Below, in pieces: positions 1 to 64,000 of a stretch of 64,000 nucleotides of DNA. The notes beneath the pieces are model-generated. The model searched no databases, was not told the DNA's origin, and saw only the letters and a list, made by a program, of their open reading frames with translations. Location of the stretch: assembly GCA_965203315.1 (NCBI GenBank), contig OZ241857.1, positions 1,440,001 through 1,504,000 of the forward strand, read 5' to 3'. The DNA is from Nitrosopumilus sp. GTDB taxonomy: Archaea; Thermoproteota; Nitrososphaeria; Nitrososphaerales; Nitrosopumilaceae. Both the position numbers and the translations under genes were made by a program. Each line of letters opens with the position of its first letter. Position 1 is the stretch's first letter.

Positions 1-860
1 TTTATCATTATATTCATTTATTGCATTTTGATTTATCAGTGAGCCACCACTAGATAATTTATTGGTTGCTATGTATGTAATGTCAGTGCCCTCAATACCA
101 AGTTTATGTATTGTTATGGGTTGATCGTTTGTTACTGGTTTTTGAAACTCTTCCAATAAAATATCTCTTGCATGGTTTATGATCGTCTCTTTTTCTCGGT
201 CATTTAACGAATTGTAAAAACCTGATAGTACGTGATTTATTTGTTCAAGTTTTAAACCATTACTGGTATTAGAATTTAAAATTTTGTCTATGTTATTTTG
301 TGTTTCATTTGGAAACAATTTTGTAATGTTGACAAAAAATACGTTTTTAAAAATATCATTATAGGTAAGAGCTACAAAGTTTTTATTTTCAGCATAATAT
401 CGTTCGTTTAATCTAGTACTTGCTGAACGATCATTTTTAAACTTGAATGACTTTTGATCTATCAAGTATATATGATTTGGCGTGATGTATGATACAGTAT
501 CTCTACCCACAATAAATGATTCATGGTTTGTTTTATTACTGAGCATATCAATTAATGTTATACCCATGAATTTTACATCTCTATTGATATTCAATACGTA
601 ATGCCATTTATGAGGCAGATCTGTACCATTATACTCATAGCTGAGATGTGGGAGCTTTTTATTATTGCCGTCTAAAGTGGTTGACGTTATAATGTAGAGT
701 GTATCATTAATTAATATTGAGTCAGTAAGAATACCGTCTATATACAAGTCTTTTTGATCTAGTATATTTCCATTATATACCTCTAATGTTATAACATGTG
801 TGATATCTTGCTTTGTTTCATCACGAAAGTTGTACAGGATTACAAGCGTATTATCATATA
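1..860 (-). pseudogene. C-terminal part of a beta-propeller (Beta_propel-like) secreted/membrane protein gene split by IS630; runs off the window start
   Basis: Manual minus-strand translation is open from 860 to 1 (YDNTLVIL...TIHKLGIEGTDITYIAT...SLINQNAINEYND), resembling the beta-propeller family motifs. It joins 2394..3011 in frame when the IS and one TA are removed. Confidence 0.75.
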
Positions 861-2393
861 TAGTCACGAACATAATTATTTTCCGGTTCGTTGTTAAGCA
901 ATCGTGTTGCCTTTTGTTAATCGTGTAGCTCAAATCACAACGATTATCATAAAATACGAAAAAAGTCAGATAAATTTTGATTTGTTGTAAAGATATTCAC
1001 GCCAATACACAAAACAATCAAAATTTTATGGTCGTCTGCATGATTTATTCTTGCACGACACAATGATTTTTGTAATTTCAAGCTATATTTTTGGCGTAAT
1101 TATCTTTCTCTTAAGACAACCCATGACATTTGCGTTGCATTTCATGATTTTCATAGTTTCATCTGCATGTTTCTCTAGAGATCGTAGTGTTTTAAAGACT
1201 TTGTTGACTGGAGTATATTGTCTAAACTGTTTCCAGAGTGCTTCTGATGCATTGAGTTCAGGAACAGCAGCTGGTAATTGCACTAACTTTATGTTATTTT
1301 CTTTTGCAAATCGTCTACTTATTTGACTAGTGTGACAGGATGCACCGTCAAGGATGAGTATTATTGGTTCTATCATGGGACGCATCTTTCGTATGATCTT
1401 CATAAATGCTATAAAGTCTTTAGAATTTGCTGAATGACGTATTGTATGACATATTTTTCCGTTAGTGCTGATTCCTCCAAATATTGTTATTCTCTCAGCT
1501 TTTCCTGCTACTGCTAGCATGCGTATCTTTTCACCTATCCTTGACCAACTTTTTACACGACGTTTTGTGTGGGTGTTGATGTGCATCTCATCTACTGCCA
1601 TCACTAGAAATCCCATGTTGTTTAGACGTGAAATCCAAGATATGTTGGCTCTTTGGAATTTTTTTATCATTTCATCACTGGCTCGATTAGTGAAATGTAC
1701 TTGGACATAGCTCTTTGCAGAGCGTCTTAGCTCTCTCATTCTGCGTCGTATTGTGCTGGGATGATATCGTACTTTTGTTATATTGAAAACCAACTCTAAA
1801 ATTCTTTGTACTGTTGTGGTGCTGTCGAGTCCCAGTATGTACTCAAACATTCGGTTAGATACTTTTGGTTTCCTTCCTCGACCTGACTTGTCTTTGAGTC
1901 CCTCAATTCCTTCTTTCTGATACCGTGTAATCCAATTAAATACGGTGCGAGGTGTAATTCCTGCCATCTCTGCAGCTTTTACTTGTGTGTAACTAAAATT
2001 TAGTACCATTAGTACAACAATAATTCTTTTTTGTACGTTATGGTTTGGCATGTTTTTGATGTAGTTAACCATATCCTCACATACTTGATTCATTACATAT
2101 CATAAAAGATAGTAACAAATAAACATGTATAGTCAACTAAACATGATCAATTAGTTAATTATTATTGTTCAATACCAACATTAACAAAAATTTAAATTTT
2201 TTGTGCGCCATTGGACATTTTAAATTTTGGTCACTAATCATCTTTGTTTATTTCCAACCATGAACTAATAATCAGTGATTTTTTGTTGTTATTGCCTCGT
2301 ATGTTTTATGATCAATGTGATTTCAACGAGTATGTTGAAAGAAATCACATCATTTGGCAAAAACGAACCGGAAAATAATTATGTTCGTGACTA
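861..2393 (-). mobile_element. IS630-family insertion sequence (1533 bp)
   Basis: Perfect 32-bp terminal inverted repeats TAGTCACGAACATAATTATTTTCCGGTTCGTT at 861-892 and 2362-2393. TA target duplication at 859-860 and 2394-2395. Encodes an IS630 transposase. Confidence 0.93.
1083..2093 (-). CDS. IS630-family transposase
   Basis: N-terminal HTH (AAEMAGITPRTVFNWITRY...GRGRKPK); DDE triad AVDEMH / LDGASCH / ELNASEALWK. Confidence 0.93.
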   Translation of the reverse strand: MNQVCEDMVNYIKNMPNHNVQKRIIVVLMVLNFSYTQVKAAEMAGITPRTVFNWITRYQKEGIEGLKDKSGRGRKPKVSNRMFEYILGLDSTTTVQRILELVFNITKVRYHPSTIRRRMRELRRSAKSYVQVHFTNRASDEMIKKFQRANISWISRLNNMGFLVMAVDEMHINTHTKRRVKSWSRIGEKIRMLAVAGKAERITIFGGISTNGKICHTIRHSANSKDFIAFMKIIRKMRPMIEPIILILDGASCHTSQISRRFAKENNIKLVQLPAAVPELNASEALWKQFRQYTPVNKVFKTLRSLEKHADETMKIMKCNANVMGCLKRKIITPKI

Positions 2394-3011
2394 TAGATAC
2401 ATCTCTTGTATAGAATTTGCATCCATTTTATCACTGATATTTGAAAATAATGTTTGAGATATTATGTGAGTTTGATTGGGAGGATTGATATCAAATATAG
2501 TCAAATTACCATTAGAAGCAACATACATATGCGCATTGTCGTGTTTAATATAATCTGATTTGTCTATTATATAATCAGGATGGTTCAAGAAATAATGATC
2601 AGAATTATATCTAATATTGGTATAATGAGGCGGTTCAGAATGAAGTACCAATTGTTGTGTTTCAAAATTTAATGGTAATTTATCAATAGAACCAAAAAAT
2701 TCATTTATGAAATGTGACTCAAACAACATATCATTTATGTTTTGTATTTTGGGGTGTTCTTTTAATAGTTTATCAAGACCTGAATCATCTATTATAAAAG
2801 GTAGTGATTTAGCGTCTCTTTCAATAAATAGTTTTGTTATATGATCTTGTATGTTTTGATAAAAACCGTCATCAAATTCATATTCTGCGCTAGTGTTGAC
2901 TGCTTGACCAATTAATTCACTAGAATTTATTGTAATGTCTAAATACAATACAACTGTATATACTGATATAATTGATATAATACCTAATATTATAACATAA
3001 TATGTATTCAT
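2391..3011 (-). pseudogene. N-terminal part of the IS630-split beta-propeller protein (N-terminal TM/signal segment)
   Basis: Hydrophobic N-terminus; DYIKHDNAHMYVASNGNLTIFDINPP motif; the TAG stop is created at the IS junction. Confidence 0.75.
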
Positions 3012-3228
3012 ATATTATGTGCAACAATACATCATTTATAAAGATATTATATATTGTCATAAGATGTTATGTACAATCCATATGGGCTCATACATAACAA
3101 AAAATCAAAAACTACAAGTGTTATTACTAATGGTTAAGGATAGTATTATTTTTAATCGATATTTGGAGAAATTTAAATTTGTGCGCAATGCTTGTTGACA
3201 GAATTCTAACTGTACAGTTTGTCACACA

Positions 3229-3777
3229 TCATACAAAAGATCTCCAGATAATCTTCTCGCCTGGCTTTAGTAGTGATTTGGCTCTCTTTGGTAGAGCAGG
3301 GTTTTTGAATGATCCTTTGCTACGAGATCTGGATACTATAACATTGGTATCAAAGTTACAAGTAAGTGTATTTGGATTGATGGTAGGCACCTTTACGATC
3401 TTGGCAGCTTGGAGCAGACCATGATCGCTTGTGACCAGAATGGTCTTGAGACGTAATGCATATGCAAGAATCTCACTATCCCCAGGATGGAGAGTTGGAC
3501 ATCTCTTCAAGAGGTCTTTGGCCATACATCTCAACTCGTTTGTAATCCTACCGTACACAACTTTGGTTTGAAGACTCGACTCGATCTGTCTCACTATGTT
3601 GTCAAAGTTGTATCCATTTTTAGTAGCCTCGATCTGAGTTCTAGAAGTTAGATGAATGACAGAGTTTTGAAACTCGATTCTGCACTTGAGAAGATTCTCG
3701 AGGTTCTTGATCTCACGCATACTTATCCCTACACACGTATCAAAGGTAAATCCATTACCTGATCGATTCGCTTTCAT
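3229..3777 (-). CDS. PIN-domain protein (paralog 1)
   Basis: FTFDTCVGI, LHPGDSEILAYA and LVTSDHGL match the PIN-fold acidic motifs. Start chosen at ATG 3777. Confidence 0.75.
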   Translation of the reverse strand: MKANRSGNGFTFDTCVGISMREIKNLENLLKCRIEFQNSVIHLTSRTQIEATKNGYNFDNIVRQIESSLQTKVVYGRITNELRCMAKDLLKRCPTLHPGDSEILAYALRLKTILVTSDHGLLQAAKIVKVPTINPNTLTCNFDTNVIVSRSRSKGSFKNPALPKRAKSLLKPGEKIIWRSFV

Positions 3778-3868
3778 ACCAACTATACATAATATCATCT
3801 AATAAGAAATTCGTATCTTTGATCCATGACACCGTAGATACAGTAGATATGGATACAAAAAAAGAGCC

Positions 3869-4429
3869 TCAAGCAACGCTTGAGGTGGAGGAGATGGATT
3901 TTGTTCTTGTATTTAATACATCTTGAACATGAGCGTTGATGTTAGACTGCTCGCCTCTTACGATACATGCATACCTAGATACTGGGTTTGGCACGTTGGT
4001 ATCGGATGCAAGTATGTCTGGATTGACAACGTTGACATCTGCAAGATTAGCTGCTTCAGCTAGGCCCCTGTCACAAGTAACCAGAGTTGTTTGATTGAGT
4101 TTTGAATCTGCAAGGATTAGACTATCTGCATCATGAAGCATTGGGCATGTTACTTGGAGGGATTTTGCAATGTTTCTAATCTCTTCAGTAGCTGTAGTGT
4201 ATACTATATCTACTCCTAGACATCTGTGGATATGTGTAGAGACACTGGCAAAGTCATATCCTTTGTTGGTTAGCTCTAATGCGGTCTGGGAGGTTAGGCG
4301 AACTATGGAATCTTCACAATCGAGCCTACATGAAAGGAGGCTTACAAAGTTGGGATTATCGACCATCTTGATGCCGATACACGTATCGAAGGTGTATCTA
4401 TTTTCGACTTGTTCGTACTTTTGACTCAT
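3869..4429 (-). CDS. PIN-domain protein (paralog 2)
   Basis: YTFDTCIGI, LHDADSLILADS and LVTCDRGL; alignable by eye with 3229..3777. Confidence 0.78.
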   Translation of the reverse strand: MSQKYEQVENRYTFDTCIGIKMVDNPNFVSLLSCRLDCEDSIVRLTSQTALELTNKGYDFASVSTHIHRCLGVDIVYTTATEEIRNIAKSLQVTCPMLHDADSLILADSKLNQTTLVTCDRGLAEAANLADVNVVNPDILASDTNVPNPVSRYACIVRGEQSNINAHVQDVLNTRTKSISSTSSVA

Positions 4430-4614
4430 ACATTATCTATATCCTAGTTATTAATAAGAGTATCTTTTTTTATATAAAAAGAGCTTTTTTAGTATATAAG
4501 TGACATATAACATCCACTGAGAGATATCTGAAGTCTAAATCATAATCAAAAAGACTTTTTTCATAAAAAACAGGCTTTCATAGGGTTTTTAACTACTAAT
4601 TATCAATAAAATGC

Positions 4615-5883
4615 ATGGTAGAAGAGATCCAAGTCATGCCCATGCAGCAGAGGCAAATAAGAGAACTTGTAAAAGACTCGGAAAAATTCTTGACGCCAAA
4701 CGACTTTCTAAAATCAGCGATCGAGATCCTATTGGCATGGGAGAGTGAGCATCCCGAAGACTGTATCGAGTTGATAAAAAATCTTCGACCACTGTCAGAG
4801 AAACAAGAACAGATCAACATAAACACAAAGAGAACTGAAGAGTCTGTTGATCCAAGTATCTATGAGAATGTGAATCAACAATCTATCGGTTCAACTGAAC
4901 CGCGAGATGTCCATATCCAAGAGAGTGAACGCAGACTATTAGACTATGATCACAAAGTCGTAGAAAACTTTGGAGATACTATAAAGTATATCGAGTCGCT
5001 AGAGATAACAAAACCACAAAATCTAATTCCATACGACGAATATCCAATACTATCACTAAGTTATCGAAGATTTCTGCCAACAAAACTTACAATGTACATG
5101 CTCGCGTATCTACTTGCAAGTAAGAGAACCACAAAAGTCGAACTGAAAGAGATTCGTGTTTACGCGTATAATATGTTAGAAGAGTATGGAGAGATGATCA
5201 GAAGATATGAAAAAGAGCATGATATCCCAAGAAATAACAAGTTATCTACTAGTCTCCCAAGAAAGACGGACTCTGACGACGAACGAGATTTAGAGACAAA
5301 GATTCGAATAAAAGATATTGAGATAGGAAAGACACGTAATAGCAGAATCCTAGATGGAAGATATTTTGATGGAGCATTATCTGCAATGGGATTGGTATAT
5401 GCATTTGAAGAGTTTGATAAAGAGTTTATATCATTAACTGAGTTTGGAAAGAGATTCATCCTTATCGATAATCCAATATTTCCTAAACACGACTTTACAC
5501 GCGGTGCATTATCAACACAAGAGGCAGAGTTTATTCTAAAGGAGATTATTCCACAACGAGAGTTAGAATACAGTATAGTTCAAAAGATAATAAAGACTGT
5601 ACGAGAGTTTGATCCCGAGAGATCAAATCCCAAAGTAGATTTGGAGACATTAGAATCAGAGATTCACTCCACAATTAAAGAGTACATAGCTAAGGATAAA
5701 TCAGCTGCTGAAAAGTACAACATTGCACATCTGGATATAGATGATGACAAAACAAAGAGAAGGATCGAACATATCCGACTAGTTACTATGGGTAGGCTGT
5801 CAGAGTTGGGAATAATACGATGGGAGATCACTCCCGATAGTGTATCAAAGTACTCTCTAGTAGACCAACATAATACATTCTAA
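4615..5883 (+). CDS. Hypothetical protein, possible N-terminal ribbon-helix-helix and winged-helix-like segments
   Basis: 422-aa ORF; N-terminus QIRELVKDSEKFLTPNDFLKSAIEILL is RHH-like; ISLTEFGKRF and RLSELGII are wHTH-like. Confidence 0.7.
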   Translation: MVEEIQVMPMQQRQIRELVKDSEKFLTPNDFLKSAIEILLAWESEHPEDCIELIKNLRPLSEKQEQININTKRTEESVDPSIYENVNQQSIGSTEPRDVHIQESERRLLDYDHKVVENFGDTIKYIESLEITKPQNLIPYDEYPILSLSYRRFLPTKLTMYMLAYLLASKRTTKVELKEIRVYAYNMLEEYGEMIRRYEKEHDIPRNNKLSTSLPRKTDSDDERDLETKIRIKDIEIGKTRNSRILDGRYFDGALSAMGLVYAFEEFDKEFISLTEFGKRFILIDNPIFPKHDFTRGALSTQEAEFILKEIIPQRELEYSIVQKIIKTVREFDPERSNPKVDLETLESEIHSTIKEYIAKDKSAAEKYNIAHLDIDDDKTKRRIEHIRLVTMGRLSELGIIRWEITPDSVSKYSLVDQHNTF

Positions 5884-5916
5884 AGAGATTTAATACTTTT
5901 AAAAATATGATCATAC

Positions 5917-6564
5917 ATGACCAAAGCTCTGGTTCTAGGAGGTTCACGAGGAATAGGCTCTGCAATCGCGAGGGCACTAGAGTCTATAGAGATAGATGTA
6001 TTCGCTGCATCAAGTAATGATATCGATACCTCAGATCTGGATAGTGTGGATCAATTTGTTAAAGATCATGATACAACAGACATTCTGGTTCTAAATACTG
6101 GAGGTCCGCCTCCAAAACACTTTGAGATGATAACTAGGGATGACTGGCTGAAATATCACAATCAGCTGTTTTTGGGATTCTGTACTATACTTCAAAAGAT
6201 GACAATAAACGATGGTGGCTACATCTTTGTGATAACATCTAATATCATCAAGGAACCCAATCCAAAACTAGTGCTCTCCTCAGCATATCGTGCTGCATTT
6301 ACAGCTGTATTCAAGACTCAGAGTATAGAGTATGCAAAGCGAGATATATCTTGTATAAACATCGCGCCAGGTCCTATTCATACTGACCGAACAGGAGAGC
6401 TGATAAACGACATTGAACAGTTTAAAGAGACACTACCTATGAAACGGTTAGGTAAACCAGACGAGATTGGCAACTTTGTAAAGAGTATAATACAAAATAG
6501 GATAAAGTATCTGTCAGGAGTTGTAATCAACTTTGACGGTGCAGACTCGAGTTTTATCTTTTAG
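5917..6564 (+). CDS. SDR-family oxidoreductase
   Basis: GGSRGIG Rossmann motif, LNTGGP, NIAPGPIHT, PMKRLG. Confidence 0.9.
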   Translation: MTKALVLGGSRGIGSAIARALESIEIDVFAASSNDIDTSDLDSVDQFVKDHDTTDILVLNTGGPPPKHFEMITRDDWLKYHNQLFLGFCTILQKMTINDGGYIFVITSNIIKEPNPKLVLSSAYRAAFTAVFKTQSIEYAKRDISCINIAPGPIHTDRTGELINDIEQFKETLPMKRLGKPDEIGNFVKSIIQNRIKYLSGVVINFDGADSSFIF

Positions 6565-7203
6565 CTATTTTCTAAACTCTACATTTGGAACGTCCGGCTG
6601 ACCAGCAATCACTACAAGACCACCATCTCGTAGCTGTTGTAATAGTTGCATGACTTCCTTCTCTACTTGACCTCGCTGCAGACCTGTCTGTTGTGCAAAT
6701 ATCTCTACCAGATCGGTAACCTTTCTCTGGCCATTACAAGATTTCCAAAAATCAACGATTGCTTGATTTACCATAAATCCTTGCTCGTGTTCATTTGCAA
6801 GTATCATTGAACCATCCTCTTGTTTTATGATCTGGCCTACACCTTGCGGCAGTGCTGTCTCGTAGTTTATCGGAGCGGGAGTATTCATTGGAGATCCCAT
6901 GCTCTTCAACTTTAGTTTTGCATCTTCAGACATCTTGTCCATCGACCAAGGTGGATCCCAGACAATATCGATCTTTACATTATTTACGCCTGGCACCTTT
7001 TTGACATATCGTGTAGCATCCGATACCAGAGTATCATGTAGTGGACAACCTTGAGTGGTCATAGTCATCTGTATATTGACGTCATTGTTATCTGCCACGT
7101 TGATCCCATATACAAGACCCATCTCGATTATGTTGAGTGGAACTTCGGGATCCATACACTGTTTTAGTGATTCCTTTATAGCTTGTTCAGTTATTGTACC
7201 CAT
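6565..7203 (-). CDS. DUF59/SufT-like Fe-S assembly protein fused to a C-terminal PqqD-like domain
   Basis: DPEVPLNIIEMGLVY, TTQGCP, WDPPWS; C-terminus VNQAIVDFWKSCNGQRKVTDLV...LQQLRDGGLV is PqqD-like. Confidence 0.85.
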   Translation of the reverse strand: MGTITEQAIKESLKQCMDPEVPLNIIEMGLVYGINVADNNDVNIQMTMTTQGCPLHDTLVSDATRYVKKVPGVNNVKIDIVWDPPWSMDKMSEDAKLKLKSMGSPMNTPAPINYETALPQGVGQIIKQEDGSMILANEHEQGFMVNQAIVDFWKSCNGQRKVTDLVEIFAQQTGLQRGQVEKEVMQLLQQLRDGGLVVIAGQPDVPNVEFRK

Positions 7204-7289
7204 ATTTCTACAAGAAGATTAAAAACAATAAAAACTTTTTAAAATCAGACTGTTCATAGATATGTCTACAAAGTGAGCATCGTATCGAC

Positions 7290-7385
7290 ATTAAAAGTTA
7301 GTTTAGACTAATTTTATCGACATCCTTTTTGGTGTGGAGGATTATGGCATTATTCAATTATTAAAAGTTAGTTTAGACTAATTTT
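7290..7385. promoter_or_regulatory. Two identical 26-bp direct repeats, each a TATA-like TTAAAA plus an imperfect palindrome TTAGTTTAGACTAA (DtxR/MntR-type operator candidate)
   Basis: ATTAAAAGTTAGTTTAGACTAATTTT at 7290-7315 and 7360-7385; 18/22 dyad symmetry. Confidence 0.55.
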
Positions 7386-7823
7386 TTATCATCACACATG
7401 TTGATCTCTAGATCATTTCTCTCGAGATATACTTGGGAGTCTGCCAAGCAGTTTAATACATTGCTATCTTTATGAATCGACTATACGTTCAAATCGTTTC
7501 GTGGATAATTTACTATCTGTAAATTCTCTAGTTCTATTTTGAATATTATGTAGTCACATGTATGAACAATAAGAATTATTTTAGATGATATTTACGCAGT
7601 TGTCAATCTGTCTGTTGAATAATAGTATGAACTTTATTGAAATTAATTTATCCAAAATATCTAGTATCTAATTGTATTCAAAATGAGAATAATACTTGAT
7701 ATAAAATACACGTGATTTTTGTGTATGAATATACATTTTATGTTTACTTGTGTGTCACTTTAAGATTTTTGGTTAGATCTATTAATCTACTACGAGTTTA
7801 GAGAATTCACTATATCATCGGTA

Positions 7824-8828
7824 TCAGAGCCAATGTGATCTCTCTAGATATTCATCTATCTCTTCACCATGTAATAATTTGATTAGTGCATTTGCCTGTG
7901 GTGTTGATAGTACAGGTTTACTAAATTTGTTATCAGTAGATATTCTGGGACATGCTACCTGAATAAATGCATCAATGCCCTTTAGATTCATTAATCGTTC
8001 ATTTGTAATATCAGTTAGTGCAAAGAGTTGAACTTGAAGGCCCAACTCTTCTAATTCTCTCTTTATCTGTAGTGCAAAGACTTTGGAGAGCTGACCCTCC
8101 TTGAGTCCTACTATAACACCAAATGACTTGGCATCCATTGCTTTGTATATGGCAAGAGTTGCCTTTCGTTTCAACTTTTGTGCAAACTCTGATATCTCTC
8201 TAACTTCATTAAAGTGTGGATCAAGTACATATGTGGGCAATCCCGTTGATAGTACAATTCCTGCTGCATGAAAGTTACTCTGTCCTAAAAATACAAAACA
8301 ATCAACATCTTGTTTTAGTTTCACAGCTGGATAAAACTCGCAACCAAATACCTGACCATCATTTAATTGCCCGCCCCCGCTTCCAACCTTTACAATGATG
8401 TTGTGATCTTTTAGAATCTTTGCCACTCTATCTATCTGATGTAGATGTTGACTGTCTGTAACCAAACCTATCGTCTTATTAGATAATATAATACCACACT
8501 TTTCTGCTACATCATCAAATTCTACATCATCAAATGCGTCAACTAGTATTACATCATCAATTCTATCTGTATTTACGGTATGACCTATATTGAATTGAAT
8601 GTCTGCTCCTAAAACTTTACCCGCATTTGAATTGAGATCACAGGTACCCCATGTAGTATCTGCTAGTACATATGCTGGAATTTTATATCGTTTCATAATG
8701 TCTAATGCCATCTCTTGAACTTGAGCTAGTATGCCATCAGGGCCATTGAGCGATACTGATGCTGGATTCTTTGACTCGATCTCTCTATAGATCTTTTGTT
8801 TGTCTATTACTATCAAATCATCTTGCAA
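7824..8828 (-). CDS. dph2: Diphthamide biosynthesis enzyme (Dph1/Dph2 family)
   Basis: TTWGTCD, GQVFGCEF, VACPRIS Fe-S cysteine motifs. Confidence 0.92.
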   Translation of the reverse strand: MQDDLIVIDKQKIYREIESKNPASVSLNGPDGILAQVQEMALDIMKRYKIPAYVLADTTWGTCDLNSNAGKVLGADIQFNIGHTVNTDRIDDVILVDAFDDVEFDDVAEKCGIILSNKTIGLVTDSQHLHQIDRVAKILKDHNIIVKVGSGGGQLNDGQVFGCEFYPAVKLKQDVDCFVFLGQSNFHAAGIVLSTGLPTYVLDPHFNEVREISEFAQKLKRKATLAIYKAMDAKSFGVIVGLKEGQLSKVFALQIKRELEELGLQVQLFALTDITNERLMNLKGIDAFIQVACPRISTDNKFSKPVLSTPQANALIKLLHGEEIDEYLERSHWL

Positions 8829-8891
8829 TCTAGTACTAATAATTTAAACCAACATACAAACAAGTAAAAATGTTATAGTTTCATGTTATGT

Positions 8892-10208
8892 ATGGTTAAG
8901 AGTATACTGCACGTTGGTTTTGATGACACCGACTCTCCAAAAGGTATGTGTACTACATTTCTAGCCTACAAGATAGTATCTTCATTGTATAGAACAGCAG
9001 AGTTTCTTGACTTTCCACGACTGATTCGATTTAATCCAAATATACCGTGGAAGACTAGAGGTAATGGTGCAGTATCATTATACATGCGCACTCAAAATCC
9101 CAATGCTGTAAAGAACAAGATAAGACAGATTGTATACAAGTATGCTGATTTAAAGAACGGTGCAAATCCTGGCCTAGTCTTCTTTGAGGGTCAACAAATG
9201 CCAGACGAGTTTGCAAAGTTTGCTAATTTAGCTCTGTGGCAGTTGATCAGTCGTGATTATGTAAAAAAATTTGTAAACAAACATAATTTAGAGTCTACAT
9301 ATTATGGAAATGGTCAAGGACTAGTTGGTGCTGTAGGAGCAATAGGATACAAATTTGGTGATCACACTTTGGAGCTACTAAGTTATAGGAAACGCTCCAA
9401 GTTTGGTAAACCAAGAGTTATCGAACCAATTAGCGTTAAAAATATGCAAGAGCGTACATGGCCTGAAACGTTTTCTAGTTTTGATACAAAAAGAGGCAGA
9501 GTCTTGATTTCACCTCATGGTCCAGATCCTGTGTTTTATGGAATACGTGGTGAGAGTGTCAACTCGTTACTTGTTGCTAGTACGATGATCAAAACTCCGG
9601 AACAACTAGATGGGTTTATGATATTCAGATCAAATCAAGGTACTGGTGATCATCTTCAAAATACTCTAGATCCAAATAAACTCAGACCCTACATGTCTGG
9701 TATCGTAACTGGTACTGTATGTAGTACACCAAAGATCATTCTTGGCGGTCATGTACTGTTTGGTGTTAAAGTGGATGATACATGTGTTTGGTGTGCAGTG
9801 TACAAACCTACTGGAATTACATCTATTGCAACTAGTCTGATGCTAGGAGATCGTATAACAGTAGGCGGAGGAATACGAAAGGCATCTAGAGATCATACCC
9901 GTGTACTCAACGTCGAGTTTGTTAACGTGATATCTCTTACAAAAAAGTTTATCGTACATAATCCCAAATGTATGAAATGTAGCAAGAGTATGAAGTCCAA
10001 AGGCCGAGGTCAAGGATTTGAGTGCATTAGATGCAAGACCAGATCTGATACAAAGACACATGACCTAGTACGTCGTAATATCTCGAAGAGACTCTACCTG
10101 CCAAGTATCTCTGCTCACAGACATCTCAGTCGTCCAGAACAGCGACTAGGCAAAATTAATCATATATCGTTTGAAGGTGACTCTTGGTTGCGTATATACA
10201 AGAGATAG
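8892..10208 (+). CDS. tiaS: tRNA(Ile2) agmatinylcytidine synthetase
   Basis: GFDDTDSPKGMCTT, NPNIPWKTRGNGAV, PHGPDPVFYGIRG, NQGTGDH, C-terminal Zn ribbon, HRHLSRP. Confidence 0.95.
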   Translation: MVKSILHVGFDDTDSPKGMCTTFLAYKIVSSLYRTAEFLDFPRLIRFNPNIPWKTRGNGAVSLYMRTQNPNAVKNKIRQIVYKYADLKNGANPGLVFFEGQQMPDEFAKFANLALWQLISRDYVKKFVNKHNLESTYYGNGQGLVGAVGAIGYKFGDHTLELLSYRKRSKFGKPRVIEPISVKNMQERTWPETFSSFDTKRGRVLISPHGPDPVFYGIRGESVNSLLVASTMIKTPEQLDGFMIFRSNQGTGDHLQNTLDPNKLRPYMSGIVTGTVCSTPKIILGGHVLFGVKVDDTCVWCAVYKPTGITSIATSLMLGDRITVGGGIRKASRDHTRVLNVEFVNVISLTKKFIVHNPKCMKCSKSMKSKGRGQGFECIRCKTRSDTKTHDLVRRNISKRLYLPSISAHRHLSRPEQRLGKINHISFEGDSWLRIYKR

Positions 10209-10295
10209 CGGGGAGTAGATTTGAACTACTGATTTGCGGGTTATGAGCCCGCCGGGATGACCTAGTCCTTAATAGTCTGACTTCCCCACCCCGCT
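10206..10295 (-). tRNA. Initiator tRNA-Met (CAT) with a 15-nt non-canonical intron in the D-loop (10262..10276)
   Basis: A1-U72 acceptor stem AGCGGGG/CCCCGCT; GGG/CCC anticodon stem around CTCATAA; T-arm AGTAG-TTCAAAT-CTACT; BHB-like AGTC-AGA...GACT-AGG; TATA box about 25 bp upstream. Confidence 0.92.
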
Positions 10296-11093
10296 AAACA
10301 CCAAATGATCCATACCTTATATACGCTTTAGGCTCTCATTCTGCGAATTGAGGCAACTATGTTGAAAAACTGTACAGTTTTGTTGTCATTACAATTGAGA
10401 TGATTCTCATGCTTGTGTTTAGTATCAACTTTATCCATGCGTTAGAGATGATCAAAGCCAGCTGATTATTCATCTAAATGAGCTATTGGATTAAAGGCCA
10501 CTAATTTAGGGAATGCCCATTTTTATCATGCATGCGACAATAGCCTTTGTTATATTCCGGAGGATTGTTGCCGTCTGTCATCCATGACTGATATAACGTC
10601 TTAACCTTGGCACCACATTTACCAAAGAACAACATCGTCAATCATAGCCACAACTTTCTTTCTGGCTAATCATACTTGTATATTTTTAATAATGTGATTC
10701 AGAAGCGATTAAACACTACTCTAAGACAGTAAGCGTCTCTTGCTTTATACTGTACCAGAAAAAGAGTGTCTTCAGATGTTGTGCATATGATTCTTTTTGA
10801 TTTATGTGTGATGTAATTTTTAGAGATACTAGATTTTACAAGAACATTTTTAGAAAAAATCACATAAAATATCATCCCATGTAAATCAGGGCCACTAACC
10901 AAGCTATGAAGAATACTCAATACAAACACTCTACAAGACAGTCAAAACTTGTCGATTCTGTGAAATGTAGATTTTGTATGTGACGTACAAGATATCTGAT
11001 CTGGCATCTCAGACAACTAGATACTTTCTAGCCTATACTGGCATTTAGCTTGATACAGATTCAAATTAATATCATTCATGTTTTATATTGTTT

Positions 11094-12185
11094 ATGAACA
11101 AGTGGGTCAGCATTATTGCCGTTGTAGGGGCATTAGCATTCTCGATATCTGTTATCACGTTACCATCTGATCCAATACCTCTTCCTCCTCCGCCCAATAC
11201 CACTAAAAATGCCTCTGTTACTGTTATTGCTCAAAACCTAGAGAATCCTAGAGCATTAGCGACCCATGGTGATCGTATATTTGTCACAGAGAAGGGTGGC
11301 GCACTTCGTGTAGTCCAAGATGACACTCTCTTAGAGTCTCCTCTAGCAACATTTAGGAGTGTTGACACATTTGATGGCGGTCTAATTGGAGTTGCAGTAC
11401 ACCCCAATTTTGACGAGAATCATTATCTCTACGTGTTTGTGACCTATGAGCGAGGAGACCAACTCTACAACAAGATCGTACAAATAACCGAATCTAACAA
11501 CAGATTAGAGTCTACCAAGACCATCTTGGATGATATACCTAGTTCCCAGTTTACAAACGGCGGTTTCATAAAATTTGGACCAGACAATAAACTGTATATC
11601 GGTACAGGAGCTACATCTGATGCATCTCATCTACCACAAGATATCAACTCGTTATCTGGCAAGATTCTACGCATCAATGACGATGGAACTATACCTGATG
11701 ATAATCCATGGCCCAACTCTCCTGTCTACTCTATAGGACATCGAAATCCACAAGGAATGACTTGGGATGATAACGGTCGTCTATTTGTAGCAGAGTTTGG
11801 ACCAGAGAAGAACGACGAGATAAATTTGATACTGCCCGGCAAAAACTATGGTTGGCCGGAACTAGAGTGTACCGGTAATGAGCGATTCGAAGCAGCTGTA
11901 CTATGTTATGATCCTAGTATTGAACCAGGGGGAATCTTGTATTATGCAGGAGACCGACTAGATATCGACTCTCCGTTTATTATGGCGTCACTACGCTCGT
12001 CAAATCTATATCAACTAGACTTTGAAGAGGGTCTTGCATCGCAAAAGGCTATGCTTGGCGGCGTTGGTCGCATTCGTGATGTTGTTGTATCTGCAGATCA
12101 AAGCATATACGTCATTACATCAAATACCGATGGAAAAGGATTTCCAGATCCTATGGATGATAAACTGTTGAGGGTATCGAGATGA
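11094..12185 (+). CDS. PQQ-dependent glucose/sorbosone dehydrogenase family protein
   Basis: N-terminal signal/TM segment; GGFIKFGPDNKLYIGTG, SGKILRI, GHRNPQG, GKNYGWP. Confidence 0.9.
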   Translation: MNKWVSIIAVVGALAFSISVITLPSDPIPLPPPPNTTKNASVTVIAQNLENPRALATHGDRIFVTEKGGALRVVQDDTLLESPLATFRSVDTFDGGLIGVAVHPNFDENHYLYVFVTYERGDQLYNKIVQITESNNRLESTKTILDDIPSSQFTNGGFIKFGPDNKLYIGTGATSDASHLPQDINSLSGKILRINDDGTIPDDNPWPNSPVYSIGHRNPQGMTWDDNGRLFVAEFGPEKNDEINLILPGKNYGWPELECTGNERFEAAVLCYDPSIEPGGILYYAGDRLDIDSPFIMASLRSSNLYQLDFEEGLASQKAMLGGVGRIRDVVVSADQSIYVITSNTDGKGFPDPMDDKLLRVSR

Positions 12186-13435
12186 CTAGTTCCATTCCCA
12201 AGTTCTTTGCAAAGTCTAGAGAGGAGCGACTAGATATCATAAAAGACTTTGCCAATCTCAACAGTGCCGATATCGCTATTCTAAATGATATTGATGGTGG
12301 AGTCTCTTTTGAGCGCGCAGACAAGATGGTCGAGAATGCGATTGGTACTTTTTCGTTACCATTGGGTATTGCGACAAACTTTACTGTAAATGGTAGGGAC
12401 CATCTAGTCCCTATGGCAATAGAAGAACCATCTGTAATTGCAGCAGCATCCAAGGCCGCCAAGGCTGCTCGTTATCATGGTGGATTCACAGTTGTATCTG
12501 ATGAGCCATACAGCATTGGTCAAATACAGCTGATCTCTGTAGACTCGAACGCGGCATCTAGAATTCAAGAACATGCTGATGAGATCCTCAGCTTGGCAAA
12601 CTCAAAGAGTTCAACATTATCCAAACTTGGTCGCGGTGCAAAACAGATCCAATGTAGAGAGATCACTACACCATCTGGTGAGATGCTCATAGTCGAAATT
12701 ATAATAGATGTTGGAGATGCAATGGGCGCAAACGTCACAAATACAATGTGCGAAGCTATATCTCCATTACTTGCTGACATCACTGGTGGTAGACCTCTAC
12801 TTCGTATACTGTCAAACTATTCTACTAAACGAATGGTAGACGCAACTGCTGTCTTTGCTGTTGATCAAGTTGGTGGCAAAAAGATAGTAGATGATATCAT
12901 ACTGGCATACGAGTTTGCAGACAATGACATCTATCGTGCAGTGACTCACAACAAAGGAGTCATGAATGGCATTACTGCAGTTGCAAACGCTATAGGTCAA
13001 GATAGTAGAGCCATAGAGGCAGCAGCTCATGCATATGCAGCTCATACTGGTAGATATCGATCTCTGACACAATGGAGTAGTGACGACTCGGGTAATCTAG
13101 TTGGCAGACTCGCAGTTCCACTAGCTGTAGGTATAGTCGGTGGTATCTCAAATGTTCATCCTGTTGCCAAAGTATGTGCCAAGATATTGGATGTAGACTC
13201 TGCTCGTGCTCTAAGTTGTGTGATGGCAGCAGCTGGTCTTGCACAAAACTATGCTGCACTCCGAGCTCTTGTTACAGATGGAATCCAAAAGGGCCACATG
13301 AGACTTCACGCGCGTAATCTAGCTGCCGCTGCCGGAGCATCCCCAGATCAAATAGATCATATAGTTGAAACAATGATTGAGCAAAGAGATATCTCTCTAG
13401 ATAATGCAAGATATCTAGTATCTGGCATCGCTTGA
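12182..13435 (+). CDS. hmgA: HMG-CoA reductase (class II)
   Basis: ENAIG, EEPSVIAAAS, DAMGAN, THNKGVMNG, GIQKGHMRLH. Confidence 0.95.
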   Translation: MTSSIPKFFAKSREERLDIIKDFANLNSADIAILNDIDGGVSFERADKMVENAIGTFSLPLGIATNFTVNGRDHLVPMAIEEPSVIAAASKAAKAARYHGGFTVVSDEPYSIGQIQLISVDSNAASRIQEHADEILSLANSKSSTLSKLGRGAKQIQCREITTPSGEMLIVEIIIDVGDAMGANVTNTMCEAISPLLADITGGRPLLRILSNYSTKRMVDATAVFAVDQVGGKKIVDDIILAYEFADNDIYRAVTHNKGVMNGITAVANAIGQDSRAIEAAAHAYAAHTGRYRSLTQWSSDDSGNLVGRLAVPLAVGIVGGISNVHPVAKVCAKILDVDSARALSCVMAAAGLAQNYAALRALVTDGIQKGHMRLHARNLAAAAGASPDQIDHIVETMIEQRDISLDNARYLVSGIA

Positions 13436-13716
13436 TTCTGGTTACATTCTATCTATTCGACTCCATGTCTATCCAATCCTGTAGGCAACTCTTCGTTATC
13501 CATAAATTTAGCAAAACACACAATTCAAAACTTTATGAATAAACTCATCATATCTTACAAACTTTAGCTAGTCATATGCTGGGGTATATATCATTGAGAT
13601 CAATACACCGAGACATCAAACACACAGTACTGATCATGACATCTTTGATAGTAAATGACGTACAAGAATCCATAGATATCCATAGAGATTAATAGTATAA
13701 CTTGAAATAATAATAC

Positions 13717-14595
13717 ATGTCGGAGTTGGGTACCTTTTATGATGATATAACATCATTTCTGAGCTCACAGCGATTCAGCGTGTTCACATGTAGTAGTAAC
13801 TCTAAATTTTCAAAGTCGATGTCTACTATACTATGGAATGAGGATGAAGAGTATGAGGACTTTTTTCAGATTGCAAAGAATGAAGGTGTAACCATCATCT
13901 TTGAATCTGTACACGAGCTCACAGAAGATGATCTCGAAGACTTGTTTGATAAACTCCCTGATGATCTTAGGGATACTATGGAATCAGAGCTAGAAGAGAC
14001 TCGTGAAAAGATCCGATCCACCGACAATAGAGTAAGCGTCTCATTTTTTTGGATCAAAGATAATATCAGATATATGATTCAGAAAAATTCTTGGTTAGAG
14101 GACATCATCTTTGTCTGTGAGAGTTATGGAAAACTTGCTCAAGACTCTGAGAATCTACCAAAACCACAACATGCCCGATCTGATTATGTATATGAAGAAC
14201 TGAGAAGTCAAGATCCTAATGAACTAGCTAGAGAGTTACACGAGTATATCATGGATGTCGATCCTGATCCATCTGATCGTATGCGGAGTAAATTAACTAG
14301 TGCTTTTTGGGATGAGAAAGGTTTGAAGGGTACAGAACACCTAGATTTTAAACAAGAGATCGATATACTTGCGCATCGAATAACACGAAAGAAGAGTCGT
14401 AAACAACCGGCTTGGACAAAGACAAGTAATCTGTCACTTGCAGAGCTTACTCAAAAATGCATAATATGGGCTAGAAGGAAGAAGATAAAACCAACACAAG
14501 CAGTATTGCGTAGCTATCTATTGGATAATGATGTAATATTAAATCCTGCAGACCTGAAACTTTTGCATCGCAATGTAAGTTCATCATTAAAATAA
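13717..14595 (+). CDS. Hypothetical protein (acidic N-half, basic C-terminus)
   Basis: 292-aa ORF with host-like codon style; no recognised motif. Confidence 0.65.
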   Translation: MSELGTFYDDITSFLSSQRFSVFTCSSNSKFSKSMSTILWNEDEEYEDFFQIAKNEGVTIIFESVHELTEDDLEDLFDKLPDDLRDTMESELEETREKIRSTDNRVSVSFFWIKDNIRYMIQKNSWLEDIIFVCESYGKLAQDSENLPKPQHARSDYVYEELRSQDPNELARELHEYIMDVDPDPSDRMRSKLTSAFWDEKGLKGTEHLDFKQEIDILAHRITRKKSRKQPAWTKTSNLSLAELTQKCIIWARRKKIKPTQAVLRSYLLDNDVILNPADLKLLHRNVSSSLK

Positions 14596-14668
14596 CTATT
14601 GTTCATTTGCATACAAAATCAAATATCTATAAATGCCATTATATACCTGAGAGTCAAGAGTACTGCTA

Positions 14669-15646
14669 TTGTCCGAGATAAGATTTGCAATTCCAAAAGG
14701 AAGTCTAGAAGATGCCACATTCAAGCTCTTGGAGCGTTCTTGGACACGTGTAGCTCGCAAGAGCAGAACATATCGTGTATATCTGGATGATCCCAAGATC
14801 GTGGTCAAGATGTTGAGACCACAAGAGATACCGACTCTGGTGGCAGAAGGACTATACGATGTAGGGATTACTGGCAAGGATTGGGTTGGTGAGACTAGAT
14901 CAGACGTCGAGTCGGTTCTAGATCTAGAGTATGGTAGGATACGACTGGTCGTCGCATTTCCAGACAACTATCGCTATAAAGATATAGATTCTATGATAAG
15001 TGATTACGCAAAGAAAAAGAAGACACTTCGCATATCTTCAGAGTATCTGACTACAGCTAGTAAATTTCTAAAGTCATCTGCATCGTACAAGAGATATCAC
15101 GGTTCAGCGGATCCATTAATAGTCACTCCGTGGGTACGACTAGGAAAGAACAAGAGCGTCCAGATTCATCTCTCTTTTGGCGCAACAGAGGCCAAGCCTC
15201 CCGAGGACGTTGACGCAATCATTGATGTAACAGAGACCGGCACAACTCTAAAACAGAACAAACTAAAGATCGTAGATGAGATCCTTGTATCATCTGCACA
15301 TCTGATAGCAAACAGAGAGTCTATCAAAGATCCAAAAAAGCGCGAAAAGATATTTGATATCATAACTCTACTACGAGGAGCTGTACATGGCGCCAAGTAT
15401 CTGCACATATATCTAAATGTAGAAGAGAAGAATCTCAAAGAACTGTTATCCCAGATGCCTTCATTGAAACGTCCTACAGTTAGTCCACTAAGTGAAGAAG
15501 GTTGGTATGGCGTAAATACAGTAATCCAAAAAACAGAGTATCACAAACTTGTTCCAAAACTTCGCAAGATTGCACAAGGTCTAGTAGTACATGAACCGCG
15601 TCAGATACTCGAACTCGAAGAGATAAAGCGTGACGAAGAGAATTGA
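14669..15646 (+). CDS. hisG: ATP phosphoribosyltransferase (long form)
   Basis: AIPKGSL, RPQEIP, GITGKDW, DVTETGTTL, C-terminal PTVSPL regulatory domain. Confidence 0.96.
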   Translation: MSEIRFAIPKGSLEDATFKLLERSWTRVARKSRTYRVYLDDPKIVVKMLRPQEIPTLVAEGLYDVGITGKDWVGETRSDVESVLDLEYGRIRLVVAFPDNYRYKDIDSMISDYAKKKKTLRISSEYLTTASKFLKSSASYKRYHGSADPLIVTPWVRLGKNKSVQIHLSFGATEAKPPEDVDAIIDVTETGTTLKQNKLKIVDEILVSSAHLIANRESIKDPKKREKIFDIITLLRGAVHGAKYLHIYLNVEEKNLKELLSQMPSLKRPTVSPLSEEGWYGVNTVIQKTEYHKLVPKLRKIAQGLVVHEPRQILELEEIKRDEEN

Positions 15647-16908
15647 TAAAGATACTCCAAGTCTCAAACCCTACCAAGTTTGTCAAACAAATATCACATG
15701 ATATCTCTGACCTATCAAAGGTCCAAGGTATCATACATGATATCAGACACGAAGGAGATGCTGCAGTACGCAGATATGAGCAACAATTCTCTGGTACAAA
15801 ACTCGGTTCACTGCGAGTATCTGACTCTGAAGTGTCTCAAGCGCGTCGCCAAGTCACATCTCAAGAGATCTCTGCAATATCACTCATGAAACAACGACTA
15901 GAACGTACAGAGCGTGCTGTATACGCAACGCTCCGAGATATCAAGATACGTGAAGACGGAATAAAGATATCAAAGACCTTTGTTCCGGTATGTACGGTTG
16001 GATGTTATGTACCTGGTGGTCTTGCTAGATATCCCAGCTCTGCCATAATGAGTATAGTTCCAGCCAAAGTTGCAGGTGTACAGAATATTATAGTCGCAAC
16101 TCCTCCAGATCGAGATGGGAATATCGATCCATTGACTATAACTGCAGCAAAGATGTGTGGAGCTGATAATATCTACAAGACAGGTGGAGTTCAAGCTATT
16201 GCCGCAATGGCATACGGGACACGTTCTATACCTAAAGTCGACAAGATCGTAGGGCCAGGTGGCCCATTCGTAACTGCAGCAAAGCATCTAGTCAGTAATA
16301 ATACATCGATAGACATGACTGCAGGACCTACCGAACTAGGAATAGTAGCTGACTCTGATACAGATCCCCGACTGATATCACTAGACCTCATATCTCAAGC
16401 AGAGCACAGCCGTGACACATCATGTTGTGTTGTTACAGATTCGCAGAGTCTTGCCACTCGTATAGATGATACTCTAAAAGAGTTGATTCCACATGTACGT
16501 CGATCTGATATAGTATCTTCTAGTATTACAAATAATGGATTTATTGCAGTCTGTAGAGACAGAGCAGATATCGTACAACTAGCAAATCTACTTGCGCCAG
16601 AACATCTCCAAGTCATGACCAGAGATGCTTCAAGACTAGCGAGAGAGTTTACGACTGCGGGTCTAGTGTTGGTAGGTAGATACACTCCATCTGCAGCTAG
16701 TGACTATCTGTTGGGATCAAATCACATACTCCCAACGTCTGGTCTAGGAAGAGCCCGTGGCTCGTTATCTGTTTTAGACTTTGTAAAACTACACACCAGT
16801 ATAACATCATCCAAACGTGCTCTATCTGGTATAGCGTCTGAGATGAATAGTATAACTAGTGCCGAAGATCTCACAAATCACTACAAGGCAGTTGAGGGTA
16901 GATTATGA
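15643..16908 (+). CDS. hisD: Histidinol dehydrogenase
   Basis: GCYVPGG, KIVGPG, IDMTAGPTE, SQAEH, APEHL, DYLLGSNHILPT. Confidence 0.96.
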   Translation: MIKILQVSNPTKFVKQISHDISDLSKVQGIIHDIRHEGDAAVRRYEQQFSGTKLGSLRVSDSEVSQARRQVTSQEISAISLMKQRLERTERAVYATLRDIKIREDGIKISKTFVPVCTVGCYVPGGLARYPSSAIMSIVPAKVAGVQNIIVATPPDRDGNIDPLTITAAKMCGADNIYKTGGVQAIAAMAYGTRSIPKVDKIVGPGGPFVTAAKHLVSNNTSIDMTAGPTELGIVADSDTDPRLISLDLISQAEHSRDTSCCVVTDSQSLATRIDDTLKELIPHVRRSDIVSSSITNNGFIAVCRDRADIVQLANLLAPEHLQVMTRDASRLAREFTTAGLVLVGRYTPSAASDYLLGSNHILPTSGLGRARGSLSVLDFVKLHTSITSSKRALSGIASEMNSITSAEDLTNHYKAVEGRL

Positions 16909-17969
16909 CAAAAGGTTGGTTTGAGAAGCGAGTATCAGAGTTGTCGAACGATACAGGATACAAGAAACCAGATCTCTATCAAGACACACTAAAACTCGAC
17001 TCGAACGAAAACTATGCGATACCAAAGAGTATTCAGAGTGAACTGGTAACTATGGCCAAACGTAGATCTGATATCAGATCATATCCACTTGGCAGAGTTG
17101 ATCGTCTTATTGAACAGCTTGCAAGTTATGTCGGAGTACCGCCATCAATGATCGGCGTAGGCAACGGATCAGATCAGATCCTAGATATGCTGCTGGCAAA
17201 CTTTGCTAAAAACAAGAGAGTCTTGCTAGCAAATCCATCATTCAGCTTTGTACAAGATCGATGTCGTCTATACGACATACAAACGACGCATGTACAATTT
17301 GTAGATCATAAATTTGATATCGCAGAGTTTGAGCGACATGCTAAATCTGCGGATATTCTATATATCGACTCACCAAACAATCCAACAGGTTTTCAGTTTC
17401 CCAAACGAGATCTGCAGAGACTGATACGATCCTTTGATGGTCTAGTAATAATCGATGAAGCATATGCCGAGTTTGCAGACTATACATTGCACAATATGAC
17501 ACGCAAGCAAAAGAATCTAATCATAACTCGAACACTCTCCAAGTCGTTTGGACTAGCTGGACTACGTCTAGGATACTGTATAGCAGATAGAGAGTTTACA
17601 GAGACGTTCCAGAATGTGATACAGTATCCATATCCGTTGAGTTCACTTACGATCGAGGCAGCAATATCTGCCCTTGATCGAGTAGATACATTATTGGGAT
17701 ACATTGAAACGATCAAAGCAGAACGTACACGCGTTATTAATGCACTACAAGAGTATGACGACTTTGAAGTCTTTGACTCTAGAGCCAACTTTGTACTCTT
17801 TGATGCGCGTGGTGGATATAGCAGAATACATGCAGCCCTACTAGAACAAGGAATCTCGATTCGTAAGTTGGGTACGATCGGTAGCTACGAGGGCTGCCTT
17901 CGAGTAACTATAGGTACAAGAGAGATGAACTCTAAATTTCTACTAGCAGTGCGTGATCTATTCAGATGA
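16905..17969 (+). CDS. hisC: Histidinol-phosphate aminotransferase
   Basis: KLDSNEN, GNGSDQ, SPNNPTG, DEAYAEF, RTLSKSFGLAGLRLG. Confidence 0.95.
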   Translation: MTKGWFEKRVSELSNDTGYKKPDLYQDTLKLDSNENYAIPKSIQSELVTMAKRRSDIRSYPLGRVDRLIEQLASYVGVPPSMIGVGNGSDQILDMLLANFAKNKRVLLANPSFSFVQDRCRLYDIQTTHVQFVDHKFDIAEFERHAKSADILYIDSPNNPTGFQFPKRDLQRLIRSFDGLVIIDEAYAEFADYTLHNMTRKQKNLIITRTLSKSFGLAGLRLGYCIADREFTETFQNVIQYPYPLSSLTIEAAISALDRVDTLLGYIETIKAERTRVINALQEYDDFEVFDSRANFVLFDARGGYSRIHAALLEQGISIRKLGTIGSYEGCLRVTIGTREMNSKFLLAVRDLFR

Positions 17970-18964
17970 GTCTAAAAGAGATATCTCGTGGTATGTACAT
18001 AGATGATACTGTACTAGAGTTTATTGTACCGAACGAGATCGATGGAATAGTCTTTGACTGCGACGGTGTACTGGTAGATATATCTGACTCGTACAACTCT
18101 ACAATAATCAAGACATCTCAACACATACTATACGCACAGTCTGTATCTGACGAGATAGTAGAGATACTCTCTTCTGATCTGATGTATGGTATAATCGATG
18201 ACTTTAAAGCTACAGGTATGTTCAACAATGATATCGACATCACATATTCTATTATACTGACTCTTTTAGCTGTAGATAGATTGGGTGGTGATCCAAGTTC
18301 ACTACTCTCTAATGTATACGAGAACGCAACTCTGGGAATAACCGGAGTTGTATCTTATCTGCGTTCACTGCTAGACATATCTGATATAGAAGAGTACTTG
18401 TCGTATCCTAGTGACTCTAGTGTATTGATGCATACTTTTGATCAGCTATTTTATGGACCCGAGTTGTATAACGCGCGATATGGCCTCGAGTCTAAATTTA
18501 CCGAGCCCGGACTCATCAATCGCGACAGAGTGATACTCGATCTTACGCTACTCGATACTTTGACAGAACAGTTTGAGCATATTGCTATGATTACCGGTAG
18601 AGGATACTCTTCGGCACATCACTCGCTGGGTTCACTGCTTGATCGATTTGATATACAAAACTCTCTCTTTTTAGAGGATCAACCTCGTAGTCTAGCAAAA
18701 CCAAATCCTGCTACATTACTCAAGTCGATATCGAACATGGGATGTAAAAATACGATATACGTGGGTGATTCGATGGAAGATCTGAATATGACACGAGCTG
18801 CAAACTTGGGAACGAAGCTACTCTTTTGTGGTGTATACGGTACCAACCATGATCCAAAACGCCGACTAGAGATGCTACAAGATCAACACGTCGATATGTT
18901 GGTCAACTCTATACACGATATACCAAAGATATTAAATTTGGTACAACGTATCAGAGATACATAA
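17966..18964 (+). CDS. HAD-family hydrolase in the his operon (candidate histidinol-phosphatase)
   Basis: FDCDGVL motif I, TGR, KPNP, VGDSMED; lies between hisC and hisB. Confidence 0.85.
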
Positions 18965-19545
18965 TGCGTACAGCACAATATAGTCGCGAGACCAAAGAGA
19001 CTAGTGTCTCTGTTACATTAAATATAGATGGCACAGGCACAACTGATGTCAATACTGGTGTTGACTTTATAGATCATCTGTTAGTATCGTTTGCAAAACA
19101 TGCAATGATCGATATCACACTTGTAGCTAAATCATCAGATGGTATAGTACATCATCTGATAGAAGATACTGCAATAGTACTTGGAAAGACAATCGACAAA
19201 GCACTAGGTGATCGTAAGAGTGTTGTTAGATTTGGTCACGCACTAGTACCTATGGATGAGTCTCTTGCAGAGTCTGTAATAGATCTAGTTCGACGTCCTT
19301 ACACCATGATATCTCTCTTGTTGACACGCGACACGATCGAGTCTGTATCTCGTGAAGATATACAGCACTTTATTCTGTCACTAGTACAAAATCTAGATTG
19401 TTGTGTACATGTATTCGTAAAGTATGGTGATAATGATCATCACAAAGTCGAGGCTGCAATAAAGTCACTGGCAGTTGCTCTACGATCTGCTGCAAGCATA
19501 GATCCAAAACAACATGATATTCCTAGTACAAAGGGTTCGATGTAA
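18964..19545 (+). CDS. hisB: Imidazoleglycerol-phosphate dehydratase
   Basis: [29 protein letters not shown]. Confidence 0.96.
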
Positions 19546-20145
19546 TTGAGACTTGCAATATTTGATTATGGTGCAGGAAATATCTTTAGCCTCAAAAACT
19601 CAATAGAGAAGACAGGGTCTACAGTAGACGTGATCACTACATTTGATCACAATGTACACTACGATGGACTGTTGTTACCAGGCGTTGGAAACTTTGATCC
19701 AGCTATGTCGAGTATATACAATACAGGAGTACAGTTTACAGAGTATGTTGGAGATACGCCTGTACTGGGCATCTGTCTTGGAATGGAGATGTTCTTTGAA
19801 AAGAGTCAAGAAGGTAACCAACGTGGACTAGACGTTATAGATGGAGATGTAGTTGTACTGCCTGATACCTTTAAAGTTCCTCACATGGGATGGAACGAAC
19901 TTGAGATAAGACGACCAGGCGTTCTACTCGCAGGAGTAAAAGACGCGGCTTGGGTATACTTTGTTCACTCTTATCATGCACGACCAGAATCATCTGATGT
20001 TGTTACGGCCGAGTCCGACTATGGCATCAAGGTACCTGCCGTCATAGAGTCTGCAAATTTTTTCGGGACCCAATTTCATCCAGAAAAGTCTGGCAAGGTT
20101 GGGCAGACGATAATTGCCAACTTTCTCAAAGAGTGTCACAGATGA
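19546..20145 (+). CDS. hisH: Imidazole glycerol phosphate synthase glutaminase subunit
   Basis: DYGAGN, LPGVG, GICLGM, PHMGWN, YFVHSY, QFHPEKS. Confidence 0.96.
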   Translation: MRLAIFDYGAGNIFSLKNSIEKTGSTVDVITTFDHNVHYDGLLLPGVGNFDPAMSSIYNTGVQFTEYVGDTPVLGICLGMEMFFEKSQEGNQRGLDVIDGDVVVLPDTFKVPHMGWNELEIRRPGVLLAGVKDAAWVYFVHSYHARPESSDVVTAESDYGIKVPAVIESANFFGTQFHPEKSGKVGQTIIANFLKECHR

Positions 20146-20846
20146 AGATAATTCCCGCAATAGATATCATGGATGGCAAAGTTGTACGACTGTACAAGGG
20201 TGATCCAAAACGACAGACCATCTACTCTAACGATCCAGTAATGATCGCCAAGAGATGGGAGTCTGATGGTGCAGATATGCTTCATGTCGTCGATCTCGAC
20301 GGTACAATCGGAACCGGCTCCAATCTAGATATCATACGCGATATACTATCAGCAGTAGATATACCTGTAGAGGTTGCAGGTGGTCTCCGCACACGCTCAC
20401 TTGTAATGGATATGGCAGATATCTGTGATCGTATTGTATTGGGTACACTCGCATTCAATGATCGTGTATTGTTAGAGTCACTCATCGACGAGCTAGGTTC
20501 GTCACGTATAGTGGTATCTACTGATCACCATAATGGAAAAATAGTGACGCATGGATGGCAACAGAGATCAGAGATCGATCTCGTATCAGCTGTAAACGAT
20601 CTCTCGCGTATTGGAGTATCGGAGTTTCTAGTAACAAGCATAGACACAGATGGAACACTAGAGGGACCTGACATCAGATATTTGAGCAAAGTCTGTTCGA
20701 TACCAGACGTAAACATTATTGCAAGCGGTGGTGTATCTGGTGTACACGACATACATGAGATAAAAAAGTATAATCCATTTGGTGTAATATTGGGAAAGGC
20801 TCTATATGATGGCAAGATTACCATACAAGAGGCCGCACAATGTTAA
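20142..20846 (+). CDS. hisA: ProFAR isomerase
   Basis: [38 protein letters not shown]. Confidence 0.95.
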
Positions 20847-21631
20847 CGAAAAGGATCATTCCATGTCTTGATGTCAAGGATGGTCGAGTAGTCAAAGGAT
20901 TAAACTTTGAGTCCATACGCGATGCAGGTGACCCAATAGAACTCGCAGCGCGATATAGCGACGAGGGCGCAGACGAGTTGATATTTCTAGATATCACTGC
21001 GTCTGGAGAACAACGAAAGACGCTCAAAGAGTTGGTGCGTGATGTAGCTACCGTAATTGATATACCGTTTACGGTAGGCGGTGGAATACACTCGCTTGAA
21101 GACGCGCGTGAGATTCTACTGCATGGTGCAGACAAGGTTGGAGTCAATACAGGCGCAGTTAGAGATCCTCAGGTTATAACTAGACTTATGGAGATCTTTG
21201 GTAGACAGTGTATAGTAGTTGCAATAGATGCAAAGCGAAACTATGGTTCTGGTGGAACAAATCTATTTGACGATGGGTCGTACTGGTTTGAGGTCTATAC
21301 ATATGGCGGTTCAAAGAGTACAGGACTCGATGCAATATCGTGGGCCAAAGAGGTTCAACAGTTAGGAGCAGGTGAGATACTATTAACCAGCATAGATAGA
21401 GATGGAACAAAGGATGGATATGACATACCGTTGACGAACGCAATCTCTGACGCTGTATCTATTCCTGTAATTGCGTCGGGCGGGTGTGGCTCACCTGATC
21501 ATATGGTGGATGTCTTTAAACGATCCAAAGTTGATGCAGCACTAGCAGCATCGATATTTCATTATCAGACACACGGTGTACAAAGAGTAAAACAGTACAT
21601 ACAAGACCATGGTATTCATGTACGATTATAA
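20840..21631 (+). CDS. hisF: Imidazole glycerol phosphate synthase cyclase subunit
   Basis: [36 protein letters not shown]. Confidence 0.97.
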
Positions 21632-21655
21632 TATCAGTTGTATTCTGTACGTTTG

Positions 21656-21982
21656 ATGGACATATCTATAGACGAGATCGATTTTGACAAAGGTGGTGGT
21701 CTAGTACCTGTTATTGTTCAAGACTACAAGACACGAGACGTTTTAACCCTAGCATATACAAACCGCGAGTCACTGAAACTTGCACAAGAGACATCTAAAT
21801 CATGGTTTTGGAGTCGTTCTCGTAATAAACTATGGATGAAGGGAGAAGAGTCTGGTAACACTCAGGCCATACGCGAGATACTAGTTGATTGTGACTCTGA
21901 TGCAGTGATATATCTCGTCGAGCCGGCAGGCCCTGCATGTCATCTGGGTAAAGACGTCTGTTTTCATAACAGACTGGTATGA
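21656..21982 (+). CDS. hisI: Phosphoribosyl-AMP cyclohydrolase
   Basis: WSRSR..LW.KGEESG, DCDSD, GPACH.G...CF. Confidence 0.95.
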   Translation: MDISIDEIDFDKGGGLVPVIVQDYKTRDVLTLAYTNRESLKLAQETSKSWFWSRSRNKLWMKGEESGNTQAIREILVDCDSDAVIYLVEPAGPACHLGKDVCFHNRLV

Positions 21983-22167
21983 TCGATATCTAGTGTCTTT
22001 ACAGAGTATGATGTGATCTAAATCAAAGTGTACATACCTTGATATTTCTATCTGTGATATTTAACAAACGACGAAATATTTTAGAATAAATTATTTTCAT
22101 TCAATTTCTGATATGCCGATAAATCCATATAATAGATCCGTGATTGATTTAGTTGCAAAATAATCAT

Positions 22168-22721
22168 TTATTTTACCGTTAATGTTTTGATTAAAGATAC
22201 TCCTTGTTTCACATCTTTAGTACTTAACTCCCATCCAACCTCTCCCATCCGTGCCTCAATCTGTTCGTTACCAACACTCTTCATTCTAGATTCATTTAAA
22301 ACATAATGCAACTTTGCTGCATGTGATAATAGTTTTGGTTTTAGACTGCATGCTTTATTGCATTTTATAATCAATGTTTTGATACTATTGTAACCGTCTT
22401 TAGATTTGTTTCGATTCAAAATAAATCTTCCATCATCATTTAATCTATACTTGTATGCATTATAACGTCTTCCAAGTATTCTTTTTCATCTACAAAAGAG
22501 TATGACACCAGATCTTCTAGAGCCATTCCAACCTCTGGACTAAAAGGTCCATAAAAATATGGTCTGAATTCAGCCAGTTCTAGACCACTACACGTTTGCT
22601 GTACGAAATATGTTAGCTTTTGAATCGAAGCCCCTCCAATAATTTCATCACGGTTTTGATTTGAGCCTGATACTCCTTCAGCAATCTCGATTATTGATAA
22701 CAACGTATTATAGACATTCAA
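22168..22721 (-). pseudogene. Frameshifted YwgA/SocA-like (DUF4065-related) gene
   Basis: IQKLTYF...PYFYGPFS..V...LEDL in 22440..22721. Adding one A in the run at 22482-22486 gives EKRILGRRYNAYKYRLNDDG, in frame with 22168..22419. Confidence 0.7.
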
Positions 22722-23026
22722 GTCAAATCACTTTCTAATACATTATAGACATTGCAACTGATCCCTGTCCCGCATCAAAGATTGTACGTCTATTCATCTC
22801 TACCAATATATCAAAACTTGCTGCTAAATATAATGTCGGTTATTATGTTGCGGCCTACTCGTAAACACAGATTTGAGGCATTCTGATACCCTCGATCATC
22901 TATTGACTAATCTGAGCATCTATGTTATCTATCTGTGTATATATTCGACACACAGTAATACTAAACTTTTGCGTGAAAAAATATAGTATTACTTAACTTG
23001 ATATTAGGATTTTTTATGTATGTATA

Positions 23027-24253
23027 ATGAGCGTTCAAATAGTATTGAGTAAGCTACGTTGTAGAGAGTGTAGACGCGAGTATGCACAATCTATGAGATA
23101 TGTATGTGATGACTGCTTTGGACCACTAGACGTAATCTATGACACATCTCCTATATCTGCTGATATATTTACAGGTCGTGAACATACTTACTGGCGATAC
23201 TTTGAACTATTACCCATAGAGTCCAAGTCTAATATAGTCAGCCTAGATGCTGGAATGACTCCTCTAATAAAAGCAGAGAAACTAGGTGCCAAACTAGGTC
23301 TGCGCAATCTATACATAAAAAATGACTCTGTTAACCCAACCTTTTCGTTCAAGGACAGACCAGCTGGAGTTGCAGTCTCTAAAGCAAAAGAGTTTGGTCT
23401 ATCGGCAGTAGGATGTGCATCTACTGGTAATCTAGCTTCTGCTACTGCCGCACACGCTGCAAAGGGAGGACTCGACTGTCACATCTTTGCACCTAGCAAT
23501 ATCGAGATGGCAAAGATAACTCAAGCACTATCTTATGGTGCAAACTATGTTGCAGTCGACGGTACATACGATGATGCAAATCGTATAGCTGCACAAATTG
23601 GAGACAGCCGTGGATACGGTATTGTAAACATAAACATGCGCTCACACTATGTCGAAGGTTCCAAGACACTTGCATTCGAGGTTGCCGAACAACTAAACTG
23701 GCAGACTCCTGATCAGCTAGTCGTTCCAGTTGGCAGCGGTGCGATGCTGAATGCGATATGTAAGGGATTTGAAGAACTAGAGTCGGCATCATTGATACAC
23801 GACACATCAAATATGCACATGATTGCAGCACAACCACATGGGTGTGCACCCATAGTTACAGCATTCAAGCAAAAGAGTAACCTTGTCGTACCTGTCGAGA
23901 CTCCTAACACAATTGCCAAGAGTTTAGCTATAGGTGATCCTGGAGATGGACGATATGTACTAAAACGTCTAGCACAATATAACGGATATGCTGAAGAGTG
24001 TACCGATCAAGAGATCTTGTCTGCAATAATATTACTTGCCAAGACCGAAGGAATATTCACCGAACCTGCAGGTGGTGTATCGGTTGCTGTTCTACAAAAG
24101 ATGATCCAGCAAGGAAAGATTGACTCTAATGATTGTACTGTGTGTTATGTTACTGGCAATGGACTAAAAGCAACAGAGTCTATAATGTCTGTGCTTAAAA
24201 AACCTGATATCATCAAAGCTGATATTAACGAGGTTGCAAAGGTGGTACTATGA
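23027..24253 (+). CDS. thrC: Threonine synthase (PLP fold II)
   Basis: N-terminal Zn ribbon; NPTFSFKDR, ASTGN, EGSKT, PVGSG, TGNGLK. Confidence 0.9.
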   Translation: MSVQIVLSKLRCRECRREYAQSMRYVCDDCFGPLDVIYDTSPISADIFTGREHTYWRYFELLPIESKSNIVSLDAGMTPLIKAEKLGAKLGLRNLYIKNDSVNPTFSFKDRPAGVAVSKAKEFGLSAVGCASTGNLASATAAHAAKGGLDCHIFAPSNIEMAKITQALSYGANYVAVDGTYDDANRIAAQIGDSRGYGIVNINMRSHYVEGSKTLAFEVAEQLNWQTPDQLVVPVGSGAMLNAICKGFEELESASLIHDTSNMHMIAAQPHGCAPIVTAFKQKSNLVVPVETPNTIAKSLAIGDPGDGRYVLKRLAQYNGYAEECTDQEILSAIILLAKTEGIFTEPAGGVSVAVLQKMIQQGKIDSNDCTVCYVTGNGLKATESIMSVLKKPDIIKADINEVAKVVL

Positions 24254-25569
24254 CCAACATTGTATTTGTTATACCCTCTGTATTGAACCAAGGCGGTGGC
24301 GAGAGACGTCTAGATATGTCTGTTGACTCATTATCTGCCGCATTTACAAAAGCTGTTGATGTAATGGGATCTGACTTTGAACGACGTGTTTTAGAGTCAG
24401 ATGGTACGCCTCGTTCTCTGATTAATGTGTACATCAATGGCAAGAATGCGCAATTTGTGGGCGGAATGAATTGTACTCTGCATGACGGCGATGAGATATA
24501 CATTCTACCTGCAGTAGCTGGCGGTTCTGATCTATCTGCAGAACAACTAGATCGATTCTCGCGCCAAGTGATGTTGGAGGACATTGGATATCAAGGACAG
24601 ATAAAGTTAGTCGAGTCCAAGGTATGTATAGTTGGAACTGGAGGTTTAGGAAATCCCATAACATCGAGACTAGCTGCAATGGGAGTAGGAAGTATGCGAA
24701 TCGTAGATCGTGATGTTATCGAAATGTCTAATTTGCATAGACAGACGATGTTTGATGAAAACGATATAGGCAAGGTAAAGGTCGAAGTAGCTGCTGATAA
24801 ACTACAGAGACTAAATCCATCCTGTAATGTAGAAGCTCTTGCAGTATCTGTAAACGAGTATAATGCAGCCGAGATCATACAAGGATGTGATGTCATAATA
24901 GATGCGCTAGATAGCGTCAATGCTAGATATGCATTAAACAAGGCATGTGTCGAGTCTAACATACCGTTTGTTACAGGAGCTGCAGTTGGTGTATCTGGTC
25001 AGGCATTTACTGTAATGCCTGGCTCTAGCGCGTGTTACTTTTGTCTATTTCCTAGTTTGAATGAAGACGCAATGCCTACATGTAGCATCGAGGGAGTACA
25101 TCCGTCTATACTCTCTATTGTTGGCGGAATCCAAGTTACTGAGGCTGTAAAGATAATTCTTGGTAAAGAGCCGAGTCTTGCTACTCGTATACTGCACATA
25201 GATCTTACCAATCTAGACTTTAACTATACCAAGACTAGTCGCGTCTCAGAGTGCCCCATATGTGGAACAGGAGAGATCACCCCTACTGTAAAAGAGGATC
25301 TGTTACTAGAAGAGCTGTGTGGTCGAGGTCGTGGCAAACGAACATTCTCCATTACACCTACACGTACATTTGATCTAGACATTCCTACAATAACCACATC
25401 TGCAAAACAACAGGGGTTTATAGTCGAGAATCAAGGTGATCTGGGACTATCATTGAGAAACGATCAACTAGCTGTAAACTTTATGAAACGTGGGTCTGCT
25501 GTACTAGTTGGTCCAAAAGACGAGACTGCTGCTGTTACTCTGTACAAGAGTCTATTGAATAGCGCATGA
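24250..25569 (+). CDS. MoaD/ThiS ubiquitin-like domain fused to a ThiF/MoeB E1-like adenylyltransferase
   Basis: Internal PAVAGG; RFSRQ, GTGGLG, SNLHRQ, CYFC and CPIC Zn motifs. Confidence 0.92.
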   Translation: MTNIVFVIPSVLNQGGGERRLDMSVDSLSAAFTKAVDVMGSDFERRVLESDGTPRSLINVYINGKNAQFVGGMNCTLHDGDEIYILPAVAGGSDLSAEQLDRFSRQVMLEDIGYQGQIKLVESKVCIVGTGGLGNPITSRLAAMGVGSMRIVDRDVIEMSNLHRQTMFDENDIGKVKVEVAADKLQRLNPSCNVEALAVSVNEYNAAEIIQGCDVIIDALDSVNARYALNKACVESNIPFVTGAAVGVSGQAFTVMPGSSACYFCLFPSLNEDAMPTCSIEGVHPSILSIVGGIQVTEAVKIILGKEPSLATRILHIDLTNLDFNYTKTSRVSECPICGTGEITPTVKEDLLLEELCGRGRGKRTFSITPTRTFDLDIPTITTSAKQQGFIVENQGDLGLSLRNDQLAVNFMKRGSAVLVGPKDETAAVTLYKSLLNSA

Positions 25570-25982
25570 AATTTCTGACACTTGATCTCACAAAATTAGA
25601 TTTTATAGATGTATTCAAATTTTGTTGAGATTGAGATTGTATTCAATAAATGCTCTAGTTGATATCTATTGAAGAGATCAGATAAGTGTCTTTAATGGGA
25701 TCTTTGTCAACTTGCGAGGCATGTAAGATTACTCGTAACTAAATTTCAGGTTCTAACATGTGTAAAACACCAAGTTTTTTAGTTTTGTACCCTGACTGTT
25801 TAATCTCTTGCGAGTTGAAGAGATCCATTTGAATTGGCAAGTTTTACGAATCATGAAATTATAAAACTCTTGCTTTGCGAAAAAATTCTGACTAGGAATG
25901 ATTTATTGGTCGTAGATGTGTTTCTTTTTTAACCATCTATATTTGAGTTAACTGATATATGGTATTATGTATAATACATGTC

Positions 25983-26684
25983 ATGGCAATCATATATGGA
26001 AAATCAGATGCAGAAAAAGAATTACTACGTATTTTACCAAAAGAAGTAAAGAGCCTTGAGGATGTATACAACATCAAATTCAAATTTGAAGATAGACTAA
26101 AAAACACAAAGGGATTTTGGGGCTTTATCAAAAGACGGTATTATAGATACCAGTTATCTAAATTTGAGGGACGAGAGTTTAAGATTTGGTACAAGGGAGC
26201 ATCAGGTGAAAAAAAGACATTATACAAATTACTAAAATTAAACAATTCATATCATGTTCTAGTAGGGTTGAGATATAAAAATAGACGTCGTAAAACAGTA
26301 CAGTTTGATTTTGTTGTGGTGGGTCACACAGGGGTGTATTTACTAGAGGTAAAACATTGGTCAGATTCTTATGCCAAGTCACCTGATAAAGATCCCTTTA
26401 AACAAACTACGAGAGAAGAAGACGCACTTTATGAATTATTTGGTCTTGGGTTTTATTGGGGAGGTGATTTTGCTATTAAATCAATTATATTGTCAATAAA
26501 AAATAACATATTGCCAAATTCTGATTATCAAAATATACAAACAACTGGTTTAAACAATATCTATAATATTATAACAGGAAATAGAGATATTATGTCAAAA
26601 AAGACCGTTTTAAAATTGGTAGAAAAATTGACGAGAAAATGTACTTATGAACAACATACTGAATATCAATCTCCTAATGAATAA
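25983..26684 (+). CDS. NERD-domain (PD-(D/E)xK) nuclease-related protein
   Basis: GASGE, QFDFVVVGHTGVYLLEVKHWS, DPFKQ; AT-rich. Confidence 0.85.
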   Translation: MAIIYGKSDAEKELLRILPKEVKSLEDVYNIKFKFEDRLKNTKGFWGFIKRRYYRYQLSKFEGREFKIWYKGASGEKKTLYKLLKLNNSYHVLVGLRYKNRRRKTVQFDFVVVGHTGVYLLEVKHWSDSYAKSPDKDPFKQTTREEDALYELFGLGFYWGGDFAIKSIILSIKNNILPNSDYQNIQTTGLNNIYNIITGNRDIMSKKTVLKLVEKLTRKCTYEQHTEYQSPNE

Positions 26685-27140
26685 TGAATTGTAACGCTGT
26701 ACATTCAGGCTGATGACTTTATTGTTACTAGGATCACAGAAGCACATAACACCTCTTTGTATGGTTGTTTAGTTGCACCATTTCATAAAAATACGTTGAT
26801 CAGTGGTTTACATAACTATCTCAAAGTGTACCCACACGTATTGAATTTCGTCAAAATCGTCCACTCTGGGTTGATGATGCACTCGGACACGAAAATCAAT
26901 CGTCTCATCAAAACTCATATCAGAATGTAATACTATGATATCTCACATCTTATACATGTCGGTCTCAAGGATCGCTACATTCATGAGATCAAGTATAGTT
27001 TGAGACTGACATATCAATCGTACCTGAACTGAATCATAGTAATGAACAAATCGGTTATAGTCTTTAAATACAAACTTTAGAAAGAGACATCAAATAGATT
27101 ATACATTAATGCTTAATTACAAAAATGTAGACACATAATA

Positions 27141-28769
27141 TTGAACAAACCTCATTATGAGTATCGAATAATCCAAAAGATCGATGCAGATCTACTTCCA
27201 AAGCGAGTTCCAAAGAGGATCCGTACCATCATATCTAGCATCTCGCCTGATGATATAGTATCGTCTGCATCGATTCTTACTAAATATGGCCAAGAACTAG
27301 GCGAGATAAACGCTCACTATCCAAAGAATGTGATCTCGTTTGCATTACATGCAGCATACAAGATGAATCTAGTAGAGAGATTGAACGATAATCAGATCCC
27401 AGATTGGTTCCAAAACCTCGATACAGTAGTCTATTGGTCGTCACAACTACGTGGCAGCAGATACAAGAACACAAAAGATGTAGGTACCGGAGGCACTAGG
27501 CCCGTATATCTATATCATCTATGGAACTTTAACAAATGGATCAAAGATCGAATGTTCAAGATAACTATACTAGAGGGCGCCGGCACTAGCATCTTTACTC
27601 AGCGTACCACTATGCGTAAATTTCAAACGGTTGAGGAGGTACTACGACTATTAGACCAACCCATGGTCGATCCCAAGAATGTAATTCGTATAGTTAAACA
27701 GTATCTACTTGATCCCACACATTTACACAAAAAAGCAACATACATGTCAACAATAAAGAATGCACTACAGTCTTATTTTGTAAAGAATGAACATGAAATA
27801 CACATACATTATAATCCAAAGAACTTGCACAGTACCGAATCTGAAGAGCAGAGTATGTCCCTGTCCGATCTTAGAAAATTCCTAACAGTATCCTCGGTAA
27901 TTGAACGAGCAGTGTTTCTCTCAAAGTTTCAGCGAGGTCTAGATGCATCAACACTAGTAGATCGATTCAACTTTGTTGTATGGGATCAACTGGTATCTCA
28001 CTTTGGCGATTTAGATCATACTAGGTGGGATCTCTCAAAGTGTCCAGTACCTATACGGTGCGTCAGAATGAAGACTGATTTCAAACATACTGGTTTTTTA
28101 GATCGTGATGCAATATCTGCTATAATCACATATCTGGATCATAGACAAACAAAGACTGGAAGATCTATGAGTACAAACCAACCACTATTCATAAACAAGT
28201 TTGGCAATCCAATAACAACAACTTGGATATTCCGTAGCTTTGCAAAACTAGCAAAAGAGTCTTCAATTCAAAACTGTACCGAAGTTGACGGGAAACGTTT
28301 CTACAAACTAGACTCACATGAATTACGCGATCTCTTAAAGTCGACTCTGATCGATTCTGGATGCAGACTCGATGTCGCCGAACACGTCATAGGCCACAAA
28401 CCACGTGACTCGTACGAAAAACAGTCCAAACTATATCCCGAGACTATGCGCAACGAGTATGCAAAAGCGTCCTCTAGACTGAATCTCATGTCGACATCAG
28501 TCTCTACGTCTGATCATCCTCTAGACAATGACATCCAAAACAGTATGCAAAGTATACAAACCATCACAAACTCTACAAAACAGTACACGCAACTCCAATC
28601 AACGCATGTACAAAAAGATAACTTTAGAAATATAGAATATGCAGATATCCAATCTCATATATCCAATTTACAAAATACCGTATTTGCACTAACCAAGATA
28701 TTCAATCAAAGTATGTGTGCTGATTGTAATACAATACATGTCAATCCTTGCCCAAACCACAGTATCTAG
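27141..28769 (+). CDS. Tyrosine recombinase/integrase family protein
   Basis: RMKT, PLFINKFG, SHELRD (HxxR), VIGHK...SYEK; box I reads QRGLDAS. Confidence 0.85.
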   Translation: MNKPHYEYRIIQKIDADLLPKRVPKRIRTIISSISPDDIVSSASILTKYGQELGEINAHYPKNVISFALHAAYKMNLVERLNDNQIPDWFQNLDTVVYWSSQLRGSRYKNTKDVGTGGTRPVYLYHLWNFNKWIKDRMFKITILEGAGTSIFTQRTTMRKFQTVEEVLRLLDQPMVDPKNVIRIVKQYLLDPTHLHKKATYMSTIKNALQSYFVKNEHEIHIHYNPKNLHSTESEEQSMSLSDLRKFLTVSSVIERAVFLSKFQRGLDASTLVDRFNFVVWDQLVSHFGDLDHTRWDLSKCPVPIRCVRMKTDFKHTGFLDRDAISAIITYLDHRQTKTGRSMSTNQPLFINKFGNPITTTWIFRSFAKLAKESSIQNCTEVDGKRFYKLDSHELRDLLKSTLIDSGCRLDVAEHVIGHKPRDSYEKQSKLYPETMRNEYAKASSRLNLMSTSVSTSDHPLDNDIQNSMQSIQTITNSTKQYTQLQSTHVQKDNFRNIEYADIQSHISNLQNTVFALTKIFNQSMCADCNTIHVNPCPNHSI

Positions 28770-28814
28770 TCTCAAACTTTAAAACATAAAAAACACACGT
28801 ACAATTCTCATATA

Positions 28815-30422
28815 ATGCAGTTAACGCTATCAGATATCAATGACATGATAAACAACGCTGCAATTCCACTTGGAACACTGATATCTCCTTCTAGCATCCA
28901 AGGTGGTCACATGCTGCTTCGTAACGAGAGTCAACGTAATCAAAAACTGCTAAAGAGTTTGGTCTGCTTTAGCATGAACGGCACTCCTTGTCTGGCATCG
29001 ATTGCAAGCGTTGAGACTCAGAATCCATTCATGGATATGAGATCTCCTTTGGGTGTTGGAAACATGAGCTTTATTGCAAATCGAGGACGTGTGCCTCACA
29101 CCGAAGACTCGGATATGCGATTTGTAAAGGTTCAATTTCTCACAAAACTTGACGAAGAGGGTAACAGAGAGCAGCTCTTAACTTCCCCGGATATTGGTTT
29201 AGACGTTATTGCAGCAAGCGATCAGATCTTTGAGGCATTCTATCCATTTCAATTTCCACAAAATATTGCAGTAGGTCGCTATCTTGGACGAGAACTTCCC
29301 GTGCCACTAGATGTATATCAACTAAAGACCGTTCACTGTGGAATATTTGGTGAGACTGGTTGGGGCAAGAGTGTTCTCCAAGCATTTCTTGCAGCGACAC
29401 TTGCAAGGTCTGGCTGTAGATTACTGATCTTTGATCACTCTGGCGACTATTCCAATCAAGAGACCGATGTAAACAAGATATTCTCTACTCTGGTTGGAGA
29501 GAAGGGTCAAAAGTATGTCGTGTTTGACGCAACCCAGATCCAGGCAGATCACAATCTATTACGTATAAAATTGAACAACGTAGACTTTTGGAATCATGTA
29601 TTTCAAACCACTCCCGAGTATGCAGAACGTCTAGCAATAGAGATAGTCGATCAGATCGAGTCTCAATTTCCAGAGATCAACGATCTAAAGAATGTCGATG
29701 GTGGAAGGTTTTACAACTTTGTGATGGATGCAATATCTCAAACTTGGTCAGGTCAGGGAACCATAGAACAAAAGAAGAGAATAGCAGACTCTAAACAAAA
29801 GAAGATAATACATTGGTTCGTAGACGAGATTCGACCATACATTGATAGAGATATAACCTTTGATGACGTAAAGAATACAATCCTCTCACAGACTGCTGTG
29901 GTTATAGATCTATCTGGTCCAAATATGGATGATGCAGAGAAGGCACTCTATGTAAGCAAGATAGGCAATATGATCCTTGTCGAAGGCAACAGATGTTATC
30001 CAAGATCGAGACTGAATCTTATGGTGATGGTAGACGAGGCTCATATCTATGTCCCACAAACAATACGAGATGTAGAGAACATTTACTGGATAAAACAGTC
30101 CAAGAAGACGATAATCGAGATTGCAAAACAGGGACGCAAGTATGGTCTAGGACTCTGTCTAGCAGATCAACGAATAACTGCAGTAGACAAACAAGCAATA
30201 GATCTGGGTACCTACTTTCTTGGCAAGTTAAAGATGGCCGGAGATCGAGCAAACATTCGCGAGATGTTTGGAGCAGATGAGGCAGATGCACTACGAACTA
30301 TACAAAAGTTTCAGTTTCTAGTTGTCGGTAACGCCAGTCCGCTAGAGGATGTTACAGCGCCGATATCCGTATTTGATCCATCTACAGATCTAGACCTAGT
30401 GAACAATCTACATACTCGGTGA
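28815..30422 (+). CDS. HerA/FtsK-like ATPase (DUF87)
   Basis: HCGIFGETGWGKS Walker A, IFDHSGDY, VMVDEAH Walker B, KQGRKYG, ADQR. Confidence 0.92.
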   Translation: MQLTLSDINDMINNAAIPLGTLISPSSIQGGHMLLRNESQRNQKLLKSLVCFSMNGTPCLASIASVETQNPFMDMRSPLGVGNMSFIANRGRVPHTEDSDMRFVKVQFLTKLDEEGNREQLLTSPDIGLDVIAASDQIFEAFYPFQFPQNIAVGRYLGRELPVPLDVYQLKTVHCGIFGETGWGKSVLQAFLAATLARSGCRLLIFDHSGDYSNQETDVNKIFSTLVGEKGQKYVVFDATQIQADHNLLRIKLNNVDFWNHVFQTTPEYAERLAIEIVDQIESQFPEINDLKNVDGGRFYNFVMDAISQTWSGQGTIEQKKRIADSKQKKIIHWFVDEIRPYIDRDITFDDVKNTILSQTAVVIDLSGPNMDDAEKALYVSKIGNMILVEGNRCYPRSRLNLMVMVDEAHIYVPQTIRDVENIYWIKQSKKTIIEIAKQGRKYGLGLCLADQRITAVDKQAIDLGTYFLGKLKMAGDRANIREMFGADEADALRTIQKFQFLVVGNASPLEDVTAPISVFDPSTDLDLVNNLHTR

Positions 30423-30426
30423 TATC

Positions 30427-31671
30427 ATGTCTAGTAACTTTACGTTTGACTATGAAAGTCCATATGATATATCAAATGAACTTCCAATCCCACCAAAGAT
30501 GATCGAGTCTTCCATGAGTATAATCCAAGACCAATCTACCCGACAGTTTGATGATATTCAAAGATTGGTGAGCGATATCAACGAGGCCAGATCCAAACTA
30601 GAACCGATAATTCGTCTAGTCAATACTAGTGACACGTATACTGACTTTTATGGTATAGATGGTGGACTTGGTATCTCTAATGCTACCATTGGTGGTACAT
30701 ACTCGTCTGTGGTGGGTGTAGCATATCCGGCACACAAGGCTGCCGAGTCTTACATGTTGATCGATCCAATAATAGTTCCGGCTGGTCTCGGCGCACCGCA
30801 TCAAAACTACTTTCAGATGTGGATGAAAAAGTACGAACTTGCAGTAGCTGCAAGAGCCACCAAACGAGGAGACTGTATCTTCTTTGACGGTACACTAGTC
30901 CCAACCATCTTTGCTCGGTTCTTACAGTCTGCAGCAGACTATGAGGCGCTACGTCCAGCTTTTCTGACGATGTTTCAAGATGCATTTGTAACCACAGACA
31001 AGAGATGTCTGGTAGACGAGATCCTAGACAGTAATGTTCCTATTGTGGGTATACCAAAACGTGTCCACTCTAGAAATATCATAAACACACGACTACGCTT
31101 TATGAAACTCCCTACATTTATGAGCGATCTGATGGCATGCTCTCTCTTGCTCAAGCCTGGTGAGTATATCACACCAATGGATTACAAGATGGTCTATCAG
31201 ATGCAGGCAGGAAAGAGCGATCCATTGACCGATGAGGAACTGGCACTATCCAAGCGACATTGGGATTTAGTTACAAAACTTCTCCGAGAGCCAGACGAGA
31301 TCCCAAAGCGAGCAGGACTCGATGCAAGCGTCAAGACGATCCCTTATCTTGCAGAGAATACTCTGGTTACATACTTTAAGCCGGTATCTGGTTCTATCGC
31401 AATTCGCGTCGAGTTTCTGAGACGTGACCTAGACTCTCTATCAAAGATATTGGCTACGATCCAGGCCGACTTTGACAAGGTGTCGAGACTACCCTTTTGT
31501 GTATTCATGGCGGACAAGTACTCTAAGAGCAATAGAAACATACCACGGATGATAAAGACGTCGATAGCAAACAAGCTGATCAAGATTGCACGCGAGCGTG
31601 ATGTGACTGATCCCAATACATTATGGTACATCAACGAACTATCTTCATCACTAGGGAGTCAGACCATCTAG
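30427..31671 (+). CDS. NurA-like nuclease
   Basis: YGIDGG, FFDGTL, VGIPKR, LLKPGEY, RVEF, LPFCVFMAD; lies 4 bp after the HerA-like gene. Confidence 0.82.
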   Translation: MSSNFTFDYESPYDISNELPIPPKMIESSMSIIQDQSTRQFDDIQRLVSDINEARSKLEPIIRLVNTSDTYTDFYGIDGGLGISNATIGGTYSSVVGVAYPAHKAAESYMLIDPIIVPAGLGAPHQNYFQMWMKKYELAVAARATKRGDCIFFDGTLVPTIFARFLQSAADYEALRPAFLTMFQDAFVTTDKRCLVDEILDSNVPIVGIPKRVHSRNIINTRLRFMKLPTFMSDLMACSLLLKPGEYITPMDYKMVYQMQAGKSDPLTDEELALSKRHWDLVTKLLREPDEIPKRAGLDASVKTIPYLAENTLVTYFKPVSGSIAIRVEFLRRDLDSLSKILATIQADFDKVSRLPFCVFMADKYSKSNRNIPRMIKTSIANKLIKIARERDVTDPNTLWYINELSSSLGSQTI

Positions 31672-32525
31672 AGCCATCCACGTTTGGCAAGCTCTCTCTC
31701 CCTCTTGAAGAGAAACTGTTGTACGTATCCACAGTGTGTGCCAAATCTATCTACTATTGTATTGTGTATGCTGTGATACTGTTTAGATGTGATCGTCTTT
31801 GTACATGTGATATTATAGTCTCGTTCCAAGACTCGGAGCATCCATCTGTCTATTGGAAATGCTTCTAACTTGTCTAGTGCAAATAGCATCAGACAGTCTG
31901 CAATCTTTTCTCCAACTCCTTGTATATTGCATACTAGATCTCTTGCAGTGGTATAGTCTCGTTTACGCATGTCAATCAGATCTATTGATCCATCTGCAAC
32001 ATGTCGTGCTGCATCTAGTACAAATCTACTACGGTATCCAAAACCACACTCACGTATATCTCGCTCCGATAGTGCTGCAATCTTGGCAGGCTCTGGAAAT
32101 AGCCAAAACTCTCGTCCATCAAACTCGACCGGTTTACCAAACTTTGTCACTAGATTTACTAGACATGATCGGATCTTTTGTATGCTAGAGTTCGATGAAG
32201 TGATAAATGATATCAGACACTGAAATGGATCTTGGTCCAATATTCGTAGACCTGGATACATTGCTACTGCATCAGATACTATTTTATCTCTAGTGATCTC
32301 TAGTATGATCTCTTTGATGTCGTCTCGTTGTCTAAAGAGATCATAACGTCTACCAGAGAGTGACTCGATCTCGACCGTACTGGTATTATCATCAGTATCG
32401 CTATGACTATGGTTTGTATAATAGACTTTGAGGATATCCTCTCCGTGTACGCCGTACCATGCATCATCAATCTTTTTCCAAAGAAATACCTGACCACTAT
32501 TTATCGATGCATCGATATCAATCAT
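31668..32525 (-). CDS. 8-oxoguanine DNA glycosylase (Ogg1/AlkA-like HhH-GPD)
   Basis: SGQVF.W, QDPFQCLISFI.S, GFGYR, GVGEKIADC, AFPID. Confidence 0.9.
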   Translation of the reverse strand: MIDIDASINSGQVFLWKKIDDAWYGVHGEDILKVYYTNHSHSDTDDNTSTVEIESLSGRRYDLFRQRDDIKEIILEITRDKIVSDAVAMYPGLRILDQDPFQCLISFITSSNSSIQKIRSCLVNLVTKFGKPVEFDGREFWLFPEPAKIAALSERDIRECGFGYRSRFVLDAARHVADGSIDLIDMRKRDYTTARDLVCNIQGVGEKIADCLMLFALDKLEAFPIDRWMLRVLERDYNITCTKTITSKQYHSIHNTIVDRFGTHCGYVQQFLFKRERELAKRGWL

Positions 32526-33791
32526 TCAGATCGTCACTGTCTGATCTATATGTGCTGCCTCGGCATCTAGTCCGAATCTTTCATGGATCTCTTGCGCAAA
32601 TATATTGCACGAGTCTTCATCGCCGTGTACTGTCAAGACTTTGGGGTCTCCGCGTATCTTTGATATCATCTCAAAGAGCTCGTCTCGGTCTGCGTGGCCG
32701 GAGAACTCGAACTGTCTGACCTGCGCTTGAACGTTAATCTCTCTTCCTCGTGTAGATACCTTACCTGTATCGAGCAGTCTCTTGCCAGGTGTACCTTCCC
32801 CTTGATACGATACTAGCGCAATTCCATTCTTGCTATCAAAAGCCAACTCTTGTAAATAGTATACAGCGTTTCCGCCAACCAACATTCCTGCAGGAGATAT
32901 AACAACACAAGGTTCATCGATGGCTCGCATTCTCTCTGCGTGACTCTTTATGGATACAGAGTCGTGTATCGCGTCAGTAAAGACGTCTGGATCCCGTAGA
33001 TACTCGGGATGTCTAGCTAGTATCTCGTTTACCTTTAATGCCATTCCGTCCATTAAGACTCTATGCTTAAAGTTTGCATTATGCAGTACACAAGCTATAT
33101 TCTGTGATCGCTCAACCGAGAATGATGGAATGAACAACACACCTCTTCTATCCATTACCTCGTTTGCGAAATCTATCAGATCTTGCTCCGACTGTGTACG
33201 AGGAGTCTGACTAGTCTGAGAGTATGTACTCTCTGTAATCAGTAGATCAATATCACCAATATCCAAATCTGCCGCTCGAACCATTCTAGAACCATTCGTC
33301 TTGATATCTCCTGTATAGAAGAGTCGTTTACCTTCTGACTCTACTAGAACAGTACTGCCACCAACTACATGACCTGACTCTCGTAACTCGAATGTTGCGT
33401 CACCCTTTGTGACCTGCTGCTTAAAACCAATGCCTCTTGTATTTCTCAACATGTTGTCGAGTTCGGGTATGTCGAATGGATACTGATCTCTTGCTATCTT
33501 TAACATGTCTTCTATGAGCAGTTCGCTGAGATCTATGGTAGGCGGTGTTGCATACACGTCTGTACCTCCACTAACAAACAGTGATGGGACAAATGCCGAG
33601 TGATCTAGATGTGCATGCGTTATGATTATGCCATCGATCTCTCTTGGTTTTACATGTAAGGGATACTCTGGTGGCACACCGCGTCGCCCAGGTTTTATTC
33701 CATAATCTAACAAAAGATTGGTTCTCCCACAACCTACTAGAAATCCAGATCTGCCAACCTCTCCGGCAGCTCCCAAGACTCGCACATTCAA
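32526..33791 (-). CDS. MBL-fold beta-CASP ribonuclease (archaeal CPSF-like)
   Basis: LGAAGEVGRS, THAHLDH, SGHVVG, YTGD, ESTY, FSGHAD, VHGD. TTG start at 33791 chosen. Confidence 0.92.
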   Translation of the reverse strand: MNVRVLGAAGEVGRSGFLVGCGRTNLLLDYGIKPGRRGVPPEYPLHVKPREIDGIIITHAHLDHSAFVPSLFVSGGTDVYATPPTIDLSELLIEDMLKIARDQYPFDIPELDNMLRNTRGIGFKQQVTKGDATFELRESGHVVGGSTVLVESEGKRLFYTGDIKTNGSRMVRAADLDIGDIDLLITESTYSQTSQTPRTQSEQDLIDFANEVMDRRGVLFIPSFSVERSQNIACVLHNANFKHRVLMDGMALKVNEILARHPEYLRDPDVFTDAIHDSVSIKSHAERMRAIDEPCVVISPAGMLVGGNAVYYLQELAFDSKNGIALVSYQGEGTPGKRLLDTGKVSTRGREINVQAQVRQFEFSGHADRDELFEMISKIRGDPKVLTVHGDEDSCNIFAQEIHERFGLDAEAAHIDQTVTI

Positions 33792-33895
33792 GGATCTTGT
33801 TGATATGTGGTCTATCTTAAAACCTTCGCAAAGAATTCTAGAGATCTCGACAACTTTCAAAAGCTTTAATTAATGTAAGCTAATGTTTTAAGCAC

Positions 33896-34108
33896 ATGGG
33901 AAGAAGCTTCCAAGACTGGTTAGGACAGCAAGATCAAGCTCTAGTCTCTAAAGTACGTGCTGGCGATGAGGCAAACAAACCTCTCCTAAACCAAATTAAC
34001 TGGATTTGGGTTAACAATCTGATGAATCAGAAGGCAGACCTAAATCCTTCTTCTGCAGAGTTACTCGATTGGGTTACCTCTGGTCAAATAGATGCAATGA
34101 GAAAGTAA
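33896..34108 (+). CDS. Small hypothetical protein
   Basis: 70-aa ORF with upstream TTTAATTAA box and a downstream hairpin plus T-tract. Confidence 0.75.
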   Translation: MGRSFQDWLGQQDQALVSKVRAGDEANKPLLNQINWIWVNNLMNQKADLNPSSAELLDWVTSGQIDAMRK

Positions 34109-34139
34109 ACGTGACAATCACGTTATCTTTTTGTTTTTT
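34108..34139 (+). terminator. Hairpin AACGTGA-CAA-TCACGTT followed by a T-rich tract
   Basis: 7-bp perfect stem immediately after the stop codon, then TCTTTTTGTTTTTT. Confidence 0.45.
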
Positions 34140-34247
34140 AGATCACTCGTAGACGCTAGTCTGTACTCTACAGGTACACTGCGATCATAACGGAGTTATG
34201 AATTTCAATCATAGTTTAAATAGTTAAAGTAGACTCTACTCTTTGTA

Positions 34248-34550
34248 ATGCCAATAGCAATACTTCCAGATGTCGATGAACAGAGATGTATCGGCTGTGC
34301 ACTATGTGTAGAGATTTGTACATCACTTGGTCCTGACGTCTTGAGAGTGAAACCAGTCGAAGGCTGGAAGAGAGGTAAAGCATTTGTCTTTTATCCAGAG
34401 CGTTGTATCTCTGATGGTGCATGCATCGGTGTATGCCCAACAAAGTCGATCTTTTGGATGAGACCAATGAACTATACCGCTGGACAACCAGTACCTCTTC
34501 ACCAGAATGGTGTCTTCGTTAAAGGCTGGGCAGAAGACGCAGCTCTATAG
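34248..34550 (+). CDS. 4Fe-4S dicluster ferredoxin
   Basis: CIGCALCVEIC and CISDGACIGVCP. Confidence 0.93.
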   Translation: MPIAILPDVDEQRCIGCALCVEICTSLGPDVLRVKPVEGWKRGKAFVFYPERCISDGACIGVCPTKSIFWMRPMNYTAGQPVPLHQNGVFVKGWAEDAAL

Positions 34551-34560
34551 GCTGGTCTTG

Positions 34561-36057
34561 TTACATCTTTTTTTCTTTTAAATCATATTTTGTAATGTCT
34601 AGCTGTTTGGTATAGTATGATAGAAACACGTCGTCTAGATCATAATGTATCTCTACAAAGTTGTTGTTTGTAAAGAATATCTTCCATGTATCTGCAAACA
34701 TTACAAACTTGGTAGGATCGTATGATCCTCTGACTGCTTCGTGATGTGCAGCTGGATAGATATCGGATATCTCTATGGGTATGACTCCTAAATGTGGACT
34801 ATACTGACATATCTGGTACGACTCAAAGTCATCGAGTCTCTTGAGCCTATTGTATCTGCTAGATAGATAGCCAGGCTTTGTGTTGTATATTGGTGTGATG
34901 ATCAATCTCTGCTTTTTGGTCTTGAATCTACGTACAATCTCGTGAAATCTACGTACCTCTGGTCTGAACTGATCGATATCGTCGTATAGAAAGATCGCTC
35001 TCGGTTTGAATTTTGGAGTATTGTCGAATTTTTGGTTTATGATCGTATCAATGATCTCGTATAGTCGTGGATGGGCTCTAGACTTTTGTATCACATACTC
35101 CCAGAGCCTTCCCTCCCAGATTGCTTGTACAACTCGATCTACTTCGAGTTTTATTGTGTATAGATTATGACGTGCAATCAGATCGATCTTGTCATCTGAC
35201 TGTCTGATCTCATCTGGTGTATACGATGTACATATCTTGCAATTGCATGGAAATGTGACGATATCATCTAGATCTCGAGTACCGTCATTTGTGATGTATC
35301 TGTTCTGTCTTGCATACAAGATGTATGATGCAGAGTCAAATGTATCACACCCTAGCGCAACAGCAAATGGAATAGTCAAAGGATGACCTGCACCAAACAG
35401 ATGTAGTGGAACAGACTCGGGCATCTGACTCTTTGCAGATATAATCATCTGTGCCAAGAGCCGATACTCGTACGACTCCATAAACTCGACCGGACTACCC
35501 AGCGCCAACATTTTAAATCCTGCCTTGAGTAGCCCTCTAGTGGATCGTACTACTAGTTCCGAATGTTCTCCACCTTGAATTGGACCTATCCATATCTGAC
35601 CATTGTCTCTACTAGAATCTAGTGTACTCTTTGATACTTTGAGAGTATGATTGACGTATCTTGTTGCACTCTGCTTTGACATACCAAACCCAGTCGGCTT
35701 GTCGAGCGGTATTGCAAAGTCTGTCATTATCTGTTGTTCAAAGTTGGACATATCTTGAGGAGTTACATCTAGATCACCATACTCTAAAACTTGGTAACCA
35801 CCCGAGTCTGTCATTACAGAACCATCATAGTTTATGATATCGTGTATTGATCGTTGTGTATCACTACCATAGTTTTTCCTTGTGAGGTATGCGTTTGTTA
35901 TTACTAGATCAAAACCCATCTCTTCAAGTTCTGTTGCAGGGATGGTCTGCTTTATTGGATGAATTACAGGTACATATGCTGGAGTAGCTACCTTGCCATG
36001 GTTTGTATGTATTGTACCTATTCTAGCCGCAAGGTCACTCTTTATTATCTCGAACAA
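34561..36057 (-). CDS. tgtA: tRNA-guanine(15) transglycosylase (archaeosine)
   Basis: TDSGGYQ, PIQGG, HLFGAGHP, GCDTFDSASY, CNCKIC. Confidence 0.95.
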   Translation of the reverse strand: MFEIIKSDLAARIGTIHTNHGKVATPAYVPVIHPIKQTIPATELEEMGFDLVITNAYLTRKNYGSDTQRSIHDIINYDGSVMTDSGGYQVLEYGDLDVTPQDMSNFEQQIMTDFAIPLDKPTGFGMSKQSATRYVNHTLKVSKSTLDSSRDNGQIWIGPIQGGEHSELVVRSTRGLLKAGFKMLALGSPVEFMESYEYRLLAQMIISAKSQMPESVPLHLFGAGHPLTIPFAVALGCDTFDSASYILYARQNRYITNDGTRDLDDIVTFPCNCKICTSYTPDEIRQSDDKIDLIARHNLYTIKLEVDRVVQAIWEGRLWEYVIQKSRAHPRLYEIIDTIINQKFDNTPKFKPRAIFLYDDIDQFRPEVRRFHEIVRRFKTKKQRLIITPIYNTKPGYLSSRYNRLKRLDDFESYQICQYSPHLGVIPIEISDIYPAAHHEAVRGSYDPTKFVMFADTWKIFFTNNNFVEIHYDLDDVFLSYYTKQLDITKYDLKEKKM

Positions 36058-36091
36058 TCAACTATACAGATGTCTAGTAATATATCAACCA

Positions 36092-36634
36092 TCAATCACC
36101 AAAGATTCTTCTTATATCGTGTTTGTCTTCAACCAAACTCAACCAATCGACATCGATATTGCTGTATATATCATCAGTAATTACAGATGATATCATACAT
36201 ACAGACTCGTCTACAGTCTTTTTACTGACATCTATCTCTACTGCTCTCTCTTGAAATTTGACTATAGTATCAAATGCTATTATTGCTAGTATCTCACTTG
36301 CCATATTCTCAAAAGTCTTTGATTTAGAGTATCCTCTTTGATTGTATATCGTTTCTAGCTCGTATGGATTTCGTCGTAGAATTATAATTCTAGTAACTAT
36401 ATCAACATCCAAGACATACGGTGCTAAATGTCCAATAACTAGAGACCTAGATGTCAGATTTGGTCTCAATATGTCCCCAAGTACGTCGGTATCAATATCG
36501 TTTGTTGTATCATTTACTAGACCATTTGATTTTGCTACCTCGTTGATATCTATTATGTCTAGTTTCATATCTTGTGATATCTGTTTGCCAATAGTATGTT
36601 TACCAACACCTGGCGTTCCCGTAATAACCAACAT
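36092..36634 (-). CDS. Adenylate kinase 6/Fap7-like NMP kinase
   Basis: ITGTPGVGK, GHLA, RGY...K..EN..SE. Confidence 0.88.
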   Translation of the reverse strand: MLVITGTPGVGKHTIGKQISQDMKLDIIDINEVAKSNGLVNDTTNDIDTDVLGDILRPNLTSRSLVIGHLAPYVLDVDIVTRIIILRRNPYELETIYNQRGYSKSKTFENMASEILAIIAFDTIVKFQERAVEIDVSKKTVDESVCMISSVITDDIYSNIDVDWLSLVEDKHDIRRIFGD

Positions 36635-36640
36635 TTAATC

Positions 36641-37066
36641 TCACCACCAAATTTCCTTAAACATTTGAATATTCCATATCTTCACTAGTCTGTCTCTTGT
36701 TACGACTTTACACTTGATCATTGTTGTATTATTTACAAATCGTTTGGACTTGTAGAATATATCTCGCATATTTGATATATTTGATATGTTTGGTATGTTT
36801 AGTATATTTGATATATTTGATATATTTGATGCAATTTTATCTCTAAATTTAGAGCAAACTCTTCTTTCAAACAAAACATGATCAACTATCTCGGTTATCG
36901 GGTTTATTCGTTTAAAATGATCTGGCTTTGATATCATGCTGTAGATCATATCTCTCTCTGATTCATTCTGTTCATATGTACTATTCTTACCATCTATCTC
37001 TATAAACATGGTACACTTGTAAAATCTACTCTTGTCAGTTAGAGTTTTAGCATCCAATATTCTCAT
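36641..37066 (-). CDS. Hypothetical protein with an (I-S/L/P-N)n tripeptide repeat
   Basis: 141-aa ORF ending 6 bp before the kinase start; 9-bp tandem repeat. Confidence 0.5.
   Translation of the reverse strand: MRILDAKTLTDKSRFYKCTMFIEIDGKNSTYEQNESERDMIYSMISKPDHFKRINPITEIVDHVLFERRVCSKFRDKIASNISNISNILNIPNISNISNMRDIFYKSKRFVNNTTMIKCKVVTRDRLVKIWNIQMFKEIWW
36768..36830. repeat. 9-bp degenerate tandem repeat (ATTTGATAT-like, about 7 units)
   Basis: tttgatata tttgatatg tttggtatg tttagtata tttgatata tttgatata tttgat. Confidence 0.8.
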
Positions 37067-37279
37067 TCTATACTTTTGTTATGCTTGAGTATTTAAAGAA
37101 ACCTTGCGTCGTTTGTTATCTTGCAGCCCAACACGCGCTTGGGTTTTAACGGCTCTGATTGATAATCATTTTGACGAGTTAATAGTTTGAGATTTGTAAA
37201 GACAGAGCAGATGCCAAAGATATGTCTTATGCCTATTAAACAAACATATCTTTTTAAGGCTACTTGTTCATATATATAC

Positions 37280-37756
37280 ATGGATAAACAGTCTGTCGAT
37301 TTAGGATTCGTGCTCAAACAGTTTCCTAAATTCAATTTCTCAATGGACGACTTTGATGGTAGACTACGTCTACAAAAATTCATCTATCTGCTACAGACCT
37401 TTGACATTTATCTAGGCTATGATTATTCGTGGTACCTGCGAGGTCCATATTGCACCAATTTAGCTGCATGTGGTTTTGAATTAGAGAAAGCATACCATCG
37501 AATTCCTGATGGTGAGAAGATGAAGTTTAGAGATGGTCGAATACAGAAAAAATTTGAAAAGTTTATTAAATTTATATCAGGTCACGAAGATGATATTGAT
37601 TTTTTAGAGATTGCCGCATCTCTTCATTTTCAAAAACAGATATCAGAATTGAGTGACGATGAGATTATTGAAAAAGTTGCGAATAAACGATACAAATTTA
37701 CAAAAGAAAGTTGTATCAAAATTTGGGAGGAGATGAAGCGATGGAATCTAATATGA
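37280..37756 (+). CDS. YwgA/SocA-like (DUF4065-related) protein
   Basis: RLRLQKFIYLLQ...GYDYSWYLRGPY...LA and LEIAASLHF. Confidence 0.72.
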   Translation: MDKQSVDLGFVLKQFPKFNFSMDDFDGRLRLQKFIYLLQTFDIYLGYDYSWYLRGPYCTNLAACGFELEKAYHRIPDGEKMKFRDGRIQKKFEKFIKFISGHEDDIDFLEIAASLHFQKQISELSDDEIIEKVANKRYKFTKESCIKIWEEMKRWNLI

Positions 37757-37983
37757 AATCAATACAGCTTAAAGTACTTGACAAACTACATCCAGATCTA
37801 GACATGAGAACTTATGATAAAGCATTCTATTATCTGTTATTAGATACAAAAGATAACGATCTTACTCTTGTTGGCAAGAATATATTTAGAAAAGATCAAA
37901 AAATGCCATACATTGATGAGATATATGCAAATCACCAACTTACTGTAAAACTTTTAGAAGAAAATTATAATGATGATTCTTGA
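37753..37983 (+). CDS. Small hypothetical protein
   Basis: ATG overlaps the upstream stop; 3' end overlaps the next gene. Confidence 0.5.
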   Translation: MKSIQLKVLDKLHPDLDMRTYDKAFYYLLLDTKDNDLTLVGKNIFRKDQKMPYIDEIYANHQLTVKLLEENYNDDS

Positions 37984-38467
37984 AATAATATTTGAACTAG
38001 TACTGGAAAATTCAAACTTTCTCACTGAAAACGTCATACGGGGAGCAGTATTCGGTTTCGTAGCTATTCTTGTGTATAAACTTACTAAATATTGGGACAC
38101 AAGAGGCTTACGGTTTAGATTAACAAATACACTAATCTTAGAGATTGAGGATATTATAGAGAGTATAACATCTCAAAATCAAAGTTGCTTATTTAGATCT
38201 AGATATCAAAGTAGTTTATCTAGATCCAGATCTCGTCATAAGCGTCTGCCTACTGCCTATGGTGATATCTATGAAGGACTGATGAGTTCTGGTAATATAT
38301 CCAACTTTGATGTAAATGTACAAAAGAGTTTACGGTTTTTCTACACACATGCGAAAGGCAGTAATAATGATACGATAAACATCGCATTATCAACACTTGA
38401 AATTGTTAAAGAGATTAGACACAAAAATCGACCCATCTCTCACAAAATCAAGAGACAGAGATATTGA
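37970..38467 (+). CDS. Hypothetical membrane-anchored protein
   Basis: TM segment GAVFGFVAILVY; LILEIEDII and IYEGLMSSGNISNF...LRFFY pattern. Confidence 0.6.
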   Translation: MMILEIIFELVLENSNFLTENVIRGAVFGFVAILVYKLTKYWDTRGLRFRLTNTLILEIEDIIESITSQNQSCLFRSRYQSSLSRSRSRHKRLPTAYGDIYEGLMSSGNISNFDVNVQKSLRFFYTHAKGSNNDTINIALSTLEIVKEIRHKNRPISHKIKRQRY

Positions 38468-38539
38468 GTATTTAACATATTGACGGATTGCATCGATATA
38501 TGATGTAATACTAATAAGTAGAATACACATGTTTTATGT

Positions 38540-39721
38540 ATGCAGATAGGTCTGTTGGGCAAAGCAAATGTTGGCAAATCTACATTCTTTTCAGCTGCAA
38601 CTCTAACGTCTGTGGCAGTTGGAAACTTTCCATTCACAACAATAAAACCCAATGTCGGTGTAGCATATGTGACAACTAGATGTGCATGTACACACTTTAA
38701 CATCAAACACGAGAATAATAACTGCATTGATGGCACTAGATTAATTCCCATAAAACTGATAGATGTAGCTGGTCTAGTTCCCGGTGCTCATGAAGGCAAA
38801 GGTCTAGGCAATCAGTTTCTCGATGATGCAAGACAAGCAATGGCTTTGATCCATGTAGTGGATATTGCAGGTACAACCGACATTCAAGGACAACCTGTTC
38901 CTGCGGGTACACATAATCCACTTCAGGATATCAAGTTTGTTCAAGACGAGTTTGATCAGTGGTTTACAAATATTCTCAAGAGAGATTGGGACAAGATAAT
39001 ACGCGAAGTAGATCAAAAGCGTATAAAGCTGACCGAAGGTATTGCAAGAAGATTTACAGGACTAGGTGTGGTTGACTTTGATGTTCATAATACATTACAT
39101 AAACTGAATTTAACACCCAAGAATCCAAAAGAGTGGGATGACTCTGACTTGTGCAAATTTGCCCACACATTAAGACAAGAGACCAAACCAATGCTAGTTG
39201 CAGCAAACAAAGCAGATCTATGTAACGATCTTGCAATTATGAACAAAATACCAAATGGAGTATTGTGCAGCGCAGAGACTGAACTGTTGTTGCGCAAGGC
39301 TGCAAAAGCTAACATCATATCATACATGTCTGGTGATGATACTTTTACAGATATACAAGATGAGATATCTCCTCCACAACAGAGAGCACTAGATATTGCA
39401 CGGTCTGTACTCTCAAAGATCAAAACGACCGGCATACAACAGATCTTAAACTCGACAGTATTTGATCTACTGGGACTAGTGGTTGTATATCCTGTAGAGG
39501 ATGAGACCAAACTTACCAACAAAGATGGCGATGTATTGCCTGATGCTCAACTTGTACCGCTAGGTACTACTGCAAGAGATGTGGCAGGAATAGTTCATGC
39601 CGATCTAGCAAAGGGATTTTTACATGCCATTGACTGCAAGACTCATCAGAGAATAGGGTCTGATCACAAAGTCAAAGACGGTGATGTGATCAAGATCGTT
39701 TCAACACAGAGTAGGGGCTAG
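38540..39721 (+). CDS. ychF: YchF-like Obg-family ATPase/GTPase
   Basis: GKANVGKST, NFPFTTI.PN, DVAGLVPGA..GKGLGNQFL, NKAD, TGS domain. Confidence 0.93.
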   Translation: MQIGLLGKANVGKSTFFSAATLTSVAVGNFPFTTIKPNVGVAYVTTRCACTHFNIKHENNNCIDGTRLIPIKLIDVAGLVPGAHEGKGLGNQFLDDARQAMALIHVVDIAGTTDIQGQPVPAGTHNPLQDIKFVQDEFDQWFTNILKRDWDKIIREVDQKRIKLTEGIARRFTGLGVVDFDVHNTLHKLNLTPKNPKEWDDSDLCKFAHTLRQETKPMLVAANKADLCNDLAIMNKIPNGVLCSAETELLLRKAAKANIISYMSGDDTFTDIQDEISPPQQRALDIARSVLSKIKTTGIQQILNSTVFDLLGLVVVYPVEDETKLTNKDGDVLPDAQLVPLGTTARDVAGIVHADLAKGFLHAIDCKTHQRIGSDHKVKDGDVIKIVSTQSRG

Positions 39722-39722
39722 T

Positions 39723-40706
39723 ATGCTAGGTCTAGGTATAGAGAGCACAGCTCATACATTCTCGTGTGCTATAATGGAAAAGAAGGGAGCACGTGGCAAG
39801 ATACTTGCAGATGTACGGAGTATATTTCGACCAGCTGATGGTCAAGGAATTCATCCTAGAGAGGCGTCTCGCCACCATGTCGAGTCCAGCCCAAATGTAC
39901 TTGCAGAGTGTCTAGAATCTGCAGACGTATCTATCTCTGATATAGATATCATATCATATGCTGCAGGTCCAGGACTTGGACCATGCCTGCGCGTTGGTGC
40001 AGTAGTTGCAAGATCACTTGCGGCATTTTACAAGATTCCGATATATCCAGTAAATCATGCACTGGGCCACATCGAGTTAGGAAAACTATTGACAGATGCA
40101 CGAGATCCATTGGTACTATTAGTATCTGGTGGACACACGATGTTACTTGCATTTCTTGATAGACAGTGGCGAGTATTTGGAGAGACCCTAGATATAACAT
40201 TGGGCCAATTACTAGATCAGTTTGGTCGTTCACTGGGGTTTGCATCTCCGTGCGGAAGAGATATCGAGAGATTGGCAGCAACCTCTACAAAATTTGTTAC
40301 TTTACCATATTCTGTCAAAGGAAATGACGTCTCTTTTTCTGGTCTACTCTCCGCTACAAAACGTATAGCAAAACAAGACAAGAACTCTGCATGCTTTTCA
40401 TTACAAGAGACTGCATTTGCGATGATCGGAGAGACCGTTGAACGTGCACTTGCATTTACAGGCAAACGTGAATTGATGATAGTTGGAGGAGTTGCAGCAA
40501 ACCAGCGACTTGCTAGTATGCTCCAAGATGTATGTAAACGACATTCTAGCAGACTCTTTGTAGTACCATTAAAGTATGCAGGTGATTGTGGCAGTCAGAT
40601 ATGTTGGACAGGTCTACTAGAGTCACAAGTAAAACCAGGCACTCCTATATCTGATACATTTGTAACACAATCATGGAGACTAGACTCTGTAGTTGTATCC
40701 TACTAG
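39723..40706 (+). CDS. kae1: KEOPS t6A threonylcarbamoyltransferase
   Basis: LGIESTAHT, GIHPREA..HH, GPGLGPCL, VNHALGHIE, GETLDI, SWRLD. Confidence 0.95.
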   Translation: MLGLGIESTAHTFSCAIMEKKGARGKILADVRSIFRPADGQGIHPREASRHHVESSPNVLAECLESADVSISDIDIISYAAGPGLGPCLRVGAVVARSLAAFYKIPIYPVNHALGHIELGKLLTDARDPLVLLVSGGHTMLLAFLDRQWRVFGETLDITLGQLLDQFGRSLGFASPCGRDIERLAATSTKFVTLPYSVKGNDVSFSGLLSATKRIAKQDKNSACFSLQETAFAMIGETVERALAFTGKRELMIVGGVAANQRLASMLQDVCKRHSSRLFVVPLKYAGDCGSQICWTGLLESQVKPGTPISDTFVTQSWRLDSVVVSY

Positions 40707-40720
40707 GATCTGAATATGCC

Positions 40721-40781
40721 TTACACATTGTACACATTGTATACATTACACACATTGTACACATGACACATAATGTACATC
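40721..40781. repeat. Degenerate 9-bp tandem repeat (TACACATTG)
   Basis: tacacattg tacacattg tatacatta cacacattg tacacatga cacataatg tacat. Confidence 0.75.
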
Positions 40782-40789
40782 AGGTCTTT

Positions 40790-40999
40790 CAAGGATGCAA
40801 GCGAGAATCAGTTGATCATCAGAACATCTTTGCAAGGGGCGAGGTGTACATCAATGGAATGGAAGGATTCTGGGGCTTTGCAAAATTAAATGTGGTAAAG
40901 CATCGTGATGCGAGTTCAAAGAAATTCCTATTATATCTCAAAGAGATGGAGTGGCGATACGATAACCGAGAGTGCGATCTGTTTGATTTGCTAGTGTAA
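40790..40999 (+). pseudogene. IS1595-family transposase C-terminal fragment
   Basis: VDHQ..FARGEVYINGMEGFWGFAK...YLKEMEWRYDNR matches the IS1595 N.IEGFW...YL.E..WR.N.R signature; no N-terminus. Confidence 0.8.
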
Positions 41000-41168
41000 T
41001 ACATGTTGTGGGGAGGGGGAGGGGCTCGATATCCCTAATCGCCTTGATTTTTTATGTAATACAACTAGAGAATTTTGTGCAAGAAATTGCCAACCCCCCA
41101 AGAGAACCAATTCTATATCTCGATACTATAAAATATAAAGCAGTACTCTTATCAAAAGTTGGCTAGGA

Positions 41169-41387
41169 ATGGTCAAATATAATGTGTTTGAGTTTAAGAT
41201 TGACGGTTTATCAAAATCTGAGGTTCTAAACCAGATTGATGAACTACTTGACGGCATTATCTTGAGTCTAAAAATGCCCAGAGATACAAAAAAGAATCTA
41301 CTTGATTCTATAAAAAACACTGATCCCGATTTTTTCGATAACACCGAATCTAGAGAAAAAACACATGCTATAAAGGTACGAGGTTAG
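41169..41387 (+). CDS. Small hypothetical protein upstream of the IS66 transposase
   Basis: 72-aa ORF co-oriented with the transposase. Confidence 0.45.
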   Translation: MVKYNVFEFKIDGLSKSEVLNQIDELLDGIILSLKMPRDTKKNLLDSIKNTDPDFFDNTESREKTHAIKVRG

Positions 41388-42965
41388 GTTTAAAAGATCT
41401 ACCAAAAGGGACAACTTTTCTAGATAATCTAGGCTAAATCCAAACATTACCAATTATGACAATGTCTAGACAGATCGCGAGACAAAAGACTACCAAAAAA
41501 GATAGGGAGACATCTGCCAAGATAGCAGATCTAGAGGATACTGTCAAGCAGCAAAATGATACCATCGAACAACAACAAGAGACCATTACGAGTCTACAAA
41601 AACAAGTTGCAAAGCAGAAGAGAATGAATATGAAACTGTACGAGATTTTACTTGCTACAATTATGGGACTCCAAGTATCTCCAAATTCAATCAATGATTG
41701 TTTTAATGTATTCCAAAGGATGATCAAAATTATAGAACGTGGTCAACAACTATCACAGACCAAGATTCGTAACACCAGAAAAAAGATAGAGGGTAAAAAA
41801 GAAAAGATAGAGGTACAAACAGCACAGGCCAAGAACAAAGAAACGAGACGCAAGCAGCTCGACAATTCTAACGTACCCTCATCAAAACAACCAGATCATG
41901 TAAAAAAGGGTACAAGAAAATCTAAAAGCGAATGGAAAAAAGCAGGACAAGACAAGGGTCACAAAGGAGTTTCCGACAACATAAAAACAGACAAGACAAG
42001 ACATCATAAAAAAGAAAAGTGTGATGGATGTGGCAGTAAGCATGTTGACAACAAGAGGTCTAGACAAAAGAGAACGATTGACATACAGATCATAATATTG
42101 CACATACTCCATATCGGATACTTTTACAACTGTAGAGATTGTGGCGCATCAGGCGATACATTCGACAGCATCCCAGACATACTACACAACACAATGTTGT
42201 GCCCAATTCTAGGCGTGATTGCAACCATAATGAGAAAGAATGGCTGTAGTATCAGAACAATAACTAGTACTCTTCAATGCCTAGACCCGTGTATATCTAA
42301 AAAGATGGTAACGGGGGCAATAGACACGATTGCCGATAAATTAGACAAATATGTCAAAAAAATAGAGAGAATGAACCTAAAATCCAAGGTAATCTACATG
42401 GATGAGACGTCGATGTCCCTTGCTGCGAAATTGGGATGGGTCTGGGTTCTTGTCGGCGATTATGGTACGCAATTCATCATATCGCCAGAGCGTACAAAAG
42501 ATTTTCTAGAAAAAACGTTCAAAAAGTATATTCTGATACCACTCGTGTCGGATGGATATGTCGTGTACAAACTATTCAATGTACGGCAACGTTGTTGGGC
42601 GCACATACTGCGAAATGCAAAAGATACAATGTGTGACGTACATACTGTACTAATGTACAAAAGATTACAGAAACTACTTGAAATTGCAAAAGCACTACAG
42701 GTGGACAATCCCAATCATGTGGACATATACCTAAAATACAGAGTAGATGATCTAGTGCAAAAGACATTATCACTTGCAGCAGAGTACAAGAAACTAGACA
42801 ACGAAGCTTGTCGCAAATTTGGAGTTCATTTAGCTAATGCTGCAGATGATCTATACACATTTGTGCTATACTATGGTATGGAATACACAAACAACAGAGC
42901 AGAGCGAGCTATACGATCAATGGTGCTATTCCGCAAGGTAACTCAACGTATCGTATCTGAGGAGA

Positions 42966-44425
42966 GCTCTGTTCAATGAATATTTTTGCAATATGATGGT
43001 TTAGTGGTGGTTTAGATGAAAACACATCAGATGTGCAATTTGGAATCAATTTCACATTAAAATTAAAGCTTGTTGTACTGAAATGTTGTTTTTTACTACA
43101 AAATGAACAAGATTCTGACAATCAAAAGTTAGAAATCATTAAAAAAATCAAAGGTTTGCAAGTATTTGTTTTTTAATTATTCGCAAGTTATGTGCGGCAA
43201 CCCTAAATAACAATTCTTGAACCATGTGTTCCCACAATATCGATTTTAGACCTTCGCCAAACAGACGCTTCATTGTAGAAAATACACCTTCCGATGCAGA
43301 GCGCTCACCATAACCGTTTTTTCTCCCCCATCTTGCTTGATTTTTTAATCTATCTTTTTTTGTGATCTTTGTTACATCTTTGCATTTTGAGCCAAAAGTT
43401 AACTGAATCTGAGCAGTTTTACTTCTAACAGTTTCAAGATATGTTTTGGCAGTGTATCTTGTTGGAATTATTGGTTTAATCCCACGCTTTTTACAGTACT
43501 CAAAGATTTCAACTGTGTCGTAGCCTTTATCAGCTAGAATTTTAATCTCTATGTCTTTAATATTACAACATTTTTGGAGCATACCAAGCGCAAATTCAAC
43601 GAGTTCAATAAATTGAGATGAATCTGCTTCAGAATCGGTTGTAATGGTACATCCCAGTATTGCCTTTGTTTTTACGTCTATGATTGGGTGTAATTTAACA
43701 AATCCTTTCTTCTTTACTTTGTCCTGTTCTTTCTCGAACCTAAACTCGATCCATCTACCGCCTGCGTGTTGTGTAAATCCAGAGGCATCCAGGGAAAGAA
43801 TGACTTCTTTAAAATGATCTGCAACTGCGATATCATTTAAAATGTCTACCTCCATGTCATTTATTCTAGTAAATAATGTAGTATAAGCTGGTATCTCGAA
43901 ATCAGGAAAAAATCGTTTTAATTCGTCTTCTAATTCTCTATATGATAATCCTCGCTTAGCTCTTATCATTGCAGCACATCTCAAAAAAGAGTCTGAATAG
44001 GCGTATTGACCGCCACGTTTCTTTGCGTTCATCTTTTTTAATTCTTTACTAAACAGTTTTGCAAGTTCCTCAGTATCGATTACTCCAAATTCAAATAAGA
44101 ACAAAACATATCTGACCGTTGAACCATTACTAAGTTGCTTTGCTATTCTTCTTATTTTCTCTCTTTCTTTATTTTGAACTTTTTTATCTTTTAAAATTTT
44201 GAATTCTGACTTATTTTTACGTTTCAATATCTTGTAGAAAATAGATACCCTATATAGATCTTTTCATTTAATTTTAAAATTACATCACAAAAAATGAAAT
44301 CATAATTAAAAGCAAACTAACGTGCAATTTAATTTCATAATCTCTAATCAGCTCCGAATTTGACGCAGTTGAGCATCAACTAATGAGAAATTTTGCAGTT
44401 TTGTGCCTATTCATTGAACAGAGCA
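42966..44425 (-). mobile_element. IS5-family element, copy A (1460 bp)
   Basis: 17-bp TIR GCTCTGTTCAATGAATA; flanking direct repeat CTGAGGAGA at 42957-42965 and 44426-44434. Confidence 0.92.
43148..44227 (-). CDS. IS5-family DDE transposase
   Basis: LSYRELE, PAYTTL, LDASG, VKLH, ADKGYD, RSASEGVFSTMKR. Confidence 0.92.
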   Translation of the reverse strand: MKRKNKSEFKILKDKKVQNKEREKIRRIAKQLSNGSTVRYVLFLFEFGVIDTEELAKLFSKELKKMNAKKRGGQYAYSDSFLRCAAMIRAKRGLSYRELEDELKRFFPDFEIPAYTTLFTRINDMEVDILNDIAVADHFKEVILSLDASGFTQHAGGRWIEFRFEKEQDKVKKKGFVKLHPIIDVKTKAILGCTITTDSEADSSQFIELVEFALGMLQKCCNIKDIEIKILADKGYDTVEIFEYCKKRGIKPIIPTRYTAKTYLETVRSKTAQIQLTFGSKCKDVTKITKKDRLKNQARWGRKNGYGERSASEGVFSTMKRLFGEGLKSILWEHMVQELLFRVAAHNLRIIKKQILANL

Positions 44426-44742
44426 CTGAGGAGAGTAAACGACGAGTTGGCAATATCTTTACATGTGTAACAACATGGGAGCAACAAGGTCTCAACGTCT
44501 ATGATACACTCCTAAAAGTTGTGCGTGAGACCTAACCTCATACCTATAAAGTTAAAACTTGAAATGCATTGTAACACATGCAATAAAATAGAAAACAAGA
44601 TCAAACATATCTTGATCATCTTCAAATATAATGGTCGTGCCAACCCTAATCTAATTTCACAATCAACTAAAATGTAAGATCTAGCTCGACATAATTTGAG
44701 TAACTAGCACCAAATGTTTCAAGACGAGTACGATGCATTTAC

Positions 44743-44891
44743 TAGACTGTATGCGTATTTCTTATATCTTGTGCATATTAAGACACATATTTTGAGACGC
44801 AATAAAACACCATAATTTTGAGAGGCAAATTGATTCATTGTTGTTATGTTTGATGATTGGGCATGGGCACTCTTAATACGCATACAGTCTA
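44743..44891. mobile_element. 149-bp MITE-like element
   Basis: Perfect 17-bp inverted repeats TAGACTGTATGCGTATT (44743-44759) and AATACGCATACAGTCTA (44875-44891); terminal TA; no coding capacity; the same end recurs at 53898. Confidence 0.7.
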
Positions 44892-44898
44892 CAGTATA

Positions 44899-44933
44899 AT
44901 AACCGAGAGTGCGATCTGTTTGATTTGCTAGTG
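44899..44933 (+). repeat. 35-bp direct repeat of 40962..40996 (IS1595 transposase 3' end)
   Basis: ATAACCGAGAGTGCGATCTGTTTGATTTGCTAGTG is identical at both sites. Confidence 0.85.
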
Positions 44934-45052
44934 CAACATATGTTGAGGCTTGATATCAATAATCTCCATTTGTATATTTACAGTATGAATGATATAATGC
45001 ACATTTGGATTAAATGTAAAGTACTTTTATTTACAAAACCATATCCATTAAA

Positions 45053-45367
45053 CTAGTCCGAGATATTCTCTATTGCATCTTTTAGACTATCTACCCATCC
45101 GCCTGGACCAAAGACTCCAAACTTGAAGATCTCTTCACCGTTAGCAGTCTTTGCAGCAAAACAAAACTTTCGCATCAACAGTCCCTCCTTCCATACTTTG
45201 GTAATGTCGCCTAAAGGAACATCTACTATTGTATCGCCGACATTCTTTGTAAAGTCCATAACTCTTGCTTTTGTCTTATCAAAAGCTATTCGTTTGTTAG
45301 TAAGAGTAAGAATTCCAGAACCAAGTTTATCCTCGTTACAGTCCTCTTGTTTTATTCGCTTCTCCAT
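45053..45367 (-). CDS. Small PH/GRAM-like domain hypothetical protein
   Basis: GILTLTNKRIAF motif; ATG at 45367. Confidence 0.7.
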   Translation of the reverse strand: MEKRIKQEDCNEDKLGSGILTLTNKRIAFDKTKARVMDFTKNVGDTIVDVPLGDITKVWKEGLLMRKFCFAAKTANGEEIFKFGVFGPGGWVDSLKDAIENISD

Positions 45368-45401
45368 GATCTTTATTAAATAATCATACGATATAACGTT
45401 A

Positions 45402-46043
45402 ATGAAACTAGTACGTAGAGGCGCAGAAGCTGATCTATACAGTACAGTATGGAACAATACCCCCGCAATACTCAAAGTACGCACACCGAAAAAGTATCGC
45501 AACAGTACACTAGATCTCAAGATACGTCGTTATAGAACTATTAAAGAGTCTACGATACTATCTCAAGTAAAGTCATTTGGCATACGGGCTCCACTTGTAT
45601 ATCTAGTAGATCTAGAAAAGTGCTCTATCTTGATGCAGTATGTGCCAGGTGTACCAGTACATGACATACCAAACTCTTCCATCAAAGGTATAGTGTATAG
45701 TCTAGGACAGCTCGTTGGCAGACTACACAAGAATGGTATAATGCACGGCGATCTAACTACATCAAACTTTATCATAAATGATACAGATGTTATCACCGAT
45801 ACCAGTCCAATATACGTGATCGACTTTGGTCTAGCCAACAATACAACAAAACCTGAAGACCATGCAGTAGATCTACGTCTATTCAAAGAGATTCTAAACA
45901 GTGCACATGCAAGTGTAATAGAGTACACGTGGAGACGATTCATCTCTGGATATACTAGTATAGTGTCTAGAGATAGATCCGATATGATTCAAGGAATAGT
46001 CTCTGATATTGAGAGCCGTGGAAGATATGCCAATGTCGTCTAG
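45402..46043 (+). CDS. bud32: KEOPS kinase/ATPase Bud32
   Basis: GAEA, HGDLTTSN, IDFGL, EDHAVDL, RGRY. Confidence 0.94.
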   Translation: MKLVRRGAEADLYSTVWNNTPAILKVRTPKKYRNSTLDLKIRRYRTIKESTILSQVKSFGIRAPLVYLVDLEKCSILMQYVPGVPVHDIPNSSIKGIVYSLGQLVGRLHKNGIMHGDLTTSNFIINDTDVITDTSPIYVIDFGLANNTTKPEDHAVDLRLFKEILNSAHASVIEYTWRRFISGYTSIVSRDRSDMIQGIVSDIESRGRYANVV

Positions 46044-46638
46044 ACTACACTTTGCATCATCTAATCACAACAAGTATCGTGAGGTACAACAGATACTCGA
46101 ATCACTAGGTGTACAGATACAGTTCTTTTGTGTAAATCTACTAGAGATCCAATCTGACTCGCTCTGTGATATTGCTGTACACAAAGTCCAAGATGCATTC
46201 TCTAAATGTAATGCTCCCGTACTGGTAGAAGATGATGGATTGTACATCGATGCATTGGGCGGTTTTCCTGGACCATACTCTTCATTCGTATTTGATCATA
46301 TTGGTAACGACGGAATCCTCAAACTAGTAGATGATAACCGCAAAGCTAAATTTGTATCTGTGATATCATATTATGACGGAGATACTCTACAGTCATTCGA
46401 ATCAAGTCTTGACGGTACAATATCTCTAGAACCAAAAGGCAAAGGATGGGGATACGATCCAATATTTATTCCCGTATTGTCCAATACAACGTTTGCAGAT
46501 ATCTCAGATATATCCGATAAATGTACTCCAAATAGTACCAAAATACATCACACAAAGAATGACATATCACATAGATCTAGTTCACTCAAAAAATTTGCTA
46601 ATTGGTACATGCATATGCGGGAATCATTCGATCGATAA
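46033..46638 (+). CDS. rdgB: Non-canonical purine NTP pyrophosphatase (RdgB/HAM1)
   Basis: FASSN..K, EDDGL...ALGGFPG.YS, GWGYDPIF, KNDISHR. Confidence 0.93.
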   Translation: MSSRLHFASSNHNKYREVQQILESLGVQIQFFCVNLLEIQSDSLCDIAVHKVQDAFSKCNAPVLVEDDGLYIDALGGFPGPYSSFVFDHIGNDGILKLVDDNRKAKFVSVISYYDGDTLQSFESSLDGTISLEPKGKGWGYDPIFIPVLSNTTFADISDISDKCTPNSTKIHHTKNDISHRSSSLKKFANWYMHMRESFDR

Positions 46639-47617
46639 ATCTATCTCTATTCTGTAATACACATATTCTTGATACAAAACTCTCATCCATAATATCGAAT
46701 CTATCACAACGTTTGATAATCTCTTTACTGTACTCTCGTATCTCATCCATCTCTAACATATTTGAGCGCTCGAGTCTGTTTACAGATCTACCAATATGCA
46801 TGTACGATTTTATCTCAACAAAGTGCGGCATTGCATCTTCAAACATCTCTGCAAATGGTACAATCATGGACTCTAGATCATTGTAACCGCGAATCAACGT
46901 AACTCTTAGAACGGTTCTCGTATCGAGACTCTTCAACATTTGTAGTGTGCGGTTCCATCTCTCCCACGAGTCGTTGTATCTGGGTCTATTAATTCGGATA
47001 AAGGACTCATAGTCTGCAGCATTTGTAGACAAGTATAGTTGAGTTGGTAATGCAGACTCGTCTTGTAGACGCTGTATCATATCTGGTTCTTGACCGTTTG
47101 TTACAAGAAAGATCGATCTAGTTGCAGCAAGCGATTTGAGATACTTTATGAGTTCGGGTAACTTTGGATACATTGTAGGTTCGCCAGATAGCGATATTGC
47201 ATAATGACTTGGTAGTAGTGACTCGTCTAGACGCTGTGTATCATTTCGTGAGTCGCCATAGTATCCATTGATCAATCGCTTTCGTTCTGCCATAAGCTTT
47301 GTAACGATCTCTTTGGGTTCTGCTACATTCTCTGATCTCATCTCAAGTGTGTCGTAAAACTCCATGGGTCGCCAGCAGTATACACAACGATTCTCACAGT
47401 ACATTCCAGCTGGAGAAAACTCCATACAGCGATGAGTCGATATACCATAAAACTTGTGTTTGTAACAGTCTCCTTCATGTTTGAACGATCTCTTTGTCCA
47501 ATGGCACAACTCTACTGTACCATGATCTGCGACTCCATACTTGGCCTTTCTGAGTTGATCTGATATGGTCGGTCTAATCTGAATAAGATCATCTACTATC
47601 TCACCTGAACAACTCAT
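46598..47617 (-). CDS. tyw1: 4-demethylwyosine synthase (radical SAM)
   Basis: CHWTK, CYKHKFYGI.THRC, CENRCVYCWRP, SLSGEPT, TNG. Confidence 0.95.
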   Translation of the reverse strand: MSCSGEIVDDLIQIRPTISDQLRKAKYGVADHGTVELCHWTKRSFKHEGDCYKHKFYGISTHRCMEFSPAGMYCENRCVYCWRPMEFYDTLEMRSENVAEPKEIVTKLMAERKRLINGYYGDSRNDTQRLDESLLPSHYAISLSGEPTMYPKLPELIKYLKSLAATRSIFLVTNGQEPDMIQRLQDESALPTQLYLSTNAADYESFIRINRPRYNDSWERWNRTLQMLKSLDTRTVLRVTLIRGYNDLESMIVPFAEMFEDAMPHFVEIKSYMHIGRSVNRLERSNMLEMDEIREYSKEIIKRCDRFDIMDESFVSRICVLQNRDRFIDRMIPAYACTN

Positions 47618-47711
47618 ATCCGGTTGTATTGTCTAGTTTGGTTTACTTAAATTAATCGAGACGAGTCGTCATCAGATATTATTGACTAAAAGCGTTTTTA
47701 GGTGATTTATA

Positions 47712-50177
47712 GTGAGGTTTAATAATTGGATCATTGACATACTTGTAAGATTGAAGAGGATAAACTTTCCATTTCTATTATTGCTTGTAGCTACCCTAAC
47801 GAGTGTACCGATCGGTACTGTCTATGCCCAAGATCGAGATAACGATGGTATCGAAGACTCGGTCGACGCTTGTCCAAATCTACTCGAAGATTATGTCGGA
47901 GTGGAGGATGGTTGTCCATCTAATTTTATTCCTTGGTATGATGAAGACTATGATGGGATAGAGGATCACTTGGATCGTTGTCCTGCAGTGCGTGAAAATT
48001 ATAATGCATATCAAGATAACGATGGTTGCCCAGATACCAACCCACAAGGAGGATCTGATGGTCTACCAGACTCTGACAATGACGGTTTTATAGACAGAGT
48101 CGATCTATGCCCTAACCAACCAGAGACCTTTAATGGTGTAATGGATCGTGATGGCTGTCCAGACACATTTACTTTTGGAGATAGAGACAGCGATGGAATC
48201 TTGGATGACATCGATGAATGTCCACTCGCTAGTGAGACATTCAACAGATATCAAGACGAAGATGGCTGTCCAGATACCGTAACATCTAGCGTTAGTGACT
48301 CTGATAATGACAATATCCCAGACAATATAGATCTATGTGTTGATGAACCAGAGACCTATAACGACTATCTAGACTCGGATGGTTGCCCAGATGAGAGGAG
48401 AGTCGTATCTCTGGTCGATTCTGACGGCGATGGCATAGCTGATGACTTTGATCTATGCCCTCAAAATCCAGAGACTGTCAATCGTTATGCAGATTATGAC
48501 GGCTGCCCAGACAGTGTGCCAGAGGCTCCTTTGAGCGCCGACAGAGACGGTGATAGAATCCTAGACAGTGTAGACAAGTGTCCAGACGAACCAGAGAGAT
48601 ACAACAAGTATCAAGACTTTGACGGTTGTCCTGACATTCCTCCATTTCCTGACAGAGATAGTGACTCTGACTTTGATGGTATTAAAAACAGTCTAGACGA
48701 GTGTCCTCAAGTTGCCGAGATATACAACAAGTATCAAGACGAAGATGGATGCCCAGACTTTGTGTCTACCGATGGTGGCAGTATTCCAGACTCTGATAAT
48801 GACGGGATCAGTGACTTTATAGATCTATGTCCTAACCAACCCGAGACCTTTAACAATGTCTTTGATCGTGATGGATGCCCAGACGATAGTCCAACCAGTG
48901 ATAGAGACCGCGATGGTATCTCTGATGCTATGGATGCATGCCCTACAATAAAAGAGACATACAATGATATCGATGATGCCGATGGTTGCCCAGATACCGT
49001 CAAAGAGGTTATGCCCGACTTTGATGGTGACGGTATACCTGATCTGAAAGACAAATGTCCTCTCCAACCAGAGACGGTAAACACATACCAAGATCATGAC
49101 GGTTGCCCAGACTTGCCTGTATCTGACTCTGACAACGATGGAATACGTGACGAGTTGGATGAATGTCCAAATAGATCTGAGACGTGGAACCGATACCAAG
49201 ATCATGACGGTTGCCCAGACGTCAGCATCAATCCCGACTCTGACTTTGATGGTATAATAGATGATCTGGATCAATGTCCACATGAACGAGAGCGTTTCAA
49301 TGGCTTGGATGATACCGATGGCTGCCCAGACAATCTAGAGTATACAGTGACTGCCGATAGCGACAACGATGGCATAATAGACGAACGAGACTCTTGTCCT
49401 CTAGTTGCAGAGGTATACAACCAATACCAAGATACCGATGGCTGCCCTGACAGTGTAACAGTTGGTACCAGTACTGCAGATTCAGATAATGATGGTATCT
49501 TTGATTTTAAAGACTTGTGTCCAAATCAACCCGAGACGGTAAATGGTATCTTGGATAGAGACGGCTGCCCTGACCGATACATACCTGGTATAGACACCGA
49601 TCGTGATGGTATTCCAGATACAATGGATCAATGTCCACTTGCTAGTGAGACATACAACACATATCAAGATCATGACGGCTGCCCTGACACTATAATCGAG
49701 TCTCGAGTAGTCGATTCAGATAATGATGGTATTCAAGACTCTGTCGATGACTGTCCTCTAGTGGCAGAGGTCTACAATGGAGTAAAAGATACCGACGGCT
49801 GCCCTGACACCAGCGAACAACAACCAGACACCGATGGTGATGGTGTCCCTGACCACATGGATAGATGTCCTGATCGTAATGAGGTCTGGAATAGATTTAT
49901 GGACTATGATGGATGTCCAGACGTGCTACCTATTCCCAAGATAGTTATTGATACCGATAATGATCGGATACCAGACTCTGAGGATAGTTGTCCTGCAGAG
50001 CCCGAGACGTGGAACAAGTATCTAGACAAGGATGGATGCCCAGATACACTTCCTGAGCAATCTAGATACAAACACGATGCCGATCTTGACGGTATTGTGA
50101 ACGATCTAGACCAATGTGTATCAGAACCAGAGGACTATGATGGCGATCGCGATACAGATGGGTGTCCTGATGCATAG
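47712..50177 (+). CDS. Secreted thrombospondin type-3 repeat (Ca-binding) protein A
   Basis: Signal peptide; about 20 repeats of DxDxDGxxDxxDxCPxxxExxNxxxDxDGCPD. True start may be slightly downstream. Confidence 0.9.
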   Translation: MRFNNWIIDILVRLKRINFPFLLLLVATLTSVPIGTVYAQDRDNDGIEDSVDACPNLLEDYVGVEDGCPSNFIPWYDEDYDGIEDHLDRCPAVRENYNAYQDNDGCPDTNPQGGSDGLPDSDNDGFIDRVDLCPNQPETFNGVMDRDGCPDTFTFGDRDSDGILDDIDECPLASETFNRYQDEDGCPDTVTSSVSDSDNDNIPDNIDLCVDEPETYNDYLDSDGCPDERRVVSLVDSDGDGIADDFDLCPQNPETVNRYADYDGCPDSVPEAPLSADRDGDRILDSVDKCPDEPERYNKYQDFDGCPDIPPFPDRDSDSDFDGIKNSLDECPQVAEIYNKYQDEDGCPDFVSTDGGSIPDSDNDGISDFIDLCPNQPETFNNVFDRDGCPDDSPTSDRDRDGISDAMDACPTIKETYNDIDDADGCPDTVKEVMPDFDGDGIPDLKDKCPLQPETVNTYQDHDGCPDLPVSDSDNDGIRDELDECPNRSETWNRYQDHDGCPDVSINPDSDFDGIIDDLDQCPHERERFNGLDDTDGCPDNLEYTVTADSDNDGIIDERDSCPLVAEVYNQYQDTDGCPDSVTVGTSTADSDNDGIFDFKDLCPNQPETVNGILDRDGCPDRYIPGIDTDRDGIPDTMDQCPLASETYNTYQDHDGCPDTIIESRVVDSDNDGIQDSVDDCPLVAEVYNGVKDTDGCPDTSEQQPDTDGDGVPDHMDRCPDRNEVWNRFMDYDGCPDVLPIPKIVIDTDNDRIPDSEDSCPAEPETWNKYLDKDGCPDTLPEQSRYKHDADLDGIVNDLDQCVSEPEDYDGDRDTDGCPDA

Positions 50178-50189
50178 GAGACTCGTACC

Positions 50190-52358
50190 ATGATCAAATA
50201 CTTTTCTGTTATTCTTCTCTTTGTTGTACTCGGTACATCTCCGTTTGCATTTGCTGCATCAACTGTAGATAACGACGGTGACGGTGTTCCAAACAGTATA
50301 GATGAATGTCCACATCTACTTGAAGACTATGATCCACAGTATGGAGGTAAGATAGATGGATGTCCTGCAGACTTTGTTCCGTGGTATGATGCCGACTCTG
50401 ATGGTATCCAAGATCATATCGATTCATGTCCAACGGTACAAGAGACATACAACAACTTTGAGGATGATGATGGATGTCCTGATGTTGCACCAGGCGGTAC
50501 ACCTAGAGTAATCGACTCTGACGGTGACGGCTTTACAGACTTTCTAGACAAGTGTCCAAATGTGCCCGAGACGGTTAATGGAATCGATGACAACGACGGC
50601 TGCCCAGACGATGTCACATCATTGGCAGACCGTGATATCGATGGTATATCTGACGCTAAAGACGCTTGTCCTATTGAACCCGAGACCTACAACGGATACC
50701 AAGATACAGACGGCTGCCCAGATCAAAAGCCCGATTCTACGGCACCTACATTTGTATTCCCTGATGCCGACTCTGATGGTATAGATGATAGATGGGACTC
50801 GTGTGTTGATGAACCAGAAAACTATAACAACTATCTAGATCATGACGGCTGTCCCGATGTTCCTGGTGTAGATCTGGGTGATCCCGTAGACACCGACTTT
50901 GATGGTATTCTAGATGACGATGACTTGTGTCCCACTGAACGTGAAAACTATAACAAGTTTCAAGATACAGACGGCTGCCCAGATACACTAGACTTTACGA
51001 TTGTTGCTGATAGTGACGGTGATCTATTTTTGGATAATGTAGACATGTGTCCATATAATCCCGAGACATGGAATAGATACCAAGATGACGACGGCTGCCC
51101 AGATATCGTTGCAGAAGATCGAGAGATGGTAGATACCGATAACGACGGCTTTGTAGACTCTCTAGACCTATGCCCAACCGTACCCGAGACGGTTAACGGA
51201 ATCGATGACAACGACGGCTGCCCAGACGATGTCACATCATTGGCAGACCGTGATATCGATGGTATATCTGACGCTAGAGACGCTTGTCCTATTGAACCTG
51301 AGACCTACAACGGATACCAAGATACAGACGGCTGCCCAGACACCACTGGAACTAGTTTTTCGATGTTTGTATTTCCTGATACCGACTCTGATGGGTTTGA
51401 TGATAGATGGGACTCGTGCATCGATGAACCAGAGAACTATAACGACTATCTAGATCATGATGGGTGTCCAGACGTTCCTGGCGCCGAGTCTGTCGCACTT
51501 CCAATCGATACGGACAATGATGGTCTTGCAGATAGTGTAGACAAGTGTCCACTGATTGCTGAGAGATATAACGGCTTTCAAGATGACGACGGTTGTCCTG
51601 ATTCAGTAGTACACGAACGAGTTGATGACTCGGACAACGATGGAATACTAGATAATTTAGACAAGTGTCCAAATGTACCCGAGACGTACAACAGATATCA
51701 AGATGACGACGGTTGTCCTGATATTGTCGCACAAGATCGAAAGATAGTGGACTCTGATGCTGACAACATACCTGATTCTCTAGACCTCTGTCCAAACGTA
51801 CCCGAGACTTACAACAGATACCAAGATACCGACGGCTGCCCAGACAGTAATCCCTTGGTCAGTGATGCAGATCGCGATGGCATCAATGACAATTTAGATC
51901 AATGTCCAAATGTACCCGAGACGTACAACAGATATCAAGATACCGACGGCTGCCCAGATCAAGCACCACAGTCTACAACACCCAGATTTGTATTCCCTGA
52001 TACTGACTCTGATGGTATAGATGATAGATGGGACTCGTGCATCGATGAACCAGAAAACTATAACAACTATCTAGATCATGATGGATGTCCAGACGTTCCT
52101 GGCGCCAAATCGGTCACAGTCACTACAAACGATGCAGACCGTGATGGTCATCCTGACGCAGTCGATGCTTGTCCCTCTAGTCCTGAGACATGGAACAAGT
52201 ATCTAGACAAAGACGGCTGCCCAGATGTACTCCCAGAACAGCAACGCTTTGTTCACGATACTGATCTAGATGGAATAATAAACGATCTAGATCAATGTGT
52301 ATCAGAACCAGAGGACTATGATGGCGATCGTGATACCGACGGCTGCCCAGACCCATGA
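50190..52358 (+). CDS. Secreted thrombospondin type-3 repeat protein B
   Basis: Signal peptide; same repeat; N- and C-terminal caps paralogous to protein A. Confidence 0.9.
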   Translation: MIKYFSVILLFVVLGTSPFAFAASTVDNDGDGVPNSIDECPHLLEDYDPQYGGKIDGCPADFVPWYDADSDGIQDHIDSCPTVQETYNNFEDDDGCPDVAPGGTPRVIDSDGDGFTDFLDKCPNVPETVNGIDDNDGCPDDVTSLADRDIDGISDAKDACPIEPETYNGYQDTDGCPDQKPDSTAPTFVFPDADSDGIDDRWDSCVDEPENYNNYLDHDGCPDVPGVDLGDPVDTDFDGILDDDDLCPTERENYNKFQDTDGCPDTLDFTIVADSDGDLFLDNVDMCPYNPETWNRYQDDDGCPDIVAEDREMVDTDNDGFVDSLDLCPTVPETVNGIDDNDGCPDDVTSLADRDIDGISDARDACPIEPETYNGYQDTDGCPDTTGTSFSMFVFPDTDSDGFDDRWDSCIDEPENYNDYLDHDGCPDVPGAESVALPIDTDNDGLADSVDKCPLIAERYNGFQDDDGCPDSVVHERVDDSDNDGILDNLDKCPNVPETYNRYQDDDGCPDIVAQDRKIVDSDADNIPDSLDLCPNVPETYNRYQDTDGCPDSNPLVSDADRDGINDNLDQCPNVPETYNRYQDTDGCPDQAPQSTTPRFVFPDTDSDGIDDRWDSCIDEPENYNNYLDHDGCPDVPGAKSVTVTTNDADRDGHPDAVDACPSSPETWNKYLDKDGCPDVLPEQQRFVHDTDLDGIINDLDQCVSEPEDYDGDRDTDGCPDP

Positions 52359-52687
52359 GACAAATACTCTATCGTACAAATAGTACACATAGTACACAAA
52401 TGTACAATATCTATACCGCTTCAATCACATCTAGCTAGTGATCAGTTACTGTCGCCGATTAAGATGAATCAACTATACCACACACAACTATACACACTAT
52501 ACACACTATAGAAATCATATATCTGATACAAGAATATGCTGTGCGTTATGGGCTAGTAATTAGTGATAGTTGCTTGTCTAGATATCTAGAATCGTGACGT
52601 GATGGAATCTGTTAAAGACAAGACTCCTTTCTAGAACAGTCGACCAAAATATTGTATTCTAAATATGGCAAAATCTAGTTCTCTTGT

Positions 52688-53647
52688 ATGTTGCCCAAGT
52701 TTGCCAGTCGCGCATTTCTTGCCCCGATGGCAGGAGTAAGCGATCCCGCATTAAGACTGCAATGTAAGATGATGGGTGCCGGCCTAGTTGTAACAGAACT
52801 TACTAGTATACACAGTATAGTTGCACGATATCAGAGGTTGGAATCAGATCAGAATATCTCTAACTTTATCGAGTTTGATCCTAAAGAACGTCCACTGTCA
52901 ATTCAGCTCTTTGGCTCTGATCTAGAGGCATTATCACAAGCAGCCAAGATAGTTGAACCGTTCTTTGATATCATTGACTATAATATGGGATGTCCGGCGC
53001 CCCACATAACACAACAGATGGCAGGAGCTGCACTCCTTCAAGAGGCCGATCTAACTCGGCAGATCTTTGAGACCTTGGTTGATGCTGTGCGACTACCCAT
53101 AACACTCAAGATTCGTGCTGGTATTACAGACGATACTAGACATCTCTTTCGCGACATATCAAAGATAGCAGAGGATCAAGGAGTCGAGATGATCACACTG
53201 CATCCTAGAACAGTTTATCAGGGATACTCTGGTAGGGCTGATTGGAATCTTATTCGTGAACTCAAAAGTATAACCGACATACCAATAGTTGGTAATGGAG
53301 ATATCACTACACCAGAGGATGCAGCTAGAATGATAAATCATACAAGATGTGATTATGTGATGATAGGGCGTGCTGCCATGGGAAATCCATTTCTGTTTGA
53401 GCAGATAAACGACTATCTCAATACGGGCACTTATAAAAAATATGCCAATACAGATCGACTAGATGCATTCTTTGATTATCTAGATATATCTCGTAGATAT
53501 CGTATTAAATTTTCAAATATTAAAGGACAGGCAATACGATTCACCAAAGGATTACAACACGGATCAAAGATACGTTCTCTAATAACACATACTACAAGTA
53601 TTGACGAGTTACAAGACGTAATGCGTACAGCACTCTCTCTGATATGA
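52688..53647 (+). CDS. tRNA-dihydrouridine synthase (Dus/NifR3 family)
   Basis: LAPMAGVSD, QLFG, NMGCP, LHPRT, NGDI, MIGR. Confidence 0.93.
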   Translation: MLPKFASRAFLAPMAGVSDPALRLQCKMMGAGLVVTELTSIHSIVARYQRLESDQNISNFIEFDPKERPLSIQLFGSDLEALSQAAKIVEPFFDIIDYNMGCPAPHITQQMAGAALLQEADLTRQIFETLVDAVRLPITLKIRAGITDDTRHLFRDISKIAEDQGVEMITLHPRTVYQGYSGRADWNLIRELKSITDIPIVGNGDITTPEDAARMINHTRCDYVMIGRAAMGNPFLFEQINDYLNTGTYKKYANTDRLDAFFDYLDISRRYRIKFSNIKGQAIRFTKGLQHGSKIRSLITHTTSIDELQDVMRTALSLI

Positions 53648-53897
53648 TTACTATCTTTTATTATACATTCAAGTCACTCGATACTCACAATGATCTCTAT
53701 AACTAGACATAAAACTGAATTTTGATCAGTTTTTTAATTTAGCAGTTTTGGACAAAATTCTCAATTTTACAAAATATGAAAATTGTCGTGTATTGTTTAT
53801 TGTAAATTACTATACGTTACAGAATGTGTATTGTTTGAGATGGTGTCATCTAGATCTCAACTATCCCTAGAACCGCGAACTTATTTATGTCCTAGAT

Positions 53898-53916
53898 TAG
53901 ACTGTATGCGTATTTC
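53898..53916. repeat. Solo copy of the MITE left end
   Basis: TAGACTGTATGCGTATTTC is identical to 44743-44761. Confidence 0.7.
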
Positions 53917-54117
53917 ATATCAACATGTCTAAACATGATGAGACTTTGGCAGAGATTCAAGATCTTTTCGATTTATGTAGGATGACATTTCGTAAGATTT
54001 TTCCATAATTTTCATCTATGGGCTCTCGCAGTGCTTTTTCTGTAACCGTTCTATCCCACGTAAACCGAAAAGATCCCACTACACAATATATATAAGCACA
54101 CTACCTGTAATAGTGTT

Positions 54118-54462
54118 ATGTCTACTATGACGATGAGCCAAAGTAATTACTCAAAGTTTTCGCCGTCGTACAAGCAATCTGCTTCATCGTACACCACAAT
54201 CAATTATGTTGAGCATAAAGAGATCGTATCAGACCCAATCATTGTGTCATCACTATCAATTACAGACAAACTCGATATCGATCATTTTGCATTAATGCCT
54301 GTATATGTAACTCAAGATAGTGACGGTGAGTGTCTAGTATACAAGTCATCCGCAATGGAACTAAACAAACCATATTTTGTAGTTTGGAATGGAGAACATT
54401 TTTGTCTAGTAAAAACAGACTCAGATATAGCAGTATACAGACACGAGCCAGATGAGAAATGA
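54118..54462 (+). CDS. Hypothetical protein
   Basis: TATATAAG box about 25 bp upstream; overlaps the next ORF. Confidence 0.6.
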   Translation: MSTMTMSQSNYSKFSPSYKQSASSYTTINYVEHKEIVSDPIIVSSLSITDKLDIDHFALMPVYVTQDSDGECLVYKSSAMELNKPYFVVWNGEHFCLVKTDSDIAVYRHEPDEK

Positions 54463-54668
54463 GTAAAGAATTCGAAATCTCAGCATCACTTTCGTCAGAA
54501 TTGGGTTTAAGTGGAAAATTCAAACGCGTTGATAGCTTTCCTTATATACTTACTCCGTGTCAACATTTGATAAATGAGAAAAAAAGATTATTTAGACATT
54601 CTACAATAATCACCATTCATGGAAAAGATGATGGGAGTACAAAAATTAATCAAACTCGGGTGGATTAA
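54459..54668 (+). CDS. Small hypothetical protein
   Basis: Start overlaps the upstream stop; 2 bp gap to the next ORF. Confidence 0.45.
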   Translation: MSKEFEISASLSSELGLSGKFKRVDSFPYILTPCQHLINEKKRLFRHSTIITIHGKDDGSTKINQTRVD

Positions 54669-54670
54669 CA

Positions 54671-55129
54671 GTGTCAGAGTCTATAGAAAAAATTAATCAA
54701 GATATAGCGAATATGGGTTATGTGGTGGTCACACCTATAAAACCAATAGTGCCTAGTTTTTACAAACTTGAAGATGGTACGATTTTAAGTGCGTTGATTA
54801 AAGTTGATCATTTATTACAAAATGATCGTAAATCAGATATTCTGAGTGTACATACGACTACAGAAATTTATGTATTTGTGCCTCCAGAGAAACGAGATAC
54901 CCCAAATGAACAAAGAAAGCCAACACAAAACGTCAACATAATTAATAATGATGTCACATGCACACCTCTGAGAGAAGAATATAATGTATATGAGTTAAAC
55001 AAAAATTTGGTATTGAGCATAAAGACAATAGTTGGTCAAGTAGTCAAAACAGATCAGGTTAGTCAACAGGGTGAACCAATTTATAATGTACAAGTACAAC
55101 ATGTATCTAAAATCAATCCACATAACTAG
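54671..55129 (+). CDS. Hypothetical protein with an internally duplicated beta-rich module
   Basis: PSFYKLEDGTILSALIKV versus EEYNVYELNKNLVLSIKTIV...GEPIY. Confidence 0.7.
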   Translation: MSESIEKINQDIANMGYVVVTPIKPIVPSFYKLEDGTILSALIKVDHLLQNDRKSDILSVHTTTEIYVFVPPEKRDTPNEQRKPTQNVNIINNDVTCTPLREEYNVYELNKNLVLSIKTIVGQVVKTDQVSQQGEPIYNVQVQHVSKINPHN

Positions 55130-55592
55130 ATCACTTCATCCATTGTGCATCCATAAATGACTTGACTATTGTTTTTGTTAGGAAAACATACTAAGCATAA
55201 ATTATACCAATACGCAAAAGCATTTCCCAAGTAGATCGTAGAATGACATGTTTGTAGTTATGAATACGTCTTTACGGAAATCAAAAGGACATCATTTGAA
55301 CGATTTTGCTTATAGAAATAACATATACGTTGTCGTCATTACAAGATGAGTACGTCCATAAAAAGTACATATACGTTCTTTTGTTGTTGTCTTGGAAAAT
55401 ACTTTTGCGCATTGCTATATTATGAGACATTTGAAGATATGGACGCCGCAGTTTTGGATTATCCAGCAAATACACCGCACAATCTGGACATTTTAAAGTA
55501 TTTCCACAGAGATAATAACCTAAAATTACTTATTCCGAGCACTATATGTATGTTTAAATAACATGACTAAAACAGAATAGAGTGGATGCCTT

Positions 55593-56915
55593 ATGCTCAG
55601 TCGATATTTAAAAGAAAAAATTACTGAAGAGCTATTATTGGATGACGAGCCAAAAGAGGGTAACTTGGACTTCAATTTTGACAAATATGCAGAGCAGATA
55701 TTTGATATTCTAAAAAGTGAAGACATGATTAAACCACTTACTATTGGTATTCATGGTGAGTGGGGAAGCGGAAAGACTAGCTTAATGAAGCGAGTGTGCG
55801 AAAAACTAAAAGAACAAACTAATTATAAAAGTATATGGTTTAATGCGTGGAAGTATGAAAAAATTGGTATCACCTCATCTCTTCTACAAAAGATTACAAA
55901 AGAGATCAAAGGTAATGAGTATTTTAAAAAAAATATCGAGTTTTTTGGATCAATTGCTTTTGACATAACATTTCAAAAGCTTACTGCGGTAAACTTCACG
56001 GATTTACAAAAGCGACACAAAGAAATATTTAATAACGTAGATGAACAATTTCATGAAAACATAAAAAAAATTATCGGAAAAGAAAGAGTTGTTATTTTTG
56101 TAGATGAATTAGATCGATGTAGAACAGATAATATACTTACTATATTAGAGTCTATAAAACTATTCATGTTGGTGGATAATATAACATTCGTAATAGCAGC
56201 TGATATGTCTAAAATAGAACGAGCGTGGACATTAAAGTACAATTCCAAAGAAGGTCACGCCGAGGGCATTGAGTATGTGGAAAAGTTTTTCCAATTAAAA
56301 TTAAACATACCGCCAAAATCATCCGAAGAACTAAGGTCATATATTAAAAAGCTTGTAAAAATACTTGATGAAGAAAACATTGAATGGTTAATTAAAAACT
56401 CACCACCAAACCCCAGAAAAATAAAAAGAATGTTAAATCTCTTGTATTTTGCGCTAAAAAATTTTGATGGCGAAGATATGTATGAGAATAACATAGCATG
56501 TGATTTTGATGAATATTTCAAAATATTAACAATATGGATTGCTATATCTCTTCATCATCCAACCATCATAAAGAATATTAAGTCATCAGTTTCATTATTT
56601 AATGTTGCTCAAAGTTGTTTTTTAACTCAATCGTTGTCAGTACTAAAAGATGAATTTGAACGAAACGAGAATTCCAAAAAGAATAAGACAAAAGAAAATC
56701 AGACTATTATAGATCAGCCGACATCAAACCTCACAAGCGGATTTGATCCTATGGAATATGAAATTATAAAATATGTTGTTAATGATGACAACAATGCATA
56801 TGAAATATTAAAACATCTCGGTGACACGTTGATCAATTCTGACAATCAAAATAAAATACAACGTAATTGTGATTTATTAGAATACATAATTACCAACACA
56901 AAGATGATTAGTTAG
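55593..56915 (+). CDS. KAP-family P-loop NTPase
   Basis: TIGIHGEWGSGKTS, WFNAWKY, VIFVDELDRC, EYVEKFFQ, NPRKIKR. Confidence 0.93.
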   Translation: MLSRYLKEKITEELLLDDEPKEGNLDFNFDKYAEQIFDILKSEDMIKPLTIGIHGEWGSGKTSLMKRVCEKLKEQTNYKSIWFNAWKYEKIGITSSLLQKITKEIKGNEYFKKNIEFFGSIAFDITFQKLTAVNFTDLQKRHKEIFNNVDEQFHENIKKIIGKERVVIFVDELDRCRTDNILTILESIKLFMLVDNITFVIAADMSKIERAWTLKYNSKEGHAEGIEYVEKFFQLKLNIPPKSSEELRSYIKKLVKILDEENIEWLIKNSPPNPRKIKRMLNLLYFALKNFDGEDMYENNIACDFDEYFKILTIWIAISLHHPTIIKNIKSSVSLFNVAQSCFLTQSLSVLKDEFERNENSKKNKTKENQTIIDQPTSNLTSGFDPMEYEIIKYVVNDDNNAYEILKHLGDTLINSDNQNKIQRNCDLLEYIITNTKMIS

Positions 56916-56963
56916 ATTTTAGAATCTCTCAATGCTCGTAAAAAATAACTTTATTTAAAATCA

Positions 56964-57030
56964 GAGAATTTAGTCAGATTTGACCCATCACGCATCATAT
57001 GTGTCTGAAAATGACTTTCGCACGAACTCC
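56964..57030 (-). repeat. Inverted solo copy of the left end of the adjacent IS
   Basis: Reverse complement of 57129-57195 with 2 mismatches in 67 bp. Confidence 0.85.
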
Positions 57031-57128
57031 AAAGTATAAAAACATACATACTATTTTACTCCAATCTGACTTTTTAAAATTATGTTAAATGAAAAACTGA
57101 ACAATTATTGAGAGACTCGACATGCTAG

Positions 57129-58669
57129 GGAGTTCATGCGAAAGTCATTTTCAGGCACATATGATGCGTGATGGGTCAAATCTGACTAAATTCTCCGAGT
57201 TATTGCGGGTTTCGTGTATGTGAGGAGGAGTAAAAAATTAACCAAAAATAGAATACGCAACAAGACAATTTTTTAAGACACTCTATGGTAAATACCAATT
57301 TGAATAAACAAGAGTATGGCTAACTCGAACAAGGAACTAGTGCTTGAACAACGACTCAAAGCAGCCGAAGAACGTGCAGATATAGCAGAAGAACAGCTCA
57401 AAGCAGCAAAAAAAGAACTCGAGCTCCCTCCATGTAAGAATATCCTTAGCAATGAAAAGACTCTATGGGAGCATACAAAGCTGGATTTTGACATGTTTAA
57501 CTTTTTGCTCGGCCTGTTTATAGAATGGATACCGGCAGCAGATGTTCACAGACAGTTTCGTAATGTTCTCATAGTACGTGGAAGAATATCCAAACTAACT
57601 CCCGAGTATGCCATGCTCTTGGCAATTCTGAGGCTGGTAAGTGGTCACAGTCAGTGCCATCTTGCCAGTAGATTTGGCATAGATCAGAGTAATGTGTCCC
57701 GGTACTGTACATACATGAATCAGTTTTTTCAAAGTTTGGGTTTTTCGCCAGACGAGTTGGCAAATGCGATAAGTAAATGCAAGACAAAGAAAGAGCTTGC
57801 AAAATGGGTAAAGGATCACACATTCTTGTTCGATGGATCACACACTCGTGTTCCAACACCCGTAGATAGAGAGATACGCAATGACTACAAATCAGGCAAA
57901 AAAAAGATGCATACGATAAATACGCTATTGATGTGTACAAAAGAGAGACTGATAGTACATGTGTCTCCTACGTTTCCTGGTAAGACACACGATTTCAGCA
58001 TATTCAAAGAGCTCAAACTGAATCTTGGCAAGTGGTCCATGTCATTAACAGATCCAAATACTCCACTTCGCCAAAGACTGTACATTCTAGTAGATCTGGG
58101 ATTCCTAGGGATTCGAGATATCTTTGTAGGTGCAAAGATAGGCATAAAATACAAGAAACCCAAAGGTGGGCAACTCACAAAAGAACAAGAGATATACAAC
58201 AAAAAGATAGACAGTGAACGCGCCACAGTAGAACACGTAGTTGGATGTGTAAAGCAGTTTAAACTCTTGTTCAACATGTTCCGAGGAGATGACGACCAAT
58301 ACAACGATGCCTTCAAGATGGCATCTACACTGGTCAACTATCACGTTCTTTGGGATCATGAACACGGCAGACCTAGTCCTAGATTAGAAGAGCTTGTTGC
58401 AGCATGGAGAGTAAAGATAAACCGTAAAAAACAGGCTAAACTAAAAAAGATGAAATTATCTCACCGCATAGTTGCGTAAATAATACGCACCAACATTGTG
58501 ATTTATAGAATGATATTGTAAGATATCAAGGTATAATTCACTGTTTTGACTCTGCGTACATGCATAATCGTACAATTCCACAGATCACAAACCTGAGATC
58601 ACTTTATAATTTGGAATGTCTTTGTTGCTAGGTGTCCAGAGTCTTCAAAACGACTTTCGCATGAACTCC
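57129..58669 (+). mobile_element. IS5-family ISL2/PIF-Harbinger-like element (1541 bp)
   Basis: TIR GGAGTTCATGCGAAAGTC(A/G)TTTT at both ends; 3-bp TAG duplication at 57126-57128 and 58670-58672. Confidence 0.88.
57316..58479 (+). CDS. DDE_Tnp_4-type transposase
   Basis: HTH LASRFGIDQSNVSR; FDGSH, SGKKKMHT, GKTHDF, VDLGF.G, RATVEHVVG.VK. Confidence 0.9.
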   Translation: MANSNKELVLEQRLKAAEERADIAEEQLKAAKKELELPPCKNILSNEKTLWEHTKLDFDMFNFLLGLFIEWIPAADVHRQFRNVLIVRGRISKLTPEYAMLLAILRLVSGHSQCHLASRFGIDQSNVSRYCTYMNQFFQSLGFSPDELANAISKCKTKKELAKWVKDHTFLFDGSHTRVPTPVDREIRNDYKSGKKKMHTINTLLMCTKERLIVHVSPTFPGKTHDFSIFKELKLNLGKWSMSLTDPNTPLRQRLYILVDLGFLGIRDIFVGAKIGIKYKKPKGGQLTKEQEIYNKKIDSERATVEHVVGCVKQFKLLFNMFRGDDDQYNDAFKMASTLVNYHVLWDHEHGRPSPRLEELVAAWRVKINRKKQAKLKKMKLSHRIVA

Positions 58670-58808
58670 TAGGTATAAAACACCACATTCTACATTTGAG
58701 AATCTTTACTCATCAAAATCCACACCATCTCGTATAGACAAATACATCGTATCAAATAGTTCATATTGCCTAGTTACTTTTTTAACCTAGACTAGTGTAT
58801 AGTCTAAT

Positions 58809-59276
58809 ATGCTAACTAAGAGAACCATCATTGGTCTTATAGTGGGATCGATCATAATAGGCATAGGTATAGCCGCATTTGTACAACATTTGGGAATAAT
58901 CACGATCAACGAGTCTCACTTTGTTAGCCCTGGCGATTCTACCTTTTACACAATTCCAGCTCCTGCTGGCTTGAATCAGATGATGAATCTAACAGGCGAT
59001 ACCTTCAACATCACACTGTCTAGCCCTGGCGACGGTCTACAGATATCAGATACCAGCTATAAAGACTCTCACATTCTAGAATGGACTCATGTAGAAGAGG
59101 GCCAAACCAACATCAAAGTTACCAATACAGGCAGCACAGATCTAGAGATTACGGGTGTTATTCAACGTAGCTCTGATCCAATATGGTTCACATATGATCT
59201 TATGGTTATAATATCTGGAATTGTCATAATTGGGTTTAGTATGGGCTTTACACTTCGTAAACCAAAAGGATTCTAA
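58809..59276 (+). CDS. Hypothetical membrane protein (N- and C-terminal TM helices)
   Basis: Two hydrophobic segments flanking a beta-rich domain. Confidence 0.75.
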   Translation: MLTKRTIIGLIVGSIIIGIGIAAFVQHLGIITINESHFVSPGDSTFYTIPAPAGLNQMMNLTGDTFNITLSSPGDGLQISDTSYKDSHILEWTHVEEGQTNIKVTNTGSTDLEITGVIQRSSDPIWFTYDLMVIISGIVIIGFSMGFTLRKPKGF

Positions 59277-60085
59277 ACTTTTGCTGCTTTATACGAGCCT
59301 AAAACTTTGATAAATATTGCATCCTTTTGTATATTGGATAGCATTGCAGCTATCTTGGGATCGGATTCATGCCCTTCAAAGTCTACATAAAAATTATACT
59401 CCCACGTATTCTTTTTTGTAGGTCTAGACTCAATCTTTGTCAGGTTTACATTGTTTGCATGAAAGTTGGCAATTATTCTGTATAGAGATCCAGGTTCATG
59501 CTTTATAGAGAATATGATGGATGTCTTGTCATTGTGTGTACTGGATGTTTTATTGTCTGACAAAATCAGAAATCTTGTATAGTTGTTGAGATTGTCTGCA
59601 ATCTCTCTAGCAATTATTGGTATATTGTATATCTTAGCAGCTGTCTCACTTGCAATAGCGGCACATTTAGACGTCTCTAGTTCTTTAATGATCTTTACAC
59701 TGCCAGCTGTGTCATATGCAGGTATGGTCTTGAACTGGTGTTTCTCTATAAATCGTCTACACTGCCCCAATGCTTGTGGATGAGAGTATATTGTATCGAT
59801 ATCTTTTATATCCACTTCTCCAATAAGGCAGTGTTCTATCTTGTGATATATCTCGCCTATTACATGTAGTTCGGTTGTATACAACAGATCATAACTCTCT
59901 CCCACACTCCCTTCAATCGAGTTTTCAACAGGAAGTATTGTATACTGTGTTTTTGTACTAGATGTACTTTGCAAGGCATCGGCAAAAGTTGGATGTGATA
60001 TAGTATCTACATCCTGACCAAAGAACATTCTTGCAGCAGCTTCACTATATGCTCCACGTTCACCCTGAAACGAAACCAGAGTCAT
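59273..60085 (-). CDS. pheA: Prephenate dehydratase
   Basis: FQGERGAYS, PVENSIEG, SHPQALGQC, NYTRF, NLTKIESRP ACT domain. Confidence 0.95.
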   Translation of the reverse strand: MTLVSFQGERGAYSEAAARMFFGQDVDTISHPTFADALQSTSSTKTQYTILPVENSIEGSVGESYDLLYTTELHVIGEIYHKIEHCLIGEVDIKDIDTIYSHPQALGQCRRFIEKHQFKTIPAYDTAGSVKIIKELETSKCAAIASETAAKIYNIPIIAREIADNLNNYTRFLILSDNKTSSTHNDKTSIIFSIKHEPGSLYRIIANFHANNVNLTKIESRPTKKNTWEYNFYVDFEGHESDPKIAAMLSNIQKDAIFIKVLGSYKAAKV

Positions 60086-60093
60086 AGTTATTC

Positions 60094-60639
60094 TCACAAA
60101 TTCATAAAGTCACAACTACCAAAGTTGATTGATAGCTTGCGTTCATCAAACCATGCACATTCGGTACATTTTATACCATCACGAGTCTTTACTACACCTC
60201 CGCCACACTTTCTACACTTTGTGTATAGTACTCCTAGTTCTGGTTCACTGATAGTTGCATGGATCGTTCCATTTAGATGATTTAAAATCTTTAATGTGAC
60301 GATATCATTTACTAGAGCAATATTCTTACGTCGAATATTCTTTGTACTGCATATGCATTCTACCTTTGACTTTGTTGGTATCCCATTGATAAAGTCGATC
60401 GAGACTGCGATCATCGAGGACATCACTGCTGCTACTGTTCCAGTTACAATATCTCCTACTCTTGGAACAGATATTTGCTTTGGATGTACAATACTTGCAA
60501 CTCTGGCGTCTAGATCTATGTGTTTTACACCTACAGCAGATGCTCTCACCATGTTACCGTCATCAAATGTATTGTATCCTGCTTCATACTCTTCGATGGA
60601 TGCTATCTCGTCACCTGGCAACATTATATTATCAGACAT
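60094..60639 (-). CDS. csl4: Exosome RNA-binding protein Csl4
   Basis: LPGDEIASIEEY, S1 domain, ELGV, C-terminal CRKC...CTEC...ERKLS. Confidence 0.9.
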   Translation of the reverse strand: MSDNIMLPGDEIASIEEYEAGYNTFDDGNMVRASAVGVKHIDLDARVASIVHPKQISVPRVGDIVTGTVAAVMSSMIAVSIDFINGIPTKSKVECICSTKNIRRKNIALVNDIVTLKILNHLNGTIHATISEPELGVLYTKCRKCGGGVVKTRDGIKCTECAWFDERKLSINFGSCDFMNL

Positions 60640-60995
60640 AACTTGGCTCTCATCCCTTTGATTATAATTGTTTATGCTCCAGTCTTGCTCTAATGGGGAA
60701 TGTATATTGTTATTGATTCGTTGTGATGAGATATGTGATTGCTATGATGTCTGTTCTTTAAATTTTGCATAACTTGGTATCTAGAAATTTAGACTCAGTG
60801 TAAACGAGTGTTCCGACCTACAACAGATCTCCATAGACTTGTCAAATGGTCCACACTGGATGTACATTTATGTTGCATTTTAGTAATCTCGTGGATTCGC
60901 ACACAGTTATCGATCTTGGCCAACTTAGGAGGAACACAACCACTCTTATTTGTCAAACCACAAGATTCAAATATTATGTTTATTTCACAACATCT

Positions 60996-61268
60996 ATGAA
61001 GATTCTAGTTGATGAGATGTATGATGGTTTAGATGAGAAACTTCGAGAACAGGGACATGATGCATATAGTGTCAAGAAACTGATTGCTAGCGGTGAGAAA
61101 TTACAGACTGACTATTCGGTTCTAAACTATGTAAAAGATAACGACATGATCCTTGTGACACAAGATACAGAGAATGGCAAGGCATGTGCTGAAAACGACA
61201 TGAAATGCATCTTGATTGATAGATACTCTGTACTTGACTTTGTACTCAACCAGCTTGAGAATATTTAA
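60996..61268 (+). CDS. Small Mut7-C/DUF5615-type PIN-like protein
   Basis: MKILVDEM..GL...LR..G.DA, D..VL......ILVTQD. Confidence 0.78.
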   Translation: MKILVDEMYDGLDEKLREQGHDAYSVKKLIASGEKLQTDYSVLNYVKDNDMILVTQDTENGKACAENDMKCILIDRYSVLDFVLNQLENI

Positions 61269-61768
61269 TTGACATGCGTATTACAGTCTGGTCTTGCCCT
61301 CAAGCAATCAAATACACTATCTATAAAGTCTCGTTCTTTCTGTGATGATATAACTTTCATGATCTCGTGCCAACAATCATCTACTCTCCTAATGATCTGT
61401 CCAAACATCTTGTCTCTCTTGAATGTAGGATAAAACGATAACATTCTCATCATTCCATTGATATCTTCGATAGCATAGATCAGATCAACCACATGTCGTA
61501 ATCTATCGTAAAAGGGAATCCGTTCATCAAGACTAAATTCCTGTGTTGTAACAAATACAGTGTCGATATTATAGTAAATCTCTTCAAGTTGCTCACTTGC
61601 TAGTTTATCATAGTTTATGATCTCATACTCGATGTGTGATTTATCGTATACCGTCTTTTCATCTCCTACTTTCTTGATTGCTCTCTTTGCCAGTTCGGTG
61701 CCCCTTGTTCTACCATTCTCATTCAGGATTCTCATAATCTCTGCTCTGATGATATCCGAACCTTTCAT
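61265..61768 (-). CDS. Hypothetical protein with wHTH-like N-terminus
   Basis: IRAEIMRILNENGRTRGTELAKR; ATG at 61768. Confidence 0.65.
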   Translation of the reverse strand: MKGSDIIRAEIMRILNENGRTRGTELAKRAIKKVGDEKTVYDKSHIEYEIINYDKLASEQLEEIYYNIDTVFVTTQEFSLDERIPFYDRLRHVVDLIYAIEDINGMMRMLSFYPTFKRDKMFGQIIRRVDDCWHEIMKVISSQKERDFIDSVFDCLRARPDCNTHVN

Positions 61769-62342
61769 GTACAGTACAGTTGCATATCTATATTTTATAT
61801 AATTTAGGTGCGTGCCACTATCTCGATACACATTCTATAACCTGCCTGAGATTGTTATGTTTGATCATGTATGATAATTGATCTAGATTGCATATGTCGA
61901 TTCTGCCGTATAGATATCCATGGAATATCTATGGAATAGAGCTACATGACACATGCCTTGACGACTCAACTGGCATGTACATCAATGATACAATCGATCT
62001 TGAGTTATGTATGGTCTTACATGTATGGCCTTGGATTTTCCTCTAATATCATCATACACCTCACTCGTATCTTTTATCAATTCGACTCTTTGGATATCTC
62101 ACCGGCGGCTCTACAGGATCGTCTCCAATATCTGCTCTGGGGTCAAAGAAGAGGTTTGTATCAACAGTAAACAGAGCTCGTCTGGCTCTCTCGTTGATTG
62201 GAATATTTGGATAATCATACCGCCGAGCCAAAAATTTTGTCATCATGGGAGTTATCTCAGCCATGTTCCCAGAGGGCAAGATCGTATAATCGATCTCTGT
62301 AGAACGATACTCTAATACTCCGTGTTTAGTTCCCATGCGTGA

Positions 62343-63802
62343 GCTCTGTTCAATGAATATTTTTGCAATATGATGGTTTAGTGGTGGTTTAGATGAAAAC
62401 ACATCAGATGTGCAATTTGGAATCAATTTCACATTAAAATTAAAGCTTGTTGTACTGAAATGTTGTTTTTTACTACAAAATGAACAAGATTCTGACAATC
62501 AAAAGTTAGAAATCATTAAAAAAATCAAAGGTTTGCAAGTATTTGTTTTTTAATTATTCGCAAGTTATGTGCGGCAACCCTAAATAACAATTCTTGAACC
62601 ATGTGTTCCCACAATATCGATTTTAGACCTTCGCCAAACAGACGCTTCATTGTAGAAAATACACCTTCCGATGCAGAGCGCTCACCATAACCGTTTTTTC
62701 TCCCCCATCTTGCTTGATTTTTTAATCTATCTTTTTTTGTGATCTTTGTTACATCTTTGCATTTTGAGCCAAAAGTTAACTGAATCTGAGCAGTTTTACT
62801 TCTAACAGTTTCAAGATATGTTTTGGCAGTGTATCTTGTTGGAATTATTGGTTTAATCCCACGCTTTTTACAGTACTCAAAGATTTCAACTGTGTCGTAG
62901 CCTTTATCAGCTAGAATTTTAATCTCTATGTCTTTAATATTACAACATTTTTGGAGCATACCAAGCGCAAATTCAACGAGTTCAATAAATTGAGATGAAT
63001 CTGCTTCAGAATCGGTTGTAATGGTACATCCCAGTATTGCCTTTGTTTTTACGTCTATGATTGGGTGTAATTTAACAAATCCTTTCTTCTTTACTTTGTC
63101 CTGTTCTTTCTCGAACCTAAACTCGATCCATCTACCGCCTGCGTGTTGTGTAAATCCAGAGGCATCCAGGGAAAGAATGACTTCTTTAAAATGATCTGCA
63201 ACTGCGATATCATTTAAAATGTCTACCTCCATGTCATTTATTCTAGTAAATAATGTAGTATAAGCTGGTATCTCGAAATCAGGAAAAAATCGTTTTAATT
63301 CGTCTTCTAATTCTCTATATGATAATCCTCGCTTAGCTCTTATCATTGCAGCACATCTCAAAAAAGAGTCTGAATAGGCGTATTGACCGCCACGTTTCTT
63401 TGCGTTCATCTTTTTTAATTCTTTACTAAACAGTTTTGCAAGTTCCTCAGTATCGATTACTCCAAATTCAAATAAGAACAAAACATATCTGACCGTTGAA
63501 CCATTACTAAGTTGCTTTGCTATTCTTCTTATTTTCTCTCTTTCTTTATTTTGAACTTTTTTATCTTTTAAAATTTTGAATTCTGACTTATTTTTACGTT
63601 TCAATATCTTGTAGAAAATAGATACCCTATATAGATCTTTTCATTTAATTTTAAAATTACATCACAAAAAATGAAATCATAATTAAAAGCAAACTAACGT
63701 GCAATTTAATTTCATAATCTCTAATCAGCTCCGAATTTGACGCAGTTGAGCATCAACTAATGAGAAATTTTGCAGTTTTGTGCCTATTCATTGAACAGAG
63801 CA
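62343..63802 (-). mobile_element. IS5-family element, copy B (1460 bp)
   Basis: Same TIRs and length as copy A; flanking direct repeat CATGCGTGA at 62334-62342 and 63803-63811. Confidence 0.92.
62525..63604 (-). CDS. IS5-family DDE transposase (protein identical to 43148..44227)
   Basis: Identical translation in the ORF track. Confidence 0.92.
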   Translation of the reverse strand: MKRKNKSEFKILKDKKVQNKEREKIRRIAKQLSNGSTVRYVLFLFEFGVIDTEELAKLFSKELKKMNAKKRGGQYAYSDSFLRCAAMIRAKRGLSYRELEDELKRFFPDFEIPAYTTLFTRINDMEVDILNDIAVADHFKEVILSLDASGFTQHAGGRWIEFRFEKEQDKVKKKGFVKLHPIIDVKTKAILGCTITTDSEADSSQFIELVEFALGMLQKCCNIKDIEIKILADKGYDTVEIFEYCKKRGIKPIIPTRYTAKTYLETVRSKTAQIQLTFGSKCKDVTKITKKDRLKNQARWGRKNGYGERSASEGVFSTMKRLFGEGLKSILWEHMVQELLFRVAAHNLRIIKKQILANL

Positions 63803-64000
63803 CATGCGTGATGTAATGTCTGTATCTCTCAATATTGGTATTGCATAGTAACCTATCTTTTCTATCCGTAGACGAGAATGTTGACCTGTCTTTCTACTTG
63901 TTGCTATGGGTAGATACTGAGTATCCTCGCGCAAAAATTTAAGGCATGGATATCCGCAAAACATCTCTACTTTGTACTTTTGAATTCCCCACACACGTCT

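Follow-up and report, generated by a model that had tools for sequence, protein, structure and literature searches.

TdpABC, attributed to An et al. 2025, reportedly combines a HerA-like motor with a NurA-fold nuclease in a restriction module. The same system is listed as a phosphorothioate-based restriction-modification system in PMC12914056. ICEth1 encodes an XerC-type integrase, a type IIG restriction enzyme, a NurA-like nuclease, the HerA-like TdtA and a PF01555 methylase; the element is described as self-excising, and DNA donation as requiring both the NurA-like protein and TdtA (PMC5365140). The HerA-NurA complex of T. kodakarensis is reported to cut both strands, its activity is abolished by the NurA exchange D49A, and antiviral roles are suggested by the authors (PMC12977600). 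Additional, non-canonical NurA-HerA pairs, vertically inherited and adjoining CRISPR arrays with csm6, were described in 2012 for an archaeon that also possesses the repair pair (PMC3396285).

Here, a 64-kb window of the genome of an ammonia-oxidising Nitrosopumilus sp. (C1:1440001-1504000) was analysed, in which a HerA-type ATPase gene (herA2) and a NurA-type nuclease gene (nurA2) are situated next to a tyrosine recombinase gene. Window positions are used throughout, unless preceded by C1 (Table 1). We consider it moderately probable that HerA2-NurA2 represents an ATP-driven, DNA-end-dependent degradation module, likely serving in defence, beside an independently mobile recombinase.

Gene content and boundaries of the island

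Table 1. Features of the island and its flanks (window positions).
Feature	Position	Strand	Remarks
Accessory island at synteny breakpoint, ThiS-ThiF to ogg	25570..31667		NERD gene, recombinase, herA2, nurA2
ThiS-ThiF fusion	24250-25569		Flank of island; Pfam
NERD-domain protein, 241 aa	25959..26684	+	Pfam NERD 53.7 bits
Inverted repeat, left arm, 14 nt (1 mismatch)	26994..27007		Brackets recombinase gene
Promoter/operator-like motif upstream of recombinase	27043..27093	+	TGAACAAATCG-GTTA half-palindrome; CTTTAAATA TATA box at 27062-27070
Tyrosine recombinase, 542 aa	27141..28769	+	Pfam Phage_integrase 36.4 bits (aa 306-420)
Inverted repeat, right arm, 14 nt	28768..28781		Overlaps recombinase stop codon
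TATA-like TTTAAAA, candidate herA2-nurA2 promoter	28778..28784	+	~34 nt before herA2 ATG, read from sequence
HerA2, predicted divergent HerA-family DNA translocase ATPase, 535 aa	28815..30422	+	DUF87 69.1 bits (cut-off 23.2; aa 152-386)
NurA2, predicted very divergent NurA-fold nuclease, 414 aa	30427..31671	+	Pfam NurA 32.9 bits (cut-off 21; aa 73-247)
Ogg	31668-32525	-	Flank of island; Pfam
Beta-CASP nuclease	32526-33860		Next to ogg; Pfam

ORF calls and Pfam agree with the initial annotation in that the three co-oriented genes code for a tyrosine recombinase, an ATPase of the HerA type and a nuclease of the NurA type; in all three cases, the Pfam score exceeds the curated cut-off. According to the ORF calls, the recombinase gene and herA2 are separated by 45 bp, and herA2 and nurA2 by 4 bp. 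The convergent ogg shares 4 bp with the stop of nurA2. Between ThiF and the recombinase a NERD gene is situated, which was absent from the initial description. Its homologues occur in 5 out of 24 other genomes of the genus, never at the position seen in the window, and a second copy with 44% identity is located at C1:595154 of the same genome. GC3 of the NERD gene (0.231) is below the 5th percentile of the genome (0.253), and GC3 of nurA2 (0.446) is above the 95th percentile (0.409). No NERD gene adjoins the HerA2-NurA2 pair at the three other loci with DNA context (L035-L037). The NERD gene is an accessory neighbour, and its membership in the module is not supported by the locus comparison.

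The island had been placed between core genes. ThiF and ogg do flank it, but they are not neighbours in related genomes: in all three relatives examined, the stretch from ThiF to ogg extends over ~13 kb and contains seven conserved genes, homologues of which are located at C1:35-37 kb, 341-343 kb and 370-373 kb in the genome of the window. Consequently, the comparison of this interval, proposed for the detection of an empty site, revealed a rearrangement breakpoint instead of a simple filled site. The 64-kb window contains no tRNA genes, no convincing direct repeat (att) flanks 25570-31671, and no excised form of the island was found in the contigs. The 4-bp overlap of nurA2 and ogg, together with the lack of att repeats and of a tRNA gene, points to an old and settled insertion.

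A second, divergent HerA-NurA pair

HerA2 is predicted from its sequence to be a HerA-family ATPase (FtsK-HerA superfamily) with a DUF87 domain, Walker A and B motifs and an arginine-finger region. The motifs reported initially as intact, Walker A (G179-x-T-G-W-G-K185-S186), Walker B (D407-E408, DEAH) and GRKYG (G440-R-K-Y-G444), are invariant in 12 HerA2-family sequences, as is A450-D-Q-R453. A HerA2 profile retrieved S. solfataricus HerA (4D2I) at an E-value of 3.6e-15. The same structure is the top Foldseek match of the HerA2 AF2 model (pLDDT 76; E 1.8e-20, alignment covering 527 columns), followed by HerA-DUF4297 and then by TdpA and T. kodakarensis HerA. A Pfam HAS-barrel was detected in the genome's canonical HerA and not in HerA2, for which the AF2 model contains a beta-rich N-terminal domain. 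In the HerA tree, HerA2 and its relatives form a clade of their own (SH-aLRT 99) apart from the clade of canonical thaumarchaeal HerA (SH-aLRT 100). PADLOC HerA models match HerA2 with up to 72.6 bits; the cut-offs of the NCBIfam equivalogs HerA_Thermprot (68.7 bits versus 800) and HerA_antiphage (43.1 versus 800) are not reached.

According to its modelled fold, NurA2 is a very divergent NurA-fold nuclease. Its relatives match positions 2-253 of the 254 positions of the Pfam NurA profile, and all of the top 10 Foldseek matches of the AF2 model (pLDDT 74, pTM 0.75) are NurA, with 2YGK at an E-value of 6.1e-7. By sequence, the NurA2 profile recovered no solved NurA, and hhalign gave a probability of 1.7% against the genome's own NurA. 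All 14 sequences carry D78 (G-I/V-DGG), E137, D154 (DGT) and D363 (MAD), and the motifs around D78, E137 and D154 resemble those of 2YGK and of the genome's own NurA. The AH position of canonical NurA appears as AD (D363, MAD) in NurA2, as read from a single weak hhalign segment. None of the PADLOC models matches NurA2. Purifying selection on herA2 and nurA2 is implied by the invariance of catalytic-type residues at 45-84% identity.

A canonical nurA-herA-mre11-rad50 operon is located in the same genome at C1:710870-717233, ~750 kb from the window, and includes the sole Mre11 and Rad50 of this genome (C1:713231-717233). The HerA2-NurA2 pair is therefore a second pair, as had been presumed. In tblastn searches that used Mre11 and Rad50 of this genome as queries, neither gene was found in the window, in accordance with their reported absence nearby, and outside the canonical operon a single weak Rad50-like match was obtained, on contig C5. 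Hence, the linkage with mre11 and rad50 that marks the canonical DSB-resection operon is not observed for the window pair. An assignment to the vertically inherited clade, named initially as an observation that would speak against a second pair, does not apply, given the separate HerA2 clade and the rarity of NurA2, which was found once among 41 relatives, once among 151 genomes of the genus and twice among 401 of the family.

Close proteins of the pair number only 15 and 14 among 5.8 billion clusters, and a profile search yielded only 22 matches among 1.84 billion representatives. The order herA-then-nurA in direct adjacency was observed at all four loci with DNA (window, L035, L036, L037). 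Furthermore, both proteins occur on equally sized contigs in eight cases, and both are present in three large assemblies. Due to the maintained adjacency, with gaps of 2-6 bp or an overlap, HerA2 and NurA2 may form a physical complex. At L035, the pair is carried by an insert of 5.5 kb that is flanked by a pterin-binding gene and IMPDH; in the genome of the window, 114 bp separate these two genes. The neighbours of the pair at L035 are housekeeping genes. At L036, genes for a TIR protein and an HKD-Snf2 helicase (215 bits) surround the pair, together with those for a type II methyltransferase (362 bits) and a DrmMI-like methylase (242 bits), and this is the one clear defence island among the three other loci (L037 is too short for a judgement). 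No self/non-self component accompanies the pair consistently across the loci compared. Taken from these locus comparisons, HerA2-NurA2 appears as an accessory, horizontally mobile two-gene module.

Such a distribution bears on the idea of a back-up or specialised DNA-repair paralogue that resects or processes chromosomal breaks under particular conditions and does not act on foreign DNA. End processing is the classical role of the family, and Pyrobaculum species with at least three vertically inherited nurA-herA pairs are described in PMC3396285. The extreme rarity and patchiness are unlike those of a housekeeping function, though, and neither the differing chromosomal sites nor the lack of an mre11/rad50 partner fits repair. 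The position of the pair next to the genes of the base-excision glycosylase Ogg and the beta-CASP nuclease appears suggestive, but both are also adjacent in relatives without the pair, and this neighbourhood is therefore incidental. We regard a repair paralogue as unlikely.

Highly improbable is a degraded virus or plasmid remnant, i.e., an FtsK/HerA-type ATPase that once served genome packaging or partition, with the pair now being functionless cargo. HerA-superfamily ATPases are reported to package the genomes of some archaeal viruses (PMC6563490), a family-B DNA polymerase and a Rad51-like gene are situated 2-6 kb upstream of the pair at L036, and at L035 (genome G073) HerA2 is shorter by ~180 residues at its N-terminus, which shows that the module can decay. 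Yet the invariant catalytic-type residues argue against functionless cargo, the ORFs and Pfam matches of the window island include no genes for capsids, replication or other element functions, and a scan of IMG/VR returned no relatives.

The adjacent tyrosine recombinase

In the recombinase of the window, the catalytic R-K-H-x-x-R-H/W-Y set of tyrosine recombinases is complete. All 16 sequences compared share K311, H393, R396, H419 and Y425; R265 belongs to the consensus and is likewise found in the window copy. The protein also has a conserved region of ~250 aa at its N-terminus and a Cys motif at its C-terminus. The family is large, thaumarchaeal and multi-copy, with at least 528 relatives at E<=1e-20 and up to eight matches in a single genome, some of them interrupted by internal stops. 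It is independently mobile and found at island and rearrangement junctions of the genus; one recent duplicate corresponds to a 1,782-bp single-gene unit. The inverted repeat around the window gene spans 1,788 bp from arm to arm, but is inconsistent in the other nine copies examined and is therefore given as an observation only. Over 33-51 nt, the upstream motif recurs with 90-94% identity at four other genomic sites, in at least two of them directly upstream of an ORF start. Probably, the recombinase gene thus has its own promoter, separate from the candidate promoter of herA2-nurA2.

None of the three other loci with DNA context has a recombinase beside the pair, and neither HerA nor NurA is encoded beside the nine recombinase paralogue loci examined. 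The closest orthologs of the recombinase (65-73% identity, next best 49%) occur in precisely those three assemblies in which the closest HerA2 and NurA2 are found, so that a lineage-specific linkage of the three genes may exist; this co-occurrence denotes presence in the same assembly. As a general feature, however, the initial claim that the pair is carried with an integrase did not hold, considering its absence at the other loci, the multi-copy family, the single-gene duplicate and the apparent promoter of its own. The recombinase is intact and probably not a conserved part of the HerA2-NurA2 module, and its gene looks like a separate jumping gene.

A machine in which HerA2-NurA2 prepares or clears DNA ends for the recombinase, one of the functions considered initially, found no support and is extremely improbable: apart from the adjacency in the window genome and the ortholog co-presence in the three related assemblies nothing speaks for it, while the pair occurs without the recombinase at the three other loci, and the recombinase without HerA/NurA at the nine paralogue loci examined. 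Moreover, the established mechanism of tyrosine recombinases operates on intact duplex sites and involves no free ends.

Adjacency and co-presence in the nearest three assemblies are also compatible with an ICEth1-like DNA-donation element, in which recombinase, HerA2 and NurA2 would constitute a minimal integrative element that moves or processes DNA for cell-to-cell transfer, similar to TdtA and its NurA-like partner in Thermus thermophilus. In addition, a PF01555 methylase and a type IIG/DrmMI-like enzyme flank the pair at L036. We nevertheless consider this rather improbable, because the recombinase is missing from the other three loci and its family duplicates as a single-gene unit, because the window lacks a restriction enzyme, a methylase, a tRNA target and flanking direct repeats, and because the gene order is opposite to that of the tdtA operon and the promoters are probably separate.

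Proposed function and comparison with described systems

For the preferred degradation module, we propose that HerA2, as a putative hexameric ring ATPase, would thread double-stranded DNA from a free end and pass the strands on to NurA2, a presumably dimeric, metal-dependent NurA-fold nuclease, for processive degradation. As the host chromosome is circular, free ends would mark incoming or replicating linear DNA, and defence, directed at viruses or at other DNA that invades the cell, is therefore the most likely role. The module would act as a second system alongside the housekeeping nurA-herA-mre11-rad50 operon. The defence-type role proposed initially is plausible, since one of the three other loci, L036, is a defence island. 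Evidence pointing away from this reading was noted as well: the lack of a PADLOC model for NurA2, HerA2 scores far under the antiphage-HerA cut-offs, the single clear defence island, the absence of a conserved self/non-self component and the truncated HerA2 at L035.

Similar to the tdtA operon of ICEth1 in Thermus thermophilus HB27, the window contains a tyrosine-type integrase beside a NurA-like/HerA-like pair in an accessory island. Compared by gene content, it differs in the reversed pair order and in the absence of a type IIG enzyme or PF01555 methylase, a tRNA site, direct repeats and an excised form. With respect to TdpAB (PDB 8WET/8WFD), TdpA and its partner chain are structural matches of the HerA2 and NurA2 models, whereas by sequence the similarity of HerA2 to TdpA is marginal (E 0.0011). 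Unlike in TdpABC, no tdpC-like modification gene adjoins the window pair, and Pfam detected no sulfur-transfer or PAPS-reductase domains in the island genes. In contrast to the additional archaeal pairs of PMC3396285, the window pair is patchy in occurrence and has neither CRISPR nor csm6 alongside. Like the two-gene anti-phage systems Sir2-HerA and DUF4297-HerA, among which structural matches were likewise obtained, it combines a HerA-family ATPase with one effector gene, but this effector is a predicted NurA-fold nuclease instead of Sir2 or DUF4297.

From the canonical archaeal end-processing complex HerA-NurA, encoded in herA-mre11-rad50-nurA operons (S. solfataricus HerA 4D2I and NurA 2YGK; T. 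kodakarensis complex 9X1L-9X1P) the window pair is distinguished by its rare and mobile rather than core occurrence, by the lack of linkage to mre11-rad50, and by the order herA-then-nurA, as opposed to nurA-then-herA in the genome's own canonical operon; the identity of HerA2 to the genome's own HerA amounts to 27-30% over ~100 residues only. Shared with the canonical complex are both folds, encoded by adjacent genes, the Walker A/B motifs and arginine-finger region of HerA2, and, by resemblance, acidic motifs in NurA2 of the IDG and DG(S/T)L types.

The tyrosine recombinase, HerA2 and NurA2 genes

The three ORFs described in the initial annotation were reproduced in position, on the plus strand and with gaps of 45 bp between the recombinase gene and herA2 and 4 bp between herA2 and nurA2; furthermore, nurA2 overlaps the convergent ogg gene over 4 bp. 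Each of their Pfam scores exceeds the curated cut-off. Matches to the PADLOC HerA models reach up to 72.6 bits for HerA2 and were not found for the other cassette proteins, and the NCBIfam HerA equivalogs match HerA2 at 68.7 and 43.1 bits, far under their cut-off of 800. The adjacent NERD-domain gene, absent from the initial annotation, is patchy in the genus (5 out of 24 genomes) and never found at the same position elsewhere; its product weakly and partially matches the MADS MAD6 kinase model. Upstream of the gene encoding a PALP enzyme, two small ORFs occupy a low-GC stretch (0.329).

Coordinates of features in the window (without prefix), on contig C1 or C5 of the same genome (G000), and on other contigs (L)
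Feature	Coordinates	Strand	Remarks
Small ORFs	22168-22721	-	83 and 93 aa; no Pfam match
Island	25570-31667		6.1 kb
NERD-domain gene	25959-26684		241 aa; between ThiS-ThiF and the recombinase
NERD gene, second copy	C1:595154		44% identical
Inverted repeat	26994-27007 / 28768-28781		14 nt, 1 mismatch; span 1,788 bp
TATA-containing motif	27043-27093		upstream of the recombinase
Other motif copies	C1:862929-862979; C1:205732-205765; C1:831026-831058; C5:289124-289165
Tyrosine recombinase	27141-28769	+	542 aa; Pfam Phage_integrase, 36.4 bits
Recombinase, second copy	C1:412103-413644		40% identical
HerA2	28815-30422	+	535 aa; Pfam DUF87/HerA central domain, 69.1 bits
NurA2	30427-31671	+	414 aa; Pfam NurA, 32.9 bits
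Canonical operon	C1:710870-717233		nurA (278 aa), herA (508 aa, with HAS barrel), mre11 (380 aa), rad50 (959 aa)
Coupling ATPase	C1:449156-450988 (L003:643-2475)		610 aa; TraG/VirD4-type
Defence island	C1:403296-417962 (L039:296-14962)		adjoins the second recombinase copy
Insert with the pair	L035:1728-7262		5.5 kb
Pair and methylases	L036:8340-17979
Recombinase units, G009	L044:7907-9688; L045:8069-9850		1,782 bp each

The genome (2.47 Mb, 7 contigs, 99.98% complete) contains a canonical nurA-herA-mre11-rad50 operon approximately 750 kb from the window, whose HerA shares 27-30% identity with HerA2 over only about 100 residues. A third weak DUF87 match was rejected as another HerA, since it represents a TraG/VirD4-type coupling ATPase. 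With the canonical operon situated elsewhere and this third match excluded, the window pair is therefore, as claimed initially, a second and divergent HerA-NurA pair without an mre11/rad50 partner. The coupling ATPase gene is followed by a second, AAA_10-like ORF, and both may be the remnant of a conjugative element.

Members of the HerA2 family share the invariant motifs GxTGWGKS, DEAH, GRKYG, and ADQR. The HerA2 profile retrieves S. solfataricus HerA 4D2I (E 3.6e-15), which is also the best Foldseek match of the AF2 model (pLDDT 76.3; E 1.8e-20), followed by HerA-DUF4297, TdpA, T. kodakarensis HerA, D. radiodurans HerA, and Sir2-HerA. In case of NurA2, a profile search of the PDB sequences found no solved NurA, and the hhalign comparison to the NurA of the same genome was not significant (probability 1.7%). 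All of the 10 best Foldseek matches of the NurA2 AF2 model (pLDDT 74.2, pTM 0.75) are nevertheless NurA structures, with 2YGK on top (E 6.1e-7) and TdpAB chain G and D. radiodurans NurA among the matches after it. Invariant residues of the NurA2 family are D78 in G(I/V)DGG, E137, D154 in DGT, and D363 in MAD. NurA2 contains clear counterparts of the IDG and DG(S/T)L motifs present in 2YGK and in the canonical NurA of this genome, whereas near the C-terminus the canonical GYPxxLxxAH is set against MAD in NurA2. The active site of NurA2 may accordingly be a D-E-D-D variant. Prediction of a HerA2-NurA2 complex gave a median score of 0.31, the mark being 0.32, and 0.00 for every control, a result that counts neither for nor against a complex.

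Distribution and insertion sites of the pair

NurA2 was found in 1 of 41 relatives (own genome counted), in 1 of 151 genus genomes, and in 2 of 401 family genomes from 27 genera, the second one being G073 with 55% identity. HerA2 gave only weak matches in 40 relatives, to canonical HerA or other HerA-like genes (best 38.8 bits). In a collection of 5.8 billion protein clusters, HerA2 has 14 relatives at 46-98% identity, followed by the next match at 23%, and NurA2 has 15 relatives at 45-98%. Among 1.84 billion representatives, the NurA2 profile retrieved 22 proteins at E<=0.001, and a scan of IMG/VR with the NurA2 alignment yielded 0 relatives. In a tree of 32 HerA-type sequences (quick IQ-TREE search, with long-branch warnings for the deeper joins), the 11 HerA2-family rows form one clade (SH-aLRT 99) and the six canonical thaumarchaeal HerAs a separate one (SH-aLRT 100), with long branches in between. 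The pair is therefore neither the only herA/nurA of the genome nor part of the vertically inherited clade, the possibility which the initial annotation had named against its own proposal: the canonical operon is present elsewhere and HerA2 falls outside the canonical clade. Among HerA-NurA machines, HerA2-NurA2 represents a clade of its own, which is very rare and coexists with the housekeeping operon. Because of this distribution, the reading of the pair as a repair paralogue is weakened.

The two genes are adjacent, with herA2 preceding nurA2, at each of the four loci with available DNA, namely the window, L035 on a contig of the Nitrosopumilaceae MAG G073, and the metagenome contigs L036 and L037, the last of which is too short for judging the gene context. 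Eight further HerA2/NurA2 protein pairs come from contigs of equal size, and three large ENA assemblies hold both proteins. The conserved unit is thus the HerA2-NurA2 pair.

In three out of three relatives (G012, G007, and G021), the gene order is PALP enzyme, ThiS-ThiF, approximately 13 kb with 7 conserved genes, ogg, and beta-CASP. In G000 these 7 genes are scattered to C1:35-37 kb, 341-343 kb, and 370-373 kb, which indicates several rearrangements relative to the genus. Due to the 7 conserved genes between ThiF and ogg in the relatives, the comparison of this interval proposed in the initial annotation reveals no simple empty site; instead, the island fills a rearrangement breakpoint. In case of L035, the pair is located in an insert between a pterin-binding gene and IMPDH, and these two genes are situated 114 bp apart in G000, which represents the empty site for this insert. 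HerA2 of L035 lacks approximately 180 N-terminal residues and several small ORFs occur in the same insert, within housekeeping surroundings; here the module appears to be decaying. On L036 the pair is accompanied by genes for a TIR protein, an MBL-fold protein, and a family-B polymerase, as well as for a type II methyltransferase (PADLOC 362 bits), a DrmMI-like methylase (242 bits), and an HKD-Snf2 helicase (215 bits); the module can sit in a defence island. A PF01555 N4/N6 methylase follows the pair on this contig, with a type IIG/DrmMI-like enzyme 3.6 kb downstream of the pair.

The GC3 of NurA2 (0.446) is over the 95th percentile of the genome (0.409), that of HerA2 is 0.379, and that of the NERD gene (0.231) is under the 5th percentile. 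With GC contents of 0.33, 0.49, and 0.51 at the three other loci, the module moves between genomes of GC 0.33 to 0.51. Regarding att sites, neither a tRNA gene nor convincing flanking direct repeats were found. Contigs of the metagenome runs X1/X2 and X3 span the entire island with 0 differences to the window, and in runs from three studies the window-identical contigs have the recombinase in place. No excision joint was seen in the run contigs, which are assembled and in which rare variants are invisible. Run X5, matching 74% of sampled words, was considered as a variant without the 1.79-kb recombinase unit and rejected, since an identical low-depth contig covers 24012-30671 including the recombinase. 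At 33858-34549, metagenome runs yield contigs that show many differences and whose depth is very high (thousands-fold in X5); presumably they derive from a conserved gene of other, abundant organisms and not from G000.

Ammonia-oxidising archaea are globally abundant, yet little is known about how they defend themselves and about their mobile DNA. Since a rare mobile clade coexists with the housekeeping operon and can sit in a defence island, the role in defence that was recently proposed for HerA-NurA in addition to repair can be tested cleanly in this natural setting, with the repair copy and the accessory copy separable both genetically and biochemically. In the accessible portions of the literature on HerA-NurA, TdpAB, and TdtA, neither a defence test of a stand-alone HerA-NurA pair nor a description of such a pair in Thaumarchaeota was found. 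The first record of extra NurA-HerA pairs dates from 2012 and concerns Pyrobaculum (PMC3396285).

The recombinase as a possible single-gene mobile unit

The recombinase is intact, with K311, H393, R396, H419, and Y425 invariant in an alignment of 16 sequences and R265 present. Its family comprises at least 528 members at E<=1e-20, of which many are located on contigs of 1.6-2.2 kb and whose named sources include Nitrosopumilus and Cenarchaeum. Matches occur in 8 of 40 relatives (7 of 24 within the genus) with up to 8 per genome, several of them with internal stops. At nine paralogue loci, the gene is placed between core genes and variable cargo, and neither HerA nor NurA occurs beside any of these copies. 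Except for the second copy in G000, the neighbours are type I R-M fragments, transposases or small unknown ORFs. The defence island adjoining this second copy contains a complete SspA-SspB-SspC-SspD phosphorothioation module (435, 300, 957, and 370 bits), an MzaB-like HATPase, an HEC-01A/AbiL-like ATPase, a ZorD/DpdE-like SNF2 helicase, and DDE transposases.

Two recombinase copies of the relative G009 are 99.3% identical across exactly 1,782 bp, which consist of a 570-aa gene preceded by 53 bp and followed by 16 bp; the edges of this unit are sharp and its flanks unrelated. One copy abuts an hsdM gene cut at the unit edge, the missing half of which is absent from the other side. A clean insertion into hsdM was rejected, since the 161-aa ORF on the far side lacks a methylase domain and does not come into frame with hsdM when the unit is removed exactly; the junction is a breakpoint. 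The recombinase appears able to move, or to be duplicated, as a single-gene unit of approximately 1.8 kb, and appears to mark island and rearrangement junctions. Due to the duplicated unit with sharp edges and the size of the family, with its many short contigs, a single-gene, IS-like tyrosine-recombinase element in the Nitrosopumilaceae is suggested. The passages considered from the thaumarchaeal mobile-element survey of Krupovic et al. 2019 cover DDE, HUH, and serine-recombinase IS families and name no tyrosine-recombinase IS (PMC6563490). Such an element may matter as much as the HerA2-NurA2 module. The inverted repeat bracketing the window recombinase has a span near the unit length in G009; it resembles element ends, but nine other copies have no consistent bracketing repeat, and it is given here as an observation only.

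Linkage of recombinase and pair, and known systems

The motif upstream of the recombinase, a palindromic TGAACAAATCGTTCA box followed by a CTTTAAATA TATA box, recurs at four other sites in G000, and at no fewer than two of them an ORF (825 aa and 371 aa) starts immediately after it. As a TATA-containing motif found upstream of other genes, it was rejected as an att site or element end. It is probably a host-type promoter of the recombinase, and as a promoter/operator-like motif may define a small regulon including this gene. A TTTAAAA box is located approximately 34 nt upstream of the herA2 ATG, within the 45-bp spacer. The predicted promoter of its own and the herA2 box count against a linkage of recombinase and pair, and the recombinase is beside the pair in 0 out of 3 other loci. 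The closest recombinase is a truncated copy of 368 aa (73% identical) with a 594-aa cluster-mate (65%) collinear end to end, followed by the next best family member at 49%. These closest recombinases occur in precisely those three assemblies which also encode HerA2 at 80-84% and NurA2 at 81% identity, which counts for linkage. Uniqueness of the adjacency to this genome, named in the initial annotation as a point against its proposal, applies in part: the adjacency is not a module-wide feature but may be shared within the lineage of this genome, and the suggestion that the pair processes DNA for the recombinase finds no support beyond adjacency.

The evidence favours most a HerA-NurA-type machine that is encoded by a mobile module of two genes and in which HerA2 as ring translocase would feed DNA from free ends to the nuclease NurA2. 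HerA-NurA of T. kodakarensis degrades both strands, requires ATP on dsDNA, and is inactive with NurA D49A, and its authors suggest antiviral roles (PMC12977600). TdpA and its partner chain in TdpAB structurally match the HerA2 and NurA2 models, and TdpABC is counted among the phosphorothioate-based R-M systems (PMC12914056, PMC13223576). That HerA2-NurA2 is a TdpAB-like restriction arm reading the phosphorothioate marks of SspABCD seems hardly probable at all. For SspABCD, no clear SspE partner was found in G000: the matches of two SspE models there are weak, partial and far from the ssp locus, and control genomes match too. SspB (DUF4007) is present in G000 and not in G073, a co-occurrence in one of two genomes.

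As one unit, the three genes could by analogy represent a minimal archaeal counterpart of ICEth1, the integrase-bearing, self-excising element of Thermus in which a NurA-like nuclease and the HerA-like TdtA are needed for DNA donation (PMC5365140). The recombinase would then excise or mobilise the unit, HerA2 would pump the DNA and NurA2 would process it for transfer. On L036, the pair together with the PF01555 methylase and the type IIG/DrmMI-like enzyme recalls the tdtA operon of Thermus. We regard the ICEth1-like reading as very unlikely; it is the strongest rival for the triplet as a unit, and the recombinase, HerA2 and NurA2 are all retained in each of the three nearest assemblies. If it is true, no transfer module of this type would have been known before from ammonia-oxidising archaea.
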